Below are positions 1-64,000 of a stretch of 64,000 nt of DNA, in pieces. This DNA comes from Vampirovibrionales bacterium (GTDB lineage Bacteria; Cyanobacteriota; Vampirovibrionia; Vampirovibrionales; JAJTHC01): contig JBIKTR010000004.1 in NCBI GenBank assembly GCA_044348005.1, positions 715 to 64,714 of the forward strand, written 5' to 3'. A program made the position numbers and the translations under genes. The notes beneath the pieces were generated by a model that worked only from the letters and a program-made list of their open reading frames with translations, was not told where the DNA came from and searched no databases. Numbering within the stretch: the first letter of the stretch is position 1; the number at the start of each line of letters is the position of its first letter.

Positions 1-3
1 TCC

Positions 4-651
4 ATGTACTTAACCAAACATCAGGTAAAATCGGCGAAGCACATTGCCAATGAATGGCACAAAAATAGTGAAATGGTCAGAAATTCAACCCAAGAAAGTC
101 AAACCACGCCACAAAACTGGCACCTGCAGCAAGCACCTTCAGGCGATTCTTCTGAACCAACGTTGACTTATGCGCAGTGGAAGCATTACGCCGAAGACTG
201 GAAGCATCATGCCGTTGAAGCGTTTAAGTTTAACTTTTTGATTTCAACCGCCGTGCTAGGGGTGCAAATCACAGCCTTGGTCGTCGCCTTATGGCTGGCT
301 AGGCGTGAAGAACTGGGGATAAAAAAGTATTTTGATGCCCTTGCTACGCACCTTAAAAACCCACGATCTCCGTTGCATTTCATCAACAGTTGGGAAGTCG
401 GTGTGGTGGATTGGATTAAAGCCAAAAGTGACTTGCCCAACAGCAAAGCCATTCACGAATCCTTTCAACACGAATGGCCGACCCAAGCCTTAACGTGGCT
501 TACAGGACGATTTAGCATATTGAATGTCGCTCGATTGTCGATGCTTTCCATATTGATGGCCAAACTATGGGCAGACAAAAACACCACCCATATTAAAGAT
601 CTCGAAACCGATGTGAGCCACAGCCAACGCCAAAAACCCAAAACAATCTAA
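4..651 (+). CDS. hypothetical membrane protein; frame is open to the window edge, so it may be 5'-partial
   Basis: ORF track 4..651 with no stop between nt 1 and the first ATG. One strong hydrophobic helix (FLISTAVLGVQITALVVALWLA). No motif recognised. Lies directly upstream of flgB. Confidence 0.35.
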   Translation: MYLTKHQVKSAKHIANEWHKNSEMVRNSTQESQTTPQNWHLQQAPSGDSSEPTLTYAQWKHYAEDWKHHAVEAFKFNFLISTAVLGVQITALVVALWLARREELGIKKYFDALATHLKNPRSPLHFINSWEVGVVDWIKAKSDLPNSKAIHESFQHEWPTQALTWLTGRFSILNVARLSMLSILMAKLWADKNTTHIKDLETDVSHSQRQKPKTI

Positions 652-756
652 AAACTAGCCCAAAGGTGAATGAAGACGGCTGGGGAACTTGTCATACTAA
701 AAAAGCACCTGCTTTTAACTAACATGATTTTGAGACACAGAGAGAGACCACACCCG

Positions 757-1254
757 ATGGATTTATTTCGTTCCCTGACGGGGGATGTTATTGCAAAAAG
801 CTTAGACGGTCACTTGGCTCGGCAAAAAGCGATTGTCTCTAACATTTCAAATGCCGACACACCCAACTTTCGCCATCGCGAAGTTGACTTTCAAAGCGAT
901 TTACGCCACGCCATTGCGTCAGCCAAAGCAAGCAACGCCGTCTTTGAACCTTCGGCAAGCAATCAAACGCCTTTGGCCATGCAAGGCAGTAATCCCTTGC
1001 ATTTTAACTACAACGCCCACGACTCGCTTCAACAGCACTTGGCGCAAAATGCGTACCACGGTGCCGAAAAAATAGTGGCGGCTGGTATTACGCCCACCCA
1101 AAACGAAACCTTTAAGTACCGTAATGACGGCAACGGCGTGGATTTAGAACGAGAAATGGTGGCTTTAACCAAAAACGCCAGTATGTTTCAAGCGTTGATT
1201 ACCTTTCAAAGCAGGCAAAATCAACAGATTAAAGGCGTGCTTGCTGAACAATAA
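757..1254 (+). CDS. flgB: flagellar basal-body rod protein FlgB
   Basis: ORF 670..1254 carries the rod-protein N-terminal signature ARQKAIVSNISNADTPNFRHREVDF. The ATG at 757 (MDLFRSL) follows a purine-rich agagagaga and gives a FlgB-like N-terminus. Followed by flgC-fliE-fliF. Confidence 0.8.
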   Translation: MDLFRSLTGDVIAKSLDGHLARQKAIVSNISNADTPNFRHREVDFQSDLRHAIASAKASNAVFEPSASNQTPLAMQGSNPLHFNYNAHDSLQQHLAQNAYHGAEKIVAAGITPTQNETFKYRNDGNGVDLEREMVALTKNASMFQALITFQSRQNQQIKGVLAEQ

Positions 1255-1320
1255 GCGTCTACAAGAAGTGCCTAACTCGCCCAAACAACCCCACTAAAAA
1301 CTAAAAAAGGTGAACACGCT

Positions 1321-1815
1321 ATGATGATGGACATTTACGACATTACCGCATCTTCCATGACGGCCCAACGCTTACGGATGGATACTATTGCCGCGAACCT
1401 GGCCAATGTCAACACCACGCGCCGTTCGGATGGAAAAATTGGGGCGTATCAGCGAAAGAATGTGGTATTTGCCCCCATGTTGCAATCGTCGAAAGATGCC
1501 AGTGCCACGGCGTCTATGGGGAAAGAAAGCATCGCCCTTTCCAATGGCTCTACTCCTCGAAGTTCAAGAACGTCAGAAGGAAGTCAAGGGCTCGGTGTAC
1601 AAGTCTTACAAATTTCTACAGACACCACCACCCCCATGCGCATGGTGTACGACCCCACCCACCCTGATGCCAACCAAGACGGCTTTGTGGAATACCCCAA
1701 TGTCAATGCCGTCACCGAAATGGTGGATATGATTTCAGCTAGTAAAGCCTATGAAGCGTCCGTTTCCGCCTTTAAATCCACCAAATCCATGAATGAAGCC
1801 ACCCTTCAAATGTAG
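1321..1815 (+). CDS. flgC: flagellar basal-body rod protein FlgC
   Basis: N-terminus MDIYDITASSMTAQRLRMDTIAANLANVNTTR and C-terminus VEYPNVNAVTEMVDMISASKAYEASVSAFK are both typical of FlgC. Confidence 0.9.
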   Translation: MMMDIYDITASSMTAQRLRMDTIAANLANVNTTRRSDGKIGAYQRKNVVFAPMLQSSKDASATASMGKESIALSNGSTPRSSRTSEGSQGLGVQVLQISTDTTTPMRMVYDPTHPDANQDGFVEYPNVNAVTEMVDMISASKAYEASVSAFKSTKSMNEATLQM

Positions 1816-1944
1816 ACATTGGCAAGGGTATGGCGTCCCTTATTTAAACGATTTTAACGCCAAAATCCGTGATTTTCCCCCTAAAGAGGCCTAAAAAAAT
1901 TAGAATAGAACACACACGCCCTAACCTTACATGGAATACCACAC

Positions 1945-2370
1945 ATGATTCAGTCCGTTTCCGCCCATTTAGACCCCTACGCCTTAGGTGATCTTTCCGC
2001 AGAGTTTAATAACGCCAATCAAGCGTTTCAGGCCCACTACCGCACGGGTATTTCAAAAACCAGCGAAGACGTCAAAGCCGAAGCCAGCCTTTCTTCTACA
2101 GAAGTAACGAATCAAAACATCCTTTCTAGTGGCGCCGTTAGTGGCACGGTGGGAAGCTTTGGCACCCTGCTTAAAAATGAAATGACCCGCGTGAATCAAA
2201 CCCAACTGGAGGCCAATCATAACATTCAAGACTACGCCAGTGGTGGAGAAATCCCTTTGCATCAAGTCATGATGTCCGTCAACAAAGCGGAAATGTCCCT
2301 AAAGCTCGCCACCCAAGTGCGGAATAAAATCGTTAGTGCGTATCAGGACATTGCCCGCATGCAGATTTGA
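1945..2370 (+). CDS. fliE: flagellar hook-basal body complex protein FliE
   Basis: C-terminus HQVMMSVNKAEMSLKLATQVRNKIVSAYQDIARMQI matches the conserved FliE C-terminus. Lies between flgC and fliF. Confidence 0.8.
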   Translation: MIQSVSAHLDPYALGDLSAEFNNANQAFQAHYRTGISKTSEDVKAEASLSSTEVTNQNILSSGAVSGTVGSFGTLLKNEMTRVNQTQLEANHNIQDYASGGEIPLHQVMMSVNKAEMSLKLATQVRNKIVSAYQDIARMQI

Positions 2371-2496
2371 AGTCTTTGTGCGCTGAAAGGACAGTAGAGG
2401 GCTTAAAATAGCCAACTTAAATAGCTAGGCTTAACTACCTGCTTCAACTTCTTCGTATTGCCTTAAAAAACGCTTGTACAGAAAGATTCTACACCT

Positions 2497-4188
2497 GTGA
2501 ATGATCAATTTAAATCCATTTTAGAAAAACTAAAAACCCTGAGTCTGGTTCAAAAAGTGACCTTAGGCACCCTTCTTTTGGGCATGGGGATGGCTGGATT
2601 TTTTCTGTTTAATCGTGCCAATGATCAGTATGATGTATTGTATTCCAATCTTTCTTTGCCAGATGCTGCCGCCACCGTCAACAAACTAAAAGAAGTGAAA
2701 GTCCCCTATCGCTTGGCCGACGGCGGAACCACTGTGTTGGTTCCAAAAGATCAAAAAAGCGAAATGATGCTTGAAACCGCTGATGAACTCACCAGTAGCC
2801 AAGGCGTCAGTTTGGCTAAAATCCCACCTGTGCTTCAAGGCGATGTACAAAAAGAATGGCTCAAAAAGTTTAATTCCGACGAAATTTCAACCACATTGCA
2901 ATCCATTCAAGGCATTCGAGATGCCAAAGTCATGATTTCCACCCCTGAAGAAAGCGTCTTTACTGAAAAAGAAGACCCCATTCGCGCCAGTGTCATGCTG
3001 GTGGTGGAACCCGGTTTTCGTTTAGAACAAAAGCAAGTCACCACGATTAAAAATTTGGTGTCTCACGCGGTACCCGGTTTAACCCCAGAACAAGTCGTAA
3101 TTTCAGACAATTACGGCAATTCTCTCGACGATTCCCCCACCGCAAACGGCACCATGCAAACCCGTGAAACCCGCAAAAGTCAGATGGAAAATGCCTTGCA
3201 AAAGAAGTTGACCGACTTAATTGAACCCATTGTGGGCGAAGGCAATGCGGTGCTTTCTGTTTCCATGGATTTAAACTTTGACCAAGCCCGCGCCAACATT
3301 AAAACCATTAAGCCCGAAGTGATTAAGGATGACAAAGCCACTGGGGTGATTGTGTCCCAACAAAGTGAATCTGAAGAATATGAAGGGGCTAAAAAAGACG
3401 AACAAGGCACACCGGGTTCTGAAAGCAATACCGCCCCTAGCTATAAAAGTAAAGAAGACAAAGACAAGAGCGACAAACGTTACACCAATAAGAAAGAAAC
3501 CACCAATTACGCCCATTCTGAAGAAACCAAAGAAGTGGTTTACGCCAGTGGCGAAGTGCAACGCATTACCATTGCAGTAGCCATGAATAAAGTGTTGACG
3601 GAAGCCGAAAGTACAGAAATTAAAGAAATGCTGGCCAATGCCGCGGGTTTAAACCTAGAACGGGGCGACAGTGTAGATGTAAAAGGCTTTAAGTTTAGTG
3701 AATCGCCCAACAAAAAAAACGAGCTGATGACTCAAGCGTTTAAGGACGCTCAACGCAACGATCTGTTGCTTCAGCTGGGTTACATTGCCACACTGCTTAC
3801 CTTAGGCATTATGGCGTTAATGATTTTGAAAAATGCCTTTGAAAAAAACATGCCTGTTTCAACGGCGCAATTGATTTTAGATGATGAAGGCCAAGCCATT
3901 CCTGAAGTCGTGTATAGCGCAAAAGGTGAAGAAATTCGGGTGGAAGATCTCGCTGTTGACGAAAAAACAGGTAAAGTCCTATTGCCTGAAGGCCCGATTT
4001 ATAACGCCGAAGGGAAAATGATTTTCCTCAATGGCATAACGAAAGAAGAACTGAACCTGCCAAAATCTAAGTACACCAATGCCCCTGAAATTGAATACAT
4101 GCGTCAAAACATCTATGGCTTTATTCAAAAAGACGCACCTTTGGCCGCGAAAATCTTGGTGGCTTATATGGGGCATGACCAAGAATAA
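2497..4188 (+). CDS. fliF: flagellar M-ring protein FliF
   Basis: 563 aa with an N-terminal TM helix (VTLGTLLLGMGMAGFFLF). This is followed by YDVLYSNLSLPDAAATVNKLKEVKVPYRLADGGTTVLVP (FliF/YscJ ring motif) and a second TM helix near the C-terminus. GTG start. Confidence 0.85.
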   Translation: MNDQFKSILEKLKTLSLVQKVTLGTLLLGMGMAGFFLFNRANDQYDVLYSNLSLPDAAATVNKLKEVKVPYRLADGGTTVLVPKDQKSEMMLETADELTSSQGVSLAKIPPVLQGDVQKEWLKKFNSDEISTTLQSIQGIRDAKVMISTPEESVFTEKEDPIRASVMLVVEPGFRLEQKQVTTIKNLVSHAVPGLTPEQVVISDNYGNSLDDSPTANGTMQTRETRKSQMENALQKKLTDLIEPIVGEGNAVLSVSMDLNFDQARANIKTIKPEVIKDDKATGVIVSQQSESEEYEGAKKDEQGTPGSESNTAPSYKSKEDKDKSDKRYTNKKETTNYAHSEETKEVVYASGEVQRITIAVAMNKVLTEAESTEIKEMLANAAGLNLERGDSVDVKGFKFSESPNKKNELMTQAFKDAQRNDLLLQLGYIATLLTLGIMALMILKNAFEKNMPVSTAQLILDDEGQAIPEVVYSAKGEEIRVEDLAVDEKTGKVLLPEGPIYNAEGKMIFLNGITKEELNLPKSKYTNAPEIEYMRQNIYGFIQKDAPLAAKILVAYMGHDQE

Positions 4189-4274
4189 CAGGGGACTTAA
4201 GGGGTTTTACACCCTTGGTAGAGCTTTTGATAAAGTCACCAAACACCTTAACAACGGTGAAGCAAATTTAAAAA

Positions 4275-4348
4275 TGTGCCTGATGCGACTCGAACGCATG
4301 ACCTTCGGCTTCGGAGGCCGACACTCTATCCAACTGAGCTACAGGCAC
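4275..4348 (-). tRNA. tRNA-Arg, anticodon CCG
   Basis: The reverse complement folds by hand into a cloverleaf: acceptor GTGCCTG/CAGGCAC, D arm GCTC-AGTTGGATA-GAGT, anticodon arm TCGGC-CTCCGAA-GCCGA and T arm ATGCG-TTCGAGT-CGCAT. Discriminator is A; no encoded CCA. Confidence 0.85.
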
Positions 4349-4485
4349 AGATTGTGTGTTTCTTCTGTTGTGTATACAATAAGTCTGTAGCAGTTAAGCC
4401 TATAGACTTACTTGTGTACGATATAATTTTACTTTTATAAGTTTACACCAGACACCACAAATTAAAAGACTTTATTGGATGTTTT

Positions 4486-5679
4486 ATGCAAATCAAGCCC
4501 TCTCGTCAGCTGGTTACCCAACCCCACCGTAATGCGTGGCTAGAAATCAATCTGGCGGCGTTGGAACAAAACATTCGCTGGTGGCGAAAAAACACGCCTT
4601 CGCACCAAGCCTTAATGGCCGTGGTAAAAGCGGACGCTTACGGTCACGGGGCCTTAATCGTTACCCCAATTTTAAAGGCCTGTGGCGTCACTTACCTGGG
4701 TGTTTCCAATGTGGATGAAGCCTTGCAACTGCGTCAAGGCGGGGTGGAAATGCCGATTTTGGTGCTAGGGGCAACGCCTGAATGGGCCTGGAACCTCGCC
4801 AGCCTTAACGATATTGAACTCACCGTGTTTAGCCAACGAGATGTAGACTGCCTGGCACAAGTCCAGCACCCCACTGTTGTGCATCTAAAAGTCGACACAG
4901 GCATGCACCGCTTGGGCGCACGCCCTAAAATGGCCTTAAGCCTACTTCAACAACTACGTGCCATGCCCCATGTAAGGGTAGAAGGCCTGTTTACCCACTT
5001 GTGGAAAGGGGAAGACCAAGACGCCACCCTGACGCAATGGCAGATGTTTGACACACAAGTGCTTGAACACTTAGAAACGCGTCCGCCCTTGATTCACTTG
5101 GCCAATACGCCAGCGACGCTTACGTTACGGAACGCCCCCCACCCTTTGGCTCAAGAATTACAACAGACCTGTAATATGTTGCGTTTGGGCATTGGATTGT
5201 GGGGCTATGAAACCACTGAAGCGGAGCTGTTGCCGGTAATGGGGCTAAAAGCACGCATTAGCCACTTGCAAACGCTTGAAGCAGGCGAAGGCGTGAGCTA
5301 CGGCCATCGTTTTCACACCAGTGAAGACGCTTCCGTCATTGCCACCATCCCCTTGGGCTATGCGGATGGCATTCCCCGTTGCTTGTCAAACCAACTGCAG
5401 GGGCGGTACATGGGGCATTTGGTGCCACAAGTGGGTCACATTACCATGGATCAAATGATGTTTGATTTCACGCACGTGGTGAAGTCGGGGGTCTTGAAGC
5501 GTGCGCCTAAGGTGGGAGACGTCATTACGCTGCTTGAACATGGTCAGGCGGGGCAACGTGAAAGGGATTCGACCCTACACGGATTAAGCCTCAATCACTG
5601 GGCCACCCTCACGGGGAGCATTCCCTATGAATTGATGTGTGGGTTAAGGGTGCGTTTACCACGAAGTGTTGTGCGCTAA
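4486..5679 (+). CDS. alr: alanine racemase
   Basis: PLP-lysine motif AVVKADAYGHGA near the N-terminus. Length of 397 aa and the C-terminal SIPYELMCGL are typical of Alr. Confidence 0.9.
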   Translation: MQIKPSRQLVTQPHRNAWLEINLAALEQNIRWWRKNTPSHQALMAVVKADAYGHGALIVTPILKACGVTYLGVSNVDEALQLRQGGVEMPILVLGATPEWAWNLASLNDIELTVFSQRDVDCLAQVQHPTVVHLKVDTGMHRLGARPKMALSLLQQLRAMPHVRVEGLFTHLWKGEDQDATLTQWQMFDTQVLEHLETRPPLIHLANTPATLTLRNAPHPLAQELQQTCNMLRLGIGLWGYETTEAELLPVMGLKARISHLQTLEAGEGVSYGHRFHTSEDASVIATIPLGYADGIPRCLSNQLQGRYMGHLVPQVGHITMDQMMFDFTHVVKSGVLKRAPKVGDVITLLEHGQAGQRERDSTLHGLSLNHWATLTGSIPYELMCGLRVRLPRSVVR

Positions 5680-5867
5680 TACGCGATTCTCACAGATTCA
5701 ATGGCGAAAAAAAGGACGTAAAAGTACACCTTTAGGTGATGTTAGGCCTGGGTTTAAGTGCGACATAATAGAGTGGTAATACTAACACTGCCCCCTTGAA
5801 CGATACATTCCCCAACGGCATCCTCGTTCAAGACGATTGAGAGACAAAAAGAGAGAGAACACCCTAG

Positions 5868-6464
5868 ATGATGACCCCTTCGCTCAGTGGCGTTGAACAA
5901 CGGATGCGCACCATTGAAAGCAAGCTTGGCATTGCAAGCGATGAACTCCAACCAACGCCCACCACCCCTAGCGAATTCTCCCCCCCATCAGGAGAAACGA
6001 CCTCTTTTTCAAGCGTTTTGGGGGATGTAATGAATGACGATAAGCCCACCCCCGCCATTTCCGCAGGCATGAATGCCCTAAAAGGCCTACACCTTGAACC
6101 CATTGTGGAACAATATGCGCATAAATCAGGCGTGGCGTCTTCCTTAATTAAAGCCGTTATTAAAGCCGAAAGTGGGGGCAATCCTCACGCGGTTTCTTCC
6201 GCAGGGGCCAAAGGCTTAATGCAACTCATGCCCGCCACCGCCAGAAGCTTAGGCGTTCATAATCCCCTAAACCCCGCTGAAAATGTGGAAGGCGGCAGCA
6301 AATACCTGGGCCAACTGCTCAAGAAGTATCGTGGGAATAAGGAACTGGCGTTGGCGGCGTATAACGCGGGTTCAGGCGCGGTGGCCAAATACGGAGGCAT
6401 CCCCCCCTACAAAGAAACCCAAAACTACGTCAAAAAAGTTTTGAAATACGAAGCGGATCTATAA
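5868..6464 (+). CDS. SLT-domain lytic transglycosylase, possibly flagellum-associated
   Basis: SLT catalytic region AVIKAESGGNPHAVSSAGAKGLMQLMPATA followed by AAYNAGSGAVAKYGG. Located immediately upstream of flgG. Confidence 0.8.
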   Translation: MMTPSLSGVEQRMRTIESKLGIASDELQPTPTTPSEFSPPSGETTSFSSVLGDVMNDDKPTPAISAGMNALKGLHLEPIVEQYAHKSGVASSLIKAVIKAESGGNPHAVSSAGAKGLMQLMPATARSLGVHNPLNPAENVEGGSKYLGQLLKKYRGNKELALAAYNAGSGAVAKYGGIPPYKETQNYVKKVLKYEADL

Positions 6465-6485
6465 TAGAAAAAGGACCCCCTCACT

Positions 6486-7238
6486 ATGCTCAGAGGCATC
6501 TACACCGCGGCATCCGGCATGCTCAACACCCAACTGGCCGTCGACACCCTCGCCAACAACGTGGCAAACGTCAATACCACGGGCTTTAAGGCGCGTTACG
6601 TGCAGTACCAATCCTACCCTGAAATTCAAATGTCTCGGCTGGATGATGCTGGCCCCCAAGTCATCGGCAGCCTGACCAATGGCGTAGAAATCATCGGCAC
6701 GCCTTTGCACTTTTCACAAGGGCATTTGCAACCCACGGGCAACGCCCTAGATGTTGGCGTGGACGGCGATGGCTTTATGGCGGTGAAGTTACCCAACGGT
6801 GAAACGGGCTATACACGAAACGGCAGTTTGAAGATGAATCAACAGCGGGAATTGACGTCTGAAGGGCAGTACCCTGTGCTGGATTCAGGGGGCAACGCCA
6901 TTACGGTTCCTGAAGGGGCGGGTAAAATCGTGATTACGGAAGACGGCACGATTAGCACAGAAGCGGGGCAAGCCTTTGGCAAATTGCACATGGTTCGCTT
7001 TAGCAACCCCAAGGGCTTGCATCAATTAGGCGATTCCATTTTTAAGGGAGAAAACCCGCAAGACGTTCAAGCTGGCAAAGGCAGTAGCTTTAAGCAAGGC
7101 TATGTGGAACGTTCTAATACCAACATTGTGCATGAAATGATTCAAAGTATTACGGGCATGCGTTTGTATGAAAGCTTGCAACGCACCATCAGCACGCAGA
7201 AAGAAACGCTCGATAAAGCCGTGAATGAGTTTAGATAA
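6486..7238 (+). CDS. flgG: flagellar basal-body rod protein, FlgG/FlgF type
   Basis: N-terminus MLRGIYTAASGMLNTQLAVDTLANNVANVNTTGFK and C-terminus GYVERSNTNIVHEMIQSITGMRLYESLQ. 250 aa. Confidence 0.8.
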   Translation: MLRGIYTAASGMLNTQLAVDTLANNVANVNTTGFKARYVQYQSYPEIQMSRLDDAGPQVIGSLTNGVEIIGTPLHFSQGHLQPTGNALDVGVDGDGFMAVKLPNGETGYTRNGSLKMNQQRELTSEGQYPVLDSGGNAITVPEGAGKIVITEDGTISTEAGQAFGKLHMVRFSNPKGLHQLGDSIFKGENPQDVQAGKGSSFKQGYVERSNTNIVHEMIQSITGMRLYESLQRTISTQKETLDKAVNEFR

Positions 7239-7242
7239 GCGT

Positions 7243-8238
7243 TTATTTGTCTTTAAATTTGGGATCCCGTTGAACTGCTGCGAGATTCAAATCGGTATAA
7301 GAACTCTGTTCAGGGGTATCATCTTTTTTTAGAGTACCTAATTTCTTTAAATAAGCCGTTGCTTCATCGACCGTCATACCTTGTTCAATCAATTCTGCAT
7401 ACATGGCCGCTACAACAGGCGCTGTGAAAGAGGTACCTGTAGTTTTGTAATTTCCTGTAACTTTCTTTTTCTTGTCGTCCCATCTTACATTAAAACGCCC
7501 TTCAATACTAGGAGGCACCTGAGTGGTAAAAGCGACTTCTGGCCCTCGAGAGCTATAATAGGTGAGTGGGCCGTCAGGGTTACTGGCGCCTACCGTAATC
7601 GTTCCTAAGTCAGCATAAGCACTTTGTCCTTCATCTGATTCAAACTGTACGTCAGGATGTTCGTTCTTAAACGCTTCAATATCATCATTATAATTACCCG
7701 AAGCAACAATCACAGGGATGTTGAGTTTTTTTAAGGTTGTTACGGCTTGTCTTGCTGTTTCTTTAGCTTCAGCAATTTTAGCACTGCCGTCAACCGTCTT
7801 GTCAATATAGCTTTCTAATTCTGGTAATTTCCATTGAGGATCTTTTTGAGTCGAATCAAATAATTGGTTTCGTTCTTCAGGCGTGGCTAGTTTGAAATAA
7901 TCTTCAGGCTTTTCTTGAAAAATTTTTAAAAGTAAAAATTCAGAAAAACCAAAAGAGCAATTCACGGCATTTGGTTTGTTCTTGGAACGTGCAATCGCGT
8001 TTAAATTATTAGCAAACCTCGTGAAGCCCTTACTAAAACTTGCTTCAATTTCACTTTTAACGCTATTGGTCTTGACATTCGGAATTGTACTGCGTTGTTT
8101 AAACGTAAAGGCTACGGGATTACTTGGATTTAAACGTTGAGCGGAACGCGCGACCTTATGGGCATGAGGACTTTTCCCAACTGGTTCGTTAATTCCTTCT
8201 AACACCATGACGGTGGGTTTGTTTGAAACAGAAGTCAT
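7243..8238 (-). CDS. subtilisin-like (S8-type) serine peptidase homologue with an atypical Asp-box
   Basis: GTSFTAPVVAAMYAEL (Ser box), VIVASGNYN (Asn box) and SPHAHKVA (His-box-like) are present. The position of the DTG box reads VMVLEGI. The ORF track starts at a TTG (8268); the first ATG is at 8238. No signal peptide is visible. Confidence 0.55.
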   Translation of the reverse strand: MTSVSNKPTVMVLEGINEPVGKSPHAHKVARSAQRLNPSNPVAFTFKQRSTIPNVKTNSVKSEIEASFSKGFTRFANNLNAIARSKNKPNAVNCSFGFSEFLLLKIFQEKPEDYFKLATPEERNQLFDSTQKDPQWKLPELESYIDKTVDGSAKIAEAKETARQAVTTLKKLNIPVIVASGNYNDDIEAFKNEHPDVQFESDEGQSAYADLGTITVGASNPDGPLTYYSSRGPEVAFTTQVPPSIEGRFNVRWDDKKKKVTGNYKTTGTSFTAPVVAAMYAELIEQGMTVDEATAYLKKLGTLKKDDTPEQSSYTDLNLAAVQRDPKFKDK

Positions 8239-8429
8239 AAAAAGGGCAACCTGTGTGTTGTATAACAAATAATATACTTATATAAACAAACTACCTTCTT
8301 TCGTATTGACAGCATTGTCATAAAAAGTTACAACTCCAGGCCTTTCAAAGGGTGATTGTGAAACATCCCGCTATGTTTGCACTACAATAAACAGTGCAAA
8401 CACTTAACCCGCGTGAAAGAAAAACGCCG

Positions 8430-10724
8430 ATGCCTTTGTTCGCTGATGTGGTTCTACTCAAAGAAAGCAAAGCCCTCGGCGAACGACGCTTCACCTACGC
8501 CGTGCCCCCTCATTGGGCGCTGTCTTTCGGCCAGTTGGTAAGAGTCCCCTTCGCGCATCAAGGCGTCTTGCCTGCGTTAGTCATGCACCTGCATGATGAT
8601 GCCCCCCAAGGCTTCACCCCCAAAACGATTTCGTCCCTTATTTCGCCCTCGTCATTTTTTACCCCCATGCAAGTGGCCATGTTAAGCCACATCGCGGAAG
8701 ACACCATGACCCCCTTTGCCCAAGTGGTGTTGGCGGCGTTGCCCGCTTCGTTTCTCACATTGCAAAGCGCACAATTTGCCCCCCCGCAAACATTGCTCTT
8801 ACGCCTGCTCGAAACCGTAGATACCTTCGCAAAGCCCCTGCCTAAGCCCATAGCCAAGCTAACGGCTCGCCAAAAAGAAGTGTTTGAAGCGTTGTTGGCG
8901 TTGCGTGAAGAAACAGGCGAAGTGGAATGGGCCGTTCGCGTTCTGCAAGCCCAACTGGGTTGTTCCAAAGGCGTGCTAGAAAAACTGGTTCAAGCGGGCT
9001 TGGCCCAATGGCACAGCGTGGTGGCGTACCGCACGCCCTTGAAGATTTTTGAGCGTAAGCGTCTCCAGTCGCCCGCGCTCAATGCCAGTCAACAAGCGGT
9101 ATTCACCCGCATTCAACATACGCTCAACACGCCGTTTCACCCGCATACGCATCGAATGCTCTTACATGGGGTAACAGGTTCAGGCAAAACAGAAGTGTAC
9201 ATGGCGTTGGCCGAACAACAGCTGGCTGAAGGCAAAAGCGTGTTGATTTTGGTGCCCGAAATTGCGCTGACCGGCGCGTTGACGGAACGGTTTTTGCATC
9301 GCTTTGGGGAAGAAACGCTTGCGATGTGGCATAGTCGACTTTCAATGGGTGAAAAACTCGACACCTGGCAACGCATCGCCCATGGGGAATTACGCTTGGT
9401 CATTGGGGCGAGATCCGCCATTTTTACGCCCATGAAAGACTTGGGCCTGATTATTTTAGACGAGTTTCACGACGGTAGCTTTAAGCAAGAAACCCCTGCC
9501 CCGCGCTACCACGTGCGAAAAGTGGCAAATTGGTTGAGCGAAACCTATGAGATTCCCTTGCTATTGGGCAGTGCCACGCCCGAAGTGGGGATTTATCATC
9601 AGGCGGTGGAAATGAAGACGCATCAGCTTTTGGAGCTGCATGAGCGTCACGGAGGGGCCCAGCTCCCCAAGGTGCATTTGGTGGATATGAAGCTAGAACG
9701 TAGCCACGGGCATTTACACGCCATTAGCCGACCGCTTCAAAAGGCGTTGAAAGACACCCTCGAACGAGGCGAACAAGCGATTATTCTGCTCAACCGAAGG
9801 GGCTTTCACACCTTTGTGGACTGCCACGCCTGTGGGCATGTCTTTGAATGCCCCGATTGTTCGGTGTCGATGACCTATCACAAGGAAGCGAAAATCGTCA
9901 AATGTCACCATTGCGGGTTTACGGCGGAACGTCCGCAATACTGCCCCAAATGCGGGAGCCTTCATCTGCAATTTGTGGGCAGTGGCACTCAGAAAATCGA
10001 AGTGGAACTTTCTGAATTACTAGGCAATCAACCCATTTTGCGTTTAGATGGCGATGTCATGCAAAAAAAGGGCGCCTTTAAAGACGTGTTAGACGCCTTT
10101 AAAAACAAGGAAAGCCCTGTTTTAGTGGGGACTCAAATGGTGGCCAAAGGCTTGGATGTGGAGAATGTAACGCTTGTGGGGGTGTTGGGGGCGGATGCCT
10201 CTTTTTACATGCCTGATTTCATGGCGCATGAACGGGGCTTTCAGTTGTTGACGCAGGTGGCGGGGCGAGCGGGACGGGGGAGTAAGGCGGGCCAAGTGTA
10301 CTTACAAAGCTGGCAGGTGGAACATCCTGTTTTGGCGCTGGCGATGCGTCAAGATTTGCACGGCTTTTACCGCATGGAAATTGAAGAACGGCGGATGAAT
10401 CGCTTCCCCCCCTTTACGCAGTTGATTCGTTTGCTGGTGAGTGGCGAAGAGCTAGAGCGGGTACGGTTTTTCGCCAAAGGGTTGAAGCAAGCGTTATTGA
10501 ATCGATTTGAACAGCAGGGCTTTCAAGGAGGCTTAGCCTTTCAGTTGCTGGGGCCTGCCCCGTGCTTGATTGAGCGTTTACAGGGCAAGTTTCGTTATCA
10601 TCTGTTGATTAAGAATCACGTGGGGGTCGGGTTGCATGGGGTATTGGCGGGGTTTTTAAAAGAATTACCAGTGCCTGCGGGCTTGCATTGCTTGGTGGAT
10701 GTTGACGTTCAGCAACTGTTATAG
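8430..10724 (+). CDS. priA: primosomal protein N' (replication restart helicase PriA)
   Basis: Walker A LLHGVTGSGKTEVY, DEFH box and Cys-rich zinc region CHACGHVFECPDCSVSMTYHKEAKIVKCHHCGF...CPKCGS. The ATG at 8430 (MPLFADVVL) is preferred over the upstream GTG at 8394. Confidence 0.9.
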   Translation: MPLFADVVLLKESKALGERRFTYAVPPHWALSFGQLVRVPFAHQGVLPALVMHLHDDAPQGFTPKTISSLISPSSFFTPMQVAMLSHIAEDTMTPFAQVVLAALPASFLTLQSAQFAPPQTLLLRLLETVDTFAKPLPKPIAKLTARQKEVFEALLALREETGEVEWAVRVLQAQLGCSKGVLEKLVQAGLAQWHSVVAYRTPLKIFERKRLQSPALNASQQAVFTRIQHTLNTPFHPHTHRMLLHGVTGSGKTEVYMALAEQQLAEGKSVLILVPEIALTGALTERFLHRFGEETLAMWHSRLSMGEKLDTWQRIAHGELRLVIGARSAIFTPMKDLGLIILDEFHDGSFKQETPAPRYHVRKVANWLSETYEIPLLLGSATPEVGIYHQAVEMKTHQLLELHERHGGAQLPKVHLVDMKLERSHGHLHAISRPLQKALKDTLERGEQAIILLNRRGFHTFVDCHACGHVFECPDCSVSMTYHKEAKIVKCHHCGFTAERPQYCPKCGSLHLQFVGSGTQKIEVELSELLGNQPILRLDGDVMQKKGAFKDVLDAFKNKESPVLVGTQMVAKGLDVENVTLVGVLGADASFYMPDFMAHERGFQLLTQVAGRAGRGSKAGQVYLQSWQVEHPVLALAMRQDLHGFYRMEIEERRMNRFPPFTQLIRLLVSGEELERVRFFAKGLKQALLNRFEQQGFQGGLAFQLLGPAPCLIERLQGKFRYHLLIKNHVGVGLHGVLAGFLKELPVPAGLHCLVDVDVQQLL

Positions 10725-10741
10725 AAAGCCTTCAAAAAGGA

Positions 10742-11470
10742 TTATCTCAACGTCTCAGCGTATTTAAGAAGACCTTTAACAACTACAGCAAGGTACTCAT
10801 ATTGTGTAGCTTTACTCTTTACTGTTGGCAGATTTTGCAATGCTTGTCTATGTTCACCATTTATAAGAGACCCAGCGTCTTTCAAAGTAGGTTCTAGTTT
10901 TTGTATTAAAGTAGGCCACTTCTGCTTTCCTATTAAAAGATCAGTGGCAGAACGTTTTTTTTCTGATGCAATACGCCGTAAATTAGCTTTACAAATCTTT
11001 TTAATTTCTGCAATAGAGCTTTTATCCCTTAAGCCTGACTGTCTCGATTCTGTTTCTACAGCTTGAACTATGAAATTTTCTTGGGCTTCTATCTTGTTTT
11101 GATTAGTAAGTCCCTGGGGAGACCAATTCCAAAATGCGGTATTCTTTAAAAGTTTAGCCTGAACGTTCAGCCTAACGAGTAGCTTTGTGAGTTCAAGTTC
11201 CCTGTTGTAATCATAAGGATTTTCAGGGGAAAAAATATCATTTAATTTATAAAGTGTCGAAGTCAGGTGGTTCGTCGTAAGCCCCTGACGCTGGGCCAAA
11301 GCGGAGGTAGGATTGCTAACTTTACTTTTGTTATTGGGGGGGGTAAATGGGTCTTGTTGTTGGGTATTCATCGGGCGGGCGCCCAACACAGAAAGCTGAA
11401 GTCGCATAGAATAGACCTTTCGTGAAGATGAGGGGGACGTAAATAGAGAAAAGCGCTCACGCTTTAGCAA
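10742..11470 (-). CDS. hypothetical protein in a lower-G+C stretch
   Basis: 242-aa ORF with no recognisable motif. The start is uncertain (in-frame ATGs at 11470, 11407 and 11371). One hand-counted 60-nt line is about 37% G+C. Confidence 0.4.
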   Translation of the reverse strand: MLKRERFSLFTSPSSSRKVYSMRLQLSVLGARPMNTQQQDPFTPPNNKSKVSNPTSALAQRQGLTTNHLTSTLYKLNDIFSPENPYDYNRELELTKLLVRLNVQAKLLKNTAFWNWSPQGLTNQNKIEAQENFIVQAVETESRQSGLRDKSSIAEIKKICKANLRRIASEKKRSATDLLIGKQKWPTLIQKLEPTLKDAGSLINGEHRQALQNLPTVKSKATQYEYLAVVVKGLLKYAETLR

Positions 11471-11548
11471 GAATAGTAAAAGAAAGAAACGCCCCTGTCA
11501 ACCCCTCGTTCCCCCTCACCCTAGCCCTCTCCTGATTTTGGCTAGCTC

Positions 11549-11690
11549 CGTTTTGAGCTGGTGCTTGGGTTTCTAGTTCTCTTTTAACGCTGGTGCTTGG
11601 AGACCTTTGGCGGCGCAAAGACCCCCAAGCACCAGCGTTAAACGGGAGCAAGAAAACCCAAACACCAGCTCAAAACGAAACTAGAAACCC
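11549..11690. repeat. two-tier nested palindrome built from four copies of GCTGGTGCTTGG
   Basis: The outer arms 11550-11572 and 11654-11676 are complementary at 22 of 23 positions. The inner arms 11584-11600 and 11625-11641 are complementary at 17 of 17. The 12-mer occurs at 11557 and 11589 (+) and at 11625 and 11658 (reverse complement). Confidence 0.7.
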
Positions 11691-11691
11691 C

Positions 11692-12062
11692 AAAAATCGT
11701 GCAGTTTAGCCACTAGGCAACGGGCTAAAAAATAGGGTATACTGAAAAAGAGTGGCTTTTTTCAAGAAGCCTTCACAACCCAGCACATTCCTTGAAAATC
11801 GAACAAAAATCAGACTTTCGTGGCCAGAAAACGGACTTTCGTGGCCAAAAAACGGACTTTCGTGGCCAGAAATCAGACTTTCGTGGCCAAAAAACGGACT
11901 TTTGTGGCCAGAAAACAGACTTTCGTGGCCAGAAAACCGACTTTCGTGGCCAGAAATCAGACTTTCGTGGCCAGAAAACCGACTTTCGTGGCCAGAAATC
12001 AGACTTTCGTGGCCAGAAAACCGACTTTCCGACACACGAAATTAGGGCGTTTCTTTACATCG
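11692..12062 (+). repeat. leader + 10.5 x 21-bp tandem palindrome-bearing repeat + tail element (copy 1)
   Basis: Ten head-to-tail units of GACTTTCGTGGCCAGAAAACG at 11813-12022, then a truncated eleventh unit from 12023. The leader and tail are shared with 41250-41619. Confidence 0.9.
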
Positions 12063-12063
12063 T

Positions 12064-12140
12064 TATAGCCAAGTTTAGCGTTTTCCATACAGTAGGCTAC
12101 ACGAGGAGCCCACTGTATGGAAAACGCTTTAAAATACTAT
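12064..12140 (-). repeat. core-less member of the dispersed palindromic element family; also a possible terminator of the M23 gene
   Basis: A perfect 17-bp stem (12077-12093 with 12112-12128) encloses the loop AGGCTAcacgAGGAGCC. That loop is the reverse complement of the family 3' box GGCTCCT-N4-TAGCCT. The arm TATAGCCAAGTTTAG recurs at 42991 and 43126. Confidence 0.6.
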
Positions 12141-12141
12141 A

Positions 12142-13263
12142 TTACAAATAACGTTGAGGGTTGACGGGTTTTCCGTTAATACGCACTTCAAAATGCAAGT
12201 GCGCCCCTGTAGAATAGCCCGTTGAACCCACGGCTCCAATGGTTTGCCCCTTGCCCACGTTACTTCCACGAGACACCCCAATGCGAGACAAATGACCGTA
12301 CAACGTGGCATGGCCCTTACCGTGATTGATAATAATACACTTGCCGTAACCGCCGTACCAACCAGCCATCACCACGCGCCCTCCGTCAGACGCTTTAATC
12401 GGCGTTCCCGACGGGCGAGAAATATCCAAGCCCGTGTGATTCAATCGCTTACGATGAATAGGGTGAATACGAAAGCCAAAGACTGATGTAATACGCCCTA
12501 ATAAGGGCCAACTAAAGCGACCCGTAGAACCCCTAACCCCGCGAACATACCCTCTTAAGAGTTCTTCAATTTTGAGAGATTCTGCCAATAACTCGCGTTC
12601 TCTTTTTTCGTAATATTCGGCATCACTGGCGTAGCGTTGCTTCATGCGTTCCTCTTCCGCTTTTTGGGCGTAAAGATTGTTTTTTAGTCGGCGAATCTGC
12701 CCTATAGACTGGGCTTTTTTTTGTCGTTCGCTTAACAAGGAACGTTGCTTGACTTTTAGGGCGTTTGCTTCACGTTTTAGGGCATTAAAAATGCGGGCAT
12801 CTTGACTGAGTATACGTTCCTGAAAATAGAGGGTGTCTACCATGTCCGAAACATTTTCAGAAGACAAGACCTGTTGCACCATGCTTACGCGTCCGCCTTT
12901 AAACCAATGTCGAATTCGCACACCCATGAGCTTACCCAAACGCGTGGCCTTGCCAATGGTACCGTCTAAATCTCGTTGTAGGTATTGAATGGACGTGGTG
13001 GTGGAATTAAGCTGCGTTTCCTGATTTTCTAAGGCGCGTTGGGTGCGAGAAAGTTCAATTTGTTTGGTAATGAGTCTGTCTTGATGATAACGCACATAAC
13101 GCAATTTTTCGGCACGTTTTTGACGAAAGCTCACGCGTTTTTGATCCAGTGTTTGTTTTTTTTCCTTCAGCAAGACTTTATTCACCGCAGGGGCTTGGGG
13201 TAACAGTGGCGAAAGGCATGGTAAAACCATCAATGCCACCATTAAAATAGCCAACAATCCCAT
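12142..13263 (-). CDS. M23 family metallopeptidase with an N-terminal coiled coil (EnvC-like)
   Basis: C-terminal LytM domain HTGLDISRPSGTPIKASDGG...GSTGYSTGAHLHFEVRINGKPVNP. The ATG at 13263 gives a signal-like MGLLAILMVALMVLPCL; the track start at 13320 is a TTG. Confidence 0.85.
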   Translation of the reverse strand: MGLLAILMVALMVLPCLSPLLPQAPAVNKVLLKEKKQTLDQKRVSFRQKRAEKLRYVRYHQDRLITKQIELSRTQRALENQETQLNSTTTSIQYLQRDLDGTIGKATRLGKLMGVRIRHWFKGGRVSMVQQVLSSENVSDMVDTLYFQERILSQDARIFNALKREANALKVKQRSLLSERQKKAQSIGQIRRLKNNLYAQKAEEERMKQRYASDAEYYEKRERELLAESLKIEELLRGYVRGVRGSTGRFSWPLLGRITSVFGFRIHPIHRKRLNHTGLDISRPSGTPIKASDGGRVVMAGWYGGYGKCIIINHGKGHATLYGHLSRIGVSRGSNVGKGQTIGAVGSTGYSTGAHLHFEVRINGKPVNPQRYL

Positions 13264-13412
13264 AGGCTTTATGAATGCAATAGGCGAAACTCTATTTAAA
13301 CTGGGGCTGAACAGATACAAGGAAGTGCCTCACAGGAAAGACCATCACAAAACTACTTCATTTTAGCATACACCCACGTAAAAGACAAAACCCCTAGTCC
13401 AGCTGAAGTTCC

Positions 13413-14480
13413 TTAACCTTTACGGGCTTGTTCAATACGTTCTTTAGCAAGGGTAATGGCGGCTTCTAACGTGTTGATTTGACGTTCTTCGGCCACTTTA
13501 AATATACGTTGGGCTGTTTCATAAATGGCATGGGTTTTTTCGGTGGCTTCTTGCAAGGTGCCTTGGGCCAGCTCAGTTGAAAGCACAATGACGCCTCCTG
13601 AGTTAATGGCAAAATCAGGGGCAAATAAAATGCCTTTTTGCTGAATGTCATTCGCTAAGGCGTGGGTGGCTAATGGATTATTCGCCCCCCCCGCAATGAC
13701 GGTGGCCTGCGTTTGAGCAATGACTTGCGGGGTGAGGGTTCCGCCAATGGCGTTTGGGGAAAGAATGTCTGCCTTGACCTGCCAAATTTCATGAGGTTCT
13801 ACCACCTGAAGTTGGGGAAAAAGTTCCACACAACGCGCTACAGCGGGGGCGTAGGTGTCTGAAAGTATGACGTGAAAATTCGCTTGCTCATAGTCCTTTT
13901 TTAAATGGGTCAACAAGTGGTAAGCCACCTTGCCCGCCCCTTGAATGGCAATAGTTAAGCCTTCTAAGCTTTCTTGGCCGTGCTTATAAGCCACGGCGGA
14001 TTTCAGGCCTTGAAAAACACCCAAGCCTGTTAGGATCGCTGAATCGCCCAAGCCTCCTTTTTCAGGGGGCAAGGCCGAAACGTAAGGCGTTACTTCCTTC
14101 ATGAGTTCCATGTCCGCACTGGTGGAACCAATATCTGTGGCGGTGTAGTAGGCGCCTCTTAAGGTATTGATGCGTCTGGCCATGGCTTGCACGAGTTCAG
14201 GGGTTTTAGACTGCCCTTCTTTAAGCCAAATAACGCCTTTACCCCCGCCATAGGGCAGGCCTGCCAACGCGTTTTTATACGTCATGGCTTCTGAAAGCTT
14301 TAAAACGTCTTCAAGTGCGGCGTCTTCTGTGGGGTAATGCATCATACGGCACCCGCCCAACCCGGGGCCTAATGTTGTATTATGTAAGGCAATAAAACCG
14401 TTTAAGCCTGTTTCTTCGTCTTGCACCACAAAAACGCCTTCGTGGCCTACTGCCTGTAATTGTTCAAATAAAGCCTTCAT
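13413..14480 (-). CDS. Glu/Leu/Phe/Val dehydrogenase family enzyme, leucine dehydrogenase type
   Basis: GGCRMMHYP...AMTYKNALAGLPYGGGKGVI (catalytic Lys box) plus a Rossmann motif IAIQGAGKVA. Its 355 aa fits the short Leu/Val/Phe dehydrogenases. Confidence 0.8.
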   Translation of the reverse strand: MKALFEQLQAVGHEGVFVVQDEETGLNGFIALHNTTLGPGLGGCRMMHYPTEDAALEDVLKLSEAMTYKNALAGLPYGGGKGVIWLKEGQSKTPELVQAMARRINTLRGAYYTATDIGSTSADMELMKEVTPYVSALPPEKGGLGDSAILTGLGVFQGLKSAVAYKHGQESLEGLTIAIQGAGKVAYHLLTHLKKDYEQANFHVILSDTYAPAVARCVELFPQLQVVEPHEIWQVKADILSPNAIGGTLTPQVIAQTQATVIAGGANNPLATHALANDIQQKGILFAPDFAINSGGVIVLSTELAQGTLQEATEKTHAIYETAQRIFKVAEERQINTLEAAITLAKERIEQARKG

Positions 14481-14513
14481 ACGCTCGCTCTCTCCATGGG
14501 CTACTGATGGACA

Positions 14514-14522
14514 TGGTACAAT
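14514..14522 (+). promoter_or_regulatory. extended -10 promoter element TGGTACAAT upstream of folK
   Basis: A TGnTAnAAT match lies 52 nt upstream of the folK ATG. The same 9-mer occurs at 24741-24749. Confidence 0.35.
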
Positions 14523-14573
14523 CTAAAGTACACCTGTAGCTTACGACAAACAAAAGTGATTACCAAATAAAAA

Positions 14574-15041
14574 ATGCCTATCGTATTTTTAGGGCTGGGC
14601 TCTAATCTCAATAACCCAGAAGCTCAATTAAACCAAGCGGTTGCTTCACTTAAAGCGCATCCGCATATTCAACAGCTTAGGCAAAGTCAGTGGTACACCA
14701 GTACCCCCATGGAATGCCCTGAAGGGTCGCCTGATTTTTTAAATGGTGTGTTAGAACTTCACACGACTTTAGACCCCAAAACATTGCATGGCCTGTGCCA
14801 GTGGCTAGAAACACAAGCAGGGCGTTTGCCTGAAAAAGATCGCCTTCATCATGCCCCCCGCCCCTTGGATGTTGATATTTTATTCTATGGAGATCTCATC
14901 CTTCATACGTCTGAACTCATCATTCCGCACCCGCGTTTGCATGAACGCCTGTTTGTGTTGGAACCCATGCTTGAACTGGCTCCATCTTGGGAACATCCTA
15001 TTTTCAAACAAAGCATCCAGTTGCTTTTTGAAGCCGTTTAA
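14574..15041 (+). CDS. folK: 2-amino-4-hydroxy-6-hydroxymethyldihydropteridine pyrophosphokinase
   Basis: IVFLGLGSNLNNPEAQL at the N-terminus and PRPLDVDILFYGD...IIPHPRLHERLFVLEPM, which are typical HPPK motifs. Confidence 0.85.
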   Translation: MPIVFLGLGSNLNNPEAQLNQAVASLKAHPHIQQLRQSQWYTSTPMECPEGSPDFLNGVLELHTTLDPKTLHGLCQWLETQAGRLPEKDRLHHAPRPLDVDILFYGDLILHTSELIIPHPRLHERLFVLEPMLELAPSWEHPIFKQSIQLLFEAV

Positions 15042-15221
15042 CCTCTTGTTCTGCTCATTTGGACTGCTTTATATGTTCAACAAGGTCACCTAAATTGAAC
15101 ACGCTTTCTAACAATATGTTACAGAAAAGAAAGATGTGCTGTTGAATGGCCTTTATTTAAACACATAGAGCTAACGCATATGATTTTAATTTAGTGGATA
15201 GAGAAAAAAGGATTTAAAAAC

Positions 15222-16259
15222 ATGAGTAGCATTAATTCCGTGAGTAATTACTGGAGTAGTTCATCAAATTTTGGGACACCCAAGAAAACAACAACTAAAG
15301 CAACCGCTGGTAATGTAGACCCCCTTACCTTGTATTGGGCGCTCCCTGCGTGGGAATTTCAAAAAGCGGGTTCTGCTTCCCCGTATTGGGGGCGCCCTGC
15401 GTCGGGATTTCAAAAAGCGGGTTCTGCTGCCCCTGCCTTTAAAATTCAAAAAAACAGCTTAGACATTCAACCCACCGACTTTATTGCCAAACCTGCCTTT
15501 AAAATTCAAAAAAACAGCTTAGACATTCAAGCCACCGACTTTATTGCCAAATGGGACGCCAACCAAGACGAAGTGCTAGACTTCAAAGAATTCAAACAAT
15601 CCGACGGATTCACTGGCAATGTAAAAACCAACATCGGCAGTGCTGAACTTGCTCAAGCCTTATGGGCGGTTGTGGCTGGACCTGACGGCACCTTAAGTGC
15701 GGCGGAATACGGACGTGCGTTATTGGGTATGGATCAAAACGCCGATGGCTTCATCAATCAACAAGAATCTGACAAAATTAAAACCCAATGGGCCACAGAA
15801 GCCAACGAAGACCCTGGCAAAGCAAACGTGAGCATTTACAATCGTAATGTGGCCTTGGGCACAAAGGCTGGACTAGATACTAAATTTGGTTTAGGCTTTG
15901 AAGAAAAATACGCCAAAAGCCTTGAAGAGGATGAATCAAGTGATTTAATTAGTACAGATCTTTCAACAACTAACTCAATCACAGATTCTGATGATATCGT
16001 CGCCTTACTTTCTAGTTTGGGTATTGATGTCACCACAACAGGTACGTTAGAAAAAGCGCCTGCTTCGCCACCTGCTGAAACAAGCACTTTACCACCTGAA
16101 ATACTAGCCCTGCTAAAAACATTAGGCCTTGATACGACAAGCCTTACTCCGCCTACAACGTCAACCACTGATGACGAGAACGATTATGGCTTTTCAGCGG
16201 AAGTGCTGGCCACCTTGCGCGAACCTGTAAACCTCGTCGATGGCTTACCTGTCGTCTAA
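15222..16259 (+). CDS. repeat-containing protein with two EF-hand calcium-binding loops
   Basis: DANQDEVLDFKE and DQNADGFINQQE fit the 12-residue EF-hand loop. There is a 60-bp tandem duplication (15432-15491 and 15492-15551, one mismatch) and a 51-bp duplication starting at 15333. The C-terminus is Ser/Thr/Pro/Asp-rich. Confidence 0.6.
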   Translation: MSSINSVSNYWSSSSNFGTPKKTTTKATAGNVDPLTLYWALPAWEFQKAGSASPYWGRPASGFQKAGSAAPAFKIQKNSLDIQPTDFIAKPAFKIQKNSLDIQATDFIAKWDANQDEVLDFKEFKQSDGFTGNVKTNIGSAELAQALWAVVAGPDGTLSAAEYGRALLGMDQNADGFINQQESDKIKTQWATEANEDPGKANVSIYNRNVALGTKAGLDTKFGLGFEEKYAKSLEEDESSDLISTDLSTTNSITDSDDIVALLSSLGIDVTTTGTLEKAPASPPAETSTLPPEILALLKTLGLDTTSLTPPTTSTTDDENDYGFSAEVLATLREPVNLVDGLPVV

Positions 16260-16285
16260 AGTTAGTCATGTTTAAAACCACCGTA

Positions 16286-16317
16286 ACAAGAGGCCTAAGA
16301 AGCCTCTTGTTTGTTTT
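16286..16317 (+). terminator. intrinsic terminator after the EF-hand protein gene
   Basis: 9-bp stem ACAAGAGGC/GCCTCTTGT with a 7-nt loop, followed by TTGTTTT. Confidence 0.6.
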
Positions 16318-16427
16318 ATGCTTCGTTTTTGTGCATAAAACACTAGAACATTAGCGTAAAGTTCGCTATACTGGTCAAGTAGGCTCTTGTCAAAAGGCCA
16401 TGGGTTAGTTGAAAAGGAAGGCCCAAG

Positions 16428-18119
16428 TTGAATCCACACACGCCAAACGATGCTGAAAACCTAAACGAAACCAAACTTTTACTGGCTATTTTGCCTCAAG
16501 GCATTCAGTCGGCCATTCATGAAGAGGAACTGTATTCATTGGTTGAAATCGTCTTGGATTTGGGACGCCCCGCCGAAGTACGCTTCTTAGACGGTTCGTT
16601 TCGAGACATTGGCACAAACCCCGTCACCCCTGAAGACATCGCCCATATTCTTGAAAATATCAGCCCCTTTTCAGACGACAACCGTTCAGGCATTGCCCGC
16701 ACGCTGCACCGCATTAGTGCCATTCGCAACCGCCAAAACGATGTTGTCGGCTTAACGTGTCGCGTCGGGCGCGTATTACTAGGCACAATTGCCCCCATTG
16801 CAGATATTGTGGCAAGCGGTAAAAGCATCCTGTTATTGGGGCGCCCTGGAGTGGGCAAAACAACCAAGCTTCGTGAAATTGCCAAAGTCATTGCCAATGA
16901 ACACCGCAAGCGCGTGGTGATTGTGGACACATCTAATGAAATTGCGGGGGATGGAGACATTCCACACCCTGTGGTGGGGCGCGCCCGAAGAATGCAAGTG
17001 AAAACCCCCTTGCAACAGCAAAGCGTGATGATTGAAGCGGTTGAAAACCATATGCCTGAAGTGATTGTGATTGACGAAATAGGCACTGAAGCCGAAGCAC
17101 AAGCAGCGCGCACCATTGCCGAACGAGGCGTGAGTTTAATTGCCACCGCGCATGGAACAAAACTTGAAAACCTGATTAAAAACCCTGTACTCAGCGATTT
17201 GATTGGCGGTATTCAAAGCGTCACCTTGGGCGATGAAGAAGCACGCCGACGGGCGACACAAAAAACCATTTTGGAACGAGAAAACCCCCCTACCTTTGAT
17301 GTGGCCATTGAACTGCGAGACAAAAACACCTTTGCCGTTTACTTAGACGTTGGCAAAACCGTGGACGACATGCTTCGAGGCTTTGCCGTCAACCCCGAAA
17401 TTCGAAAAACCGCCGAAGACGGTAGCGTCAAGATCTTAAGCACCCAAGTCAAACAGTTAATGGATCCAATCAACCCAGAAGGCGGCATGAAAACAGCGTC
17501 TCTTCAAGAAGCCGTGCCGTTTCACAAGCCCATTCAGCAAGAAAACATACCCTGTTTTAACGTCTTTTTATATGCGGTGACCAAAAGTTTTGTGGAACGC
17601 ATTTTAGAGCGTCTAAACCTACAACATGTGATTCGTTTGACGCTTCAAATGCACGAAGCCCACGCCGTGCTTGCCCTGCGAGGTCACGCCCGCCCTGGAG
17701 CCAAGATATTACGACTGGCCACTGATTTTGAGGTGCCTTGTTTTTATGCCAAAACCAACACAATTCCGCAAATCCAGCGCGCCCTGCGTGAAGCCCTTGA
17801 AGCCACCGAACGAGGTCAGCACATTTTGGATCAACTGCGTTTAAGCGTAGGCGAAGAAAATAGCCGTACCGCATGGGCAAACTCAGCGGTGGAAGCCGAT
17901 GCCAGCTCGCCTCAGCATGATGAAATTGAATCGGCGATTCAAGAAGTGGAAGCGGGCATTCAAATTGTGTTGAATACGCAGAAGTCTTACGAACTGGAGC
18001 CTCGGCGGTCCTATATTCGCCGTTTACAGCACGATCATGTGGAAAAGTTCAACTTGATTTCGCTTTCCGTCGGTGCGGAACCCGAACGGCACATCAAGAT
18101 TTTACCGAATAAGACTTAA
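16428..18119 (+). CDS. AAA ATPase with a C-terminal R3H domain (Ycf45 / SpoIIIAA-like)
   Basis: Walker A LLLGRPGVGKTT, Walker B VIVIDEIGT and IATAHG. The C-terminal YIRRLQHDHVEKFNLISLSVGAEPERHIKILP looks R3H-like. TTG start in the track. Confidence 0.75.
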   Translation: MNPHTPNDAENLNETKLLLAILPQGIQSAIHEEELYSLVEIVLDLGRPAEVRFLDGSFRDIGTNPVTPEDIAHILENISPFSDDNRSGIARTLHRISAIRNRQNDVVGLTCRVGRVLLGTIAPIADIVASGKSILLLGRPGVGKTTKLREIAKVIANEHRKRVVIVDTSNEIAGDGDIPHPVVGRARRMQVKTPLQQQSVMIEAVENHMPEVIVIDEIGTEAEAQAARTIAERGVSLIATAHGTKLENLIKNPVLSDLIGGIQSVTLGDEEARRRATQKTILERENPPTFDVAIELRDKNTFAVYLDVGKTVDDMLRGFAVNPEIRKTAEDGSVKILSTQVKQLMDPINPEGGMKTASLQEAVPFHKPIQQENIPCFNVFLYAVTKSFVERILERLNLQHVIRLTLQMHEAHAVLALRGHARPGAKILRLATDFEVPCFYAKTNTIPQIQRALREALEATERGQHILDQLRLSVGEENSRTAWANSAVEADASSPQHDEIESAIQEVEAGIQIVLNTQKSYELEPRRSYIRRLQHDHVEKFNLISLSVGAEPERHIKILPNKT

Positions 18120-18136
18120 CACCTCTAAGGTAGGAA

Positions 18137-18165
18137 TTGCGACGATACGGTTTTTATGCCATAAT
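18137..18165 (+). promoter_or_regulatory. sigma70-type promoter of rnpB
   Basis: TTGCGA (18137-18142), a 17-nt spacer and CATAAT (18160-18165). The RNase P RNA P1 stem starts 7 nt downstream. Confidence 0.6.
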
Positions 18166-18171
18166 AGAGCG

Positions 18172-18542
18172 GTAACGTGTGGTACGTTGTCGCAGGTGAG
18201 GGCTTTTGGCGCTTGCTTGAGGAAAGTCCGGGCTCCTTAGAGCAGGTCGCCAGGTAACGCCTGGTGCGGGTAACCGTGAGGAAAGTGCCACAGAAATGTA
18301 AACCGCCGATGCTGCAAAGCAGGCAAGGGTGCAACGGTGAGGTAAGAGCTCACCAGCATGGCCGTAAGACCATGGCTAGGTAAACCCCAACAGGGTGCAA
18401 GGCTAGAGTTTGTTTGACGCGGAATCCTCGCTTGCTCGGCAGAATCCGTTTAGAACTTACGCCGCTAGAGGAGTGAAGGGTGACCTTCCCCCAAGACAGA
18501 TGACGACGTTAAATACAGAACCCGGCTTACACCACACGTTAC
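18172..18542 (+). ncRNA. rnpB: RNase P RNA, bacterial type A
   Basis: Universal GAGGAAAGTCCGGGCTCC near the 5' end and ACAGAACCCGGCTTA near the 3' end. P1 pairs GTAACGTGTGGT (18172-18183) with ACCACACGTTAC (18531-18542), followed by a T-run. Confidence 0.9.
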
Positions 18543-18584
18543 ATTTTTTCTATAGCTAAGGTCTGCGAAAGTCTATTTTGCCTT

Positions 18585-18702
18585 GTTCCTCCTCCCTTAG
18601 GTCGCACGCCTCGCCTATGGCGGGCTACGCTAGGAGGAGGGACACCAGCTCTGACGGGGCATCCTGAATCCCTCACCCCAACCCTCTCCCTAAGGGAGAG
18701 GG
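18585..18702. repeat. REP-like hairpin cluster between rnpB and pyrB
   Basis: Hairpin GTTCCTCCTCCCTTAG...CTAGGAGGAGGGAC and a perfect CCCTCTCCC-TAA-GGGAGAGGG hairpin (18682-18702). The motif CCTCACCCCAACCCTCTCC (18671-18689) recurs at 11514-11532. Confidence 0.6.
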
Positions 18703-19658
18703 AGTAAAGCCCAGAGCAAGCACGCCATCCGCATGGCCACACCGTTTCGCACCTGCTGATTGATCAACGACTTGGGATGCGTCGCTAAATCCGCGTGCAA
18801 TTCCGCCCCCCAGTTCACCGGCCCCGGATGCATCAATTTCACCCGATCGTAACGAGCCAAATGCTCAGGCGTGAGCTGAATCTTCTGCACGAGGGCTTCC
18901 AACGCCTCTGGCGTTTCAGCGGTAGACAACCGCTCCTTCTGAAGTCGCAACGCCATCACCACATCCACTTCAGCCAACAAGCATTCCACATCAAAGTCGG
19001 GGGCATCGCTCAGGAAAAGGGGGGTTTGCCAGTGATCTAGGGTGTCACGAGAAGGGGCCAAGGCATCGGGGGCGTAGAGCTTAACAGACACGCCTAGTTT
19101 TTTGGCGAGTGTAAGCGTCGCCGCCACCACACGACTGTGCTTAAGATCCCCCACAATGCCAAGCCGTAACTGTTGCATATCATCAAACGAACAGCCCGCT
19201 TGTTGAAAAAGCGTCAAGACGTCTAGCAAGCCTTGCGTGGGGTGATCGCTCATGCCGTCGCCCGCGTTGAGTAGGGCCAAGCGTCCGTGGGTGTGCTTGT
19301 CTAGCTCGATGTGAATACCGTCCTGCGCATGACGCAACACCACCGCATCAACACCCATGGCAATAAGCGTTTCAAGGGTATCTTCAAGCGATTCGCCCTT
19401 AAGCAGGCTAGAACTTTCAACAGGAAAGGGCAAGACGTTCGCCCCCAAGTTCATGGCGGCCAGTTCAAAGCTCAAGCGTGTTCGAGTAGACGCTTCATGA
19501 AAAAGCGTCGTCACCGTTTTACCCTTTAGTGAAGTGTTGGTGTAAGGTTTACCAGTCGCACGTGCTTTTTCTAGGGCATCCACAAAGCCTTGAGCGCTTA
19601 GAATGAGGCGTCGCACGGTGTCGGCGTCTAGGGTGTTGGAACGCAACAATGAACGCAT
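18690..19658 (-). CDS. pyrB: aspartate carbamoyltransferase catalytic subunit
   Basis: STRTRLSFE carbamoyl-phosphate motif and the HPGP box (LMHPGPVNWG). 322 aa. The stop codon lies inside the 18682-18702 hairpin. Confidence 0.9.
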   Translation of the reverse strand: MRSLLRSNTLDADTVRRLILSAQGFVDALEKARATGKPYTNTSLKGKTVTTLFHEASTRTRLSFELAAMNLGANVLPFPVESSSLLKGESLEDTLETLIAMGVDAVVLRHAQDGIHIELDKHTHGRLALLNAGDGMSDHPTQGLLDVLTLFQQAGCSFDDMQQLRLGIVGDLKHSRVVAATLTLAKKLGVSVKLYAPDALAPSRDTLDHWQTPLFLSDAPDFDVECLLAEVDVVMALRLQKERLSTAETPEALEALVQKIQLTPEHLARYDRVKLMHPGPVNWGAELHADLATHPKSLINQQVRNGVAMRMACLLWALLPLP

Positions 19659-19726
19659 GGGAGGATTCCTTCTTTACAATTAAATAATAGCAAAACCCGT
19701 CATTTAGAGCAATTGCAAACTTTTAC

Positions 19727-19755
19727 TTGCAAATGATTCTCATATGCGATAGAAT
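19727..19755 (+). promoter_or_regulatory. sigma70-type promoter with no annotated gene
   Basis: TTGCAA (19727-19732), a 17-nt spacer and TAGAAT (19750-19755). Confidence 0.45.
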
Positions 19756-19761
19756 AAATAC

Positions 19762-19858
19762 ATAAACAAAGTGCCGAGTCTTCAGACCACTCGTTCGCTT
19801 CACGGTTCAAACCAAATGATTCAGACATAGGCATCGCAGACGGGCGGTGCTTTTTTTT
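19762..19858 (+). ncRNA. candidate small RNA or terminated leader of about 95 nt
   Basis: It is bounded by the promoter above and an intrinsic terminator, GCATCGC-AGACGG-GCGGTGC followed by T8 (19831-19858). There is no ORF longer than 4 codons, and no upstream + strand gene that could use this terminator. Confidence 0.35.
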
Positions 19859-20071
19859 GTTTCCTGATATCGTGTTTTAAAGAATTCGCCGAATTGCACA
19901 ACTGTACTATTTTGTTCCCAAAAGGACGCCCCCCCTTTTGGGCATTGGGATTGTTTCATACCCCCCCTCCGCATAGAGGACGACAATCAAGAAGCCTTCA
20001 ATCAAATTCGACACCTGAAACGAAACCCTTCGCGTTGCATGTGCAGTCTAGGATATAAAGGAGTCGTTTGC

Positions 20072-22978
20072 ATGATGATGTTAGCATCCCATAAAGCCGT
20101 CAACCCCTTTGGAGATTGGATCTTTGTCGATTCGCGCACGTGGCAACGCGACGTCTTAACTCCACTTAAAGAACGTGAACTGACCTTGCTTAAACGCATG
20201 GAAGCGGTTTTTTCGGTGGAAAGTCGTTTAAGTGAACGAAACATGGCAAGTTGGTTGATTTACCAAGGGTTAGACACCCAAGATTACAGTGATATGAACT
20301 GGAACGGTAAAGGTAACGAAGACTTAGATGAAAAGCAAGTTGTTGCCGTGATGAACACGTTTGAAGCCCTGTACAAGCTGTGTTTAAGAGACAGAGAACG
20401 CTTATTTGTGTTGCAAATTGGGTTAGAAGTGCTCATGACCTTTGGGAACATTCCCAATTTAAATGCTTGGTGGGAAAAATTGGATCACTTCACCAGTAAC
20501 ATCGACGGTTTTATGCTAGAAGATGTGACGTTTCACGAATCTTTAGCCGAAGCGATGAACCTTCATGCACAATATGCCTTGATTGATCAAGATATTGACA
20601 CGGCTCATAAAAACCATCGTTTTCTTAAAAAAGCAGGCTATAGCTATAAAGGTGAACAACGAGTTCCCTATTTAGAACAATGGTCGCATGTGTCGTTAAT
20701 GTTAATCGAAATCTACGCCCATAAACAAAATGTACGCAACGCTCGCGTCTTGTACGAAGATATTTGCTTTGTGGATGAAGAACTCGCTAAAGGCAATCAG
20801 CAGGTAATAGAAGACCATGCCAAAGGCGCCGAACTCCTGATTTGGTTGAGTCGTGAACATCCTTCTAAACCCAAGACTTTACAACTACAACGAGATTTGT
20901 ACAATTTGGTGGACGCTCATGTAGACAATTCCGTAATGGTGCGTCACTTTATAAATGGGGCCATTAGCATGGCTCAAAGTTACGGCAATGAAGGGCAATT
21001 ACAACCCGCGTTGCGCTTGTGGCAATTGGCGCATCGCTTTGTCACACGAGGCAATCATTATGATCACCCTGAAGTGTTAATGCTCTTAGGCAAACTGGGT
21101 ATGAACGTGATTTGGACGCATACGGGCAAAGAATCCGTGAATGACGTTCAAGTGGTGTATGATCAACTCTGTGAAATGGCTGCTAGTGCCAAGGGGCATC
21201 CGATTCAATTTTTTGAACAATGTGCATGGGCAGGGGTTAATTTGGCTTGGGTATACGCGCAAAAAGGAGACCTTGAATCCTTGCCCCAATTGCTGAGTGA
21301 TATTCATACCTTTGAAGCCCATTACCCCATGATTTTTGGTTTTAAGGAAGCCGCAGCAGCGGCCTGCCGTAATGGTTTATGGGGAATGAGACAAGCCCAA
21401 CTGCTTCACCATAATTTGGTCTTTCAGTGTATTGAACATGAAGCGCGTCGCTTGATTTTAAATGCGGTTGAAAATCGCGATATACACCCCACCTCACCTT
21501 ATTTTCTTCAACAGCTTACAACGTTATTGTTCCAATTAGGGCAGTTGGATATTCGCTTGCATGATTACGCAAGCTTTGCCAAGCGTTTGGAATGGGCGGA
21601 AAATTTAAGTCAATTCAAAGAAATTTTACTAGCAGAACATGCGTTATTTGTGTGTGAATATGCCCTGTTAGGGATTGAAAATCGTAATAAAGTCGAATTA
21701 TTTGAACACACCGAACGTTTTTGGAACGTTCTTAACACGCTTTCATTAACCTTTACAGATTCTGAAGACATTCAACGACTGTATGCCGCGGGAGCCTGCC
21801 ATTGGGCATGGCGGTTGAAGAAAGTCAAAAACATCGCTGAAATCGAAGCGCTTTTGCGTCATTTAAAGCTGGTTCAAAGTAAGTTTCCCTATTCTATTGA
21901 ATTATTACGCGGGATGTGTGGCTTACATGCCACGCTTGCAACCGCCTATGTTGAAGTAGACAATTGGACACTGGCAACATCCCATTTAAACCCGATCAAA
22001 ACCTTGTTTTCACAAAGCAAGCAAGACGCCAAAATCCTGAATGCGTGGGCAGAAGTGCTAACCAAGATGGTGACCACTTGGCCTCACCATCGTAATGTAC
22101 AATCCACTCTTCCGTATTTGGAAACATTACTAGAACTTTCTAAGCAGTACCCTCAACATAACTTTTGGCCCAGTACGCTTGCCCAAGTGCGTGCCCACCA
22201 TTGCCAAAGCTTCTTTATGTTGAAGCATGCCGATGCCGCACTTAAAGAATTGCATGCTTTACAAGAGTTATGGGAAACCTTTAAGCCTCATCATGCCGTA
22301 GAAACCGCTTACATGAATGCAAAAGCCGCGCGTGTTATGTGGATTTGTAGTCAAGAAGACTTAGAAAAGGCTCAATTTGAATTATGGCAAGTCTTTCAGC
22401 ATCATGACGTGCAACTTCGTGAAAAGCGCCCCTTGGTAGGGTGGAAAGCAAGCCTGACGAGTGCTTTAGCCGTCTTTAATTTGGCGATCAAACAGCCTAA
22501 TGCCCCCGTGGCCGATGCTGTGTTTCGTCGTTCATTAAATCTAGTCAAGCAACTTCCCCCACGTTTGGCCAAAGATCCATGGCGAAGTTTGGGTTACATG
22601 GCCCTAGGGTGGACGAATCACATTCCGAGGGAAGAAGACCCACGCACGTGGTTTCAAAAAGTCATGCAACAGCCTTTGCATGAAGTCGTGCATGAATTGC
22701 TGCATCTTCCGCAAACGCAAGGCATCGCGGTTTGGGATTCACTTCGCAAGCCGATGGTTCCTTATTTTGAACATGACGCAGGCTTCACGGATTCTAGTCG
22801 TTATATTGTGGGCTTTCAGATCAATGACGCCTTGAGCAAAGAAACCTTAGAAGCGTTGCATCAAGACCCTGACCCTTTATGGATTCAGCAAAAATGTTTT
22901 GAAGTCTGTGTGTTGGAAGGATCTCAACAGGCGGAACATTTTTATCAGCACATTCGTTCGTTCCAGGGGTCTTCATAA
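20072..22978 (+). CDS. large hypothetical protein, probably alpha-helical repeat (TPR-like)
   Basis: 979-aa ORF. AAGGAG (20058-20063) lies 8 nt before the ATG at 20072 (MMMLASHK). Rich in Leu, Ala, His and Trp with recurrent helix-pair-like segments. No catalytic motif recognised. Confidence 0.55.
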   Translation: MMMLASHKAVNPFGDWIFVDSRTWQRDVLTPLKERELTLLKRMEAVFSVESRLSERNMASWLIYQGLDTQDYSDMNWNGKGNEDLDEKQVVAVMNTFEALYKLCLRDRERLFVLQIGLEVLMTFGNIPNLNAWWEKLDHFTSNIDGFMLEDVTFHESLAEAMNLHAQYALIDQDIDTAHKNHRFLKKAGYSYKGEQRVPYLEQWSHVSLMLIEIYAHKQNVRNARVLYEDICFVDEELAKGNQQVIEDHAKGAELLIWLSREHPSKPKTLQLQRDLYNLVDAHVDNSVMVRHFINGAISMAQSYGNEGQLQPALRLWQLAHRFVTRGNHYDHPEVLMLLGKLGMNVIWTHTGKESVNDVQVVYDQLCEMAASAKGHPIQFFEQCAWAGVNLAWVYAQKGDLESLPQLLSDIHTFEAHYPMIFGFKEAAAAACRNGLWGMRQAQLLHHNLVFQCIEHEARRLILNAVENRDIHPTSPYFLQQLTTLLFQLGQLDIRLHDYASFAKRLEWAENLSQFKEILLAEHALFVCEYALLGIENRNKVELFEHTERFWNVLNTLSLTFTDSEDIQRLYAAGACHWAWRLKKVKNIAEIEALLRHLKLVQSKFPYSIELLRGMCGLHATLATAYVEVDNWTLATSHLNPIKTLFSQSKQDAKILNAWAEVLTKMVTTWPHHRNVQSTLPYLETLLELSKQYPQHNFWPSTLAQVRAHHCQSFFMLKHADAALKELHALQELWETFKPHHAVETAYMNAKAARVMWICSQEDLEKAQFELWQVFQHHDVQLREKRPLVGWKASLTSALAVFNLAIKQPNAPVADAVFRRSLNLVKQLPPRLAKDPWRSLGYMALGWTNHIPREEDPRTWFQKVMQQPLHEVVHELLHLPQTQGIAVWDSLRKPMVPYFEHDAGFTDSSRYIVGFQINDALSKETLEALHQDPDPLWIQQKCFEVCVLEGSQQAEHFYQHIRSFQGSS

Positions 22979-23623
22979 AGGGCGCCCATACAGTCGTTGT
23001 AATTGAGCCAAGTCTTCGTGGGTGAATTGGTGGTTCTGCAAACTGCGATAAAACATCACACTATGGGGATTTTGTGTATGTTCTAACCCCAAGGCATGGC
23101 CTATTTCATGCAAAAAGGTGGCGTACAACTGTAAGCATTGAGCCTCAGAATCCAAGTGTTGGTTAATGCGTGGGTTACGTTGCAAAACAAGGTCACTTCT
23201 ATAAATAAATAGTTGTCCTTTTTTGAAGTGGGTTTGATTAAGGGTGCGTCCTACTTCGTAAGGGCGCTGTGGATTGGTGTCATCGCTCCATGCAATAAAG
23301 ATGCCTTCGCTCGTGTCATTGTGGCGGGTAAGGGGCTTAAATTGTATGCCGCCGTTACTGGCAGACTGCCAAGCCCGCAGGGCTTTTTCAAAGGCTTCAG
23401 GGGGTTGGGGTTGCTTGTCATCGAAAGGTTCACAAAAAATAGAAATCGCTTGAGGATCTTCCCAAACAGGCACCCACTGGGAAAGTTCAGCGGGGGGAAG
23501 GGCGGTTTTGGCTTCAATCGAACGTTTAGCAAACCCTTGATTCCCAGCAGGCGTGGGATTCTGTGGCCCTATTTGAAGAGGCGAGTGAAGAAAAGATGAT
23601 TTTGAAAAAGGGGGAACAGGCAC
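22973..23623 (-). CDS. metzincin zinc metalloprotease (matrixin/M10-like)
   Basis: HEIGHALGLEH (HExxHxxGxxH) followed by SVMFY (Met-turn). GTG start in the track. Confidence 0.75.
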   Translation of the reverse strand: MPVPPFSKSSFLHSPLQIGPQNPTPAGNQGFAKRSIEAKTALPPAELSQWVPVWEDPQAISIFCEPFDDKQPQPPEAFEKALRAWQSASNGGIQFKPLTRHNDTSEGIFIAWSDDTNPQRPYEVGRTLNQTHFKKGQLFIYRSDLVLQRNPRINQHLDSEAQCLQLYATFLHEIGHALGLEHTQNPHSVMFYRSLQNHQFTHEDLAQLQRLYGRPL

Positions 23624-23664
23624 GGCAAGTCACCTCTTCTTACGATTCAATGGAAGAAGCATCA

Positions 23665-24684
23665 TTAGTAAACAACCGTTTCAAGTACGTTTAATAAGGC
23701 TTGGGTGGTGGTATTTAAGTCGGTTTCGACTGATGCACCCGCTGCTTTTTTATGCCCCCCCCCACCAAAATGTTCACCTAGCAAGGCAGAAACATCAATA
23801 GCGTTAGAATTAGAACGCAAGCTGATTTTGGTGCGTCCTGAAGGCATTTCTTTAACAAAGGCGGACACTTGCACGCCTTGAATGCAGCGTAATTGGTCGA
23901 TGATGCCTTCGGTGTGTTCGTCTAAAGCATTAAAGTGGTCTAATTCTTTTAAGGTGAGCGTCGTCCACATAATACGACCCTTCGCATGAGCCTTGGCCTT
24001 TAAAACCGCATGGGCGATCAACTGGCTTTGGCAAAAGGGCTGTGTTTCATAGATTTGATTGTAAATATAGGTCACATCGGCTCCTGCGCGTTGAAGTTGG
24101 CTGGCGACTTCAAAGACTTCAGGCGTGGTGCTAGAATGTCGAAATCCGCCCGTGTCCGTCAATAAAGCCACATACAAACACGTCGCTGCTTCAGGACTTA
24201 TGGGGCTTTGCCACCTATTTAAAAGTCTTACAATTACTTGACCTGTTGCCGCGGCATCGGTTTCAATGAGATTGATCTGAGCAAAGGCGTCGTTTGAAAC
24301 ATGATGATCGATATTTAGGGTATACGTTGCGGTTTCAAACAATTGAACCGCAGGCCCCAGCCGAGACACAGACCCACAATCAACAGAAATGGCTAAATCA
24401 TAGCGTTTTAGCACTTTTTCAGGCGTTTTGTCGATGCTAATAACTTCTTCAATACCAGGCATAAAGTGAAAGACATCTGGCATGCGTCCCGCAATAATAC
24501 AGTCGATTCGTTTGATGTGAGGGAAAAGAGCGCCAAGGCTATGTTTTAAACCCAACATAGAACCCAGTGTATCGCCATCAGGGCCCACATGGGCGGTAAT
24601 GAAAACGGTTTCAACAGAATCTAAAACGTTATAGGCGTCTTGGTATCGACGCAATTTTGGCAAGCGTTCAGTTGTCATACTCAT
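23665..24684 (-). CDS. nrnA: DHH/DHHA1 phosphoesterase (NrnA-type oligoribonuclease / pAp phosphatase)
   Basis: HVGPDGDTLGS, NIDHHVSN and C-terminal GGGGHKKAAG motifs. Confidence 0.85.
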   Translation of the reverse strand: MSMTTERLPKLRRYQDAYNVLDSVETVFITAHVGPDGDTLGSMLGLKHSLGALFPHIKRIDCIIAGRMPDVFHFMPGIEEVISIDKTPEKVLKRYDLAISVDCGSVSRLGPAVQLFETATYTLNIDHHVSNDAFAQINLIETDAAATGQVIVRLLNRWQSPISPEAATCLYVALLTDTGGFRHSSTTPEVFEVASQLQRAGADVTYIYNQIYETQPFCQSQLIAHAVLKAKAHAKGRIMWTTLTLKELDHFNALDEHTEGIIDQLRCIQGVQVSAFVKEMPSGRTKISLRSNSNAIDVSALLGEHFGGGGHKKAAGASVETDLNTTTQALLNVLETVVY

Positions 24685-24775
24685 GGTATTTCCTTTTATG
24701 AAATTTTATATCCTTTAGTATAACCCATGGCGAAGGGTTTTGGTACAATTATTAGGTTTAAATACTGAACTTATA

Positions 24776-24907
24776 CCGTTTAAACGAATGAATAGCGTAT
24801 AGGTGGATTCTAGGAGCCTAGACTCGCAGATGGGTGAAGCGTACATAAGCACATCGAGAATCGTAGCGACAACGAAGACGCCAGACGCTATTTAATCGTT
24901 TAATTGG
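24776..24907 (-). repeat. dispersed palindromic element, member A
   Basis: The reverse complement carries the 5' box TCTTCGTTGTCGCTACGAT (24860-24878), a central hairpin and the 3' box CTAGGCTCCTAGAAT (24807-24821). The outer arms 24776-24798 and 24885-24907 are complementary at 19 of 23 positions. Confidence 0.75.
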
Positions 24908-25042
24908 TATTACGGAAAAGAGTGTGTTTTGAGGTTAGTGCTTTACCAGAATTGAAAAAGCGACAATCAATGCATTCTTTTTCTGTTATAATGCTAAACA
25001 TACTAAACAATTCCCATTATTTTGTAAAGGATCTCCACGCCC

Positions 25043-25960
25043 ATGCCCTTTCCCTTCAAAAAAATGCACGGCCTAGGCAACGACTTCATTATGATGAACG
25101 CCCGCGACTTGCCCACGCTGGATTTAAGCGCCCTACAAACGTTAGCCAAACGCGTGTGTAACCGACATTTTGGCATCGGGGCGGATGGCCTGATTGTGGC
25201 GGCCCCGCCCAGTGATGCTTCGTTGTTTGATTTGAAGTTCATCTACATCAACAGTGACGGTTCTATGGCTGAAATGTGTGGCAATGGCATTCGATGCTTT
25301 GCGCGTTATGTGATTGATGAAGGCCTATGGCCCAACAACAGCTTTCGCGCCGAAACAGGGGCCGGCTTGATTCAGCCCACCTTGCATGAAAATGGCACCG
25401 TCACCGTCAACATGGGCCTGCCGATTGTCGAAGCGTCTAGCGTGCCGTTTATTCCGCAAACCCCTTATGAAGTCGGTCAAGCCCCCGCCACCCTGAACCA
25501 TGACGGTGAAGCCCTTAGCGTGTGGCCCATTAGTATGGGCAACCCGCATGCGATTTTGTTTATGGAAGAACCGCTCAACCAGCGCCTAAACCCCGCGGTG
25601 GACGGGCATCGCATTGAAACGCACGCACAATTTCCCGCCAAAACCAACGTGGAATTTGTCACGCGTCAAAATGCCCAAACCTACCAAGTCACCGTGTGGG
25701 AACGCGGGTGTGGCTTTACGCTCGCTTGCGGAACAGGCGCCTGTGCCACGGCAGTGGCCGCCATTTCAAGTGGTCGTGCCAAATCTAGCGCCCCAGTGGA
25801 AGTTCAATTGCCGGGTGGCGCGTTGTTTATTGAATGGTCTGGCCATTATGGTTCGCCTGTTTACATGACGGGCCCTGCGGCTTACGTATGTGAAGGCGTG
25901 CTTTCCGCCGATTTTGAAGAGGTCTTTTCCCCACTTGATACGGAGCTTCATCATGCCTAA
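25043..25960 (+). CDS. dapF: diaminopimelate epimerase
   Basis: KMHGLGNDFIMM at the N-terminus. The two catalytic Cys boxes are EMCGNGIRCFA and ACGTGACA. Confidence 0.9.
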   Translation: MPFPFKKMHGLGNDFIMMNARDLPTLDLSALQTLAKRVCNRHFGIGADGLIVAAPPSDASLFDLKFIYINSDGSMAEMCGNGIRCFARYVIDEGLWPNNSFRAETGAGLIQPTLHENGTVTVNMGLPIVEASSVPFIPQTPYEVGQAPATLNHDGEALSVWPISMGNPHAILFMEEPLNQRLNPAVDGHRIETHAQFPAKTNVEFVTRQNAQTYQVTVWERGCGFTLACGTGACATAVAAISSGRAKSSAPVEVQLPGGALFIEWSGHYGSPVYMTGPAAYVCEGVLSADFEEVFSPLDTELHHA

Positions 25961-27659
25961 GTCTTTTCGTGCGAACCTTATGGTGCTTGGTTTTTGGATG
26001 CTTCTTTCAGCGCTCATCGTTATTCTACCTGCTCAAGCAAGCACGGACACCTGCACCCGATTGCCTGAAGCGGTGTTGCTCTATTTAAAAACGTTGGATC
26101 CTAACCTAAAGGTGCGTGAAGATTGTTTGGCCGTGTTGAGTCAAAAACGAAGCTATTTACCCGTGTTGCCCCAAGGAAATGATGTGGTTCAAGCCCCCAC
26201 CCAAGTGCTTGCGCAATACCCGCTAAAAAGCACTTCGCCTGATTGGGTGCAATTTGATCAAGGCTTTTACCTGCTTCGCTTGATTGAAACCGACACAGGC
26301 AAAATCACCTTTTCTCGAACCGAAACCATTCCCCCCGCTTTAAAAACAGGCTTGTTGCCCCAAAACTTCATGATGCCTGCGGGCTTTTCCATTCCTTCAG
26401 AATTGCGCATTTTGGTGGGGGATTTACCGTACGAAACCCCGCTGGCTCAAAACAGGCCTTCACCCAGTTCCCCTTCTTTAAGCCAAGGCCCGCAAGCCCT
26501 TAGCCCCTTAGAAAAAGTGACGAAAGGGTTGAGTTCTAGCAACGTGATTGTGGATCCGATCCTCTTTACGGCGTCTTTAAAAAACGGGCGATTCACCGCG
26601 TGGGACGCCATTACCTGGAAGCCCAAATGGTCACTGCCCCTTTCGTGCTTGGCCACGTCTTCAAGCACCACTCAATCTGGCGAATACGTGTATGTCAACT
26701 GTCTCAACACGGCGAAAGTCAACGTCATTGATATTAAAGCCCAGCAACGTCTCAGCGAACTTGAACTTTCTGATGTGGCCCAACAACTGATTCAGCATGC
26801 CTATTACCCCGTGGTCATTGCAACGCATCGTTATGCGGCCAAAATCACTTTTTTAGACAGCCCCCACCACTTGATTAAGAGCGTCTTAAACTTGCCGTTT
26901 GCCTTACAAGAAGTGGCCATGCACCCGAGACTTCCCTTGGCCTATGGGGTGGATACCGTGGGCAACCGTATTTTAGAAATTGATGTTCAGCAAATGAAGC
27001 TGTTGCGCCAGTTTGACTTGAAGGTGCCGTCTCATAAAATGCATGCCGTGTGGATTGATGAAAATCGTGGGCGATTTGGCACGTTTTGGATGGCCAGTCG
27101 AGACACGCAAGATCTTTACGCGATTGATTTGTTTACGGGCTCCAAAATTCACACCCTTCATTTAGCGTCGCCTCTTTCTCACATGGCCTTTGTGAAAGAT
27201 GAAAATGAAGTCCTCGCTCCTGTGTTTATTAGCCAAGGGGAATCCAACACGACACAAACCTTGTATTGGGAAAAAAACCTCCCCAAACTCACGCCAGTTC
27301 AATCCATTGAAAACGCTGATGAAAAACATTATTGGATGAGCTTTCAAGCCGGAACGCACCCCAATGAACTGCTGGGTGTAGATGCCACCAGCGAAAAAGT
27401 GTACCTGTTGGATTGGAATCCCACTACGCAGATTTTAACAGCCAAGCGCCCTGTTATTGCAGAAATTAAATCGCCTTTTTTAACACTCGTAGAATCACCC
27501 ACCCCTGAAACCCTCGCGCTGATTCAGAAAAAAGCAGAGGCCTTGGCTCCTAATGAAAGCGAAAGGGAGATTCTAACAACGTTACGTGCCCAGCCGTCGC
27601 GTCAAAACGGATTTTCACGCCTAGGGGCAATGTTGCGGTTTGCGCCCCGTGACCTATAG
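25953..27659 (+). CDS. secreted hypothetical protein, probably a beta-propeller (YVTN/YncE-like)
   Basis: The ATG at 25953 overlaps the dapF stop (ATGCCTAA) and gives the signal peptide MPKSFRANLMVLGFWMLLSALIVILPAQA. Repeated V-x-V-I-D / G-N-R-I-L-E-I-D-like blade segments are present. Confidence 0.55.
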   Translation: MPKSFRANLMVLGFWMLLSALIVILPAQASTDTCTRLPEAVLLYLKTLDPNLKVREDCLAVLSQKRSYLPVLPQGNDVVQAPTQVLAQYPLKSTSPDWVQFDQGFYLLRLIETDTGKITFSRTETIPPALKTGLLPQNFMMPAGFSIPSELRILVGDLPYETPLAQNRPSPSSPSLSQGPQALSPLEKVTKGLSSSNVIVDPILFTASLKNGRFTAWDAITWKPKWSLPLSCLATSSSTTQSGEYVYVNCLNTAKVNVIDIKAQQRLSELELSDVAQQLIQHAYYPVVIATHRYAAKITFLDSPHHLIKSVLNLPFALQEVAMHPRLPLAYGVDTVGNRILEIDVQQMKLLRQFDLKVPSHKMHAVWIDENRGRFGTFWMASRDTQDLYAIDLFTGSKIHTLHLASPLSHMAFVKDENEVLAPVFISQGESNTTQTLYWEKNLPKLTPVQSIENADEKHYWMSFQAGTHPNELLGVDATSEKVYLLDWNPTTQILTAKRPVIAEIKSPFLTLVESPTPETLALIQKKAEALAPNESEREILTTLRAQPSRQNGFSRLGAMLRFAPRDL

Positions 27660-28491
27660 AAAACCCGTAGCCCATGGGGAGTTCTAAGTCTTGACACAAC
27701 CACGCGAGTTGCTTACCTAGTGGGCGAATCGGGTCTTCTTCAATCTGTGAAAAATCGGCAAACAATAGCCCTTTGGCTCCATTAAACACGCCTGCTTGTA
27801 AAAGTTGGGTGAATTGTCTGTCCAACGTGTAATAACGTTCTTTCCAATCTTCAATAACCACAACGGCATCTTTGAAATGGGGTTGCCATGGCGTACCACA
27901 TAAGGCGGCCAGCAAACTTAAATTACCCCCACGGCTTATGCCTTCCGCGACGCCAGCGTTTAAGCAGTGGTAAGCATCTTGATTAGGGAGTTCAACGGGT
28001 AGTTCAGTAAACGTCGACGCGTCTAAAAAGCGTCGCCATTGGCCACGCGTGAACACCCCTGATTCATGCACCAAGTTGGACGTCAACATGGGGCTATAAT
28101 AACTCACCCACCCCAATTCCTGAAAAAAAGCGGTGTGCAACATCGTAATGTCACTAAAACCCATGACAAGTTTACACGCAAGATTCTCGCTTTTCCACCG
28201 CTGCCAAGGTAAAAACGGCAGTAGCCGTCCAGAACCATAGCCCCCTCTGGCACACAAAATAGCGTCAATGGTGGGGTCTTCAATGGCTTCAATAAGATCC
28301 GCGAGGCGTTGTTCATCTGTACCCGCCATGTAGCCTTCGTGTAGGTGGGCATGAGCCATCAGTTTTACATGGTACCCGCATGATTCAAGCCACGCGATGC
28401 CTTGGGTTAAATCGGCTTCCGTACTGGGGGCGGCGGGGGAAACAATGGCAATGGTGTGGCCTTTTTGAAGGGCTTTAGGCTTTTTAATCAT
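27550..28491 (-). CDS. ldcA: LD-carboxypeptidase (peptidase S66, muramoyltetrapeptide carboxypeptidase)
   Basis: IAIVSPAAP, ILCARGGYGSGRLL, the nucleophile box GFSDITMLH and C-terminal GHG. Confidence 0.8.
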   Translation of the reverse strand: MIKKPKALQKGHTIAIVSPAAPSTEADLTQGIAWLESCGYHVKLMAHAHLHEGYMAGTDEQRLADLIEAIEDPTIDAILCARGGYGSGRLLPFLPWQRWKSENLACKLVMGFSDITMLHTAFFQELGWVSYYSPMLTSNLVHESGVFTRGQWRRFLDASTFTELPVELPNQDAYHCLNAGVAEGISRGGNLSLLAALCGTPWQPHFKDAVVVIEDWKERYYTLDRQFTQLLQAGVFNGAKGLLFADFSQIEEDPIRPLGKQLAWLCQDLELPMGYGFSIGHGAQTATLPLGVKIRFDATAGHVTLLESPFRFH

Positions 28492-28515
28492 AACAGGGTG
28501 CTTTTTGCGTCCGTA

Positions 28516-29514
28516 CTACTGGATGGGGACTTCGTTGAGGTGTTGAATATCGACGTCAAAATGGACGTCCAAAATTTTGCGAGGTCTCAGGCGTTGGTTG
28601 TCCCATTGGGTGACGCCAGCGAGCTTTTGCTGATGAATGGCCAAGGCCAGCGTTTCGTTTTTAAGCAGGTTGGGCGTAAACTGTTGGGCCGTCAACACTG
28701 CCCCGTGCAACAGTCGCTCATACGATTCTTGAGAATCAAGCTGTAAAAACGGTAAAGACAAGCACTGCAAGGGATTGATCGTCAACGCCCAGGGGTTTTC
28801 AGCCTGTTTTACAGCCTCTAGCCGGTGGGACGTTTCCGCGTAAAAGCGTCCGTGGCGGGTGCGGACCAAAGCGGTCATCATGCCCACTGTGCCAAGGGAA
28901 TAGGCAATATCTCGAACCAGCGAACGAATGTAAGTGCCTGAAGAGCAGGACACCCGTATTTTAAGCTCTGGTTCCGCTTGATTCAAGTGGGCTTTAATCA
29001 ATTCTAAATGCGAAATTTCAACGGGTTTAACCGGCAGTTCTTCAAAGGGGATTCTCACCCCCGCGCGTGCATAATGGTAAAGTTTTTTACCTTTATAATG
29101 CACGGCTGAATAGCGTGGCACGCGTTGTTCAATATGGCCTGTAAAGCCTTCAAATACCCGTTCTAAAAGTTCTGGGGTAATGCCCGTTGGCACGGGGCGT
29201 TCCTTCCATACATCGCCTTCAAGATCTAAAGTGGTGGTTTCTTTGCCAAGTCGCATGCTGGCGACGTAGGTTTTGGTGTCAGGAAAGTACTCAATCAAAC
29301 GGGTGGCATTGCCAATACAAATGGGCAAAACCCCTTCAGCCATGGGATCCAACGTACCGAGATGCCCGATTTTTTTTGTGCCAAATACCTTACGCATTTG
29401 TGCCACCATGTCATGGCTCGTAGGGCCTTTGGGCTTGTAGAGGTTTAAAGTCGCAAAGGGGGTTTGGGTGAGTTGACAGGAAGTGGAGTCTTCGATTTTA
29501 GCTTCCGCAAACAT
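28516..29514 (-). CDS. truB: tRNA pseudouridine-55 synthase
   Basis: Catalytic motif GHLGTLDPMAEGVLPICIG. The ATG at 29514 with an upstream GAGGAA is preferred to the TTG at 29532. Confidence 0.85.
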   Translation of the reverse strand: MFAEAKIEDSTSCQLTQTPFATLNLYKPKGPTSHDMVAQMRKVFGTKKIGHLGTLDPMAEGVLPICIGNATRLIEYFPDTKTYVASMRLGKETTTLDLEGDVWKERPVPTGITPELLERVFEGFTGHIEQRVPRYSAVHYKGKKLYHYARAGVRIPFEELPVKPVEISHLELIKAHLNQAEPELKIRVSCSSGTYIRSLVRDIAYSLGTVGMMTALVRTRHGRFYAETSHRLEAVKQAENPWALTINPLQCLSLPFLQLDSQESYERLLHGAVLTAQQFTPNLLKNETLALAIHQQKLAGVTQWDNQRLRPRKILDVHFDVDIQHLNEVPIQ

Positions 29515-29540
29515 GGAAAGGGGTTTCCTCAATAAGTCAA

Positions 29541-29560
29541 AAGGAGCCTTATCGCTCCTT
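29541..29560 (-). terminator. weak intrinsic terminator after rpmG
   Basis: On the minus strand: AAGGAGC-GATAAG-GCTCCTT followed by TTGACTTATT. Confidence 0.35.
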
Positions 29561-29574
29561 CGGTGACTGATGAT

Positions 29575-29742
29575 TTACTTCTTTTCTTCACGATACAAAA
29601 CGTGCTTTTGCAGCGTGGGGTCATACTTACGCAGTTCTAAACGAGTCGGGTTTTTCTTTTTGTTTTTGCGAATGCTGTAGAAATGTCCGCTTTCGGTGCT
29701 TTTTAAGCGTACGGGTTGAGCACCTTTGTCATTTTTTGCCAT
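29575..29742 (-). CDS. rpmG: 50S ribosomal protein L33, Cys-less (C-) form
   Basis: [55 protein letters not shown]. It contains no cysteines and lies downstream of rpmB. Confidence 0.85.
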
Positions 29743-29781
29743 GGGGGAATACTCCAAAATAAGGGGATAGGTGAATAATAC

Positions 29782-30027
29782 TTAGTTTTTAAGGGCTGCT
29801 TCCAAGGTGGTGCCATGTGCTTTTAACGCCGCGGCCAAGCCCAATTTTGTGGCTCGCTTAATCACACGAGTACTGACTTTTAAGCGCACAAAGGCCTTGC
29901 GTTCTTCACACCAAAAACGCTTCCACTGAAGATTGGGTTCTTGACGACGGCCATGCTTTTTGTTTGAAAAGCTAATTTTGTTTGCTTTTTTGGGAGTAGC
30001 CCCAGAAACTTGACATCTTTTCGACAT
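29782..30027 (-). CDS. rpmB: 50S ribosomal protein L28
   Basis: MSKRCQVSGATPKKANKISFSNKKHGRRQEPNLQWKRFW... with a long C-terminal extension, as seen in cyanobacterial-type L28. Confidence 0.85.
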   Translation of the reverse strand: MSKRCQVSGATPKKANKISFSNKKHGRRQEPNLQWKRFWCEERKAFVRLKVSTRVIKRATKLGLAAALKAHGTTLEAALKN

Positions 30028-30177
30028 ACGTATAAATCCTTTTCATCTGTAAAATGCGTTCAATACAAGGTGATTTTAAGTATTACACGAACCATTTTAA
30101 ATCACAAGTCCCCAAAAACTTTCCTGAGTGTTAATTGATAACGAAATAGAGGCTTCTATAGCCTTTTAAAGACTTTC

Positions 30178-31185
30178 TTACAATCGTTCATACACGCGTA
30201 ACTTGGCTGAACGTGAACGGGGGTTGTGTTCTTTTTCAAGGTGGCCTGCTTCAAGGGCTTTACGGTTCACCGCCTTAAAAAGAGGGGCGCTTCCACACGT
30301 GCAAATCGGGAATTGAGGCGGGCAAATGCACCCCTGTAGCCAAGGCTTGAACTGTTGTTTGACGCGTCGATCTTCTAAAGAATGAAAGGTAATAACGGCC
30401 ACACGGCTCTTGGGTTGCATTAAATCAGGCAAGGCTTGCAACAGGGCATCTAAATGCTCTAGTTCGCCATTCACCGCCATTCGCAAGGCTTGAAAGACCC
30501 GCGTCGCTGGATGTTTTGCTTCTTTAAGGCGGCCTGATTTTTGCTTCAAACGGTAGATTCGCTCCACCAACTGGGCCAAGGTCAGGGTGTCTTGCCACGG
30601 GGTGTGGGCGCGATCTTCCACAATGGCTTTGGCAATGGGAAAAGCAAATTTTTCTTCACCGTAGTCTTCAAAAATACGGATCAATTCTTCAAATGAAGCG
30701 GTGTTGAGTACATCTGCCGCGGTGGGGGTTGTTTCATCCGTCGGGTTCATGCGCATGTCCAAAGGCCCAGAACGCATAAAGCTAAAGCCACGTTCTGCCG
30801 TGTCTAACTGAAAAGAACTCACGCCTAAGTCGAGTAACAGTCCCCCATCAATGCCAGTGATGCCTAAATCCGCCAGCGTTTGTGGGATTTGACTATAATT
30901 AGATTGCACAAAATGCGTTTGCGTGGTTTCGTTAAAGCGATCGAGTGTAGGTGCCAAGCGTTTTTGAGCCATGCCTAAGGCCTGTGTGTCTTGATCCACC
31001 CCCACCCACTGAGGCGATGTTTCGCCTAAGTCGTGCAAGCCTTCTAGCAGGGCTTGACTATGCCCGCCGAGTCCCAAGGTGCCGTCCACGTAGGTTTTAC
31101 CCACTTGCAGATTTAAACCCGCCAACACTTCAGGCAATAACACAGGCACATGCTGACTTGAAATACCCAAAGATTCTTCAGGCAC
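30178..31185 (-). CDS. rsmH: 16S rRNA (cytosine1402-N4)-methyltransferase
   Basis: HVPVLLPEVL, DGTLGLGGHS, DLGVSSFQLD and GPLDMRM motifs. Confidence 0.9.
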   Translation of the reverse strand: MPEESLGISSQHVPVLLPEVLAGLNLQVGKTYVDGTLGLGGHSQALLEGLHDLGETSPQWVGVDQDTQALGMAQKRLAPTLDRFNETTQTHFVQSNYSQIPQTLADLGITGIDGGLLLDLGVSSFQLDTAERGFSFMRSGPLDMRMNPTDETTPTAADVLNTASFEELIRIFEDYGEEKFAFPIAKAIVEDRAHTPWQDTLTLAQLVERIYRLKQKSGRLKEAKHPATRVFQALRMAVNGELEHLDALLQALPDLMQPKSRVAVITFHSLEDRRVKQQFKPWLQGCICPPQFPICTCGSAPLFKAVNRKALEAGHLEKEHNPRSRSAKLRVYERL

Positions 31186-31825
31186 TGGGCTTCATCCACT
31201 TTTTAGCGACGTGCTTCCACAGGTACGCCCCGCCCCCTAGCACCAGTAACAGCGCAATGGCGACATCAAACTTGTGCCACAACTGCTTGAATTCACTGAG
31301 GTTGTCCCCAAAAATAATGCCCACATACACCAGTAAATAGCTCCAAATCAAGGAACCGATAAACGTGTAAATCGTAAACGTCCACAGGTTGGCCCCTAAA
31401 ACGCCTGCGGGTACAGAAATAAACGTCCGTAAAATAGGCAACATTCGGCAGATGAAAAACGCCAAATCCCCAAAGCGGGCCGTCCACCGACGCGCATCCG
31501 CCAAGTCGTCTTCGTCAATTAAAATCCACTTGCTGTATTTTTTAATGAAGGCTTCCCCGCCCCATGCCCCCAGCCAATAACAGGGAAGCGAACCCACAAC
31601 GCAACCCACGGCTCCAGCCAAACTGGCCAGGTGGATGTTCATTTCACCTTGTTGCACCAAGTAACCCGCATAGGGCAAAATCATTTCACTAGGCAGGGGA
31701 ATGTTGGCCGATTCAATGGCCATGAGCAACACAATGCCTCCATAGCCTAGGGCTTTAATCACGCCATGCACCCAAAACAACAGCCCTCCAAGTACCCATT
31801 CAATGCTATGTATGAGCCAATCCAT
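31178..31825 (-). CDS. DedA family membrane protein
   Basis: YGGIVLLMAIESANIPLPSEMILPYAGYL is the DedA signature. The ATG at 31825 (MDWLIHS) follows GAAGGA; the track start at 31903 would overlap the Pit gene by 47 nt. Confidence 0.75.
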   Translation of the reverse strand: MDWLIHSIEWVLGGLLFWVHGVIKALGYGGIVLLMAIESANIPLPSEMILPYAGYLVQQGEMNIHLASLAGAVGCVVGSLPCYWLGAWGGEAFIKKYSKWILIDEDDLADARRWTARFGDLAFFICRMLPILRTFISVPAGVLGANLWTFTIYTFIGSLIWSYLLVYVGIIFGDNLSEFKQLWHKFDVAIALLLVLGGGAYLWKHVAKKWMKPSA

Positions 31826-31856
31826 GATTAAATCCTTCTTTCCTACCATTTCAACA

Positions 31857-32888
31857 CTAAAGATGAGCCTGAATCCATTTATAAGCGACGGCAATAAACC
31901 CACTCAATAAAAACGTCACAGGAATAGTCAGCAACCACGCCCAGAGAATAGAACCCACCAGCGACCACTTCACCGCACTAAGACGACGGGTTGCCCCCAC
32001 CCCCATAATGGTGGATGTTATCGCATGTGTGGTAGAAAGGGGAATCCCCCATTGACTGGCCAGCATAATCACGGTAAAAGACGTTACTTCGGCGGCAAAT
32101 CCATGAATCGGTTGTAGCTTAATCATTTTACTGCCTAGCGTGCGAATAATTTTCCATCCGCCAGACAATGTGCCCAAACCAATAGCCACCGCACAGGGAA
32201 TCACAATTTCTAAGCCGACATGAAACTCACTAGAAGGCACGCCTTTATATAAAATAATCGCCAGTGCAATGATTCCCATGCTTTTTTGCGCATCGTTCAT
32301 GCCGTGACTCAGTGCCATGGCTCCGGCAGACACAATCTGCAATTTCCCAAACACACTGTTGATTCGGTTCACCGAAATTTTGTAGACCATCCACGTCAGA
32401 AGCGTCATTAAGATATAACCCACCGTAAAGCCGATCAACGGCGAGCTAAACATGGGAATAATGACTTTGTCAATCACCTTGTGCCAATGTACGACGCTTT
32501 CACCAAAACTGCCGACCCAAAAGCAGGCCGCCCCCATGAGTGAGCCAATCAACGCGTGAGATGAAGAGGACGGCAACCCCTTCCACCACGTCACCAAGTT
32601 CCACACAATCGCCCCGATTAAAGCACATAAAATGGTTTCAAGATTAATGAGCTTGGCTTCAACAATGCCTTTACCCATGGTGGCGGCCACTTCAGTGCCC
32701 ATTAAGGCGCCTAGCAAGTTGAAAATGGCGCCAAACAACACTGCGGTTTTAGGCGTCATCACCCGTGTGGCCACGACTGTTGCAATGGCGTTGGCGGCAT
32801 CGTGAAAGCCATTGATGTAATCAAAAATTAAGGCCATGGCAATAATCACCACCAGAAGCAAAAATTGAGGATCCATTAACCATTCCAT
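31857..32888 (-). CDS. inorganic phosphate transporter, PiT family
   Basis: FDYINGFHDAANAIATVV signature in the N-terminal half, with its repeat HGMNDAQKSMG in the C-terminal half. Multi-pass membrane protein. Confidence 0.85.
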   Translation of the reverse strand: MEWLMDPQFLLLVVIIAMALIFDYINGFHDAANAIATVVATRVMTPKTAVLFGAIFNLLGALMGTEVAATMGKGIVEAKLINLETILCALIGAIVWNLVTWWKGLPSSSSHALIGSLMGAACFWVGSFGESVVHWHKVIDKVIIPMFSSPLIGFTVGYILMTLLTWMVYKISVNRINSVFGKLQIVSAGAMALSHGMNDAQKSMGIIALAIILYKGVPSSEFHVGLEIVIPCAVAIGLGTLSGGWKIIRTLGSKMIKLQPIHGFAAEVTSFTVIMLASQWGIPLSTTHAITSTIMGVGATRRLSAVKWSLVGSILWAWLLTIPVTFLLSGFIAVAYKWIQAHL

Positions 32889-32903
32889 GTGAAGGTTCCC
32901 TCA

Positions 32904-33530
32904 TTAACTGTGTTTTAAGATGATACGCAAGGCGGTGGCAGCCACATCTCGAAAGGCATCTGTGACGCCTTCAAGGCTTTGGTACAAATCTTTTCGCACA
33001 ATTAAGTTCAAGGCATCAGGCAAAGGTTCATGCTTAAACAAGGCATGTTCTAGTTCTAGGGCCACGCGATCGCCTTCATCTTCTAGTTCATATAAAAGGG
33101 TCACGATTGCTTGCAAATGACTGGCCTTGTCGTTACGGTTCAACCCTTCAATCAAAGAAACCAACAAAGCGCCTTGCTTGACGATGATTTCCGCCATGCG
33201 TTGAAAGTCCCCTTCAAGGGAATGCAAGTGGTGAATGTGCATGCGCTGTTGAATGGTGTCGATCGTGGCGCTAATGCGGTAAAGCGCTTCAGCGAGTTCT
33301 TGAACGTCTTCACGATCAAAGGGGGTAATAAAGGCTCGGCACACTTCTTCTACGAGAGTAGCGAGGGCTATTTTGGCCGCAGAACGCGCATCCGTCATGG
33401 GTTGACGCGTGGCATCGCCGTGTTGTACGTAAGCGTGCAAGCCTTCAGAACTGGCTTTGGCTTGTTTGGCCAATTCGTTAATTAGGTTGTAAAACAGGGC
33501 TTCATTGGGTAAGAAATTCAAAAACTTCAT
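32904..33530 (-). CDS. PhoU-like DUF47 protein, the usual partner of PiT transporters
   Basis: Helical protein in the conserved position upstream of pit. The ATG at 33530 (MKFLNFLP) is preferred to the track start at 33584. Confidence 0.65.
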   Translation of the reverse strand: MKFLNFLPNEALFYNLINELAKQAKASSEGLHAYVQHGDATRQPMTDARSAAKIALATLVEEVCRAFITPFDREDVQELAEALYRISATIDTIQQRMHIHHLHSLEGDFQRMAEIIVKQGALLVSLIEGLNRNDKASHLQAIVTLLYELEDEGDRVALELEHALFKHEPLPDALNLIVRKDLYQSLEGVTDAFRDVAATALRIILKHS

Positions 33531-33639
33531 AAAATGATTTGACTCCCGAAGTGATTTAAGCACACCGATCCATTTCAGATACATTTTAAAACGGTCGCTT
33601 TTAGCTTATCCAAAACAGGGTGAAATTACAATGTTTATT

Positions 33640-34866
33640 TTACAAACAAGTGTAACCGCTTAAAAGGGTTTCACCGTCCGCCAACTGAAGGCGTAAATCA
33701 GGCGAACCCACCAGGTCTTCAAGCGTTCGAACCACGGTGCCGTTTTCAGCATGGCTTAGCACACTATAGCCCCGACGCAAAATCGCAGTGGGGCTATAAG
33801 CATTCAATTCATCTTCCACACCAGCGAGCTGTTGTTCGGCTTGATTAAGTCGTACTTCTACAGCGTGCGCCAATCGTTGCGTGAAGTTGAGCAAGCTTTG
33901 TTCGGCTGTTGCCAGCTTGGGGGTGATTCGATCTAAGAGGCGTTGCCCCAGTTGAAAGGTATTTTCTTCACTCAGTAAGAGTTGACGTTCGACTTGTTCA
34001 CCCAGCCACTGGCCCGAATCCACCAGAAGTTCTTGCATTTTATAGCCATCTGGCACAAGGGTATCCGCAGCCATGGTGGGGGTGGCGGCTGAAAAATCGG
34101 CCACTGCATCTGCCAAGCCATAATCGGGTTCATGGCCAATGGCGCTGACAACAGGCAAGCGACAATCCGCGATGGCACGCACGACGGGTTCTTCGCTAAA
34201 GCAGAAAAGGTCTTCAAAGCTACCGCCTCCTCGAGCAACGATAATCGCATCGAGTTCTAAGGACTCCTCTTCTAAGGCGCGAATACCTGTGGCGATTTCT
34301 TCACTGGCCCCTTCGCCCTGCACTTTGGCGGGGTATAACACAACATCCACAAAAGGGTTTTTATGTCGAATAACCCGCATCATATCGTGAATCACGGCCC
34401 CTGTAGAAGCCGTCACAATCCCGATTCTAAAGGGAAACTCAGGCAAGGCCTGCTTGCGAGATGCGTCAAACAAGCCTTCTGCGTTAAATTGAGCCTTCAA
34501 CTGCTCATACGCCAGTTGTAGGCCCCCTAAACCGACAGGTTCGATTTTTTTGACCACCAGTGAATAGCTTCCGTTTGGGGCGTAAAGATCTAAATCACCC
34601 GTGGCGATGAGTTCCATGCCTTCTTCGAGTTTGAACTTGCTTTTGCTTGCGGTGCTGGCCCACATCACGGCGTTGATGCTTGCGGTGTCGTCTTTCAGCG
34701 TGAAGTACACATGCCCCCGACTAGAAGGCTTTAGATTAGACACTTCCCCACGCACAAGCAGGGTTCCCCCTAGAATGGGATCGGTTTTAATGGTGCGTTT
34801 TAAGTAGGCGGTGAGTTCGCTCACGCCGAAGGTTTTGGGTTCAAACTCTAGGGCAAGTTGCATCAT
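33640..34866 (-). CDS. xseA: exodeoxyribonuclease VII large subunit
   Basis: N-terminal OB fold VRGEVSNLKPSSRGHVYFTLKDDTASINAVMW, then IVARGGGSFEDL and a C-terminal coiled coil. Confidence 0.85.
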   Translation of the reverse strand: MMQLALEFEPKTFGVSELTAYLKRTIKTDPILGGTLLVRGEVSNLKPSSRGHVYFTLKDDTASINAVMWASTASKSKFKLEEGMELIATGDLDLYAPNGSYSLVVKKIEPVGLGGLQLAYEQLKAQFNAEGLFDASRKQALPEFPFRIGIVTASTGAVIHDMMRVIRHKNPFVDVVLYPAKVQGEGASEEIATGIRALEEESLELDAIIVARGGGSFEDLFCFSEEPVVRAIADCRLPVVSAIGHEPDYGLADAVADFSAATPTMAADTLVPDGYKMQELLVDSGQWLGEQVERQLLLSEENTFQLGQRLLDRITPKLATAEQSLLNFTQRLAHAVEVRLNQAEQQLAGVEDELNAYSPTAILRRGYSVLSHAENGTVVRTLEDLVGSPDLRLQLADGETLLSGYTCL

Positions 34867-35022
34867 AAGACTTCTTTTTTGTTAGTGGAAACAAACTATT
34901 TAATCAGGGTTATTTTTAAACTACATTATTTTTTAGAAAATATCTAACCTTCAGCAATCGTAGCAGAAAAGTATTTTAGTTAAAACAGTTTCAAGTCAAC
35001 TCTTTCGATTGTAAAACCACTT

Positions 35023-35051
35023 TTGACAAAACACCAGAGGTGTTGTAGAAT
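35023..35051 (+). promoter_or_regulatory. consensus sigma70 promoter upstream of the 35297-38829 gene pair
   Basis: TTGACA (35023-35028), a 17-nt spacer containing the palindrome ACACC-AGA-GGTGT, and TAGAAT (35046-35051). It lies about 240 nt before the first ATG. Confidence 0.5.
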
Positions 35052-35296
35052 AAATGCTTAATGTTTTAATTAGATTCACGTAACGTTTTTTTTCTCAAAT
35101 TCGACTCATCCCTTTCGCCGTCTTCTCTCGTTTTCGAATGTAACGACGCTTGGCACAATCCTCATTCCCCAAGGGTTTAATGCTGATGTGACTTTGAATC
35201 CTAAAACGTGTGTGAATGAGTTACATCCGTGTGCTGAAGATCTACAAGCTTCGATTCATTCATTAGGTTTTTATTATATAGGTTTTGCATAATTGT

Positions 35297-36985
35297 ATGA
35301 TGTCTATTAAGCAGTCGTCTCTTCATTACCATAGCCTTGCAAAGCCAAAAGCGGAACAAGATGAATCGCTTGAGCGAAGGGCTTCTTCGCCTTTGTTGAC
35401 TCGCGCGGTGAATCTGGAAGCGTCTTCTTGCGATGCCTTTGAAGCCCAAGCCCCCGTGCCTGAACAAGCGCGTGAACAAGGCCATGAACAAAAAGGGAAC
35501 ATACGCAAAAAAGTCTCTCTAACCCAACGACTTAACCCCTTTAATCGACGAAAAAAACATCCGCAAAAACCTGAAAAGACAGAGGTGTCCCCCGAACTAC
35601 TGACCTTGGCCGCGGCGGGTTACTTGTCCACCTTGAATCCCGCTTTGGCGGCGGGGTTGGCGTCTAAAATTGACTCGCAATTCTTTTGGGACTTTACGAT
35701 TTTAGATTTTGTCGGCATGGGATTCCCACGTATTTCACGTTCCTTGCAACGAGGGGCCGTGCCGTATGATCCCCTAAAAGATCCTGAAGCCCAAAAACGA
35801 AGCGGGCTTGACAAATGGTTCTACATTCGACGAAAAAAGGCGGAAAATGCCAATTGGCCCAACTTAGGTGAAGAAATGATGAGAGAAATCCAAGCCGCCC
35901 CAGGTTCCTTGCTGGTGCCTGCCTTGGTATTTGGATTATTGCCGTTTGTGAGTCGAAACAAATACCTCAGCTGGACGGGGCGTCGCAACATGTTGATGAA
36001 TGAACAAGATTTAATGCTCGAACATCAAAACTTACAACAGTTTCTCACTGAAACGACCCCCCTGCCCCCACGTTACTCACAAGAGGGCGCTTCACTAGAA
36101 GCCTTGGGCAAAGGCTATGTGGAACGGGTATTTAAAGGCATTCCAGAGCCTATGCGTCATGAACAAGTGGCGATTGAGATTAAGGGAAATGGGGTCATTA
36201 ACCCCTATTATCATATGAGTAAAGGGCATTTGAAAACGCTACAAAAAGGCTTGAACGACGATGAACTATTTGGGCTTAAACAAGCGTTAAATCGCCATCC
36301 TCAACTCACCAAAACGTCTTCGCTGTCTTTAGAAAACGTGACCTTAACACAAGTGGTTCAGGCGATTGCCGAAGTACAAGGTAAGTTACTCGCCTTTGAT
36401 GTTCAACACGGCGCAGGCTCCATGTTCTTCAACGCGAAACATCGTCAAGAACATGCGTTATTAACGGCTAAAATGCAGGCACTCTTCAACATTGCTGAAG
36501 CAACCGCAATGAAAGTCAACGCCATTCATTGCCCAGAAACCCGTATGCAACAACAAATGACGCATCTGCCCACGATGAATGGCACCACCTACACCCCTAA
36601 AGCGATTTTACACCATTTACAAATGATGGACAAGGGCCGTGATTTAATGGTGGCCACCTTCCGTCGGTTTTTTGCTCATTCAAACAACGGCAAAACTTTA
36701 CAAGAAACGCTTAGCCAATCGTTAAATACGGCCAAAGCCACCAAAGCCTTCATCACCCTAGGCTCTTTTATGTGGATGATGAGTTGGTTGTGGTACCTGT
36801 CTCACGCCATTCAACGGGGGCGTGAATACCCCGCCAACCGCTTGGTCATGTTCAACAAGCCCACGCAAAAAAGCACGCAAGCCCCTGTTCCTTCAGAAGG
36901 CTTGCCTTTGACTAAGAAAGACGCCACCGCTGAACCTTTAAAGGTGATGCGTTCCACGCCAATTGAAGAGGGTAAAGCGTCATGA
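35297..36985 (+). CDS. large orphan membrane protein, first of a coupled pair
   Basis: ORF track 35285..36985 (TTG); the first ATG is at 35297. Basic low-complexity N-terminus. Hydrophobic segments LLVPALVFGLLPFV and C-terminal FITLGSFMWMMSWLWYL. No known motif. Confidence 0.55.
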   Translation: MMSIKQSSLHYHSLAKPKAEQDESLERRASSPLLTRAVNLEASSCDAFEAQAPVPEQAREQGHEQKGNIRKKVSLTQRLNPFNRRKKHPQKPEKTEVSPELLTLAAAGYLSTLNPALAAGLASKIDSQFFWDFTILDFVGMGFPRISRSLQRGAVPYDPLKDPEAQKRSGLDKWFYIRRKKAENANWPNLGEEMMREIQAAPGSLLVPALVFGLLPFVSRNKYLSWTGRRNMLMNEQDLMLEHQNLQQFLTETTPLPPRYSQEGASLEALGKGYVERVFKGIPEPMRHEQVAIEIKGNGVINPYYHMSKGHLKTLQKGLNDDELFGLKQALNRHPQLTKTSSLSLENVTLTQVVQAIAEVQGKLLAFDVQHGAGSMFFNAKHRQEHALLTAKMQALFNIAEATAMKVNAIHCPETRMQQQMTHLPTMNGTTYTPKAILHHLQMMDKGRDLMVATFRRFFAHSNNGKTLQETLSQSLNTAKATKAFITLGSFMWMMSWLWYLSHAIQRGREYPANRLVMFNKPTQKSTQAPVPSEGLPLTKKDATAEPLKVMRSTPIEEGKAS

Positions 36986-38829
36986 AGCCGTCGAATCCTT
37001 CCACCCCACATAACAACCTTTTCGTTAATGCGCTGAACCATTTTTATTATGAGGATGTCAAGAGCATTCCAAGTCGCGGTCGTAACTTGGCCGAACGCTT
37101 GAACGCCCAAGCACGTAATACAGACAATGTGGCGTCTAAAGCAGTGCAAAAAACAACCGCACAAATTACGTCACTATTGACGGATAGCGTTGAATTCGCC
37201 AAATTTGAAAAAACCCCCGAACTCTTTGGTGCCACCATTCCGAAACTGCCTTTGACGTTCTTAATTTTAATGTTTTTTGGTTCCATGATGCCGGCCCGCA
37301 TGCATTCAGAATACTTAAGGGCTCCAGCCTTGGATGAAAATCAAGACGGCATTGCCGAAGGCCATGACTACCGTGCCATTCGAGATGTACTGATTCGAGA
37401 TGTGCTGTCTATTTCACTCTTCTTATTTGCTTTAGAACCTGTGAAACAAGCGATGCTTGCCAAAAAACAAAAAGACGGCACCTTATTTAGTTTGGGTTAT
37501 AGCCCAAAGCACAATAACTTAATGCTCATGTACGGAAGCCTGAACCCTCGTAAGCCGCAACATTCCATTTCTTACCCCAACATTGAAGAAATCTATAACC
37601 TTACGCCACAAGCCCCTGAAACGTTGGCCAAACTCGCGGCCATGCACAAAGCCAACAATAATCTCGCTAAACCTATGCAAGATTACCTTCAAGCGTACCC
37701 CCTGTGGCAGAAGGAAAACGCGTCGTTTTTAAAGGTGTTACAAGATCCCCATGCAACCCCAGAAGAACAAGCCAAAGCACGTTTTATGCTTCAATTTTCA
37801 GACGCCCTAAAAACAAAGGGGCAGAGCCTTCTAGCGCATACGCAAGAATTAGGCAGCGCCAAAACGCATTTGCGTACCCATCTTTATGAAGCCGTAAGCG
37901 GATTACCAGCTGAAGCAGGTGCAACGACGATGCGTCGTCAAACCCTCAATGCGGATTCGGATACCTTGATTCGTCGCTTATTTGAACTACCAGGGCTTGA
38001 AAAAATGGAAGCCGTTCAAAAATTAGATTTAGAGGCGTTAAACTCTATTTTAGAACAAGATCTTGAAGCCCTTGGTGAAAAAATTAAGGTTCAAGCCTTA
38101 GTTAATCTCCCTGACGCGCAGTCGTATTTGGCGCCTGCCACCCGAAGCGCAGATTACACCAGATTTAAAGCGCATGTAGACTTGGCCATGAAACAGGGAG
38201 ATATAGGGGCCTTCCATCTCATGGCGGACAAAGCCATGAACTACCAGCATTTTATTGATGTCTGTACCCGACAAGTCCTCTCAAGTCATCCCACCTCTTC
38301 TGAAGGCAAGCCCTTAAGCTATTCACATGTGTTTAACACCCTTAAAAATGAACATTTTGCTCAGCTAGAAGACAGCATCGCGTCCTACAGAGCAGGGCAA
38401 AACCTCTTAGATGCGTTGAAGTCTGAACATGGAGAGGGGATCTTAACCCACTTTAAAGCCATGTATACCCATTCAGCCAATGCCATGAAGCAAGTCGATG
38501 CCTTGGATGCCAGCGTGAAGCAACTCCAACACGAAGGGGCTAGGTACTTAAAAACGTCCTTTAACTTTTTGGGTACTCAAATACCGCTCCCTGCGGTGGA
38601 TTGGTTCAAGAAACAACTCAAACTCCAGACCCTTCAATCCTTAGATGTTCGGCGTATTCTCTCAGAATCCGCCCGAAATATGCGTTCCCCTGTCGATTCA
38701 ATCGGCTACGTTTTAGTGGCGGCATGTATTGGGTTTTTCCCCGTATGGTTAAATCAAGTCGTCACTGAAACCGAATATCGCCTAAAAAAAGCAAAAGATG
38801 CTCCAGCGAAACAGGAACCGTCTTTATAA
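36982..38829 (+). CDS. large orphan membrane protein, second of a coupled pair
   Basis: ATGA start/stop overlap with the upstream gene. Hydrophobic segments LPLTFLILMFFGSMM, VLSISLFLFAL and C-terminal IGYVLVAACIGFFPVWL. The long central region looks helical. Confidence 0.55.
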   Translation: MKPSNPSTPHNNLFVNALNHFYYEDVKSIPSRGRNLAERLNAQARNTDNVASKAVQKTTAQITSLLTDSVEFAKFEKTPELFGATIPKLPLTFLILMFFGSMMPARMHSEYLRAPALDENQDGIAEGHDYRAIRDVLIRDVLSISLFLFALEPVKQAMLAKKQKDGTLFSLGYSPKHNNLMLMYGSLNPRKPQHSISYPNIEEIYNLTPQAPETLAKLAAMHKANNNLAKPMQDYLQAYPLWQKENASFLKVLQDPHATPEEQAKARFMLQFSDALKTKGQSLLAHTQELGSAKTHLRTHLYEAVSGLPAEAGATTMRRQTLNADSDTLIRRLFELPGLEKMEAVQKLDLEALNSILEQDLEALGEKIKVQALVNLPDAQSYLAPATRSADYTRFKAHVDLAMKQGDIGAFHLMADKAMNYQHFIDVCTRQVLSSHPTSSEGKPLSYSHVFNTLKNEHFAQLEDSIASYRAGQNLLDALKSEHGEGILTHFKAMYTHSANAMKQVDALDASVKQLQHEGARYLKTSFNFLGTQIPLPAVDWFKKQLKLQTLQSLDVRRILSESARNMRSPVDSIGYVLVAACIGFFPVWLNQVVTETEYRLKKAKDAPAKQEPSL

Positions 38830-38928
38830 TGCTTTAGCCTATCATCAAATTAGCTAAAGTTTACCAGCCCCCACTATATATCTATGCTAAACTGTTCGAT
38901 ATGTTCACTTTGAAAAGGACACAAACCC

Positions 38929-39996
38929 ATGTACACAGGCATTTTAAATCAGTATCAAGAACTCTACGGCTTTGCGGAAGACTACCCTGTTGTTAGCCTC
39001 CATGAAGGCAACACGCCGTTGATCCCTGCCCTGCGACTCGCCAACTGCTTGGGCGTGGAAGGCTTGAAAGTCTACCTCAAATACGAAGGCTTAAACCCCA
39101 CAGGCAGTTTTAAGGATCGTGGCATGACCTATGCTGTGTCCCAAGCCAAGTTCGACGGTGCTGAAACGGTGGTGTGTGCGTCTACAGGCAATACGTCTGC
39201 CGCCTGTGCCGCCTATGCCACACGTGCCAGATTAAAATCGCTGGTGATTATTCCTGAAGGCAAAATCGCTTTAGGCAAGTTGAGCCAAGCCCTGATGTAC
39301 GGTGCCAGCATCATTGAAATTGCGGGTAATTTCGACCAAGCCCTCAACATTGTGCGCATGCTGGGGGAACGTGACAAACGCCTTGCGGTGGTCAATTCCA
39401 TTAACCCGTACCGTATTTTAGGGCAACAATCAGGGGCGTGGGAAATCTGCGATGCCCTTGGTCAAGCCCCCGATCAATTCTTCATTCCTGTAGGCAATGC
39501 AGGCAACATTACGGCGTATTGGGCAGGTTTTAAGAAGTATCACGACTTGGGTAAAATCGACCAGCTCCCCGTGATGATGGGCTACCAAGCCGAAGGGGCA
39601 GCCCCGATCGTGCGTGGCCATGCGGTGGAACAGCCTGAAACGGTGGCCACCGCCATTCGCATTGGCAACCCAGCCAGTTGGCAAGGGGCAACCGATGCCA
39701 GAGACCAAAGCGGTGGACACATTGATTTAGTCACGGATGCGGACATTTTAGGGGCGTATTCATGTCTCGCTCGGCATGAAGGCGTGTTTTGCGAGCCTGC
39801 ATCCGCAGCGAGTGTGGCGGGTTTAATGAAAGCCTGTGCCCAAGGGCGTGTGAAGCCTCATTCGACGGTGGTGTGTATTTTAACAGGCAACGGCTTGAAG
39901 GATCCGGATAATGCGGTGTTGGTCGGCACGAAAGAGGTGGCTCGGGTGAGTCTGCCTGCAGACGAATCCGCCATTTGCGAGTATCTGGGGGTTTAG
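38929..39996 (+). CDS. thrC: threonine synthase
   Basis: PLP-lysine motif NPTGSFKDRGM. The 355-aa length fits the short ThrC class. Confidence 0.9.
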   Translation: MYTGILNQYQELYGFAEDYPVVSLHEGNTPLIPALRLANCLGVEGLKVYLKYEGLNPTGSFKDRGMTYAVSQAKFDGAETVVCASTGNTSAACAAYATRARLKSLVIIPEGKIALGKLSQALMYGASIIEIAGNFDQALNIVRMLGERDKRLAVVNSINPYRILGQQSGAWEICDALGQAPDQFFIPVGNAGNITAYWAGFKKYHDLGKIDQLPVMMGYQAEGAAPIVRGHAVEQPETVATAIRIGNPASWQGATDARDQSGGHIDLVTDADILGAYSCLARHEGVFCEPASAASVAGLMKACAQGRVKPHSTVVCILTGNGLKDPDNAVLVGTKEVARVSLPADESAICEYLGV

Positions 39997-40036
39997 GGGT
40001 ATCACTTAACTAATTTTTCAGAGAGTTTAAACAGTA

Positions 40037-41008
40037 ATGAAAAAAAGATCCTGTGGTTCCATTAAAGTTTTACTTTTACAGAAGTCAAGAGAGGCTGCTT
40101 TATCAGCAGTTCAGATTTTTAACAATCCTAATATTACGTTTAAATCTGAAACATATATTGTACTTATGATAATCGCATGGACTTATCTACATCATGCTTT
40201 TTTTAAAGAACATAAAATAGATTATAGATATAGAGATACCTCAAAGAGTAACGGTAAGAAAGTTGTCTATAAAAAAAGAGAAGACGACTACCTTTATTGG
40301 GACTTGAGCCATTGTATTAAACATGAACAAAGCCCATTAAGCGAGGCTTGTAAAAATAATTTAAAGTTTTTAATTGGTTTAAGAAATAAAGTTGAACATA
40401 AAATGATTAAAGATTTGGATGATGCTGTTAGTGCTAGACTTCAAGCATGCTGTCTTAACTTTAATAAATATATAAAAGAATTATTTGGGGAAAAATACTC
40501 CATTCACAATCATCTCACTTTTTCTCTCCAGTTCTCTAAACTTAACACTGAACAAAGAAGTTTAATAAAAGAGTATGACCTCCCTGAAACTATTGAGTCC
40601 TATATTGAGAAATTTGATTCTAATTTAAAACCTGATGAATATAATAATGATGAGTTTGCTATTCGGTATCTGTTCGTACCTAAACAAGCAAACCGAATAG
40701 GACAAGCAGACAAAGCAATAGAGTTTTTAAAAAAAGATTCAACTCTTACGGAAGAACTTAACAAACAATATGTTATATCAAAAGAAGTAGAGAAACCTAA
40801 ATTTAAACCTAAGAAAATTGTAAGCATGATGAAGGAATTAGGTTTTAATTTTGCAATGAAAGATTTTACTACTTTATGGCAAAACCACAAAGCTAAAGGC
40901 AATCCACAATATGGCGTATTTGTTTCTGAAAACAACTGGTATTGGTATCAAACATGGGTAGACAAAGTAAAAAAAGAGTGTGAAGAAAATCGAGAGAATC
41001 TAAAATAG
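40037..41008 (+). CDS. AT-rich orphan protein with an Rx4H (HEPN-like) motif
   Basis: LIGLRNKVEH (R116-H121, nt 40382-40399) in a predicted helical N-terminal domain. Hand counts of two stretches give about 27-35% G+C, whereas flanking thrC is clearly above 50%. Confidence 0.5.
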   Translation: MKKRSCGSIKVLLLQKSREAALSAVQIFNNPNITFKSETYIVLMIIAWTYLHHAFFKEHKIDYRYRDTSKSNGKKVVYKKREDDYLYWDLSHCIKHEQSPLSEACKNNLKFLIGLRNKVEHKMIKDLDDAVSARLQACCLNFNKYIKELFGEKYSIHNHLTFSLQFSKLNTEQRSLIKEYDLPETIESYIEKFDSNLKPDEYNNDEFAIRYLFVPKQANRIGQADKAIEFLKKDSTLTEELNKQYVISKEVEKPKFKPKKIVSMMKELGFNFAMKDFTTLWQNHKAKGNPQYGVFVSENNWYWYQTWVDKVKKECEENRENLK

Positions 41009-41249
41009 CTTATATGAAAGGAAACAAGTCTATGACCAACATTCACTAGATGCAGCGCTTTGAAAGACTATATTTACGAGAAGTAAAAGCATAAATTGTT
41101 TTGAGGACTTTCCCCATGGAGTTCACCGATTAGGGGGCTAAAGAATGCTTGCCCCCCCCGACTGCCTTGAAGAAAGAGACCATAGACCCTTTTATCTATC
41201 CAACACTATATTTGGTATGATGCTATTTTTCTGTCGCTTCAACATGTAA

Positions 41250-41619
41250 AAAAATCGTGCACTTTAGCCACTGGGCAAAGCGCTAAAAAATAGGGTATAC
41301 TGAAAAAGAGTGGCTTTTTTCAACAGCCCTTCACAACCCAGCAAATTCCTTGAAAATCGAGTAAAAAAACCGACTTTCGTGGCCAGAAAACGGACTTTCG
41401 TGGCCAGAAAACGGACTTTCGTGGCCAGAAAACGGACTTTCGTGGCCAGAAAACGGACTTTCGTGGCCAGAAAACGGACTTTTGTGGCCAGAAAATAGAC
41501 TTTCGTGGCCAGAAAACGGACTTTCGTGGCCAGAAAACGGACTTTTGTGGCCAGAAAATAGACTTTTGTGGCCAGAAAATAGACTTTTCGACACACGAAA
41601 TTAGGCCATTTTTACATCG
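41250..41619 (+). repeat. leader + 10.5 x 21-bp tandem repeat + tail element (copy 2)
   Basis: Ten units at 41372-41581, then a truncated eleventh unit from 41582. The leader and tail align with 11692-12062. Confidence 0.9.
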
Positions 41620-41715
41620 CTGGCAGGGGGGCAGGCGAGAGGGTTGACGTTTTTATGGCTATAACATTTACTCGCGGATGAATCACTAAGGCCTGTGACG
41701 TTGATTGAAAATGGC

Positions 41716-41746
41716 TTGACGTTACCCTGTTTTTAAGTGATACTAT
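41716..41746 (+). promoter_or_regulatory. promoter of the rpmG(C+)-tRNA-Trp unit
   Basis: TTGACG (41716-41721), a 17-nt spacer and GATACT. An alternative reading is the extended -10 TGaTACTAT. It lies about 50 nt upstream of the ATG. Confidence 0.45.
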
Positions 41747-41792
41747 AAATACCTTCTGATTTGTACCGCTTTAATTCTGGAGTCTTGCACCC

Positions 41793-41954
41793 ATGGGCTT
41801 AAAAGTAAAACGCAAAATTACCCTTGCCTGCAATGATTGCCAAGAACGAAACTATCAAACCGTTAAAAATCAGCAGGTGCATCGTGAACGCTTGGAAATG
41901 AATAAGTTCTGCCCCAAATGTCGTTCACACACCTTGCATAAAGAAACGAAGTAA
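41793..41954 (+). CDS. rpmG: 50S ribosomal protein L33, zinc-ribbon (C+) form; absent from the ORF track because it is under 60 aa
   Basis: Hand translation: [53 protein letters not shown], with CxxC...CxxC. Confidence 0.85.
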
Positions 41955-41973
41955 CGCTTCATTGTTCTAAAAT

Positions 41974-42046
41974 GCGTCCCTAGTTCAGTTGGTAGAACGT
42001 CGGTCTCCAAAGCCGAATGTCGTGGGTTCAAGTCCTACGGGGCGCG
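41974..42046 (+). tRNA. tRNA-Trp, anticodon CCA
   Basis: Cloverleaf by hand: acceptor GCGTCCC/GGGGCGC, D arm GTTC-AGTTGGTA-GAAC, anticodon arm TCGGT-CTCCAAA-GCCGA and T arm GTGGG-TTCAAGT-CCTAC. Discriminator is G. Confidence 0.85.
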
Positions 42047-42057
42047 TTTTTCATTTT

Positions 42058-42103
42058 AAATAACAATGCCCCTTTTCTTATACGAAAAGAGGCATTGTTA
42101 TTT
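42058..42103. terminator. bidirectional intrinsic terminator between tRNA-Trp and the SPFH gene
   Basis: 19-bp stem with one mismatch, AAATAACAATGCCcCTTTTC / GAAAAGaGGCATTGTTATTT, and a 6-nt loop. T-runs flank both sides. Confidence 0.7.
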
Positions 42104-42117
42104 CAAAGTATACGTCC

Positions 42118-42966
42118 TTAAAATTCGTGATTGTCGGCTTTAGGCTGTAACGGAGCGGATTGAATCACGGGTAATAAAGAAGCATTCGCGGTGTGACTGA
42201 CGGCAAAATCCTTAAAGGCAGAAAGAATGTCAATAGGCACAGGGAATACGACCGTACTGGAGTTTTCTGTACTAATTTCAGCCAAGGTTTGCAGGTATCG
42301 CATTTGTAAGGCCATGGGGTAGCGTTCCATGAGTTGAGCCGCTTGACAAAGCTTTTCAGCGGCTTGAAACTCAGCGTCTGCCCCAATGATTTTGGCTCGA
42401 CGCTCACGCTCGGCTTCCGCTTGGCGAGCAATGGCTCGTTGCATATCCGCAGGCAATTCAACGTCTTTAATATCCACGTTGATGACTTTTATGCCCCACG
42501 GTTCTGTTTGATCATCAATAATCACTTCCAACTGTTCAGAAATGGCTTTTCGGTTTGAAAGCACGCTGTCTAATTCAAACTGCCCGATGATTGAACGCAA
42601 GATACTTTGTGCGGATTGACTGGTGGCATACGCATAGTTTTCAATCGAAACAACCGCCTTAACAGGATCCGCCACACGATAGTACACCACAGCAGAAACC
42701 CGCGCAGTGATGTTGTCCTTCGTAATCACGTCTTGCGGAGCAACATCCAGCGTCACCGTGCGCATGTCCACTTTCACCATTTTGTCAAGCAAGGGAATCA
42801 CAATGCCAATACCAGGCCCTAAAGGCCGCGGCTGTACTTTACCCAAGCGAAATACAACGCCCCGTTCATATTCATTAAAAATACGTAACCAACTAAACAA
42901 AATACGTAAAGCGGTTAAACCAATCACCACTTGCACGATTAAACCAATGATATTAAAGTCTTCCAT
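42118..42966 (-). CDS. SPFH/band-7 (stomatin-like) membrane protein
   Basis: N-terminal TM helix, then [11 protein letters not shown]...[20 protein letters not shown]...[18 protein letters not shown] lies 9 nt upstream of the ATG at 42966; the track start at 42999 lies inside a repeat arm. Confidence 0.85.
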
Positions 42967-42990
42967 ATCTAGACGCTCCTTCTTCTTTGT

Positions 42991-43140
42991 TATAGCCATG
43001 TTTAGAGTGTCCTGTACAGTGTCTCTTCGTTGTCGCTACGATTCTCGATGTGCTTATGTACGTCTTTGTACACCTCACACATCTGCGAGTCTAGGCTCCT
43101 AAAATAGCCTACTGCACAGAAAACTCTAAACTTGGCTATA
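42991..43140 (+). repeat. dispersed palindromic element, member B
   Basis: 5' box at 43024-43042, a central bulged hairpin and the 3' box at 43091-43110. The outer arms 42991-43019 and 43112-43140 are complementary at 25 of 29 positions. Confidence 0.8.
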
Positions 43141-43200
43141 CATATCGATGCCCGCATTGTAGCAAATTAAATGAAATAAGTCTATCTTGTCTTTACGCGC

Positions 43201-44196
43201 CTACACGGCGGTGAGCTGAAGTTTGGTAAAGAGTTGAGCATCTCGACTGGCTTGGGGGTTCGGTGTTGTCAAGAGCGTTTCTCCACTAAAAATGGAGTTC
43301 GCCCCTGCCAAGAAGCACAAGGCTTGCGCTTCATCACTTAACGTTAAACGCCCTGCTGAAAGCCTGACCTTGGCGTGTGGAAACAAAATACGCGTGGTGG
43401 CAATTAATCGCACCAATTCAAGCGGATCCACAGGGGGCTGATGTTCAAGGGGCGTGCCTTCAACGGCAACCAAGCAGTTAATGGGAATCGATTCAGGCGG
43501 ATGCTCCAACGCCATCAAGGCGGCGAGTAGTTCTAGGCGTTGATCTTCGCTTTCACCCATGCCTAAAATCCCGCCACAGCACACTTGTAACCCCGCACGA
43601 CCCACCGCTTCAAGCGTCTGCAGACGGTCTTCATAGCTTCTGGTGCTAATGACTTCTTTGTAATAGTGAGGCGACGTGTCTAAATTGTGATTATACGCGG
43701 TCAGTCCAGCGTCTTTCAGGCGTTCGGCTTGCTTGGCGTCAATCATTCCCAAAGTCACACAAGCTTCTAGGCCTTCGGCTTTAACAGCTTTGACCATGTT
43801 TAACACGTGGGCAAAGGCTTCTTCGTTGGGGGGGGTGCGCCATGCAGCCCCCATGCAAAACCGACTGGCCCCATTGGCTTTGGCTTGGCTAACTTGGGAT
43901 TGAATCTCTTCTAAACTGGGCAAGTCGTAGGTGTCCACCCCCGTGTTGTATCGAGAGGATTGTGGGCAGTACTTACAGTCTTCGGGGCATTTACCACTTT
44001 TAATGTTGGCGAGTGTCGCCAACTGCACTTCCCCCACCCGTTGATTCGCTTGATGCACATCGCCTGCTAGATAAAGGAGTTGCAAGAACGGTTGATGATA
44101 GATGGCTTGGATTTCAGCGAGTTTTTCGCTTGCCACGGCAATGGCTTTTTCGGTGAGCGGGGCAGAACTAGGGGAGCAGGTCGACATAGAGGGCAT
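43201..44196 (-). CDS. bioB: biotin synthase
   Basis: Radical-SAM motif CPEDCKYCPQS, then GASRFCMGAAWR and the YNHNLDTS box. Confidence 0.9.
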   Translation of the reverse strand: MPSMSTCSPSSAPLTEKAIAVASEKLAEIQAIYHQPFLQLLYLAGDVHQANQRVGEVQLATLANIKSGKCPEDCKYCPQSSRYNTGVDTYDLPSLEEIQSQVSQAKANGASRFCMGAAWRTPPNEEAFAHVLNMVKAVKAEGLEACVTLGMIDAKQAERLKDAGLTAYNHNLDTSPHYYKEVISTRSYEDRLQTLEAVGRAGLQVCCGGILGMGESEDQRLELLAALMALEHPPESIPINCLVAVEGTPLEHQPPVDPLELVRLIATTRILFPHAKVRLSAGRLTLSDEAQALCFLAGANSIFSGETLLTTPNPQASRDAQLFTKLQLTAV

Positions 44197-44270
44197 CCTT
44201 GTGAGTTTGCGTGCATGCCATTTTATTATAGGTCAAACATAGCGGTTTAATGCAACTCATCTCAGAAGAG

Positions 44271-45014
44271 TTATCCCTTGTTTCGAGACGTTTGGTATTT
44301 TAAAGGCAAGGGCGGAAAAGGGAACGGATTTTGTCGCACAGGCGGAAACACCCCAAAGCCTTTAAAAAAGTTTTGTTCCCGCAGGCGTTCATTATAAGGT
44401 TGGGTTACAATGAACCCCCCACGATTAGGTAAGCCCGGATTCAGCGGAAATTGCGCAAGGGTTGGCTGACCCGCACCGTAAAACAGGCTAGAATACGGCT
44501 GAAAAGGGTTGGCTGGGGTATAAAAAGGCGCTAAATTACCGATCGCTGCAAAGTGAAGCGCTTCAGCGCCTACGGTGGGTAGGCTAGGAAAGGCGACGCC
44601 CGTGTTGGGGTTTTGTTCGAGTTGCACGGGGACTTTGACGTCTTGACCGTAGGTTGGGTTGTTGAGTATGTTGTAAAAGGTATCCATGGGGACGCTGAGA
44701 AAATCAAAACTGCTGTTGGTCGCAGGGTTAAACAATTTACTAGGGAAGATTTGTTCCATCAATCCGGGGGCAAAGCTTGAACCCATGTTGTCCACCACTT
44801 TGCCCATGACTTTGTGCAAGCGCTTGGGATCATAAAACGAACTATAGCTCAAGGTGCTGTTGCTCATGTCTAAGGCGGCGGCGTTATAAACGGCAATGTC
44901 TTGTTGCCATTTGGGAAGGGCGGGATTGATTTTTGAAACAGCTTGGTTGAAGTCGTTGTCCAGCCCCGTCAGAGGGCCTAATTGAATGCGAAACCCGTTG
45001 TTGAAGTTCACCAT
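44271..45014 (-). CDS. Asn/Pro/Phe-rich low-complexity hypothetical protein
   Basis: 247-aa ORF with no signal peptide or motif. It shares the LFNPAT(N/S)xS motif with the 46615-46959 product. Confidence 0.45.
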   Translation of the reverse strand: MVNFNNGFRIQLGPLTGLDNDFNQAVSKINPALPKWQQDIAVYNAAALDMSNSTLSYSSFYDPKRLHKVMGKVVDNMGSSFAPGLMEQIFPSKLFNPATNSSFDFLSVPMDTFYNILNNPTYGQDVKVPVQLEQNPNTGVAFPSLPTVGAEALHFAAIGNLAPFYTPANPFQPYSSLFYGAGQPTLAQFPLNPGLPNRGGFIVTQPYNERLREQNFFKGFGVFPPVRQNPFPFPPLPLKYQTSRNKG

Positions 45015-45122
45015 GCGCGTATCTCCTTTTATGAAGGAGCTTCGACCGTGGGCGGGGTGCAGTTGAACGCTTGTTACAACTTGTGAGAATCGACTTGTTT
45101 TGGATTACGTGTTTTATTTCAC

Positions 45123-46001
45123 TTAATTAAGGTGTTCCTGTAGTTTCGTATAAATATCACTTAATTCTACGAATTGTGTTGCAGTACTGCTATCACCAGA
45201 TGTGTCAGGATGTAACTTCATAGACAAATTACGATAAGCAGATTTTAACTCCGCTTTTGTTGGGTTTTCGCCTAAGGGAGTTATGCCATGTTGATTTGCC
45301 AAAGCATTAAAACCTTGAATCAGTGAAGTTTTGGGTGGAGGACCCCAAAAGGTGGTGTTGGCACCAGAAGCACCGCTGGTGGAAGACTGCGAAGAGTAAC
45401 GTGAATCCCTAGCTTCTCTAGCTTGCTTTTTTTGGGCTTGTTTTAACCGTTCTTCAAAATCCCGTTTCCATTGTGTATAAGCTTCCTCTCTTCTTTTAGC
45501 TTCAGCTTCAGCCTGTCTTCTCGCTTGAGTTGATGTTCCTCCTGAAGAATTTCCCCAAGGGTCTTGTTGAGGCTCATCCGTTGAATAAGTTGTCCATGTC
45601 CTTGTTTTGCTGTAATGAGAAGAACCAGGTTTCTCGTTCCAGGCTTCTTCCCAAAGCTCTTCAACGGTTTTTTCGGCTTTTGCTTCTGCCTTTTTTCGCG
45701 CTTCTTCGGTTTTTCGCCGAAGTGCCGCTTCAGCCTTACGACGCGCTTTTTTGGCTTCGGCTTCCGCTAGTTTTTCAGCTTCTTCGGCTTCTTTTAAGAC
45801 TTGCTTATGCGCTTTAAATCCCACAACGGCAAGCGTCCCAAGTAAAAGTACACTTAAGGCAACCGTAACGGGAACCACCCAAGACTGGGTTGGTTTGTTG
45901 ATTTGTTTAGTGGTGGGGTGGGGTGGGGTGGGGTGGGATGGGTTGAGTTGAGTTGGCAACAAAGACTTTGCCGGCACAGGACTTTGCGCGGGCAAGTGCA
46001 T
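45123..46001 (-). CDS. membrane-anchored J-domain protein with a charged coiled coil
   Basis: C-terminal J domain KAELKSAYRNLSMKLHPDTSGD (HPD), a TM helix WVVPVTVALSVLLLGTLAVVGF and an EAEKLAEAEAKKARRKAEAALRRK coil. The start is uncertain: the ATG at 46001 is preferred to the track start at 46184. Confidence 0.6.
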   Translation of the reverse strand: MHLPAQSPVPAKSLLPTQLNPSHPTPPHPTTKQINKPTQSWVVPVTVALSVLLLGTLAVVGFKAHKQVLKEAEEAEKLAEAEAKKARRKAEAALRRKTEEARKKAEAKAEKTVEELWEEAWNEKPGSSHYSKTRTWTTYSTDEPQQDPWGNSSGGTSTQARRQAEAEAKRREEAYTQWKRDFEERLKQAQKKQAREARDSRYSSQSSTSGASGANTTFWGPPPKTSLIQGFNALANQHGITPLGENPTKAELKSAYRNLSMKLHPDTSGDSSTATQFVELSDIYTKLQEHLN

Positions 46002-46614
46002 TATTTTAGGCGGTGCTATTATTCCAGTAGACACAGACACGACAGAACCTTTCACATGCCTTTTACGGCATTGACATCTAATTAATAGCACAAAAACAAC
46101 GTCAAGCCTTTTTTGTGCGGGGTCGATTAAAGGTAAAGGTCTCAAGTGTTCCCTGTGTGTTTTGTAACGTTTTATTAAAAACAAGGTAAAAATGTAAAAA
46201 AGCGTTTTTCAATAGGGCTTGACGTGCTTATATAGAAGGGTATCTTTGATTTTTGCGATTCAACCTTATTGTAGGCTATAAAAGGAATCATTTTAATGCG
46301 TCTCTCATCTTCCGCACCTTTTACCCCCCCCCCCGCTACACAAGTAGTAAATAATAACACTCAACGCAGTGGAACGGCTCCTTTGTTAGGATGGCTTTCA
46401 TGGGTATCGACGAGGTCTGCTCAACAAGAAGCTCTTACAGATTCTAGAACATTACGCGCTTTACGAACATTTTTTCAAGCGGTGCGAAACAACCTAAAAC
46501 CCTAGACACAAACAAACGGCCCCAGCGATCCTAAAAGGTGCGCAGAGGCCGTTGGTGCATCGTGAGGGCGTCGTCGTTGTCGCCCCCCGCTTAGACTGTC
46601 TGTATTTAGTGGGC

Positions 46615-46959
46615 TTATCCTCGGTTTTGACTTCCTTGTCCACCTGGGTTATTTCCACCAAATGAACTACCCCCACCAGAAGAGCTTGTGCTTAAAAAAG
46701 ACGTAGGCGCTGATGCACTAAAAATCGATGTATTAGTAGCTTGCACGGGGCTAAGTCCTGAATAAAGGCTGGTTTGAGTAGGGCTAAAAGTTGAAGCCAC
46801 CGCTGCTAAGGTCGAAGGCGATGGAGAATATGCAGGCTGTGAAAAAAGAGAGGCTTGTCGTTCTAATGCTCGTGTATCTTGTAGAACTTGATTGCTCTGA
46901 CCACTTGGGTAAGCAGTAAAGCCACTAATTGAAGTCGCTGGATTAAACAAAAATGTCAT
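46615..46959 (-). CDS. Ser/Thr/Gly-rich low-complexity hypothetical protein
   Basis: 114-aa ORF with N-terminal MTFLFNPATSISGF and a C-terminal GGGSSFGGNNPGGQGSQ tail. Confidence 0.4.
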   Translation of the reverse strand: MTFLFNPATSISGFTAYPSGQSNQVLQDTRALERQASLFSQPAYSPSPSTLAAVASTFSPTQTSLYSGLSPVQATNTSIFSASAPTSFLSTSSSGGGSSFGGNNPGGQGSQNRG

Positions 46960-47072
46960 AATATGGATGTCCTATGTGTGTGGGTGATGTGCCTAAACTC
47001 TATCTTTACGGCAGCGACCGAAGGAAGCCGTCCGTATTAGTATTAAGGATTTTAAAAACAAACATTGTGCCA

Positions 47073-47094
47073 GTTGTAACAAAACTGTTACAAC
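47073..47094 (-). terminator. intrinsic terminator at the end of the hemN-yciI unit
   Basis: 8-bp stem GTTGTAAC/GTTACAAC with a 6-nt loop, overlapping the stop codon. On the minus strand it is followed by TGTTTGTTTTT. Confidence 0.5.
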
Positions 47095-47396
47095 GCAAAC
47101 AGCGGAGGAATCACTCCCTTATGCACCGTCACCCTTTCCCACACGCCAAAACGTACATACGCTTCGGCGTCTAAATAGGTTTGCACCGCTTGGTAAGCGT
47201 CTGCTTCAAGCACCACCAACGAACCGATGGCCGCTGTGCCAGCGTCGTTTTGCAACGCCACTGCAAGCTTTACCAAGCCCGCATTTTTCGCCACCTGCAA
47301 CGCCACGAGATGTTCAGGGCGGGCGTTCAGCCTGCGTTGAGGGGCGTCGGTGTCGGTGGCGTCGTACGCAATCACCACATAGGTTTCTTTGGGCAT
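47088..47396 (-). CDS. YciI-like protein
   Basis: MPKETYVVIAYDATDTDAPQRRLNARPEHL...VVLEADAYQAVQTYLDAEAYVRFGVWE. About 100 aa with the YciI-like pattern. The ATG at 47396 is preferred to the extended track ORF. Confidence 0.6.
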   Translation of the reverse strand: MPKETYVVIAYDATDTDAPQRRLNARPEHLVALQVAKNAGLVKLAVALQNDAGTAAIGSLVVLEADAYQAVQTYLDAEAYVRFGVWERVTVHKGVIPPLFAL

Positions 47397-47409
47397 GGGG
47401 TAAGCGTCC

Positions 47410-48837
47410 TTATAAGGTTTTACTGAACAACGGTTTCTGCGTTCCTGCGATCTGCCCGTGCAAGTAAGCGTCAAAGGGCATGGCAATGTTTCGACTAAAA
47501 ATACGCCCCAAGGGACTAAACTCAATGCGACGGTGTTTAATCGTCAACAAACCGTCGGCTTCTAAAGGCTTTAGGGCGTTAAGGGCTTCGGCGAAATGGG
47601 TTTCAAAGTGAATGCCAAACCGCGCGTCGATGCTCGCAAAATCCAAGCGGTTTTGACACATCAGTTGCATAATCACCGCTTGACGTAATAAATCATCGTC
47701 ACTCAAGGCATAGCCCCGCCATGTGGGGAGCGTCCCCGAGCTGATCGCCGCTTCATACTGCGACAATTTCTTGACGTTTTGGCTATAATGCCCCTTCCAA
47801 CTGCTAATGGCACTTAGGCCCAAGCCCACCAGTTCCGCTTGGCCAGCGCGCACGGTGTAGCCCATAAAATTACGATGCAAACTGTCTTCTTCCCACGCAC
47901 GAGCCATTTCATCATCGGGCTTGGCGTAGTGATCCATGCCGATGTAGACGTAACCGGCTTCTAAAAATTGCTTGGTGGCTTGGCGAAAAATGGCGTATTT
48001 TTCGGTGCCTTTGGGCATCGCCTCTTGATTCATGTAGCTTTGCCATGGGGCCATCCACGGCACGTGGGCATAATTGTAAACGGCCAGCCTGTCAGGATTT
48101 AAACGAATAATGGTGGCCACCGTTTCATAAAAGCTTTGCGCGCTTTGATGAGGCAACCCGTAGATGAGATCCACATTCACGCCTTCAAAGCCCACGGCAC
48201 GCGCCGATTCAATCAGCGCTTGGGTTTCTTCCACCGATTGCACACGGGCAATGGCGGCTTGCACGGTGGGGTCAACATCTTGCACGCCCAGGGAAATGCG
48301 ATTAAACCCGAGTTGAGCCAAGGTGCTTAGGTGTTCGGCGGTGGTCACACGAGGGTCGGCTTCTAGGCTAATTTCAGCGTCGGGGTGGAAGGTGAAATGC
48401 TGGTTGATTTTGCGCCACAAGCGTTCAAGCTGTTGGGGGCTTAGGTAGGTGGGGGTGCCTCCGCCCAAGTGAAACTGCATGACGGGGCGGGAAAGTTCTA
48501 GGTGAGGCACCAGTAACTCAATTTCTTGAAACAGGAGTTCGAGATATTTTTCAGCATGTTGGGTTTGCTTGGTAATCACCACATTACAGGCGCAAAAATG
48601 GCAACGACTTTCACAAAACGGCAGGTGAATATACAGCGAATACGGCAAAGCAGGGTGCTGATGCACAGGAGCATTCAAGCGTTCAAGCAGGGCAGGGGCG
48701 TTGAAGGCGTCTTGCCAGACGGGGGCGGTGGGGTAGCTGGTGTAACGGGGCCCTGAAAGATTGTAGCGTTCAAGCAAGGCGTCTTCAACGCCCGTGTGTT
48801 GAAGAAAGAGTTCATTAAAGGCGAGTTGTCGGGTCAT
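47410..48837 (-). CDS. hemN: oxygen-independent coproporphyrinogen III oxidase (radical SAM)
   Basis: YIHLPFCESRCHFCACN (CxxxCxxC) and GGGTPTYL. 475 aa. Confidence 0.85.
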   Translation of the reverse strand: MTRQLAFNELFLQHTGVEDALLERYNLSGPRYTSYPTAPVWQDAFNAPALLERLNAPVHQHPALPYSLYIHLPFCESRCHFCACNVVITKQTQHAEKYLELLFQEIELLVPHLELSRPVMQFHLGGGTPTYLSPQQLERLWRKINQHFTFHPDAEISLEADPRVTTAEHLSTLAQLGFNRISLGVQDVDPTVQAAIARVQSVEETQALIESARAVGFEGVNVDLIYGLPHQSAQSFYETVATIIRLNPDRLAVYNYAHVPWMAPWQSYMNQEAMPKGTEKYAIFRQATKQFLEAGYVYIGMDHYAKPDDEMARAWEEDSLHRNFMGYTVRAGQAELVGLGLSAISSWKGHYSQNVKKLSQYEAAISSGTLPTWRGYALSDDDLLRQAVIMQLMCQNRLDFASIDARFGIHFETHFAEALNALKPLEADGLLTIKHRRIEFSPLGRIFSRNIAMPFDAYLHGQIAGTQKPLFSKTL

Positions 48838-49066
48838 GGGTGTTCCTTAAGGGGGGGGCAAGTAAACGGTTCGCCCTAATGCAGTATACCCAAAACCCCC
48901 TTAAAATGAAAAGGGGGGCTAAGCACTTAGTATTTGTTGGAATCTCCACATTTCTACACGTTTTAATGCAATAACCCCTTTCTGTTCATGTTTGGGGCGT
49001 TGAATCCTGTGTAAAACACTAAAAATAAGCTAAAAATATCAAGGGCTTTGGTTTTGTGTGGGGGTG

Positions 49067-49095
49067 TTGACAGCAGGAATACTTTGTCTTAAACT
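49067..49095 (+). promoter_or_regulatory. sigma70-type promoter upstream of the 49153 ORF
   Basis: TTGACA (49067-49072), a 17-nt spacer and TAAACT (49090-49095). Confidence 0.45.
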
Positions 49096-49152
49096 TTAGA
49101 GTGAAACGCTTTTTTATTTCTCTCCTCCTACTCAACTATAAAGGTATGATTT

Positions 49153-49707
49153 ATGCACCTCACTTTCTCTCCCTCACGCCCTTCGATCTCTTTCGCGACC
49201 CTTCAGCCCAGCCTTACCCCACCAAACACCAAAACGAATAGTCCCGTGAAGCAGGCTTCACTGCAACGTCAGGGGTTTACTGTTGAACAATTGCGACTTT
49301 CATCTGAAAAACTCGTAGAAGCAATAAACCCAAATGACTTAGAAACATTAACTCGGCTAAGAAATGAAGTTGAAGCGAATCTGTTTTTTCTAAGCCCATA
49401 TTTTAGAAGTAAACTGACTCAACTTCTGCAAGAAACCCTTCAAGCACAGAAAAGAAATCAAAACATTTGGACTATCTTTTGGAACTCTTTCACTACAATT
49501 TTTGAAGGCCTAGACTTCCCTAATTCCAATGTCACAAACCCTAATTACGTCAAAAATCAGGTAAAGACTGTCTTTGAAAGTTTAGCGGAAGCCAAATTTC
49601 AACTTCCACCTGATGAGGGGCTAAATCAGTTGCATAGCCTTTGGACTAAACTCTTACGTCTGATTGACAATAAAATCACTCAGATTAACTCTGCCGCTTC
49701 TACCTAG
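49153..49707 (+). CDS. hypothetical protein
   Basis: 184-aa ORF with its own promoter-like element. Helical, with no motif recognised. Confidence 0.45.
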   Translation: MHLTFSPSRPSISFATLQPSLTPPNTKTNSPVKQASLQRQGFTVEQLRLSSEKLVEAINPNDLETLTRLRNEVEANLFFLSPYFRSKLTQLLQETLQAQKRNQNIWTIFWNSFTTIFEGLDFPNSNVTNPNYVKNQVKTVFESLAEAKFQLPPDEGLNQLHSLWTKLLRLIDNKITQINSAAST

Positions 49708-49768
49708 ACTTACGTGCGTTTGTGCTACAGTAATGCCTGTACCCCCTTCAAGAAAGGAATCCCCACGC

Positions 49769-51130
49769 ATGACGCACGAAGTCTCCATCATCGGCGCTGG
49801 TTTGGCTGGCACAGAAGCCGCCTTACAGCTGGCTAATCAAGGCGTTCAAGTTCGCTTGCATGATTTAAAACCCACGCAACGCTCACCCGCGCACCATAGC
49901 AATAATTTGGCGGAAATTGTCTGTTCCAACAGTTTTGGTTCCATGGGCGAAAGTGCCAGCGGTTTACTCAAGCTCGAACTAAGACGCTTGGGTGCGCAAT
50001 TGATTGAAATCGCCACCGCGTGTGCGGTGCCAGCCGGCCAAGCCCTCGCGGTGGATCGTGAACGCTTTGCCGAATGCGTCACCCAGCGAATTCATCAACA
50101 CCCTAACATTACCTTTGTCTCGGGAGATGTCACCGAAATCCCTAGCGATACGCCCTACACGCTGATTGCCACGGGGCCGTTGACGTCTGAAGGCTTAACC
50201 GCCAGCTTGGGGCGCCTGCTGAACCGGCAAAACCTCTACTTTTTTGACGCGGCGGCCCCCATCCTCACCCAAGAATCCATCAATATGGCCATTGCCTTTA
50301 AGGCGGATCGTTATAATAAAACACACGCTGAAGCGGCGTCTTACATTAACTGCCCCATGAATAAGGAGGAATACGAACGGCTCATTGCCTTTATCAATCA
50401 GGCCGAACGCACGGAAATGAAGGCCTTTGAAGAAGAAGCCATGCAAAAAACCAAGTTCTTTGAAAGTTGCATGCCCATTGAAGAATTGGCGCGTCGTGGG
50501 GTAGAAACCCCCCGCTTTGGCCCGATGAAACCTGTTGGGCTTGATGATCCTCGCACGGGGCGCTGGCCTTATGCCGTGGTGCAACTCCGGCAGGACAACG
50601 CCAGTGGAACACTTTACAACATGGTGGGCTTTCAAACCAACCTCAAGTGGGGTGCCCAAAAAGAAATGATTCAGCTCATTCCGGGGCTAGAATCGGCCGA
50701 TGTGGTTCGTTACGGGGTCATGCACCGCAACACCTTCTTACATAGCCCTGAAATCCTTTGCCCCACCTTACAAATGAAACAGCATCCGCATATTTTGGTG
50801 GCGGGGCAGTTGACAGGCACCGAAGGGTATACGGAAAGTGTCGCCACAGGGCTGGTGGCGGGTTTAACTATTGCACGTCTCTTAAAAGGGCAAGCCCCGC
50901 TACGCCTGCCTGCTGAAACGATGATTGGGGCCTTGTTGCAGTACATCACCCGTGAAGAAGCCATTGGCCAAGCCTTTCAGCCGATCAACAGTAATTGGGG
51001 CATTTTACCCGCGTGGGAAGAACGCCTGAAAGACAAAAAAGAACGTGCCAAGCGGCACATCACCCGAAGCCTCAGTGCTTTAGAAGCCTTTTTGGCCCAA
51101 GAATCGCTTGAGCTGGCAAGAAACGTTTAA
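49769..51130 (+). CDS. trmFO: methylenetetrahydrofolate--tRNA-(uracil54-C5)-methyltransferase
   Basis: FAD fold VSIIGAGLAGTEAALQLA and the GQLTGTEGYTES box. The ATG at 49769 follows AAGGAA. Confidence 0.85.
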   Translation: MTHEVSIIGAGLAGTEAALQLANQGVQVRLHDLKPTQRSPAHHSNNLAEIVCSNSFGSMGESASGLLKLELRRLGAQLIEIATACAVPAGQALAVDRERFAECVTQRIHQHPNITFVSGDVTEIPSDTPYTLIATGPLTSEGLTASLGRLLNRQNLYFFDAAAPILTQESINMAIAFKADRYNKTHAEAASYINCPMNKEEYERLIAFINQAERTEMKAFEEEAMQKTKFFESCMPIEELARRGVETPRFGPMKPVGLDDPRTGRWPYAVVQLRQDNASGTLYNMVGFQTNLKWGAQKEMIQLIPGLESADVVRYGVMHRNTFLHSPEILCPTLQMKQHPHILVAGQLTGTEGYTESVATGLVAGLTIARLLKGQAPLRLPAETMIGALLQYITREEAIGQAFQPINSNWGILPAWEERLKDKKERAKRHITRSLSALEAFLAQESLELARNV

Positions 51131-51142
51131 TCAGGGAATCCT

Positions 51143-51676
51143 ATGCCACAAACGCCGTTAATTTCTGTTGAACTCTTGTGTGTGGGCAAGCTCAAAGGCG
51201 CACAACATGCGTATTTACAAGAAGGCTTTGCTCAATATGCGGAGCGACTCAAGCCGTATTGTAAGCTCATCGTCAGCGAATTGCCTGATGAAAAAATCAA
51301 GCCCAGCCACACCACGCAAGCCATTCAAGCCCTTGAAGGCGATCGCCTACTAAAGTATTTAGACGCGCACCCCGCCTATGTGGTGGTACTCACTGAACAT
51401 GCCAAACCCTTGGATTCCCCCCAGTTTGCCAAAGCCTTTGCCCAGCGACACCCTGGCTTAAACAGTCTCAGTCAAGGCAAGCACAGTGGGGAACGTGCGC
51501 ATCTTATTTTTGTGGTAGGCGGTGCCACAGGCTTAAGCGCTCAGGTGCTGGCGCGGGCCGATTGGTGCGTGTCACTTAGTGCGATGACGTTTCCGCATTT
51601 AATGGTGCGTTTGTTGTGGGTGGAACAGCTTTTTCGGGCGTTTCGTATTTTAAATCATGAACCGTATCACAAATAA
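51143..51676 (+). CDS. rlmH: 23S rRNA (pseudouridine1915-N3)-methyltransferase
   Basis: SPOUT C-terminus FVVGGATGLS...LSLSAMTFPHLMVRLLWVEQLFRAFRILNHEPYHK. Confidence 0.85.
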   Translation: MPQTPLISVELLCVGKLKGAQHAYLQEGFAQYAERLKPYCKLIVSELPDEKIKPSHTTQAIQALEGDRLLKYLDAHPAYVVVLTEHAKPLDSPQFAKAFAQRHPGLNSLSQGKHSGERAHLIFVVGGATGLSAQVLARADWCVSLSAMTFPHLMVRLLWVEQLFRAFRILNHEPYHK

Positions 51677-51719
51677 CGCGGGTGGGTGAATTTCAAAACT
51701 CATACCATTTAAACACGCC

Positions 51720-53453
51720 TTATGCGCTTACATTCAACGGCTTTGGTGAACGCGGATGTTTTACCTTGGCCTGATGTGGCACACGAGAAGCGTCATGCGG
51801 GGGATTGACTTGCTTTTCAAGCACATATTCGGCAGGGTACATGGGGTCTTCACCCTTTTTGACATAAATATGCCCTTTTTGCGGCAAGTCTACATTGTCC
51901 GTCAAATAATGTTCACGCTTTACAATTTCCACCCCTGGGAATTGTTGTTTCAGTACTTGTTCATCGCCCGTTAAGGCTTGAATTCGCCAAGCGCCTTGGC
52001 CCAAGTACGCTCGTGCGGTTTCTTGCACATCGGCAGAACTAACGTTCATGTAGCTTTCTTGTAATTCTTCACGACTAATATGGGGCAAGCCGTCGCGTAA
52101 ACGGTTCGACGTGTTGGACAAGATGCCGTCACTGGTCGAGTCTAAATCTCGTAAAGTGTGAATGATTTTTCGTTTGACTTTGGCCAGTTCCGCTTCCGTG
52201 GGGGGGGTTTTTACATAAGTGTTCATCGCTTCTTGTTGAGCTTCAATTGCGGTGGGCAGTTTGTCTTCATCAATTTCTGCTGAAACTTCAAATTCACCAT
52301 AATGCTTGTTGGCATCCACCCCTGAAGAGGTACTATAGACCAAGCCTCGTTCGGTTCGCATGGTTTTAAATAACGAACCCGTCATGCCCCCCATGAGGTT
52401 TTTTAAAATAATAAACTTGGGGTAATCTGGGCTTCCGACTTCTGGGGCCTTCCACAAGGTGGACATATGCACGCGATCCAAGCGGTTGTCCGAAATGAGG
52501 ATGGGGGCCTTCAAGGTTTTGGGCGTGACAGGAGGGATGTGAACCATCGCTTTAGGAGGCACAATCACATCATCGCTCTTCCAGCCCTTTTCTTCAGCCA
52601 AGGCATTAAACAAAGCGGCTTGTTGACTAGGGGCTAAGCCCGAAACCATGGCAACCGTGGTGAGTTCAGGGTGGGCGTAACTGGCTTTAAATTCTTGAAT
52701 GGTTTTATGGGGGTCTAAGTCCTTGACTTCCATAATGGTTTTTAAGGTCGATTTTCCATAGGGGTGGTCGTCTCCCACTCTGGCTCGTTGCACGGTTTCG
52801 GCTTTTTGAAAATCAGGCTTATTGGAAAGGTTCAATAAGTTTTGCATCACCAACGTGCGAGACGACTCGTATTCTTTTTCATCCATTTCGGGGTTTTTTA
52901 AAAAATCTAAGCCTAAGGCCAGTAACTTTTTTTCTTGCCCACTGGGGCCATTAAGCAGTAGGGTAAAGTGATCTTGCGTGACCAAAATTTCCACTGAAAT
53001 ACCCTTGGCTTGTAAATCGGCCAATAATTCTTTTTTTGCTAAGGTGCCGTTCAATAACACGTTATTAGAAAGGTGCATTTCCCGATCATCAGGAAACATA
53101 GGCAAAATAAACTCTACCGAAGCCGTAGGACGGTTATGAACTTGTTGTAAATAGGCTTGGGTGCCATTTTTAAGTTTAGTGGGGGTCACAGGGCCTACGT
53201 CAGGATTCTTTTCCATATTCAAGGCATTGAGCGTTAAAATAGGCTTAGCCCCAAACGGTTCTTGAGCAAGTTCCTTTAACAACGCTTGTTCTTCTGGGCT
53301 ATTGGGGCGAATGTTCACGGCAGGTAAAGTCGGTAAGGCTTTTGAATCCACGACGTACTCTTCTCGTTGATGTGGCGTTGTATGAGTCCCCTGTTTCGCG
53401 TTTAGGGCAACTGGGCTATGGGTGGGTGGATTCGTGAGAATAGGAGTCATCAA
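51720..53453 (-). CDS. M16 family peptidase homologue lacking the HxxEH zinc motif (probably the non-catalytic partner)
   Basis: Its size and position match the adjacent M16 gene. No HxxEH was seen by eye. Confidence 0.55.
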   Translation of the reverse strand: MMTPILTNPPTHSPVALNAKQGTHTTPHQREEYVVDSKALPTLPAVNIRPNSPEEQALLKELAQEPFGAKPILTLNALNMEKNPDVGPVTPTKLKNGTQAYLQQVHNRPTASVEFILPMFPDDREMHLSNNVLLNGTLAKKELLADLQAKGISVEILVTQDHFTLLLNGPSGQEKKLLALGLDFLKNPEMDEKEYESSRTLVMQNLLNLSNKPDFQKAETVQRARVGDDHPYGKSTLKTIMEVKDLDPHKTIQEFKASYAHPELTTVAMVSGLAPSQQAALFNALAEEKGWKSDDVIVPPKAMVHIPPVTPKTLKAPILISDNRLDRVHMSTLWKAPEVGSPDYPKFIILKNLMGGMTGSLFKTMRTERGLVYSTSSGVDANKHYGEFEVSAEIDEDKLPTAIEAQQEAMNTYVKTPPTEAELAKVKRKIIHTLRDLDSTSDGILSNTSNRLRDGLPHISREELQESYMNVSSADVQETARAYLGQGAWRIQALTGDEQVLKQQFPGVEIVKREHYLTDNVDLPQKGHIYVKKGEDPMYPAEYVLEKQVNPPHDASRVPHQAKVKHPRSPKPLNVSA

Positions 53454-53488
53454 TACATCTTTCTTTTTTAAGCTTCAAACGTCAACAA

Positions 53489-55240
53489 TCACGCCTGTAC
53501 GTTTAAACGCGGTGGGGGGTTGGGCGTTAATTTCACGTCGGTAACGGCTTGATCCTGCTGGGGGTAAGGCTGAGCGTCTTGGGTGCTCGGTTCTTGCTTA
53601 GTCGCTAAAGCAGGCCCTGCTTCGGGGGTAAAGTTAGGCAATACCCCTTCAACATTAGACGTTTTTTCGCTATAGCGTTCTTTTTCTCCCGGTAAGGCAT
53701 ACACCAAGGCGTAACTCTTACCATTAAAGTATTTTTGGGCATACGCCTGAATCTCTTCAGGGGTAATGCTGTTAATGTATTGTTCATAACGTGCCAAATA
53801 ATCCACGGAATGGGTCAAGGCTTCTGTGCCAATGGCGTAGCTGGAATCTTCACCATGTTGTAAAGACATTTTATGCTGATGAATGAGGGTTTTTTTAACA
53901 TCTTTAAGTTTTTCCTCATCAATGGGGGTATGGCCCAATTGACTCAGTTCTTTCATTAGGGCGTTAGCGGCTTTTTGTTCATGGCCTTCAAAGCTATGCA
54001 TCATAATTAAAGACATCCCCGTGTTCTTCTGAACACTCGACATCATCGAAACGTCCATGGCCAAATGGTCTTCATCCACCAAGTGACGATTAAGAGGCGC
54101 CAGTTCACCCCCTGTTAAATACGCTTCTAAAATTTCTTGGGTGGCGCGACCTTTTTTGTCACTTTTACTAGGCCCTTCAAAACCCAATAACACGAGTGAA
54201 AGCCCACTTAATTTGGGATCCACATAGGTTTGTTCGCGTATTTCATTAGGCTTCATGCTCCACCTTAGCCCTGCGTCGTTAATGGGGGCTGGGCGTGCCA
54301 CTTGGTGACCAAACTCCTTGTTAATAAGGGGTAACACATCGGCAGGGTTTACGTTGCCTGAAAGTACCGTAATCATATTGGTGGGGGTGTAGAAGGTTTC
54401 AAAAAAGCGTTTCAAATCGCTGGCGTGGGTGTCTAGCACATCTGTTCGACTGCCTAGGGTTTGGTAAGAAACGGGACGATCTAGCATCAGTTCAAAGGCT
54501 TTGTCCATCGCACGCAGGCTTGAACTTTCAAGGCGTTCACTGGCTTCATTAAGTACGTTCTTTCGTTCTTGTTCAATGTTGACGTCTTCATACATCGGGT
54601 GCAACACCTGTTCAGCGTGCAATTGCAACATACTGGGCAAATCTTCACGGTTAAAATGCAATTCATGTTGCACTTCTTCGTCACTGGTACTGGCATTAAG
54701 TGAAACCCCATAGGCTTCAATGTTTTCAACCCATTCGTTTTTTGTGGGGAAGTTTTTCGTGGTAAGGAAATGGCAGTGTTCATCCAAGTGAGCAATGCCT
54801 GATTGAAAGCCTGTTTCTTGGTATTGTGGGCTTTTGTACACCGAATTTTCGTTGGTAGAACCCGTGCGTATAAAGGTACGCAAACTGACTAAATTGTCAT
54901 GACGACGTTCAAAATAAACCTGATGCCCATTTTTTAACACATAATGTTCTACCTGATTACCATTGGGCAGTTGGGTAGACGCCAATTGTTCAATCCCTAA
55001 AGACTTAAGTTCATCTTCTGTCACCACAGGCGGTGGTACTTGAAGTTGCGAGGGAGTCCCCTTTTCCGCTGGGGGGGGATCCAACACCAAACCAATTTCT
55101 TCAAAAGGAAAAATGCCATTTTCAGGCGAACGTTCAACCGCACTTAAACGGCTAATTTCTGGAAGATTCCCCTTCACTGAAGCCGTGTAATACGTTTGAA
55201 GCAGGGGAGAGAGCGTGCGATTTTGTGCCAAAGTCATCAT
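53489..55240 (-). CDS. M16 family zinc peptidase (pitrilysin-like)
   Basis: Inverted zinc motif GIAHLDEHCHF (HxxEH). 583 aa. Confidence 0.7.
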   Translation of the reverse strand: MMTLAQNRTLSPLLQTYYTASVKGNLPEISRLSAVERSPENGIFPFEEIGLVLDPPPAEKGTPSQLQVPPPVVTEDELKSLGIEQLASTQLPNGNQVEHYVLKNGHQVYFERRHDNLVSLRTFIRTGSTNENSVYKSPQYQETGFQSGIAHLDEHCHFLTTKNFPTKNEWVENIEAYGVSLNASTSDEEVQHELHFNREDLPSMLQLHAEQVLHPMYEDVNIEQERKNVLNEASERLESSSLRAMDKAFELMLDRPVSYQTLGSRTDVLDTHASDLKRFFETFYTPTNMITVLSGNVNPADVLPLINKEFGHQVARPAPINDAGLRWSMKPNEIREQTYVDPKLSGLSLVLLGFEGPSKSDKKGRATQEILEAYLTGGELAPLNRHLVDEDHLAMDVSMMSSVQKNTGMSLIMMHSFEGHEQKAANALMKELSQLGHTPIDEEKLKDVKKTLIHQHKMSLQHGEDSSYAIGTEALTHSVDYLARYEQYINSITPEEIQAYAQKYFNGKSYALVYALPGEKERYSEKTSNVEGVLPNFTPEAGPALATKQEPSTQDAQPYPQQDQAVTDVKLTPNPPPRLNVQA

Positions 55241-55444
55241 AAAAAGCCTATAAGCGTTTAAAACAGGTGAATACCCTTAACTATATTGGCATAAACACAA
55301 AACCTATTCAAATGATGCTATAAATGTAACAATGTAGTTATAGAAAGTTCTGCAAAAGTGGCTTTACTCCCTTTCGCAGAGGGTTCTATACCAATTAAAA
55401 AAAGAGGCATTGCTTTTTTGCCACAACTGCCTTAGAGTTTTAGT

Positions 55445-56899
55445 ATGACAGCACTTGTTTGGTTTCGTCAAAATTTAAGACTCAAAGACAATCCCCCCCT
55501 TTACTTTGCCTGTGAACAAAGTCAAGGCGTACAAGCGGTGTTTCTTTATAGTCACGATTCAACCTACCAGCGCCCCAGGGGGGGGGCCAGTCAGTGGGCG
55601 TTGCATCAAGCCCTCACTCATCTCGCCACAGCGATTCAGCAACACACCCCCAACCAATCGCTTTATGTGGAAAAAACCGCAGACCCCTTGGCGAGTTTGT
55701 TGCGCTTGGTTGAAGCCACAGGCGCCACCACCGTTTATACCGAAAAGCGTTGGGAACTGGGTGAGCGCCAGTTAGAAGCCAAACTAAAAGAAGCCTTAAT
55801 GCAACAGGGCGTAGAACTCAAATGTTACAACGCCAGTTTACTTCAACCTGCCAGTGCGGGCACCAAGGCCGATGGTTCCCCGTACTTGGTGTTTACCCCG
55901 TATTGGAAGGCGCAACTTCCGCAATTTCAGAACGCGTTGCGTCCTATTTTAGGGGTGCCGAAACACATGCCCGTTTGCCTTAAGCCCTTACAAGCGCGTT
56001 CCATCGATTCACTTGGGTTAATGCCAACCATTCCCTGGTTTAAGGCCATGCAAGCCGAATGGGATTTGAGTGAAGCGGGGGCTCAAGCCTTGCTGGATCG
56101 CTTCTTGTTTAAGGCTATTTCAAACTATAAGGACGATCGAAACATTCCCGCCGTAGAAGGGACCTCTCGTTTGTCGCCGTATTTGCATTTTGGCGTTGTG
56201 AGCGTATGCGATGTGTTTAAACAAGCCTTGGCGTTGAAAAGCGCCGCCTTGGGCCCTTGCGCCAATGCGTCGATTGACACGTTTCTTTCTGAATTGGGCT
56301 GGCGAGAGTTTGCGCATCACCTTCTCTATTTTCACCCGTCCATGCCAGTGACGCCCTTAAAAAAACCGTTTGAATCCTTTCCTTGGCAGCCCAATGAAGC
56401 CTTATTACGTGCCTGGCAAACGGGGCAGACGGGTTACCCCTTGGTCGATGCAGGCATGCGAGAGCTATGGGCTCGGGGCTGGATGCACAATCGCGTGCGG
56501 ATGGTCGTTGGGAGCCTGTTGGTTAAGCATTTTTTACAGCCTTGGCAAGCAGGGGAATCGTGGTTTTGGGAAACGTTGATTGATGCCGATGTGGCCAATA
56601 ACGCCATGGGCTGGCAGTGGATTAGTGGTTGTGGGGCGGATGCGTCCCCCTATTTCAGGGTGTTTAACCCTATCATGCAGTCGCAGAAGTTTGACAGCCA
56701 AGGCGACTATATTCGCCAGTGGGTGCCTGAACTGGCTCAAGTTCCAGCAGAAGGGGTGCATGCGCCGTGGGAATTGGGCAAGCATGCGTTGAAGGGCTAT
56801 GGCGTGGTCTTGGGGGAAAGTTATCCGTTTCCGCAGGTGGAACATTCGTTCGGGCGAAAACGCGCGTTAGACGCTTTGGCCCATTTAAAATCTTTATAA
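55445..56899 (+). CDS. phrB: deoxyribodipyrimidine photolyase (class I CPD type) or cryptochrome
   Basis: [16 protein letters not shown] at the N-terminus, with [11 protein letters not shown] and [19 protein letters not shown]...[30 protein letters not shown]. Confidence 0.9.
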
Positions 56900-57027
56900 A
56901 AAACGCATCAAAAAAACTTTAGCGTCTTTAATGTCATTAACACTTCATCTTATTTGAGGTAAACTGTCCCTGTGAAAGCCTTTTTTCACACTTAGGCCCT
57001 TTTCTAAGCGTTAATGGTTTTTTCTTT

Positions 57028-59307
57028 ATGCCCACTGGTGTTGTTTCGAATTTAAAGCTCAACTTGTCCCAAAATTCAACAATACAAGCCTTCACCCCAG
57101 AAGGCGCTGCTTCGGCTCGAAAAAAGCGTCGTCGGGGTCATGCTAGAGACACCCAACTGTTTGAAAAAAGCCTTATCACGTCGGGTGCGTTGACACTGGT
57201 GGGTTTGCTTGGCTTGTGGAAATGGGGGCAAATGACCCCTGAACAAGGCTTGTTCCGCAGTATTAACGCGCAAAGCATCCCGATCCTGTCTCAATTACGT
57301 CTGCCTAAAACAGGCTTTAGTAAGGTAGATCTCACTTCGACTGCAATGACCACTATTCAATCTGTCGCGTTGACTTTTTCCGCGTTTCTAACCCATCAGC
57401 ATGCATTTGAAACGTTTGGTGGAGAAATGCTAAAACGTTTTTTTGGTGTAAGTGTGATTAAATCGGTCAAAGGCACCAAAAATAAGTCTGGGCAATACCC
57501 CGTGTTTAGTGTGAATCGATGGTTCTTGGATTACATGATGAAGCCTAGAAACCTGACTCGAAAAATCGACACATTGCTATCGAAATCTGCATGGGTGAGG
57601 TTTACTTCTAACTGGCGCAACACGGTGGGCTTAGCCATTCAAGACATGTTTGGACTCAATACCCCTTTTGAAGCGATGTTTCCACAAATCAAAGAAATTC
57701 CTGAAAGAGCAGGCACACTGAAAGACGTTCGCATTAACGCGTTTCGTGAACGCTTGACGCTTCAACAAAGCGAGCGTGAAATTTTGCAAGCCCTTGAAAA
57801 AGGCATTGCCATTAGGGCGTCCTATACCCAAGCCCAAAAAGCCTTTACAGAGGCTTTAAACTCTAGGGACGTTGAAACACTCCGCCGTTCTTATGAACAA
57901 TTCGCCCACGTTCAATACGATTACAACCATTGTTTTTATGATATTCGCTATGAAGAGCCACCCAAAGGCGATCTCATCGATCAATGGATCGGCCACGACA
58001 GTCGAAATACCTTTATAAGCACGTTAAAGCAATGGACTGACCACGCCCCCGATATAAAAACCCTTCCCCCACGCATCCAAGCCTTGTGGAAGATGTTAGA
58101 CGCTAAAAATGAACAGGCCAATGGCTTAAAACCACAACCACTAGAAAGCGATGTGATTGATTGGCCCAAAGAACTGACGATACTGGGGCAAAACGAAGCT
58201 CAAAAAAGCTTGCAAGAGTTAAGAGATACCCTAAAAGTTGGCTATATAACGGACTTGCTGAAAGCCCAGTTTGAAAAAGTGTTGCTATTAGAAGACGACA
58301 CAGCAGGTGTACCGAAGGATACGCCTGAACGCATTGAAAAGATTTTCTTACCTTATTTACAAGAAGTCACCAAGTATTCTAGCTACGATGCTGAGCACTT
58401 GGCATACGTTCGGGCCCTTCAAAAAAAATATCCACACCTGCCTTCACCTGTGAATTTAAACGAACTTGAAGCAGCGGGTCAAGATAGGCTCTTTTTAGAT
58501 TTGGTCGGGGACTTAGATTCGCTCAATCCACAATCTACACCGCTTCACCCACGAGAATCGGCCTTAGAACAGGCCTATGGCATAAAGGTGAATAAACCCT
58601 TAAGCACTGAAGAAAAACTAATCGCTTATAAAAAACTCGTCCACGAACGATTGGACACTTTTGTGACAGATTTGAAAGAAAAGCAGAACTTAGTCCTTAA
58701 CTTGTTTACGTATGAAGCCACCGGCATTTATAACGGTTTGATTAAACAAAGCATTCAGGAATATACGCAGGCCCAAGCCAACAGTTCACAGGAATTAAAA
58801 CTGGGCTATTACCTTGCCAAGGCCTTTGGCCAAGCGCGAAGCCTAAACACCCAGCCCTTGTTGAACAACAGTTCAGCAACGCCCCGTTTGTTTACGGGCA
58901 AAGCCTTCGATGTGTTAGACGCAGGCTTTAAGCTCAATGAACGCATTGACGATATTGATCAATATAAACGCAATAACTTTATTAAAACCATGTTACAAGT
59001 GGCCTTCCAAACGGCGGTGACGGCCTTTGTGTTAAGCAACGTGCTGTTCTTTATTGTGTACAACACCTTCTCTCGTTTAGATCCCGATTACAAAGGGCAA
59101 GGTAAAATCCCGCTCAACGATTGGGTAAACTCGTTCAAAGGCTTCGTGGGTCAAAAAGAAGCCCTTACTCCAGAAAAGGCTCCTGTAGAAGCCCACGTCA
59201 ATGTTTCGTTGAATTTGAATGAAGCGTCATTAAAGCAAGGGCATTCTAGCCCCCATAAAAACCAGCAAAAACCAAGTACCCCAATACAGGGAGGGGTTTC
59301 CACATGA
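57028..59307 (+). CDS. large orphan membrane protein, first of a second coupled pair
   Basis: 759 aa with hydrophobic segments ALTLVGLLGLW, IQSVALTFSAFL and C-terminal AFQTAVTAFVLSNVLFFIVY. The long central region looks helical. No motif recognised. Confidence 0.55.
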   Translation: MPTGVVSNLKLNLSQNSTIQAFTPEGAASARKKRRRGHARDTQLFEKSLITSGALTLVGLLGLWKWGQMTPEQGLFRSINAQSIPILSQLRLPKTGFSKVDLTSTAMTTIQSVALTFSAFLTHQHAFETFGGEMLKRFFGVSVIKSVKGTKNKSGQYPVFSVNRWFLDYMMKPRNLTRKIDTLLSKSAWVRFTSNWRNTVGLAIQDMFGLNTPFEAMFPQIKEIPERAGTLKDVRINAFRERLTLQQSEREILQALEKGIAIRASYTQAQKAFTEALNSRDVETLRRSYEQFAHVQYDYNHCFYDIRYEEPPKGDLIDQWIGHDSRNTFISTLKQWTDHAPDIKTLPPRIQALWKMLDAKNEQANGLKPQPLESDVIDWPKELTILGQNEAQKSLQELRDTLKVGYITDLLKAQFEKVLLLEDDTAGVPKDTPERIEKIFLPYLQEVTKYSSYDAEHLAYVRALQKKYPHLPSPVNLNELEAAGQDRLFLDLVGDLDSLNPQSTPLHPRESALEQAYGIKVNKPLSTEEKLIAYKKLVHERLDTFVTDLKEKQNLVLNLFTYEATGIYNGLIKQSIQEYTQAQANSSQELKLGYYLAKAFGQARSLNTQPLLNNSSATPRLFTGKAFDVLDAGFKLNERIDDIDQYKRNNFIKTMLQVAFQTAVTAFVLSNVLFFIVYNTFSRLDPDYKGQGKIPLNDWVNSFKGFVGQKEALTPEKAPVEAHVNVSLNLNEASLKQGHSSPHKNQQKPSTPIQGGVST

Positions 59308-61517
59308 TGATGAGTACACCCAACACACCTTCGCCCAACACCCTTTCATCCAACACCCCTGAACCCAATACGCAAACAACCCCACAAAAGGCTGTACCTT
59401 CTAAAGATTTTGCGATGTTGCGTCTTGCTCAAGCCTTAGTGGTAGGGGTTCCACTGACTTCAATAGTCGCTGGGTGGGTTGAACAGCTAAAACGCCCCGC
59501 CAACACCCCGAGCACCTATAACGTGAGTATTCACGGCGTTAACCCAATGGCAGAAGAAGGGGGTAGAGCCCTTCATCATAAAGCGAACCTATTAAGCGAG
59601 TATTCCACCGATTTTTCAAAAGCGGTGCAAAGTGCTTGGCGAATAACCGCCGTTTTACCCACAGATATTTTACGTTACGGCTTTAGAGGCTTTTCTCAAC
59701 TCTACATACAACCGCTTCTGGAAATAGTGCGTCGTATTAGTCGTGGTTTAACCTCCCCCATGATTCGTGAAGCGATTTTACCCACCGTAAACGGGCTTAA
59801 CCTTCAAGGAGCCAGAGAGTTTTACCCTCATTTAACGGATTTTGAATTTAATCAGCTTCAACAAGAAGTGGGGGACTTGCAACTGCACCAGCTTGAAGGC
59901 TTGCAAGATGCCCTGACTTCCGATTCAATGACCCAATCAGGCGAAGATTTTAAGTACTTGGCTCAAGCCATGAACGTCTTAAAGTTTAATCGATGGAATC
60001 CTCAAACGCGTCGGTACGAATCCCTGCCGTTGTCTAGTCTACCCATGTTGACGCGACACATTCGCATTATGACGCAACCCGATCGCATGGCGAGAACCAG
60101 TTCAACCTTGGCCAAATACGGGCTTCGAGATATTCCTTTTACGAATACCAGCGAAGTTTGGGATGGATCCTATAAGTTACTTGGTAAGGCAGCTATTCAA
60201 CATGAGTTGTTTACAGGCCCAGTGGGGGCTTACGAACATGTGGTAAAAACCTTGAAACTAGGCGACTTTATGCCTGAATACCAACAGTTTTTACAGCTTG
60301 CAAGCCAAGGACGTTTTGCCAGCAACGGGACGCTGAACCGTAAGATGGCCCAGCGTTTGTTTGACTTACACACCACTGAACCCGTTGAACGTGAGTTTCC
60401 CGTTGGTCATGCGTTTTTGAACTATCTATTTGGTTTTGCTAAACTAAAAGGCAAGGGCGAAGGGCAAATCCCCTTTGGTCGAGATACCTTAGGCTACATC
60501 AAACACAGCTTGCTTCGGGAAATGTCTACCCCCGTGGGTGTAAACGATTACAACGAACCAGCACACATGGCGGATGAACGCTTGGTAAGGGTATTAAAAA
60601 AAGTCATTGGTAATGAAACTTTGGTGTTGGACGACAACACCACCCGGCGAGTGGGCATGATTTTTGACCAAAACAAGGCCTTAAACATTGAAAGCATGGG
60701 GGTAGAACAATTCGCCAAAGAAGTTAGCCCGAATTTAGAACGTTTAAGAAACAATGTAGAAGCCGTTAAAGCCTTATTAAATAACCCCCAACTAACCGCG
60801 GAACAATTTCAAAGCGAATGCAAGAAGCGCTTGGCTGAATTTGAACTTGAACGCTTGCGTTTTGCAACCATTTTTCCAAGCAATAATCCCGAAAAACGCG
60901 GGGCGTTAAATAGAATCGTCGAAGAAGGACTCAGCGAAAAATACGTCAAAAATGCCTATACCTTTGTTACGCAAGGCATTCGTCATTATATTGCGTTTCA
61001 TCACACCATTCCAAACGCCCGAAAGCGCATGATTGTGCCTGAAGTATTGGTGAATGCTGTTTTAGGATTTAGTTTATTGGGGTTTGTGTGGAATGCCTTG
61101 GATGTCAATCGCATTCAGCCCTATGAATCTCAAATCAGCGACCAAAAAGGCAATGTTAAAGGCGCAGGCCTGATGCTTGGGCTTTCTATTTTGCCTGGAG
61201 CCACCTTGTTTACAGGCTTACTGACCCATGGCGCCTTACGCAGGTGGACGCAAGATTCGCCGACGCTTCGCTTTGCTGTGGCTTCTTTAGCTGGGCTTGC
61301 TACTACGTCGTTTTGCGCGTTTCACTTGGTGCGTGGGCATTTAGAAGGGAAGCCTGATGTTTCGTCTAAACAACGTTTTTCTCTAAACTCTCGTGTTGAA
61401 ATTTTCCATTCTCATCATTCGGAAATCATTAAGCAGGTCAAAGCCCATCAGCGTGTGCATCGAACAAATGAACGACGCCCCTACCCCACCCCTTCAAAAC
61501 CGTTTCCACACATTTAG
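59304..61517 (+). CDS. large orphan membrane protein, second of a second coupled pair
   Basis: ATGA overlap with the upstream gene. 737 aa with an N-terminal hydrophobic segment LAQALVVGVPLTSIVAGW and three C-terminal hydrophobic segments. Confidence 0.55.
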   Translation: MMMSTPNTPSPNTLSSNTPEPNTQTTPQKAVPSKDFAMLRLAQALVVGVPLTSIVAGWVEQLKRPANTPSTYNVSIHGVNPMAEEGGRALHHKANLLSEYSTDFSKAVQSAWRITAVLPTDILRYGFRGFSQLYIQPLLEIVRRISRGLTSPMIREAILPTVNGLNLQGAREFYPHLTDFEFNQLQQEVGDLQLHQLEGLQDALTSDSMTQSGEDFKYLAQAMNVLKFNRWNPQTRRYESLPLSSLPMLTRHIRIMTQPDRMARTSSTLAKYGLRDIPFTNTSEVWDGSYKLLGKAAIQHELFTGPVGAYEHVVKTLKLGDFMPEYQQFLQLASQGRFASNGTLNRKMAQRLFDLHTTEPVEREFPVGHAFLNYLFGFAKLKGKGEGQIPFGRDTLGYIKHSLLREMSTPVGVNDYNEPAHMADERLVRVLKKVIGNETLVLDDNTTRRVGMIFDQNKALNIESMGVEQFAKEVSPNLERLRNNVEAVKALLNNPQLTAEQFQSECKKRLAEFELERLRFATIFPSNNPEKRGALNRIVEEGLSEKYVKNAYTFVTQGIRHYIAFHHTIPNARKRMIVPEVLVNAVLGFSLLGFVWNALDVNRIQPYESQISDQKGNVKGAGLMLGLSILPGATLFTGLLTHGALRRWTQDSPTLRFAVASLAGLATTSFCAFHLVRGHLEGKPDVSSKQRFSLNSRVEIFHSHHSEIIKQVKAHQRVHRTNERRPYPTPSKPFPHI

Positions 61518-61672
61518 GGCTTGGGGGGTACTCCCTTTCCCTATGGGAGCAGGAACCAAGCGAAAAGACTGTTGCAGAGGCTTCTAAGAAAGGTTGCACT
61601 TTTTTGTGACGACTTGAAGAAAAAGTGCTATGCTATAGAAGCTTTGCCCTTACCTTGAAAGTCCCCAGCACG

Positions 61673-62401
61673 ATGCGGATCCACATTAAAAAGAAAACCA
61701 AAAAAAATGGAAACGTCGTCTTTGTCATTCCGGGCATGAGCCTCCTGACTCCCGACGGTGAAAAACTCATTCCCAACCCCAACGGCCTTAAACCCATGGC
61801 TTATGAAGCCCTTGAAAATGCGATTGCCGCAAGCCATAAGGCGGGTTATGACGCCGAGTTTCAAGACGATCTCTTCCCCCTTGAACACCCCTTACGAAAA
61901 AAAGACGCCCCCACTCTAGGCAACCAGCGCCAGTTAATGGTAAAAGACGCCCTAAATCAGGCGTTTGCCACCTTGCTTAAACGCCTAGAAGACAAAGAAG
62001 CCCTTGTGCTGGTTTCCACCATTAAAGCCTTGAGTTTTTATAACAAAAGCGAAGCCATTGCCCCCCTACTCACCCACTTGGGGCATGAAAGCAGTGATGT
62101 TCGCACCGCCCTTCAACAGGCGTGCTGTCACTTACCGAGTTTAGAAACGCTACAAGCCTTGGCTCATGCGTATGGTCATAGCTTGGTGCATGAACGCAAT
62201 GCGGAAATGGGGTATCGCGTGCGCTTAACGATTTTAAAGAGTTGGGAAGCCATGGCCGACTGCCTCCCCACCGAAGCCTTTTCAGTGGTGATGACCCATG
62301 TGCTTCACGCCCTAGAAGAAGAACAGTGGCTGATTCGTAGCACGGCGGCTAGTGTGCTGGCTCATCTTGCCGAACGCCATAAGCAGGAGCCTTCAAACTG
62401 A
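61673..62401 (+). CDS. HEAT-repeat-like hypothetical protein
   Basis: Repeats of the type VSTIKALSFYNKSEAIAPLLTHLGHESSDVRTA and EEQWLIRSTAASVLAHL. The ATG at 61673 is preferred to the GTG at 61625. Confidence 0.45.
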   Translation: MRIHIKKKTKKNGNVVFVIPGMSLLTPDGEKLIPNPNGLKPMAYEALENAIAASHKAGYDAEFQDDLFPLEHPLRKKDAPTLGNQRQLMVKDALNQAFATLLKRLEDKEALVLVSTIKALSFYNKSEAIAPLLTHLGHESSDVRTALQQACCHLPSLETLQALAHAYGHSLVHERNAEMGYRVRLTILKSWEAMADCLPTEAFSVVMTHVLHALEEEQWLIRSTAASVLAHLAERHKQEPSN

Positions 62402-63084
62402 TGCGTCTTTCCTCTTCAGTCCCAAGCGTTACGACTGTTCGCCCGCCAGTGCTTTTAATTGGCGCAGGCGGGCATGCCAAAGTGATCCTAGAAGAGTTTA
62501 AATCCCTATACGACTTTCGCGCGGTGTTGAGCGATGCCCCCTTGAGTCGGCGACAAACCGAGTATTTTAAGGGGCATGGGCTAGATGTGTTGATTGAATC
62601 AGACGCCGTGCTTGACGCCTTTTTAGCCAAGCAAATCACCCATGCCGTGGTGGCGGTGGGTGACAATGACGTGAGGCTCCAAATCGCGGAATCGCTCTTG
62701 CAAAAAGGGTTTCACGTGCCTAGCCTGATTCATCCAGACGCAAAAATTGCGTCCACCGCAGCAATTTTCCCCACAGGCGTGCAGATTTTAGCTGGGGCGC
62801 ATGTGGGGGCTTCGGCAGTGGTGGGCGCACACACGATTTTGAATCACCACGCTATTGTCGAACATGACGCCACCTTAAGCAATGCGGTTCATGTGGCACC
62901 ACAAGCGGTGGTGTTGGGGGGGGCTTCGCTTGCCACAGGCACGTTGTTGGGGTGCCACGCCACGGTGTTACCCAATGTGCAGGTGTTGGCCAAAGCGCAG
63001 ATTGGGGCAGGGGCGGTGGTGACTCAAAACATCCACCAAGAAGGTGTCTATGTCGGCATACCCGCTATACTATCGGCTAGATAA
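62401..63084 (+). CDS. NeuD/PglD-family sugar O-acyltransferase (left-handed beta-helix)
   Basis: N-terminal Rossmann-like LLIGAGGHAKVILEE. C-terminal hexapeptide repeats (GAHVGASAVVGAHTILNHHAIVEHDATLSNAVHVAP...). TGATG coupling to the upstream gene. Confidence 0.7.
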   Translation: MRLSSSVPSVTTVRPPVLLIGAGGHAKVILEEFKSLYDFRAVLSDAPLSRRQTEYFKGHGLDVLIESDAVLDAFLAKQITHAVVAVGDNDVRLQIAESLLQKGFHVPSLIHPDAKIASTAAIFPTGVQILAGAHVGASAVVGAHTILNHHAIVEHDATLSNAVHVAPQAVVLGGASLATGTLLGCHATVLPNVQVLAKAQIGAGAVVTQNIHQEGVYVGIPAILSAR

Positions 63085-63218
63085 AACGGTCTATGGTCTC
63101 TTCGTTGTCGCTACGATTTTTTTGCTTGGTTATGTACGTTTATGTACACGCCCGCACAAAAAAATCTAGGCTCCTAGAATAGCCTCATCGCCTGTTTCAT
63201 CTAGCGGATACTATGGGC
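63061..63218 (+). repeat. dispersed palindromic element, member C
   Basis: 5' box at 63099-63117, a central stem GATTTTTTTG/CAAAAAAATC (63115-63124 with 63157-63166) and the 3' box at 63166-63185. The outer arms 63061-63089 and 63191-63218 are largely complementary and overlap both flanking CDS ends. Confidence 0.75.
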
Positions 63219-63590
63219 TTGAAAAGGCAAAAACGTGAGCGAGGCAGAATTGATGCAGTAGCGTAAGCCTGTTGGGGCGGGTCCGTCCGTAAAGACATGA
63301 CCCAGATGCGCCCCGCAAGACGCACAACACGATTCCGTGCGAAGCATCCCGTGAGAACGATCGACCTTTTCAAGCACGGCTGTAGGTTCAATAGGGGCGT
63401 AAAAACTCGGCCAACCTGTTCCGCTGTCAAACTTGGCTTGGCTACTAAACAACGGGCTGTTACAACAAAGGCAATGGTACACGCCCACCGCTTTATGGTT
63501 CCAGTACGCATTTTGAAACGGCGGTTCCGTGCCACCGCATTGAGTCACGTGGTGCTGTAAATCAGTCAATTGGCAGGAGTTTGGCTGCAT
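63201..63590 (-). CDS. msrB: peptide-methionine (R)-S-oxide reductase
   Basis: CLCCNSPLF...GTGWPSF...[16 protein letters not shown]...RYCINS: two CxxC zinc motifs and the catalytic Cys box. Confidence 0.9.
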
Positions 63591-63730
63591 TGGGGTCTTT
63601 CCTTATCTTTTAGAAGAACCTTTTTTTACTAGACTAGCACAAAAAACAGCGCCCGATGCGTTTATGCTAATGAAGACTATTTTTAGGTCATATCATCAAA
63701 CAATTTACAGGATTCAAGAGGAAGGCTCAT

Positions 63731-64000
63731 ATGACTGCTATTCAAGGCTCTAATTGTGCTACGTCAGGCACAGGCAATCCAGCGGTTGCCACACAAAGTC
63801 AATCAGCAGGGGGCTGGTACAACCCCTTTCCAAATCCTTATGCGTATGGTTTGCCTTCAAATGGTGGGATTGTTGGAGGCTTCGGCATGAATGGGATGGG
63901 GATGAATGGAATGGGGATGAATGGGATGGGCATGTACGGCGGCGGATTTGGCGGCGGATTTGGGGGTCAGTACGGCCCAGGGCTGATTAACCCAGCGGTA
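63731..64000 (+). CDS. Gly/Met/Asn-rich low-complexity protein, 3'-partial at the window edge; not in the ORF track
   Basis: The ATG at 63731 follows GAGGAAGG. The frame stays open to nt 64000: MTAIQGSNCATSGTGNPAV...GFGMNGMGMNGMGMNGMGMYGGGFGGGFGGQYGPG. Confidence 0.45.
   Translation, partial: MTAIQGSNCATSGTGNPAVATQSQSAGGWYNPFPNPYAYGLPSNGGIVGGFGMNGMGMNGMGMNGMGMYGGGFGGGFGGQYGPGLINPAV

Follow-up and report, generated by a model that had tools for sequence, protein, structure and literature searches.

Dispersed promoter-led 21-nucleotide repeat arrays in Vampirovibrionales: a candidate family of repeated-hairpin small RNA genes

Several described systems resemble, in part, the locus analysed here. 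CsrB/CsrC and RsmX/Y/Z are stand-alone small RNA genes, present as several paralogues per genome and headed by a palindromic activator site upstream of the promoter, whose body of repeated short hairpins or loops, each binding one protein, closes with a terminator. Type III antitoxins (ToxI, CptI, TenpI) combine a promoter, direct RNA repeats, a partial repeat and a terminator, and the known ones have units of 34-45 nt. A further group are the ANTAR-sequestering small RNAs EutX and Rli55 and the ANTAR target hairpins. The latter stand in tandem, each with a stem of 3 bp or more and a hexaloop that has A as its first and G as its fourth base, and are separated by a linker of 5-12 nt (PMC3369931). 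Among DNA repeats, pneumococcal BOX, BIME-2 and ERIC elements are multicopy, intergenic and non-coding, with a modular A-(B)n-C design, a variable number of internal modules and presence/absence differences between strains, while plasmid iterons and parC/parS-type centromere arrays consist of ~20-bp direct repeats, in some cases numbering ten, that share one face of the helix. Vampirovibrionia, the sister group of cyanobacteria that does not photosynthesise, are almost entirely uncultured; the literature we searched on Vampirovibrio and Melainabacteria held nothing relevant on tandem repeats, small RNAs, CsrA or the unit sequence, and we found no regulatory RNA described there for Vampirovibrionia.

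The stretch analysed, 64,000 nt of DNA from a Vampirovibrionales bacterium (hereafter the window), contains two copies of a leader-array-tail element (Table 1). As stated in the original prediction, the copies are homologous, lie in the same orientation, 29,556 bp apart, and each hold ten units and a truncated eleventh. Their homology sets in sharply at 11694 and 41250 and ends at about 12062 and 41620, with 88% identity in the leader and 91% in the array against 34-42% in the flanking 60 nt. Tandem Repeats Finder places period-21 arrays at 11807-12029 and 41366-41587, with 10.6 copies each. With up to 3 mismatches permitted, a search of the window for the core GACTTTCGTGGCCAGAAA gives 20 matches, always on the plus strand and at a spacing of exactly 21 bp (ten matches at 11813-12019, ten at 41372-41578), against 0.15 matches expected from shuffled sequence.

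Table 1. Coordinates of the element copies and their parts in the window.
Feature	Position	Strand	Detail
Copy 2 of the element	41250 to about 41620	+	Block of ~370 bp; ten 21-bp units plus a truncated eleventh
A-tract, then inverted repeat GTG-N9-CAC	41250..41271	+	GTG 41257-41259, CAC 41269-41271
Promoter-like core, copy 2	41272..41301	+	TGGGCA (41272-41277), 18-nt spacer with AAAA, TATACT (41296-41301)
Predicted 5' part of transcript	41302..41371	+	GAAAAAGAGTGGCT, type-A-specific hairpin, C/U-rich stretch, AAAATCGAGTAAAAAAACC; putative start site
Array, copy 2	41372..41581	+	Ten 21-nt units, each GACTTTYGTGGCCAGAAA plus 3 free nt
Truncated eleventh unit and tail	41582..41619	+	Hairpin UUUCG-ACACA-CGAAA (41586-41600), GGCCA (41604-41608), T-run (41609-41613)
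Copy 1 of the element	11694..12062	+	Promoter-like TAGGCA-18-TATACT at 11714-11743
Copy 1 array	11813-12022	+	Ten units; tail 12023-12062
Second, different promoter-like module	41176..41215	+	GAGACCATAGACC, TAGACC-18-TATATT; 75 nt upstream of copy 2, same orientation

Alignment of the copies shows that the 1-nt indel reported directly before the array is real, and it falls within the predicted 5' part of the transcript. The tail, described as conserved, does keep 86% identity but carries a 2-nt indel as well. Unit variants thought to be private to each locus are shared: TTTTGTGG, assigned to copy 2, also occurs in copy 1 at 11897, and the triplets TCA, ACC and ATA are all found again in other family members. 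Homogenisation within arrays is nonetheless evident from a 42-bp super-repeat in copy 1 and a 63-bp super-repeat in copy 2, and a single unit converted in a 99.9%-identical strain was counted as another case of it. The genes around the window elements comprise priA, an M23 peptidase, GDH, a PLP enzyme, DUF3644, L33, an SPFH protein and BioB; downstream of the elements lie the convergent M23 peptidase gene and rpmG, which has its own promoter. The neighbours named for copy 2 are in place, namely rpmG and tRNA-Trp downstream and, upstream, an AT-rich gene with a HEPN motif (40037-41008; RNKVEH; 30% GC against 47% for the window). A link to this adjoining gene was dropped, as it is absent from two samples (L034, L037) in which the element is present.

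The leader resembles a promoter, its core in copy 2 scoring 9/12 in a promoter scan. In 30 alignable leaders, the conserved parts are the inverted repeat (kept as [TA][CA]GTG-N9-CACT, with varying bases between the arms), the -35-like hexamer, AAAA in the fixed 17/18-nt spacer and an extended -10, and the stretches between them are without conservation; these blocks fall where a promoter would require them. The family pattern consists of GTG-N9-CAC, TAGGCA as the -35 and TGTCATACT or TATACT as the -10, the type B relatives having TGTCATACT, an extended -10. The promoter of rpmG itself in the source organism reads TTGACG-17-GATACT. The GTG-N9-CAC motif, which lies upstream of the -35-like hexamer and touches it, is a candidate activator site, and within 286 kb (window and family loci) it is confined to these elements. 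Further downstream, GAAAAAGAGTRGCT is near-invariant across the 30 leaders, and the start segment is conserved in the family as GAGTRGCT. The type-A-specific leader hairpin (GAG.GGCUU...AAGCCUUC) has 8 bp according to RNAalifold; its changes are one-sided only (U-A/U-G), with no compensatory pairs among the 11 copies folded.

The linker between leader and array is non-homologous between loci, measures from ~35 to ~250 nt and in some cases includes inserted small palindromes, and wherever the downstream sequence is known, leader and array come in this order and share their orientation. Since the linker varies in both sequence and length, co-transcription alone, and not DNA spacing, appears to be preserved. 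A sigma-54 promoter, a stem closing leader on tail, terminal inverted repeats and a Yfr1-like CUCACAC motif were also considered and dropped, the copies conserving none of them. Apart from the one upstream of copy 2, modules of the GAGACCATAGACC type occur immediately before the L024 array, beside the L014 element and alone at 63088-63100 on the minus strand.

Counting lake metagenomes together with three Vampirovibrionales-type MAGs, the family has at least 30 loci; 28 are in the three MAGs, each of which holds at least 10-15, and further metagenome loci were found by the leader alone. Every member has the same order: promoter, GAGTRGCT start, replaceable linker, array, and variant terminal unit with a T-run. 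All loci are intergenic, numerous and dispersed in housekeeping DNA, and 19 of 27 have a convergent gene downstream, which argues that the element is not a 5' UTR. Blastn found no similarity in plasmid and phage records, and neither the array pattern nor that of the related GTGTGTC-type arrays matched viral contigs. Rfam 15 gave no match at the gathering threshold over the whole window and none at E<=10 for 41200-41700, and contigs carrying the spurious 110-aa array ORF, sought as transcript-like contigs, are not on record. As far as these searches reach, the family is restricted to freshwater Vampirovibrionales, occurs in many copies per genome and is previously undescribed. Short-read assemblies break at the arrays, three contigs ending at an array edge, so that such arrays are under-represented and under-counted in MAGs.

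Conservation within the units follows a single pattern. Over 169 family units, positions 1-6, 9-11 and 16-18 are invariant at 97% or more, leaving 7, 15 and 19-21 free; every array and genome has 15-16 invariant positions, and the same five positions are variable everywhere. This uniformity indicates a constraint acting on the single unit. The free triplet in copy 2 is ACG in seven units and ATA in three. Units are spaced by exactly 21 bp in GTGGCCA-type arrays and by 22 bp in terminal units and in the related GTGTGTC arrays. At L030 and L032 the shared leader would drive arrays with this other core and 22-nt units, and two-helical-turn phasing therefore appears not to be conserved.

The array had been proposed to be fixed at ten units, or 210 bp, with unit numbers clustering at that value, which our comparisons contradict. 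In two samples, the rpmG-upstream locus matches the window at 97.2-97.8% identity in the flanks and ~97% in leader and tail, yet its array has 7 units; orthologous loci in other MAGs differ likewise (9 vs 5, 7 vs 5 and 7 vs 6 units), and paralogous arrays hold 2-10. Between strains ~97% identical in the flanks, leader and tail diverge no more than the flanks do and the array is remodelled. Relatives that are 90-95% identical lack the element at the rpmG-upstream locus, where unrelated sequence and no empty site is found; this site is a variable island that also receives Fic genes and a defence-candidate gene. Orthologous intergenic sites have kept their elements where the flanks are 78-95% identical. 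Orthologous loci may differ in leader type and yet share their tail (L007/L012, L008/L023), which implies exchange between loci. Neutral minisatellite behaviour had been expected to appear as arbitrary unit numbers together with decayed ends: the numbers are indeed arbitrary, but leaders and tails are the best-conserved parts of the element and look like a promoter and a transcript end. An arbitrary unit number between intact leader and tail speaks against a neutral minisatellite and equally against a DNA structure gauged by its length.

The predicted plus-strand RNA folds with -101 kcal/mol (z = -4.8) and the minus strand folds equally well (-102.7 kcal/mol, z = -5.6), and counts of G-U vs A-C give no net strand signal. 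Positions 7 and 15 show no covariation within the unit or across the junction in GTGGCCA-type arrays. The A-C mismatch at this variable stem pair (15 and 7) occurs at ~25% of junctions and is no rarer in GGA loops (GGA vs non-GGA junctions, Fisher p = 0.28). In L030 and L032, two short metagenome contigs that form the basis of the junction covariation, a reading by hand has the arms switching together (CAGAA/UUCUG vs CGAAA/UUUCG) or still pairing through G-U.

At the other end of the array, GGCCA of the tail can pair with UGGCC of the last unit, and the resulting fold in copy 2 (GUGGCC...GGCCAU, then UUUUAC) has -9.0 kcal/mol, with a like design in L014 (-12.2) and L022 (-13.5). The GACACAC of the copy 2 tail is the reverse complement of the GTGTGTC core of the relatives, and the terminal hairpin shows a compensatory change between L018 (CGUGGGUCG/CGACCCACG) and L021 (GUGUGUC/GACACAC). 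The copy 1 tail, AGGGCGUUUCUUU, makes a weak terminator only. Independent, non-homologous hairpin-plus-U terminators follow the array in L025, L023/L008, L026, L012, L014 and L022; many terminator-like hairpins could be those of the convergent gene instead, and a terminator scan of both strands gave similar numbers on each, which does not distinguish them.

When compared with the systems described above, the family is not a member of the CsrB/Rsm RNAs, type III antitoxins, CRISPR arrays or iterons. Its sequence motifs would fit a gene laid out like those of CsrB and the Rsm RNAs, stand-alone and paralogous, with a palindromic activator site upstream, a predicted repeated-hairpin body and a terminator. 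It differs in that the defining GGA motif is not conserved, being present at 78 of the 169 unit junctions (46%), in 7/10 units of copy 2, 3/10 of copy 1 and 1/7 of the 7-unit allele at the rpmG-upstream locus (L034/L037), and in that its body is made of exact 21-mers in tandem, whose number rises and falls. No covariance-model similarity to CsrB, CsrC or RsmX/Y/Z was found with Rfam 15, and tblastn with approximate CsrA queries gave no match in 286 kb, a small part of the genomes. Flagellar genes, which often accompany CsrA, are encoded in the window. Similar queries for Hfq, ToxN and ANTAR-like sequences, again approximate and in a small sample of up to 342 kb, returned noise only. Unlike CRISPR arrays, in which unique spacers separate the repeats, the units abut and vary in 3 nt each, and no cas-like Pfam families occur among the window genes scanned.

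The likeness to ANTAR targets concerns the fold. Units in the window allow a GAAA/UUUC stem, an A-N-N-G-A-C loop and the 7-nt linker GUGGCCA, a fit that would explain why free variation is limited to loop positions 2-3. The loop G4 (unit position 1) is present in 165/169 units and the loop A1 (unit position 19) in 111/169 (66%), with U in 56; the pattern fits 10/10 units of copy 2, 7/7 of L034 and 7/10 of copy 1. The loops of L030 and L032, at 7 nt, fall outside the motif, and known ANTAR targets are hairpin pairs, arrays of ten not being among them. The motif carries little information and the fit could be due to chance. No ANTAR domain was detected among the window proteins scanned.

Other explanations of the element can be weighed against these data. 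It is unlikely, in our view, to be a modular intergenic repeat comparable to pneumococcal BOX, either selfish or neutral, which recombination would spread and reshuffle and which would lack a host function, its promoter- and terminator-like activity being a by-product. Such a repeat would account for the modular leader-(unit)n-tail design with its variable unit number, for the 10-15 or more loci per MAG, for presence and absence at the rpmG locus among relatives 90-95% identical, for the inter-locus exchange implied by unlike leaders with a common tail, and for the location in a variable island, where Fic genes and a defence-candidate gene are taken up as well. However, neither terminal inverted repeats nor a target-site duplication are seen at the boundaries (41250, 41620), the genomes compared at the rpmG locus offer no clean empty site, and the viral contigs, phages and plasmids searched contain no copies. 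Conservation is focused on promoter positions, where recent transposition bursts would have spread it uniformly, and orthologous sites with flanks of 78-88% identity still carry elements. The family also differs from BOX-type repeats in its well-formed, position-specifically conserved promoter as first module, its much lower copy number and its persistence at orthologous sites across species, and it belongs to another phylum and has no sequence relationship with them. The array could alternatively act as DNA, offering a DNA-binding protein a series of sites in phase (as iteron, decoy or landing pad for a nucleoid protein), perhaps the very factor that would recognise the promoter inverted repeat. 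This is the view of the original prediction less the fixed length, and we consider it quite improbable. The 21-bp period corresponds to two helical turns with A-tracts in phase, the unit is near-palindromic (TTTC-G-TGGCCA-GAAA), CGTGG(G/C) is present in both the promoter inverted repeat and the units, and GTGGCCA-type arrays show no strand-specific RNA signal. Against this, relatives with the same leader have 22-nt units and the non-palindromic core GTGTGTC, the phase is broken by the 22-nt terminal units, the distance from promoter to array differs by more than 100 bp, and junction arms still pair through G-U in L032 and in terminal units. Whereas iterons and centromere arrays would be expected beside a rep or par gene, none was found among the genes around the window elements, nor are nucleoid genes adjacent; the family is chromosomal, occupies many loci in housekeeping DNA, seems not to conserve its phase in relatives and has its conserved promoter invariably aimed into the array.

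The order of promoter, tandem repeats with a partial last unit, and terminator is also that of a type III locus, and a free unit number is expected if single units are active, as in a repeat RNA cut into unit-length pieces (ToxI-like or otherwise processed) that neutralises a nuclease encoded elsewhere. This is very unlikely for the present family, in which no toxin gene lies downstream but housekeeping genes do, convergent at 19/27 loci; no ToxN-like match was obtained by tblastn with an approximate query in 286 kb, the units are 21 nt long rather than of antitoxin size, and an antitoxin would not normally be present in dozens of copies in one genome. Lastly, 21 bp equal seven codons, and a heptad-repeat protein has to be considered: the unit is open in all six frames, ORFs of 82-119 aa span the arrays, and in the frame GAC-TTT-CGT-GGC-CAG-AAA-ACG the variable positions are mostly synonymous or conservative. 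We give this next to no credence. The minus-strand ORFs through the arrays do run in different frames in the two copies (SGHES.. vs FLATKVR..), as originally noted, with a C-terminus encoded by the leader common to both; the plus-strand frames have no conserved start, and in copy 2 a stop 21 nt upstream interrupts the GAC-TTT-... frame. Another frame acquires stops wherever a unit has ATA, and no Pfam family was found for gene-caller products across the array. With terminal units of 22 nt and a linker and unit number that differ at every locus, the earlier view of the arrays as non-coding holds.

The comparisons show how the element is built and in how many copies it occurs, at which positions it is conserved, that its arrays are hypervariable and that orthologous loci keep it. 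We propose, with about even confidence, that the block is one gene of a set of dispersed stand-alone non-coding transcription units, encoding a repeated-hairpin small RNA that would serve as a multivalent platform for protein binding. That the element is transcribed, how its RNA folds, that a protein binds it and what kind of partner this would be are here deduced from sequence. In this mechanism, a promoter with a weak -35 and a good -10 would fire rightward, probably activated by a factor on GTG-N9-CAC. The transcript would begin in the conserved GAGURGCU segment, cross the dispensable linker, continue through the array and end at the variant terminal unit and its U-run. Each unit junction may form a short A-U-rich hairpin (RAAA/UUUY) with a purine-rich loop of 6-7 nt, here A-N-N-G-A-C, leaving the 7-nt core GUGGCCA between hairpins, and adjacent UGGCCA palindromes may pair too. 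With a hairpin at each junction, the RNA would display 2-10 near-identical binding modules and could act as a sponge or scaffold for one RNA-binding protein, slippage or unequal exchange adding and removing units so that binding capacity would differ between strains. No candidate binding protein was found in 342 kb (window and family loci), a sample too small to be informative. It is possible, though we hold it only tentatively, that at least ten paralogous small RNAs form a regulon under one dedicated activator, in which the arrays bind an RNA-binding regulator, possibly of the ANTAR type, and repeat number tunes the set-point of a global post-transcriptional circuit.

If this regulon reading is true, the family would represent a contingency-locus mechanism that works via a sponge RNA, with a heritably tuned sequestering capacity. 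To our knowledge, repeat-number variation has so far been known mainly from promoters and coding regions; under the sponge reading it would set the capacity of a regulatory RNA as well. Through its shared promoter motif the family would point to an activator, and through its repeated RNA module to a protein that binds it. With natural alleles that differ in module number, it may offer a sequence-defined entry point into regulation in Vampirovibrionia.

Two tandem arrays of period 21 lie in the window, each of 10.6 copies. With up to 3 mismatches allowed, the 18-nt core GACTTTCGTGGCCAGAAA has 20 matches, 10 per array, all on the plus strand and spaced exactly 21 bp within each array, against 0.15 matches expected in shuffled sequence. 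Homology between the two copies has sharp edges (leader 88%, array 91% and tail 86% identical; adjoining 60 nt 34–42%), confirming the two homologous ten-unit arrays of the original prediction. What it had described around copy 2 was also recovered: the alignment places a 1-nt indel ahead of the array, the minus-strand ORFs cross the arrays in different frames (SGHES.. vs FLATKVR..), the gene upstream (the DUF3644 gene at 40037-41008) is rich in AT (30% GC vs 47% for the window) and carries an RNKVEH motif, and rpmG and tRNA-Trp lie downstream. The minus-strand ORFs of both arrays end in a common leader-encoded C-terminus. No reading frame is common to the copies, which bears out the proposal that the arrays are non-coding, and their presumed internal homogenisation is likewise upheld. 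By contrast, copy 1 also has one TTTTGTGG (at 11897), a variant thought specific to copy 2, and the supposedly private unit triplets are found again in other family members.

Among 169 units, invariance is at least 97% at positions 1–6 (GACTTT), 9–11 (TGG) and 16–18 (AAA) and 89–93% at positions 8 and 12–14, with positions 7 (C/T), 15 (G/A) and 19–21 variable in every array. The variable positions are identical across all paralogues and genomes, a pattern that speaks for selection acting on the unit, not mere recent common descent. Array length, predicted to be fixed at ten units, is unconstrained. Orthologues of the rpmG-upstream locus were fetched via the exact L33 protein (three-digit L numbers denote loci or contigs fetched for comparison). 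The ten units of the window recur in L038, which is 99.7% identical to it; L041, colinear with the window and 99.9% identical, has one unit converted and a contig that begins inside the array. L034 and L037, from two different samples, have flanks 97.2–97.8% and leader and tail ~97% identical to the window, yet carry seven units of another triplet series (ACG, ACC, ACA ×4, ATA), and five relatives with 90–95% identical flanks lack the element at this site. Unit counts at orthologous loci of different MAGs are 9 vs 5, 7 vs 5 and, twice, 7 vs 6, and paralogous arrays range from 2 to 10 units; internal 42-bp and 63-bp super-repeats show that arrays have grown by multi-unit duplication. Three independent short-read contigs with the M23 peptidase (L042, L043, L044) all end at the copy 1 array edge, 108 nt beyond the peptidase stop codon, so MAG unit counts may be collapsed; the arrays break assemblies and are therefore likely under-counted in MAGs. 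The 7-vs-10 contrast is unaffected, because contigs from independent samples span both alleles.

The region upstream of rpmG is a variable island. Strains differ by insertion/deletion of its DUF3644 gene: in L034 and L037, a PLP-enzyme gene is followed directly by the array element. Fic genes occur there in other relatives. Five loci without the array element (L033, L035, L036, L039, L040) have other mini-repeats ~150–550 nt upstream of rpmG (TTTCGCAGG ~3×, GTGTAATTC 3×) along with a fragment that resembles a tRNA T-arm, GGTTCGAATCCCC, and is suggestive of an old integration site.

Location of the elements and neighbouring features (window positions unless a fetched locus is named)
Feature	Position	Strand	Remarks
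Copy 1, extent of homology	11694 to ~12062		
Copy 1, tandem array	11807-12029	+	
Copy 2, extent of homology	41250 to ~41620		
Copy 2, tandem array	41366-41587	+	
Imperfect palindrome, ~150 bp	11542-11690		adjoins copy 1 on its upstream side; arms of 31-43 nt with 81-90% complementarity
Two adjacent tandem duplications	15332-15551		51 bp ×2 and 60 bp ×2, 90-98% matches; near start of the 345-aa ORF
345-aa ORF	15222-16259		no confident Pfam family
AAA-type ATPase ORF	16428-18119	+	C-terminal R3H single-stranded nucleic-acid-binding domain, the only such domain seen in the window; just upstream of RNase P RNA gene
Small G/C-rich palindromes	18558-18711		just after RNase P RNA gene
DUF3644 gene	40037-41008	+	matches PADLOC phage-defence candidate PDC-S19, E = 1.8e-124
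Second promoter-like module	41176-41215	+	75 nt upstream of copy 2
Second promoter-like module	63030-63175	-	alone, at 63.1 kb
Second promoter-like module	L024 5990-6135		directly ahead of array
Second promoter-like module	L014 4085-4215	-	inverted, adjoining element
8 nt of terminal unit	41589-41596		CGACACAC
8 nt of terminal unit	L014 4414-4421		GTGTGTCG

A two-unit pattern run against one genome per species recovered 28 loci in three MAGs, two labelled Vampirovibrionales and one Gammaproteobacteria. The label of the latter (JBEISK01, with L003, L009 and L026 of the same element family) is probably wrong; both flanks of L026 are 94–95% identical to L027 of a Vampirovibrionales MAG. Order and orientation of the parts are constant at every locus: leader, linker, array, terminal unit(s) or tail, then a T-run or hairpin. 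Arrays end either in variant terminal units (GACTTTYGTGGGTCGAAAAGTC, 22 nt), of which there are one or two, or in the CGACACACGAAATTAGG tail of the window. All loci are intergenic, with a convergent downstream gene in 19 of 27, and the window is ordinary chromosome in gene content (flagellar rod and ring genes, alr, priA, M23 peptidase, GDH, RNase P RNA, pyrB-like, truB, L28, mraW, xseA, L33, bioB, hemN, mnmG, photolyase). Searches of Rfam, viral contigs, plasmids and phages, and the literature returned no match to the family, which, judged by its sequence, consists of undescribed, lineage-restricted promoter-array-terminator units.

The promoter assignment comes from an alignment of 30 leaders, whose conserved columns are an A-rich stretch, the inverted repeat [TA][CA]GTG-N9-CACT with variable inner bases, TAGGCRA, AAAA within a fixed-length spacer of 17 or 18 nt, (T)GTCATACT or TATACT, and GAAAAAGAGTRGCT. 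These read as a putative -35-like hexamer, extended -10 and conserved initial transcribed segment, the palindromic site adjoining the weak -35 at the place expected for an activator. A simple promoter scan chooses these hexamers as well, in copy 1 and in copy 2. The promoter of rpmG itself, located 120 bp beyond copy 2, is TTGACG-17-GATACT, so NATACT counts as an ordinary -10 for this organism. In 286 kb of window and fetched loci, the leader motif is confined to sites ahead of arrays. A leader-only metagenome scan gave three true matches: the L029 contig stops before any array could begin, and L030 and L032 have arrays of another unit core (TTYYGTGTGTCRGAAA plus a G-rich segment, ~22 nt), which implies that the promoter-to-array link is older than the particular unit sequence. 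This link is kept despite replacement of the linkers, which show no homology between loci and range from ~35 to ~250 nt, some with small inserted palindromes. Leaders of type A (both window copies, L001, L008, L010, L012, L014, L017, L018, L021, L028) resemble the type B leader plus a ~32-nt extra segment.

A conserved second promoter-like module of ~60 bp (ACATAACCAAGCAA..AAAAATCGTAGC..GAGACCATAGACCGTTTTATCTA..ACTAT) occurs at four places. In L010, L017, L018, L021 and L001, the sequence preceding the element shares the right half of the palindrome that precedes copy 1; the palindrome is absent upstream of copy 2. The small G/C-rich palindromes, e.g. CCCTCTCCCTAAGGGAGAGGG and CCTCCTCCCTTAGG...CTAGGAGGAGGG, match L022 and L016; similar ones are inserted in the leader-to-array linkers of L006, L013, L022, L029 and L030, and they are probably a separate miniature repeat family.

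Several observations favour an RNA product: the promoter is always aimed into the array, the linker is dispensable, and non-homologous hairpin-plus-U terminators follow the array at L025, L023/L008, L026 and L012, with a GUGGCC...GGCCAU-UUUU end design in copy 2, L014 and L022 (-9 to -13.5 kcal/mol). In GTGTGTC arrays, read by hand, the junction-flanking arms switch jointly (CAGAA/UUCUG vs CGAAA/UUUCG) or stay paired via G-U, and mismatches would arise in the alternative hairpin around the core; in the terminal hairpin, L018 (CGUGGGUCG/CGACCCACG) and L021 (GUGUGUC/GACACAC) differ by a compensatory change. Both are counted in favour of RNA. In the terminal unit, the 8 nt between TTTT and GAAA are inverted among members, a hairpin-loop flip (L005 has the L014 form), and L018 and L021 have both orientations in successive units, giving an 11-bp stem. 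In the predicted fold of the copy 2 transcript (-101 kcal/mol, z = -4.8), neighbouring units pair, UGGCCA with UGGCCA and GAAA with UUUC, around the loop ACGGAC. Against RNA, the minus strand folds as well as the plus strand, the sole variable stem pair of GTGGCCA-type arrays (positions 15 and 7) shows no covariation, with A-C mismatches in about a quarter of cases, and the leader hairpin has no compensatory pairs.

The main rivals of the small-RNA reading are a BOX-like selfish repeat and an array of binding sites acting as DNA. The pneumococcal BOX element (A-Bn-C) is the closest non-RNA analogue in architecture, and a selfish repeat is consistent with the leader types exchanged between orthologous loci (L007/L012, L008/L023) and with the variable presence of the element at rpmG; we nevertheless think it unlikely, as conservation is promoter-shaped, terminal repeats are lacking, and elements are kept at orthologous sites over 78–88% flank identity. 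Binding to DNA would suit the 21-bp period, the nearly palindromic unit and the CGTGG motif common to units and promoter repeat, but units are 22 nt in relatives and at array ends, which also leaves the originally predicted DNA ruler unsupported, promoter-to-array spacing is free, and no rep, par or nucleoid gene lies nearby; we think a DNA array slightly less likely still.

Among known kinds, CRISPR (no spacers), iterons (no replicon context) and a heptad-repeat protein (no common reading frame) were rejected, as was a type III antitoxin, which has the same order of promoter, repeats and terminator but requires an adjacent toxin gene, absent here. CsrB/RsmZ-type sponge RNAs have the design predicted here, a stand-alone gene with many paralogues, a palindromic activator site in the promoter, and a body of repeated mini-hairpins plus terminator; membership was rejected because they are defined by a GGA motif that only 46% of units contain (1 of 7 in the L034 allele at the rpmG-upstream locus). 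ANTAR targets are hairpins of at least 3 bp with hexaloops bearing A1 and G4 and a linker of 5–12 nt (PMC3369931). Window-type units give a GAAA/UUUC stem, an A-N-N-G-A-C loop and a GUGGCCA linker, but A1 is in only 66% of units and relatives have 7-nt loops; with so low-information a motif, the resemblance is a lead only.

Based on these comparisons, we consider it roughly an even call that the family comprises small RNA genes, each with a hypervariable repeat body that would serve as a multivalent protein-binding platform. A fit to ANTAR-type targets would explain why loop positions 2–3 vary freely.
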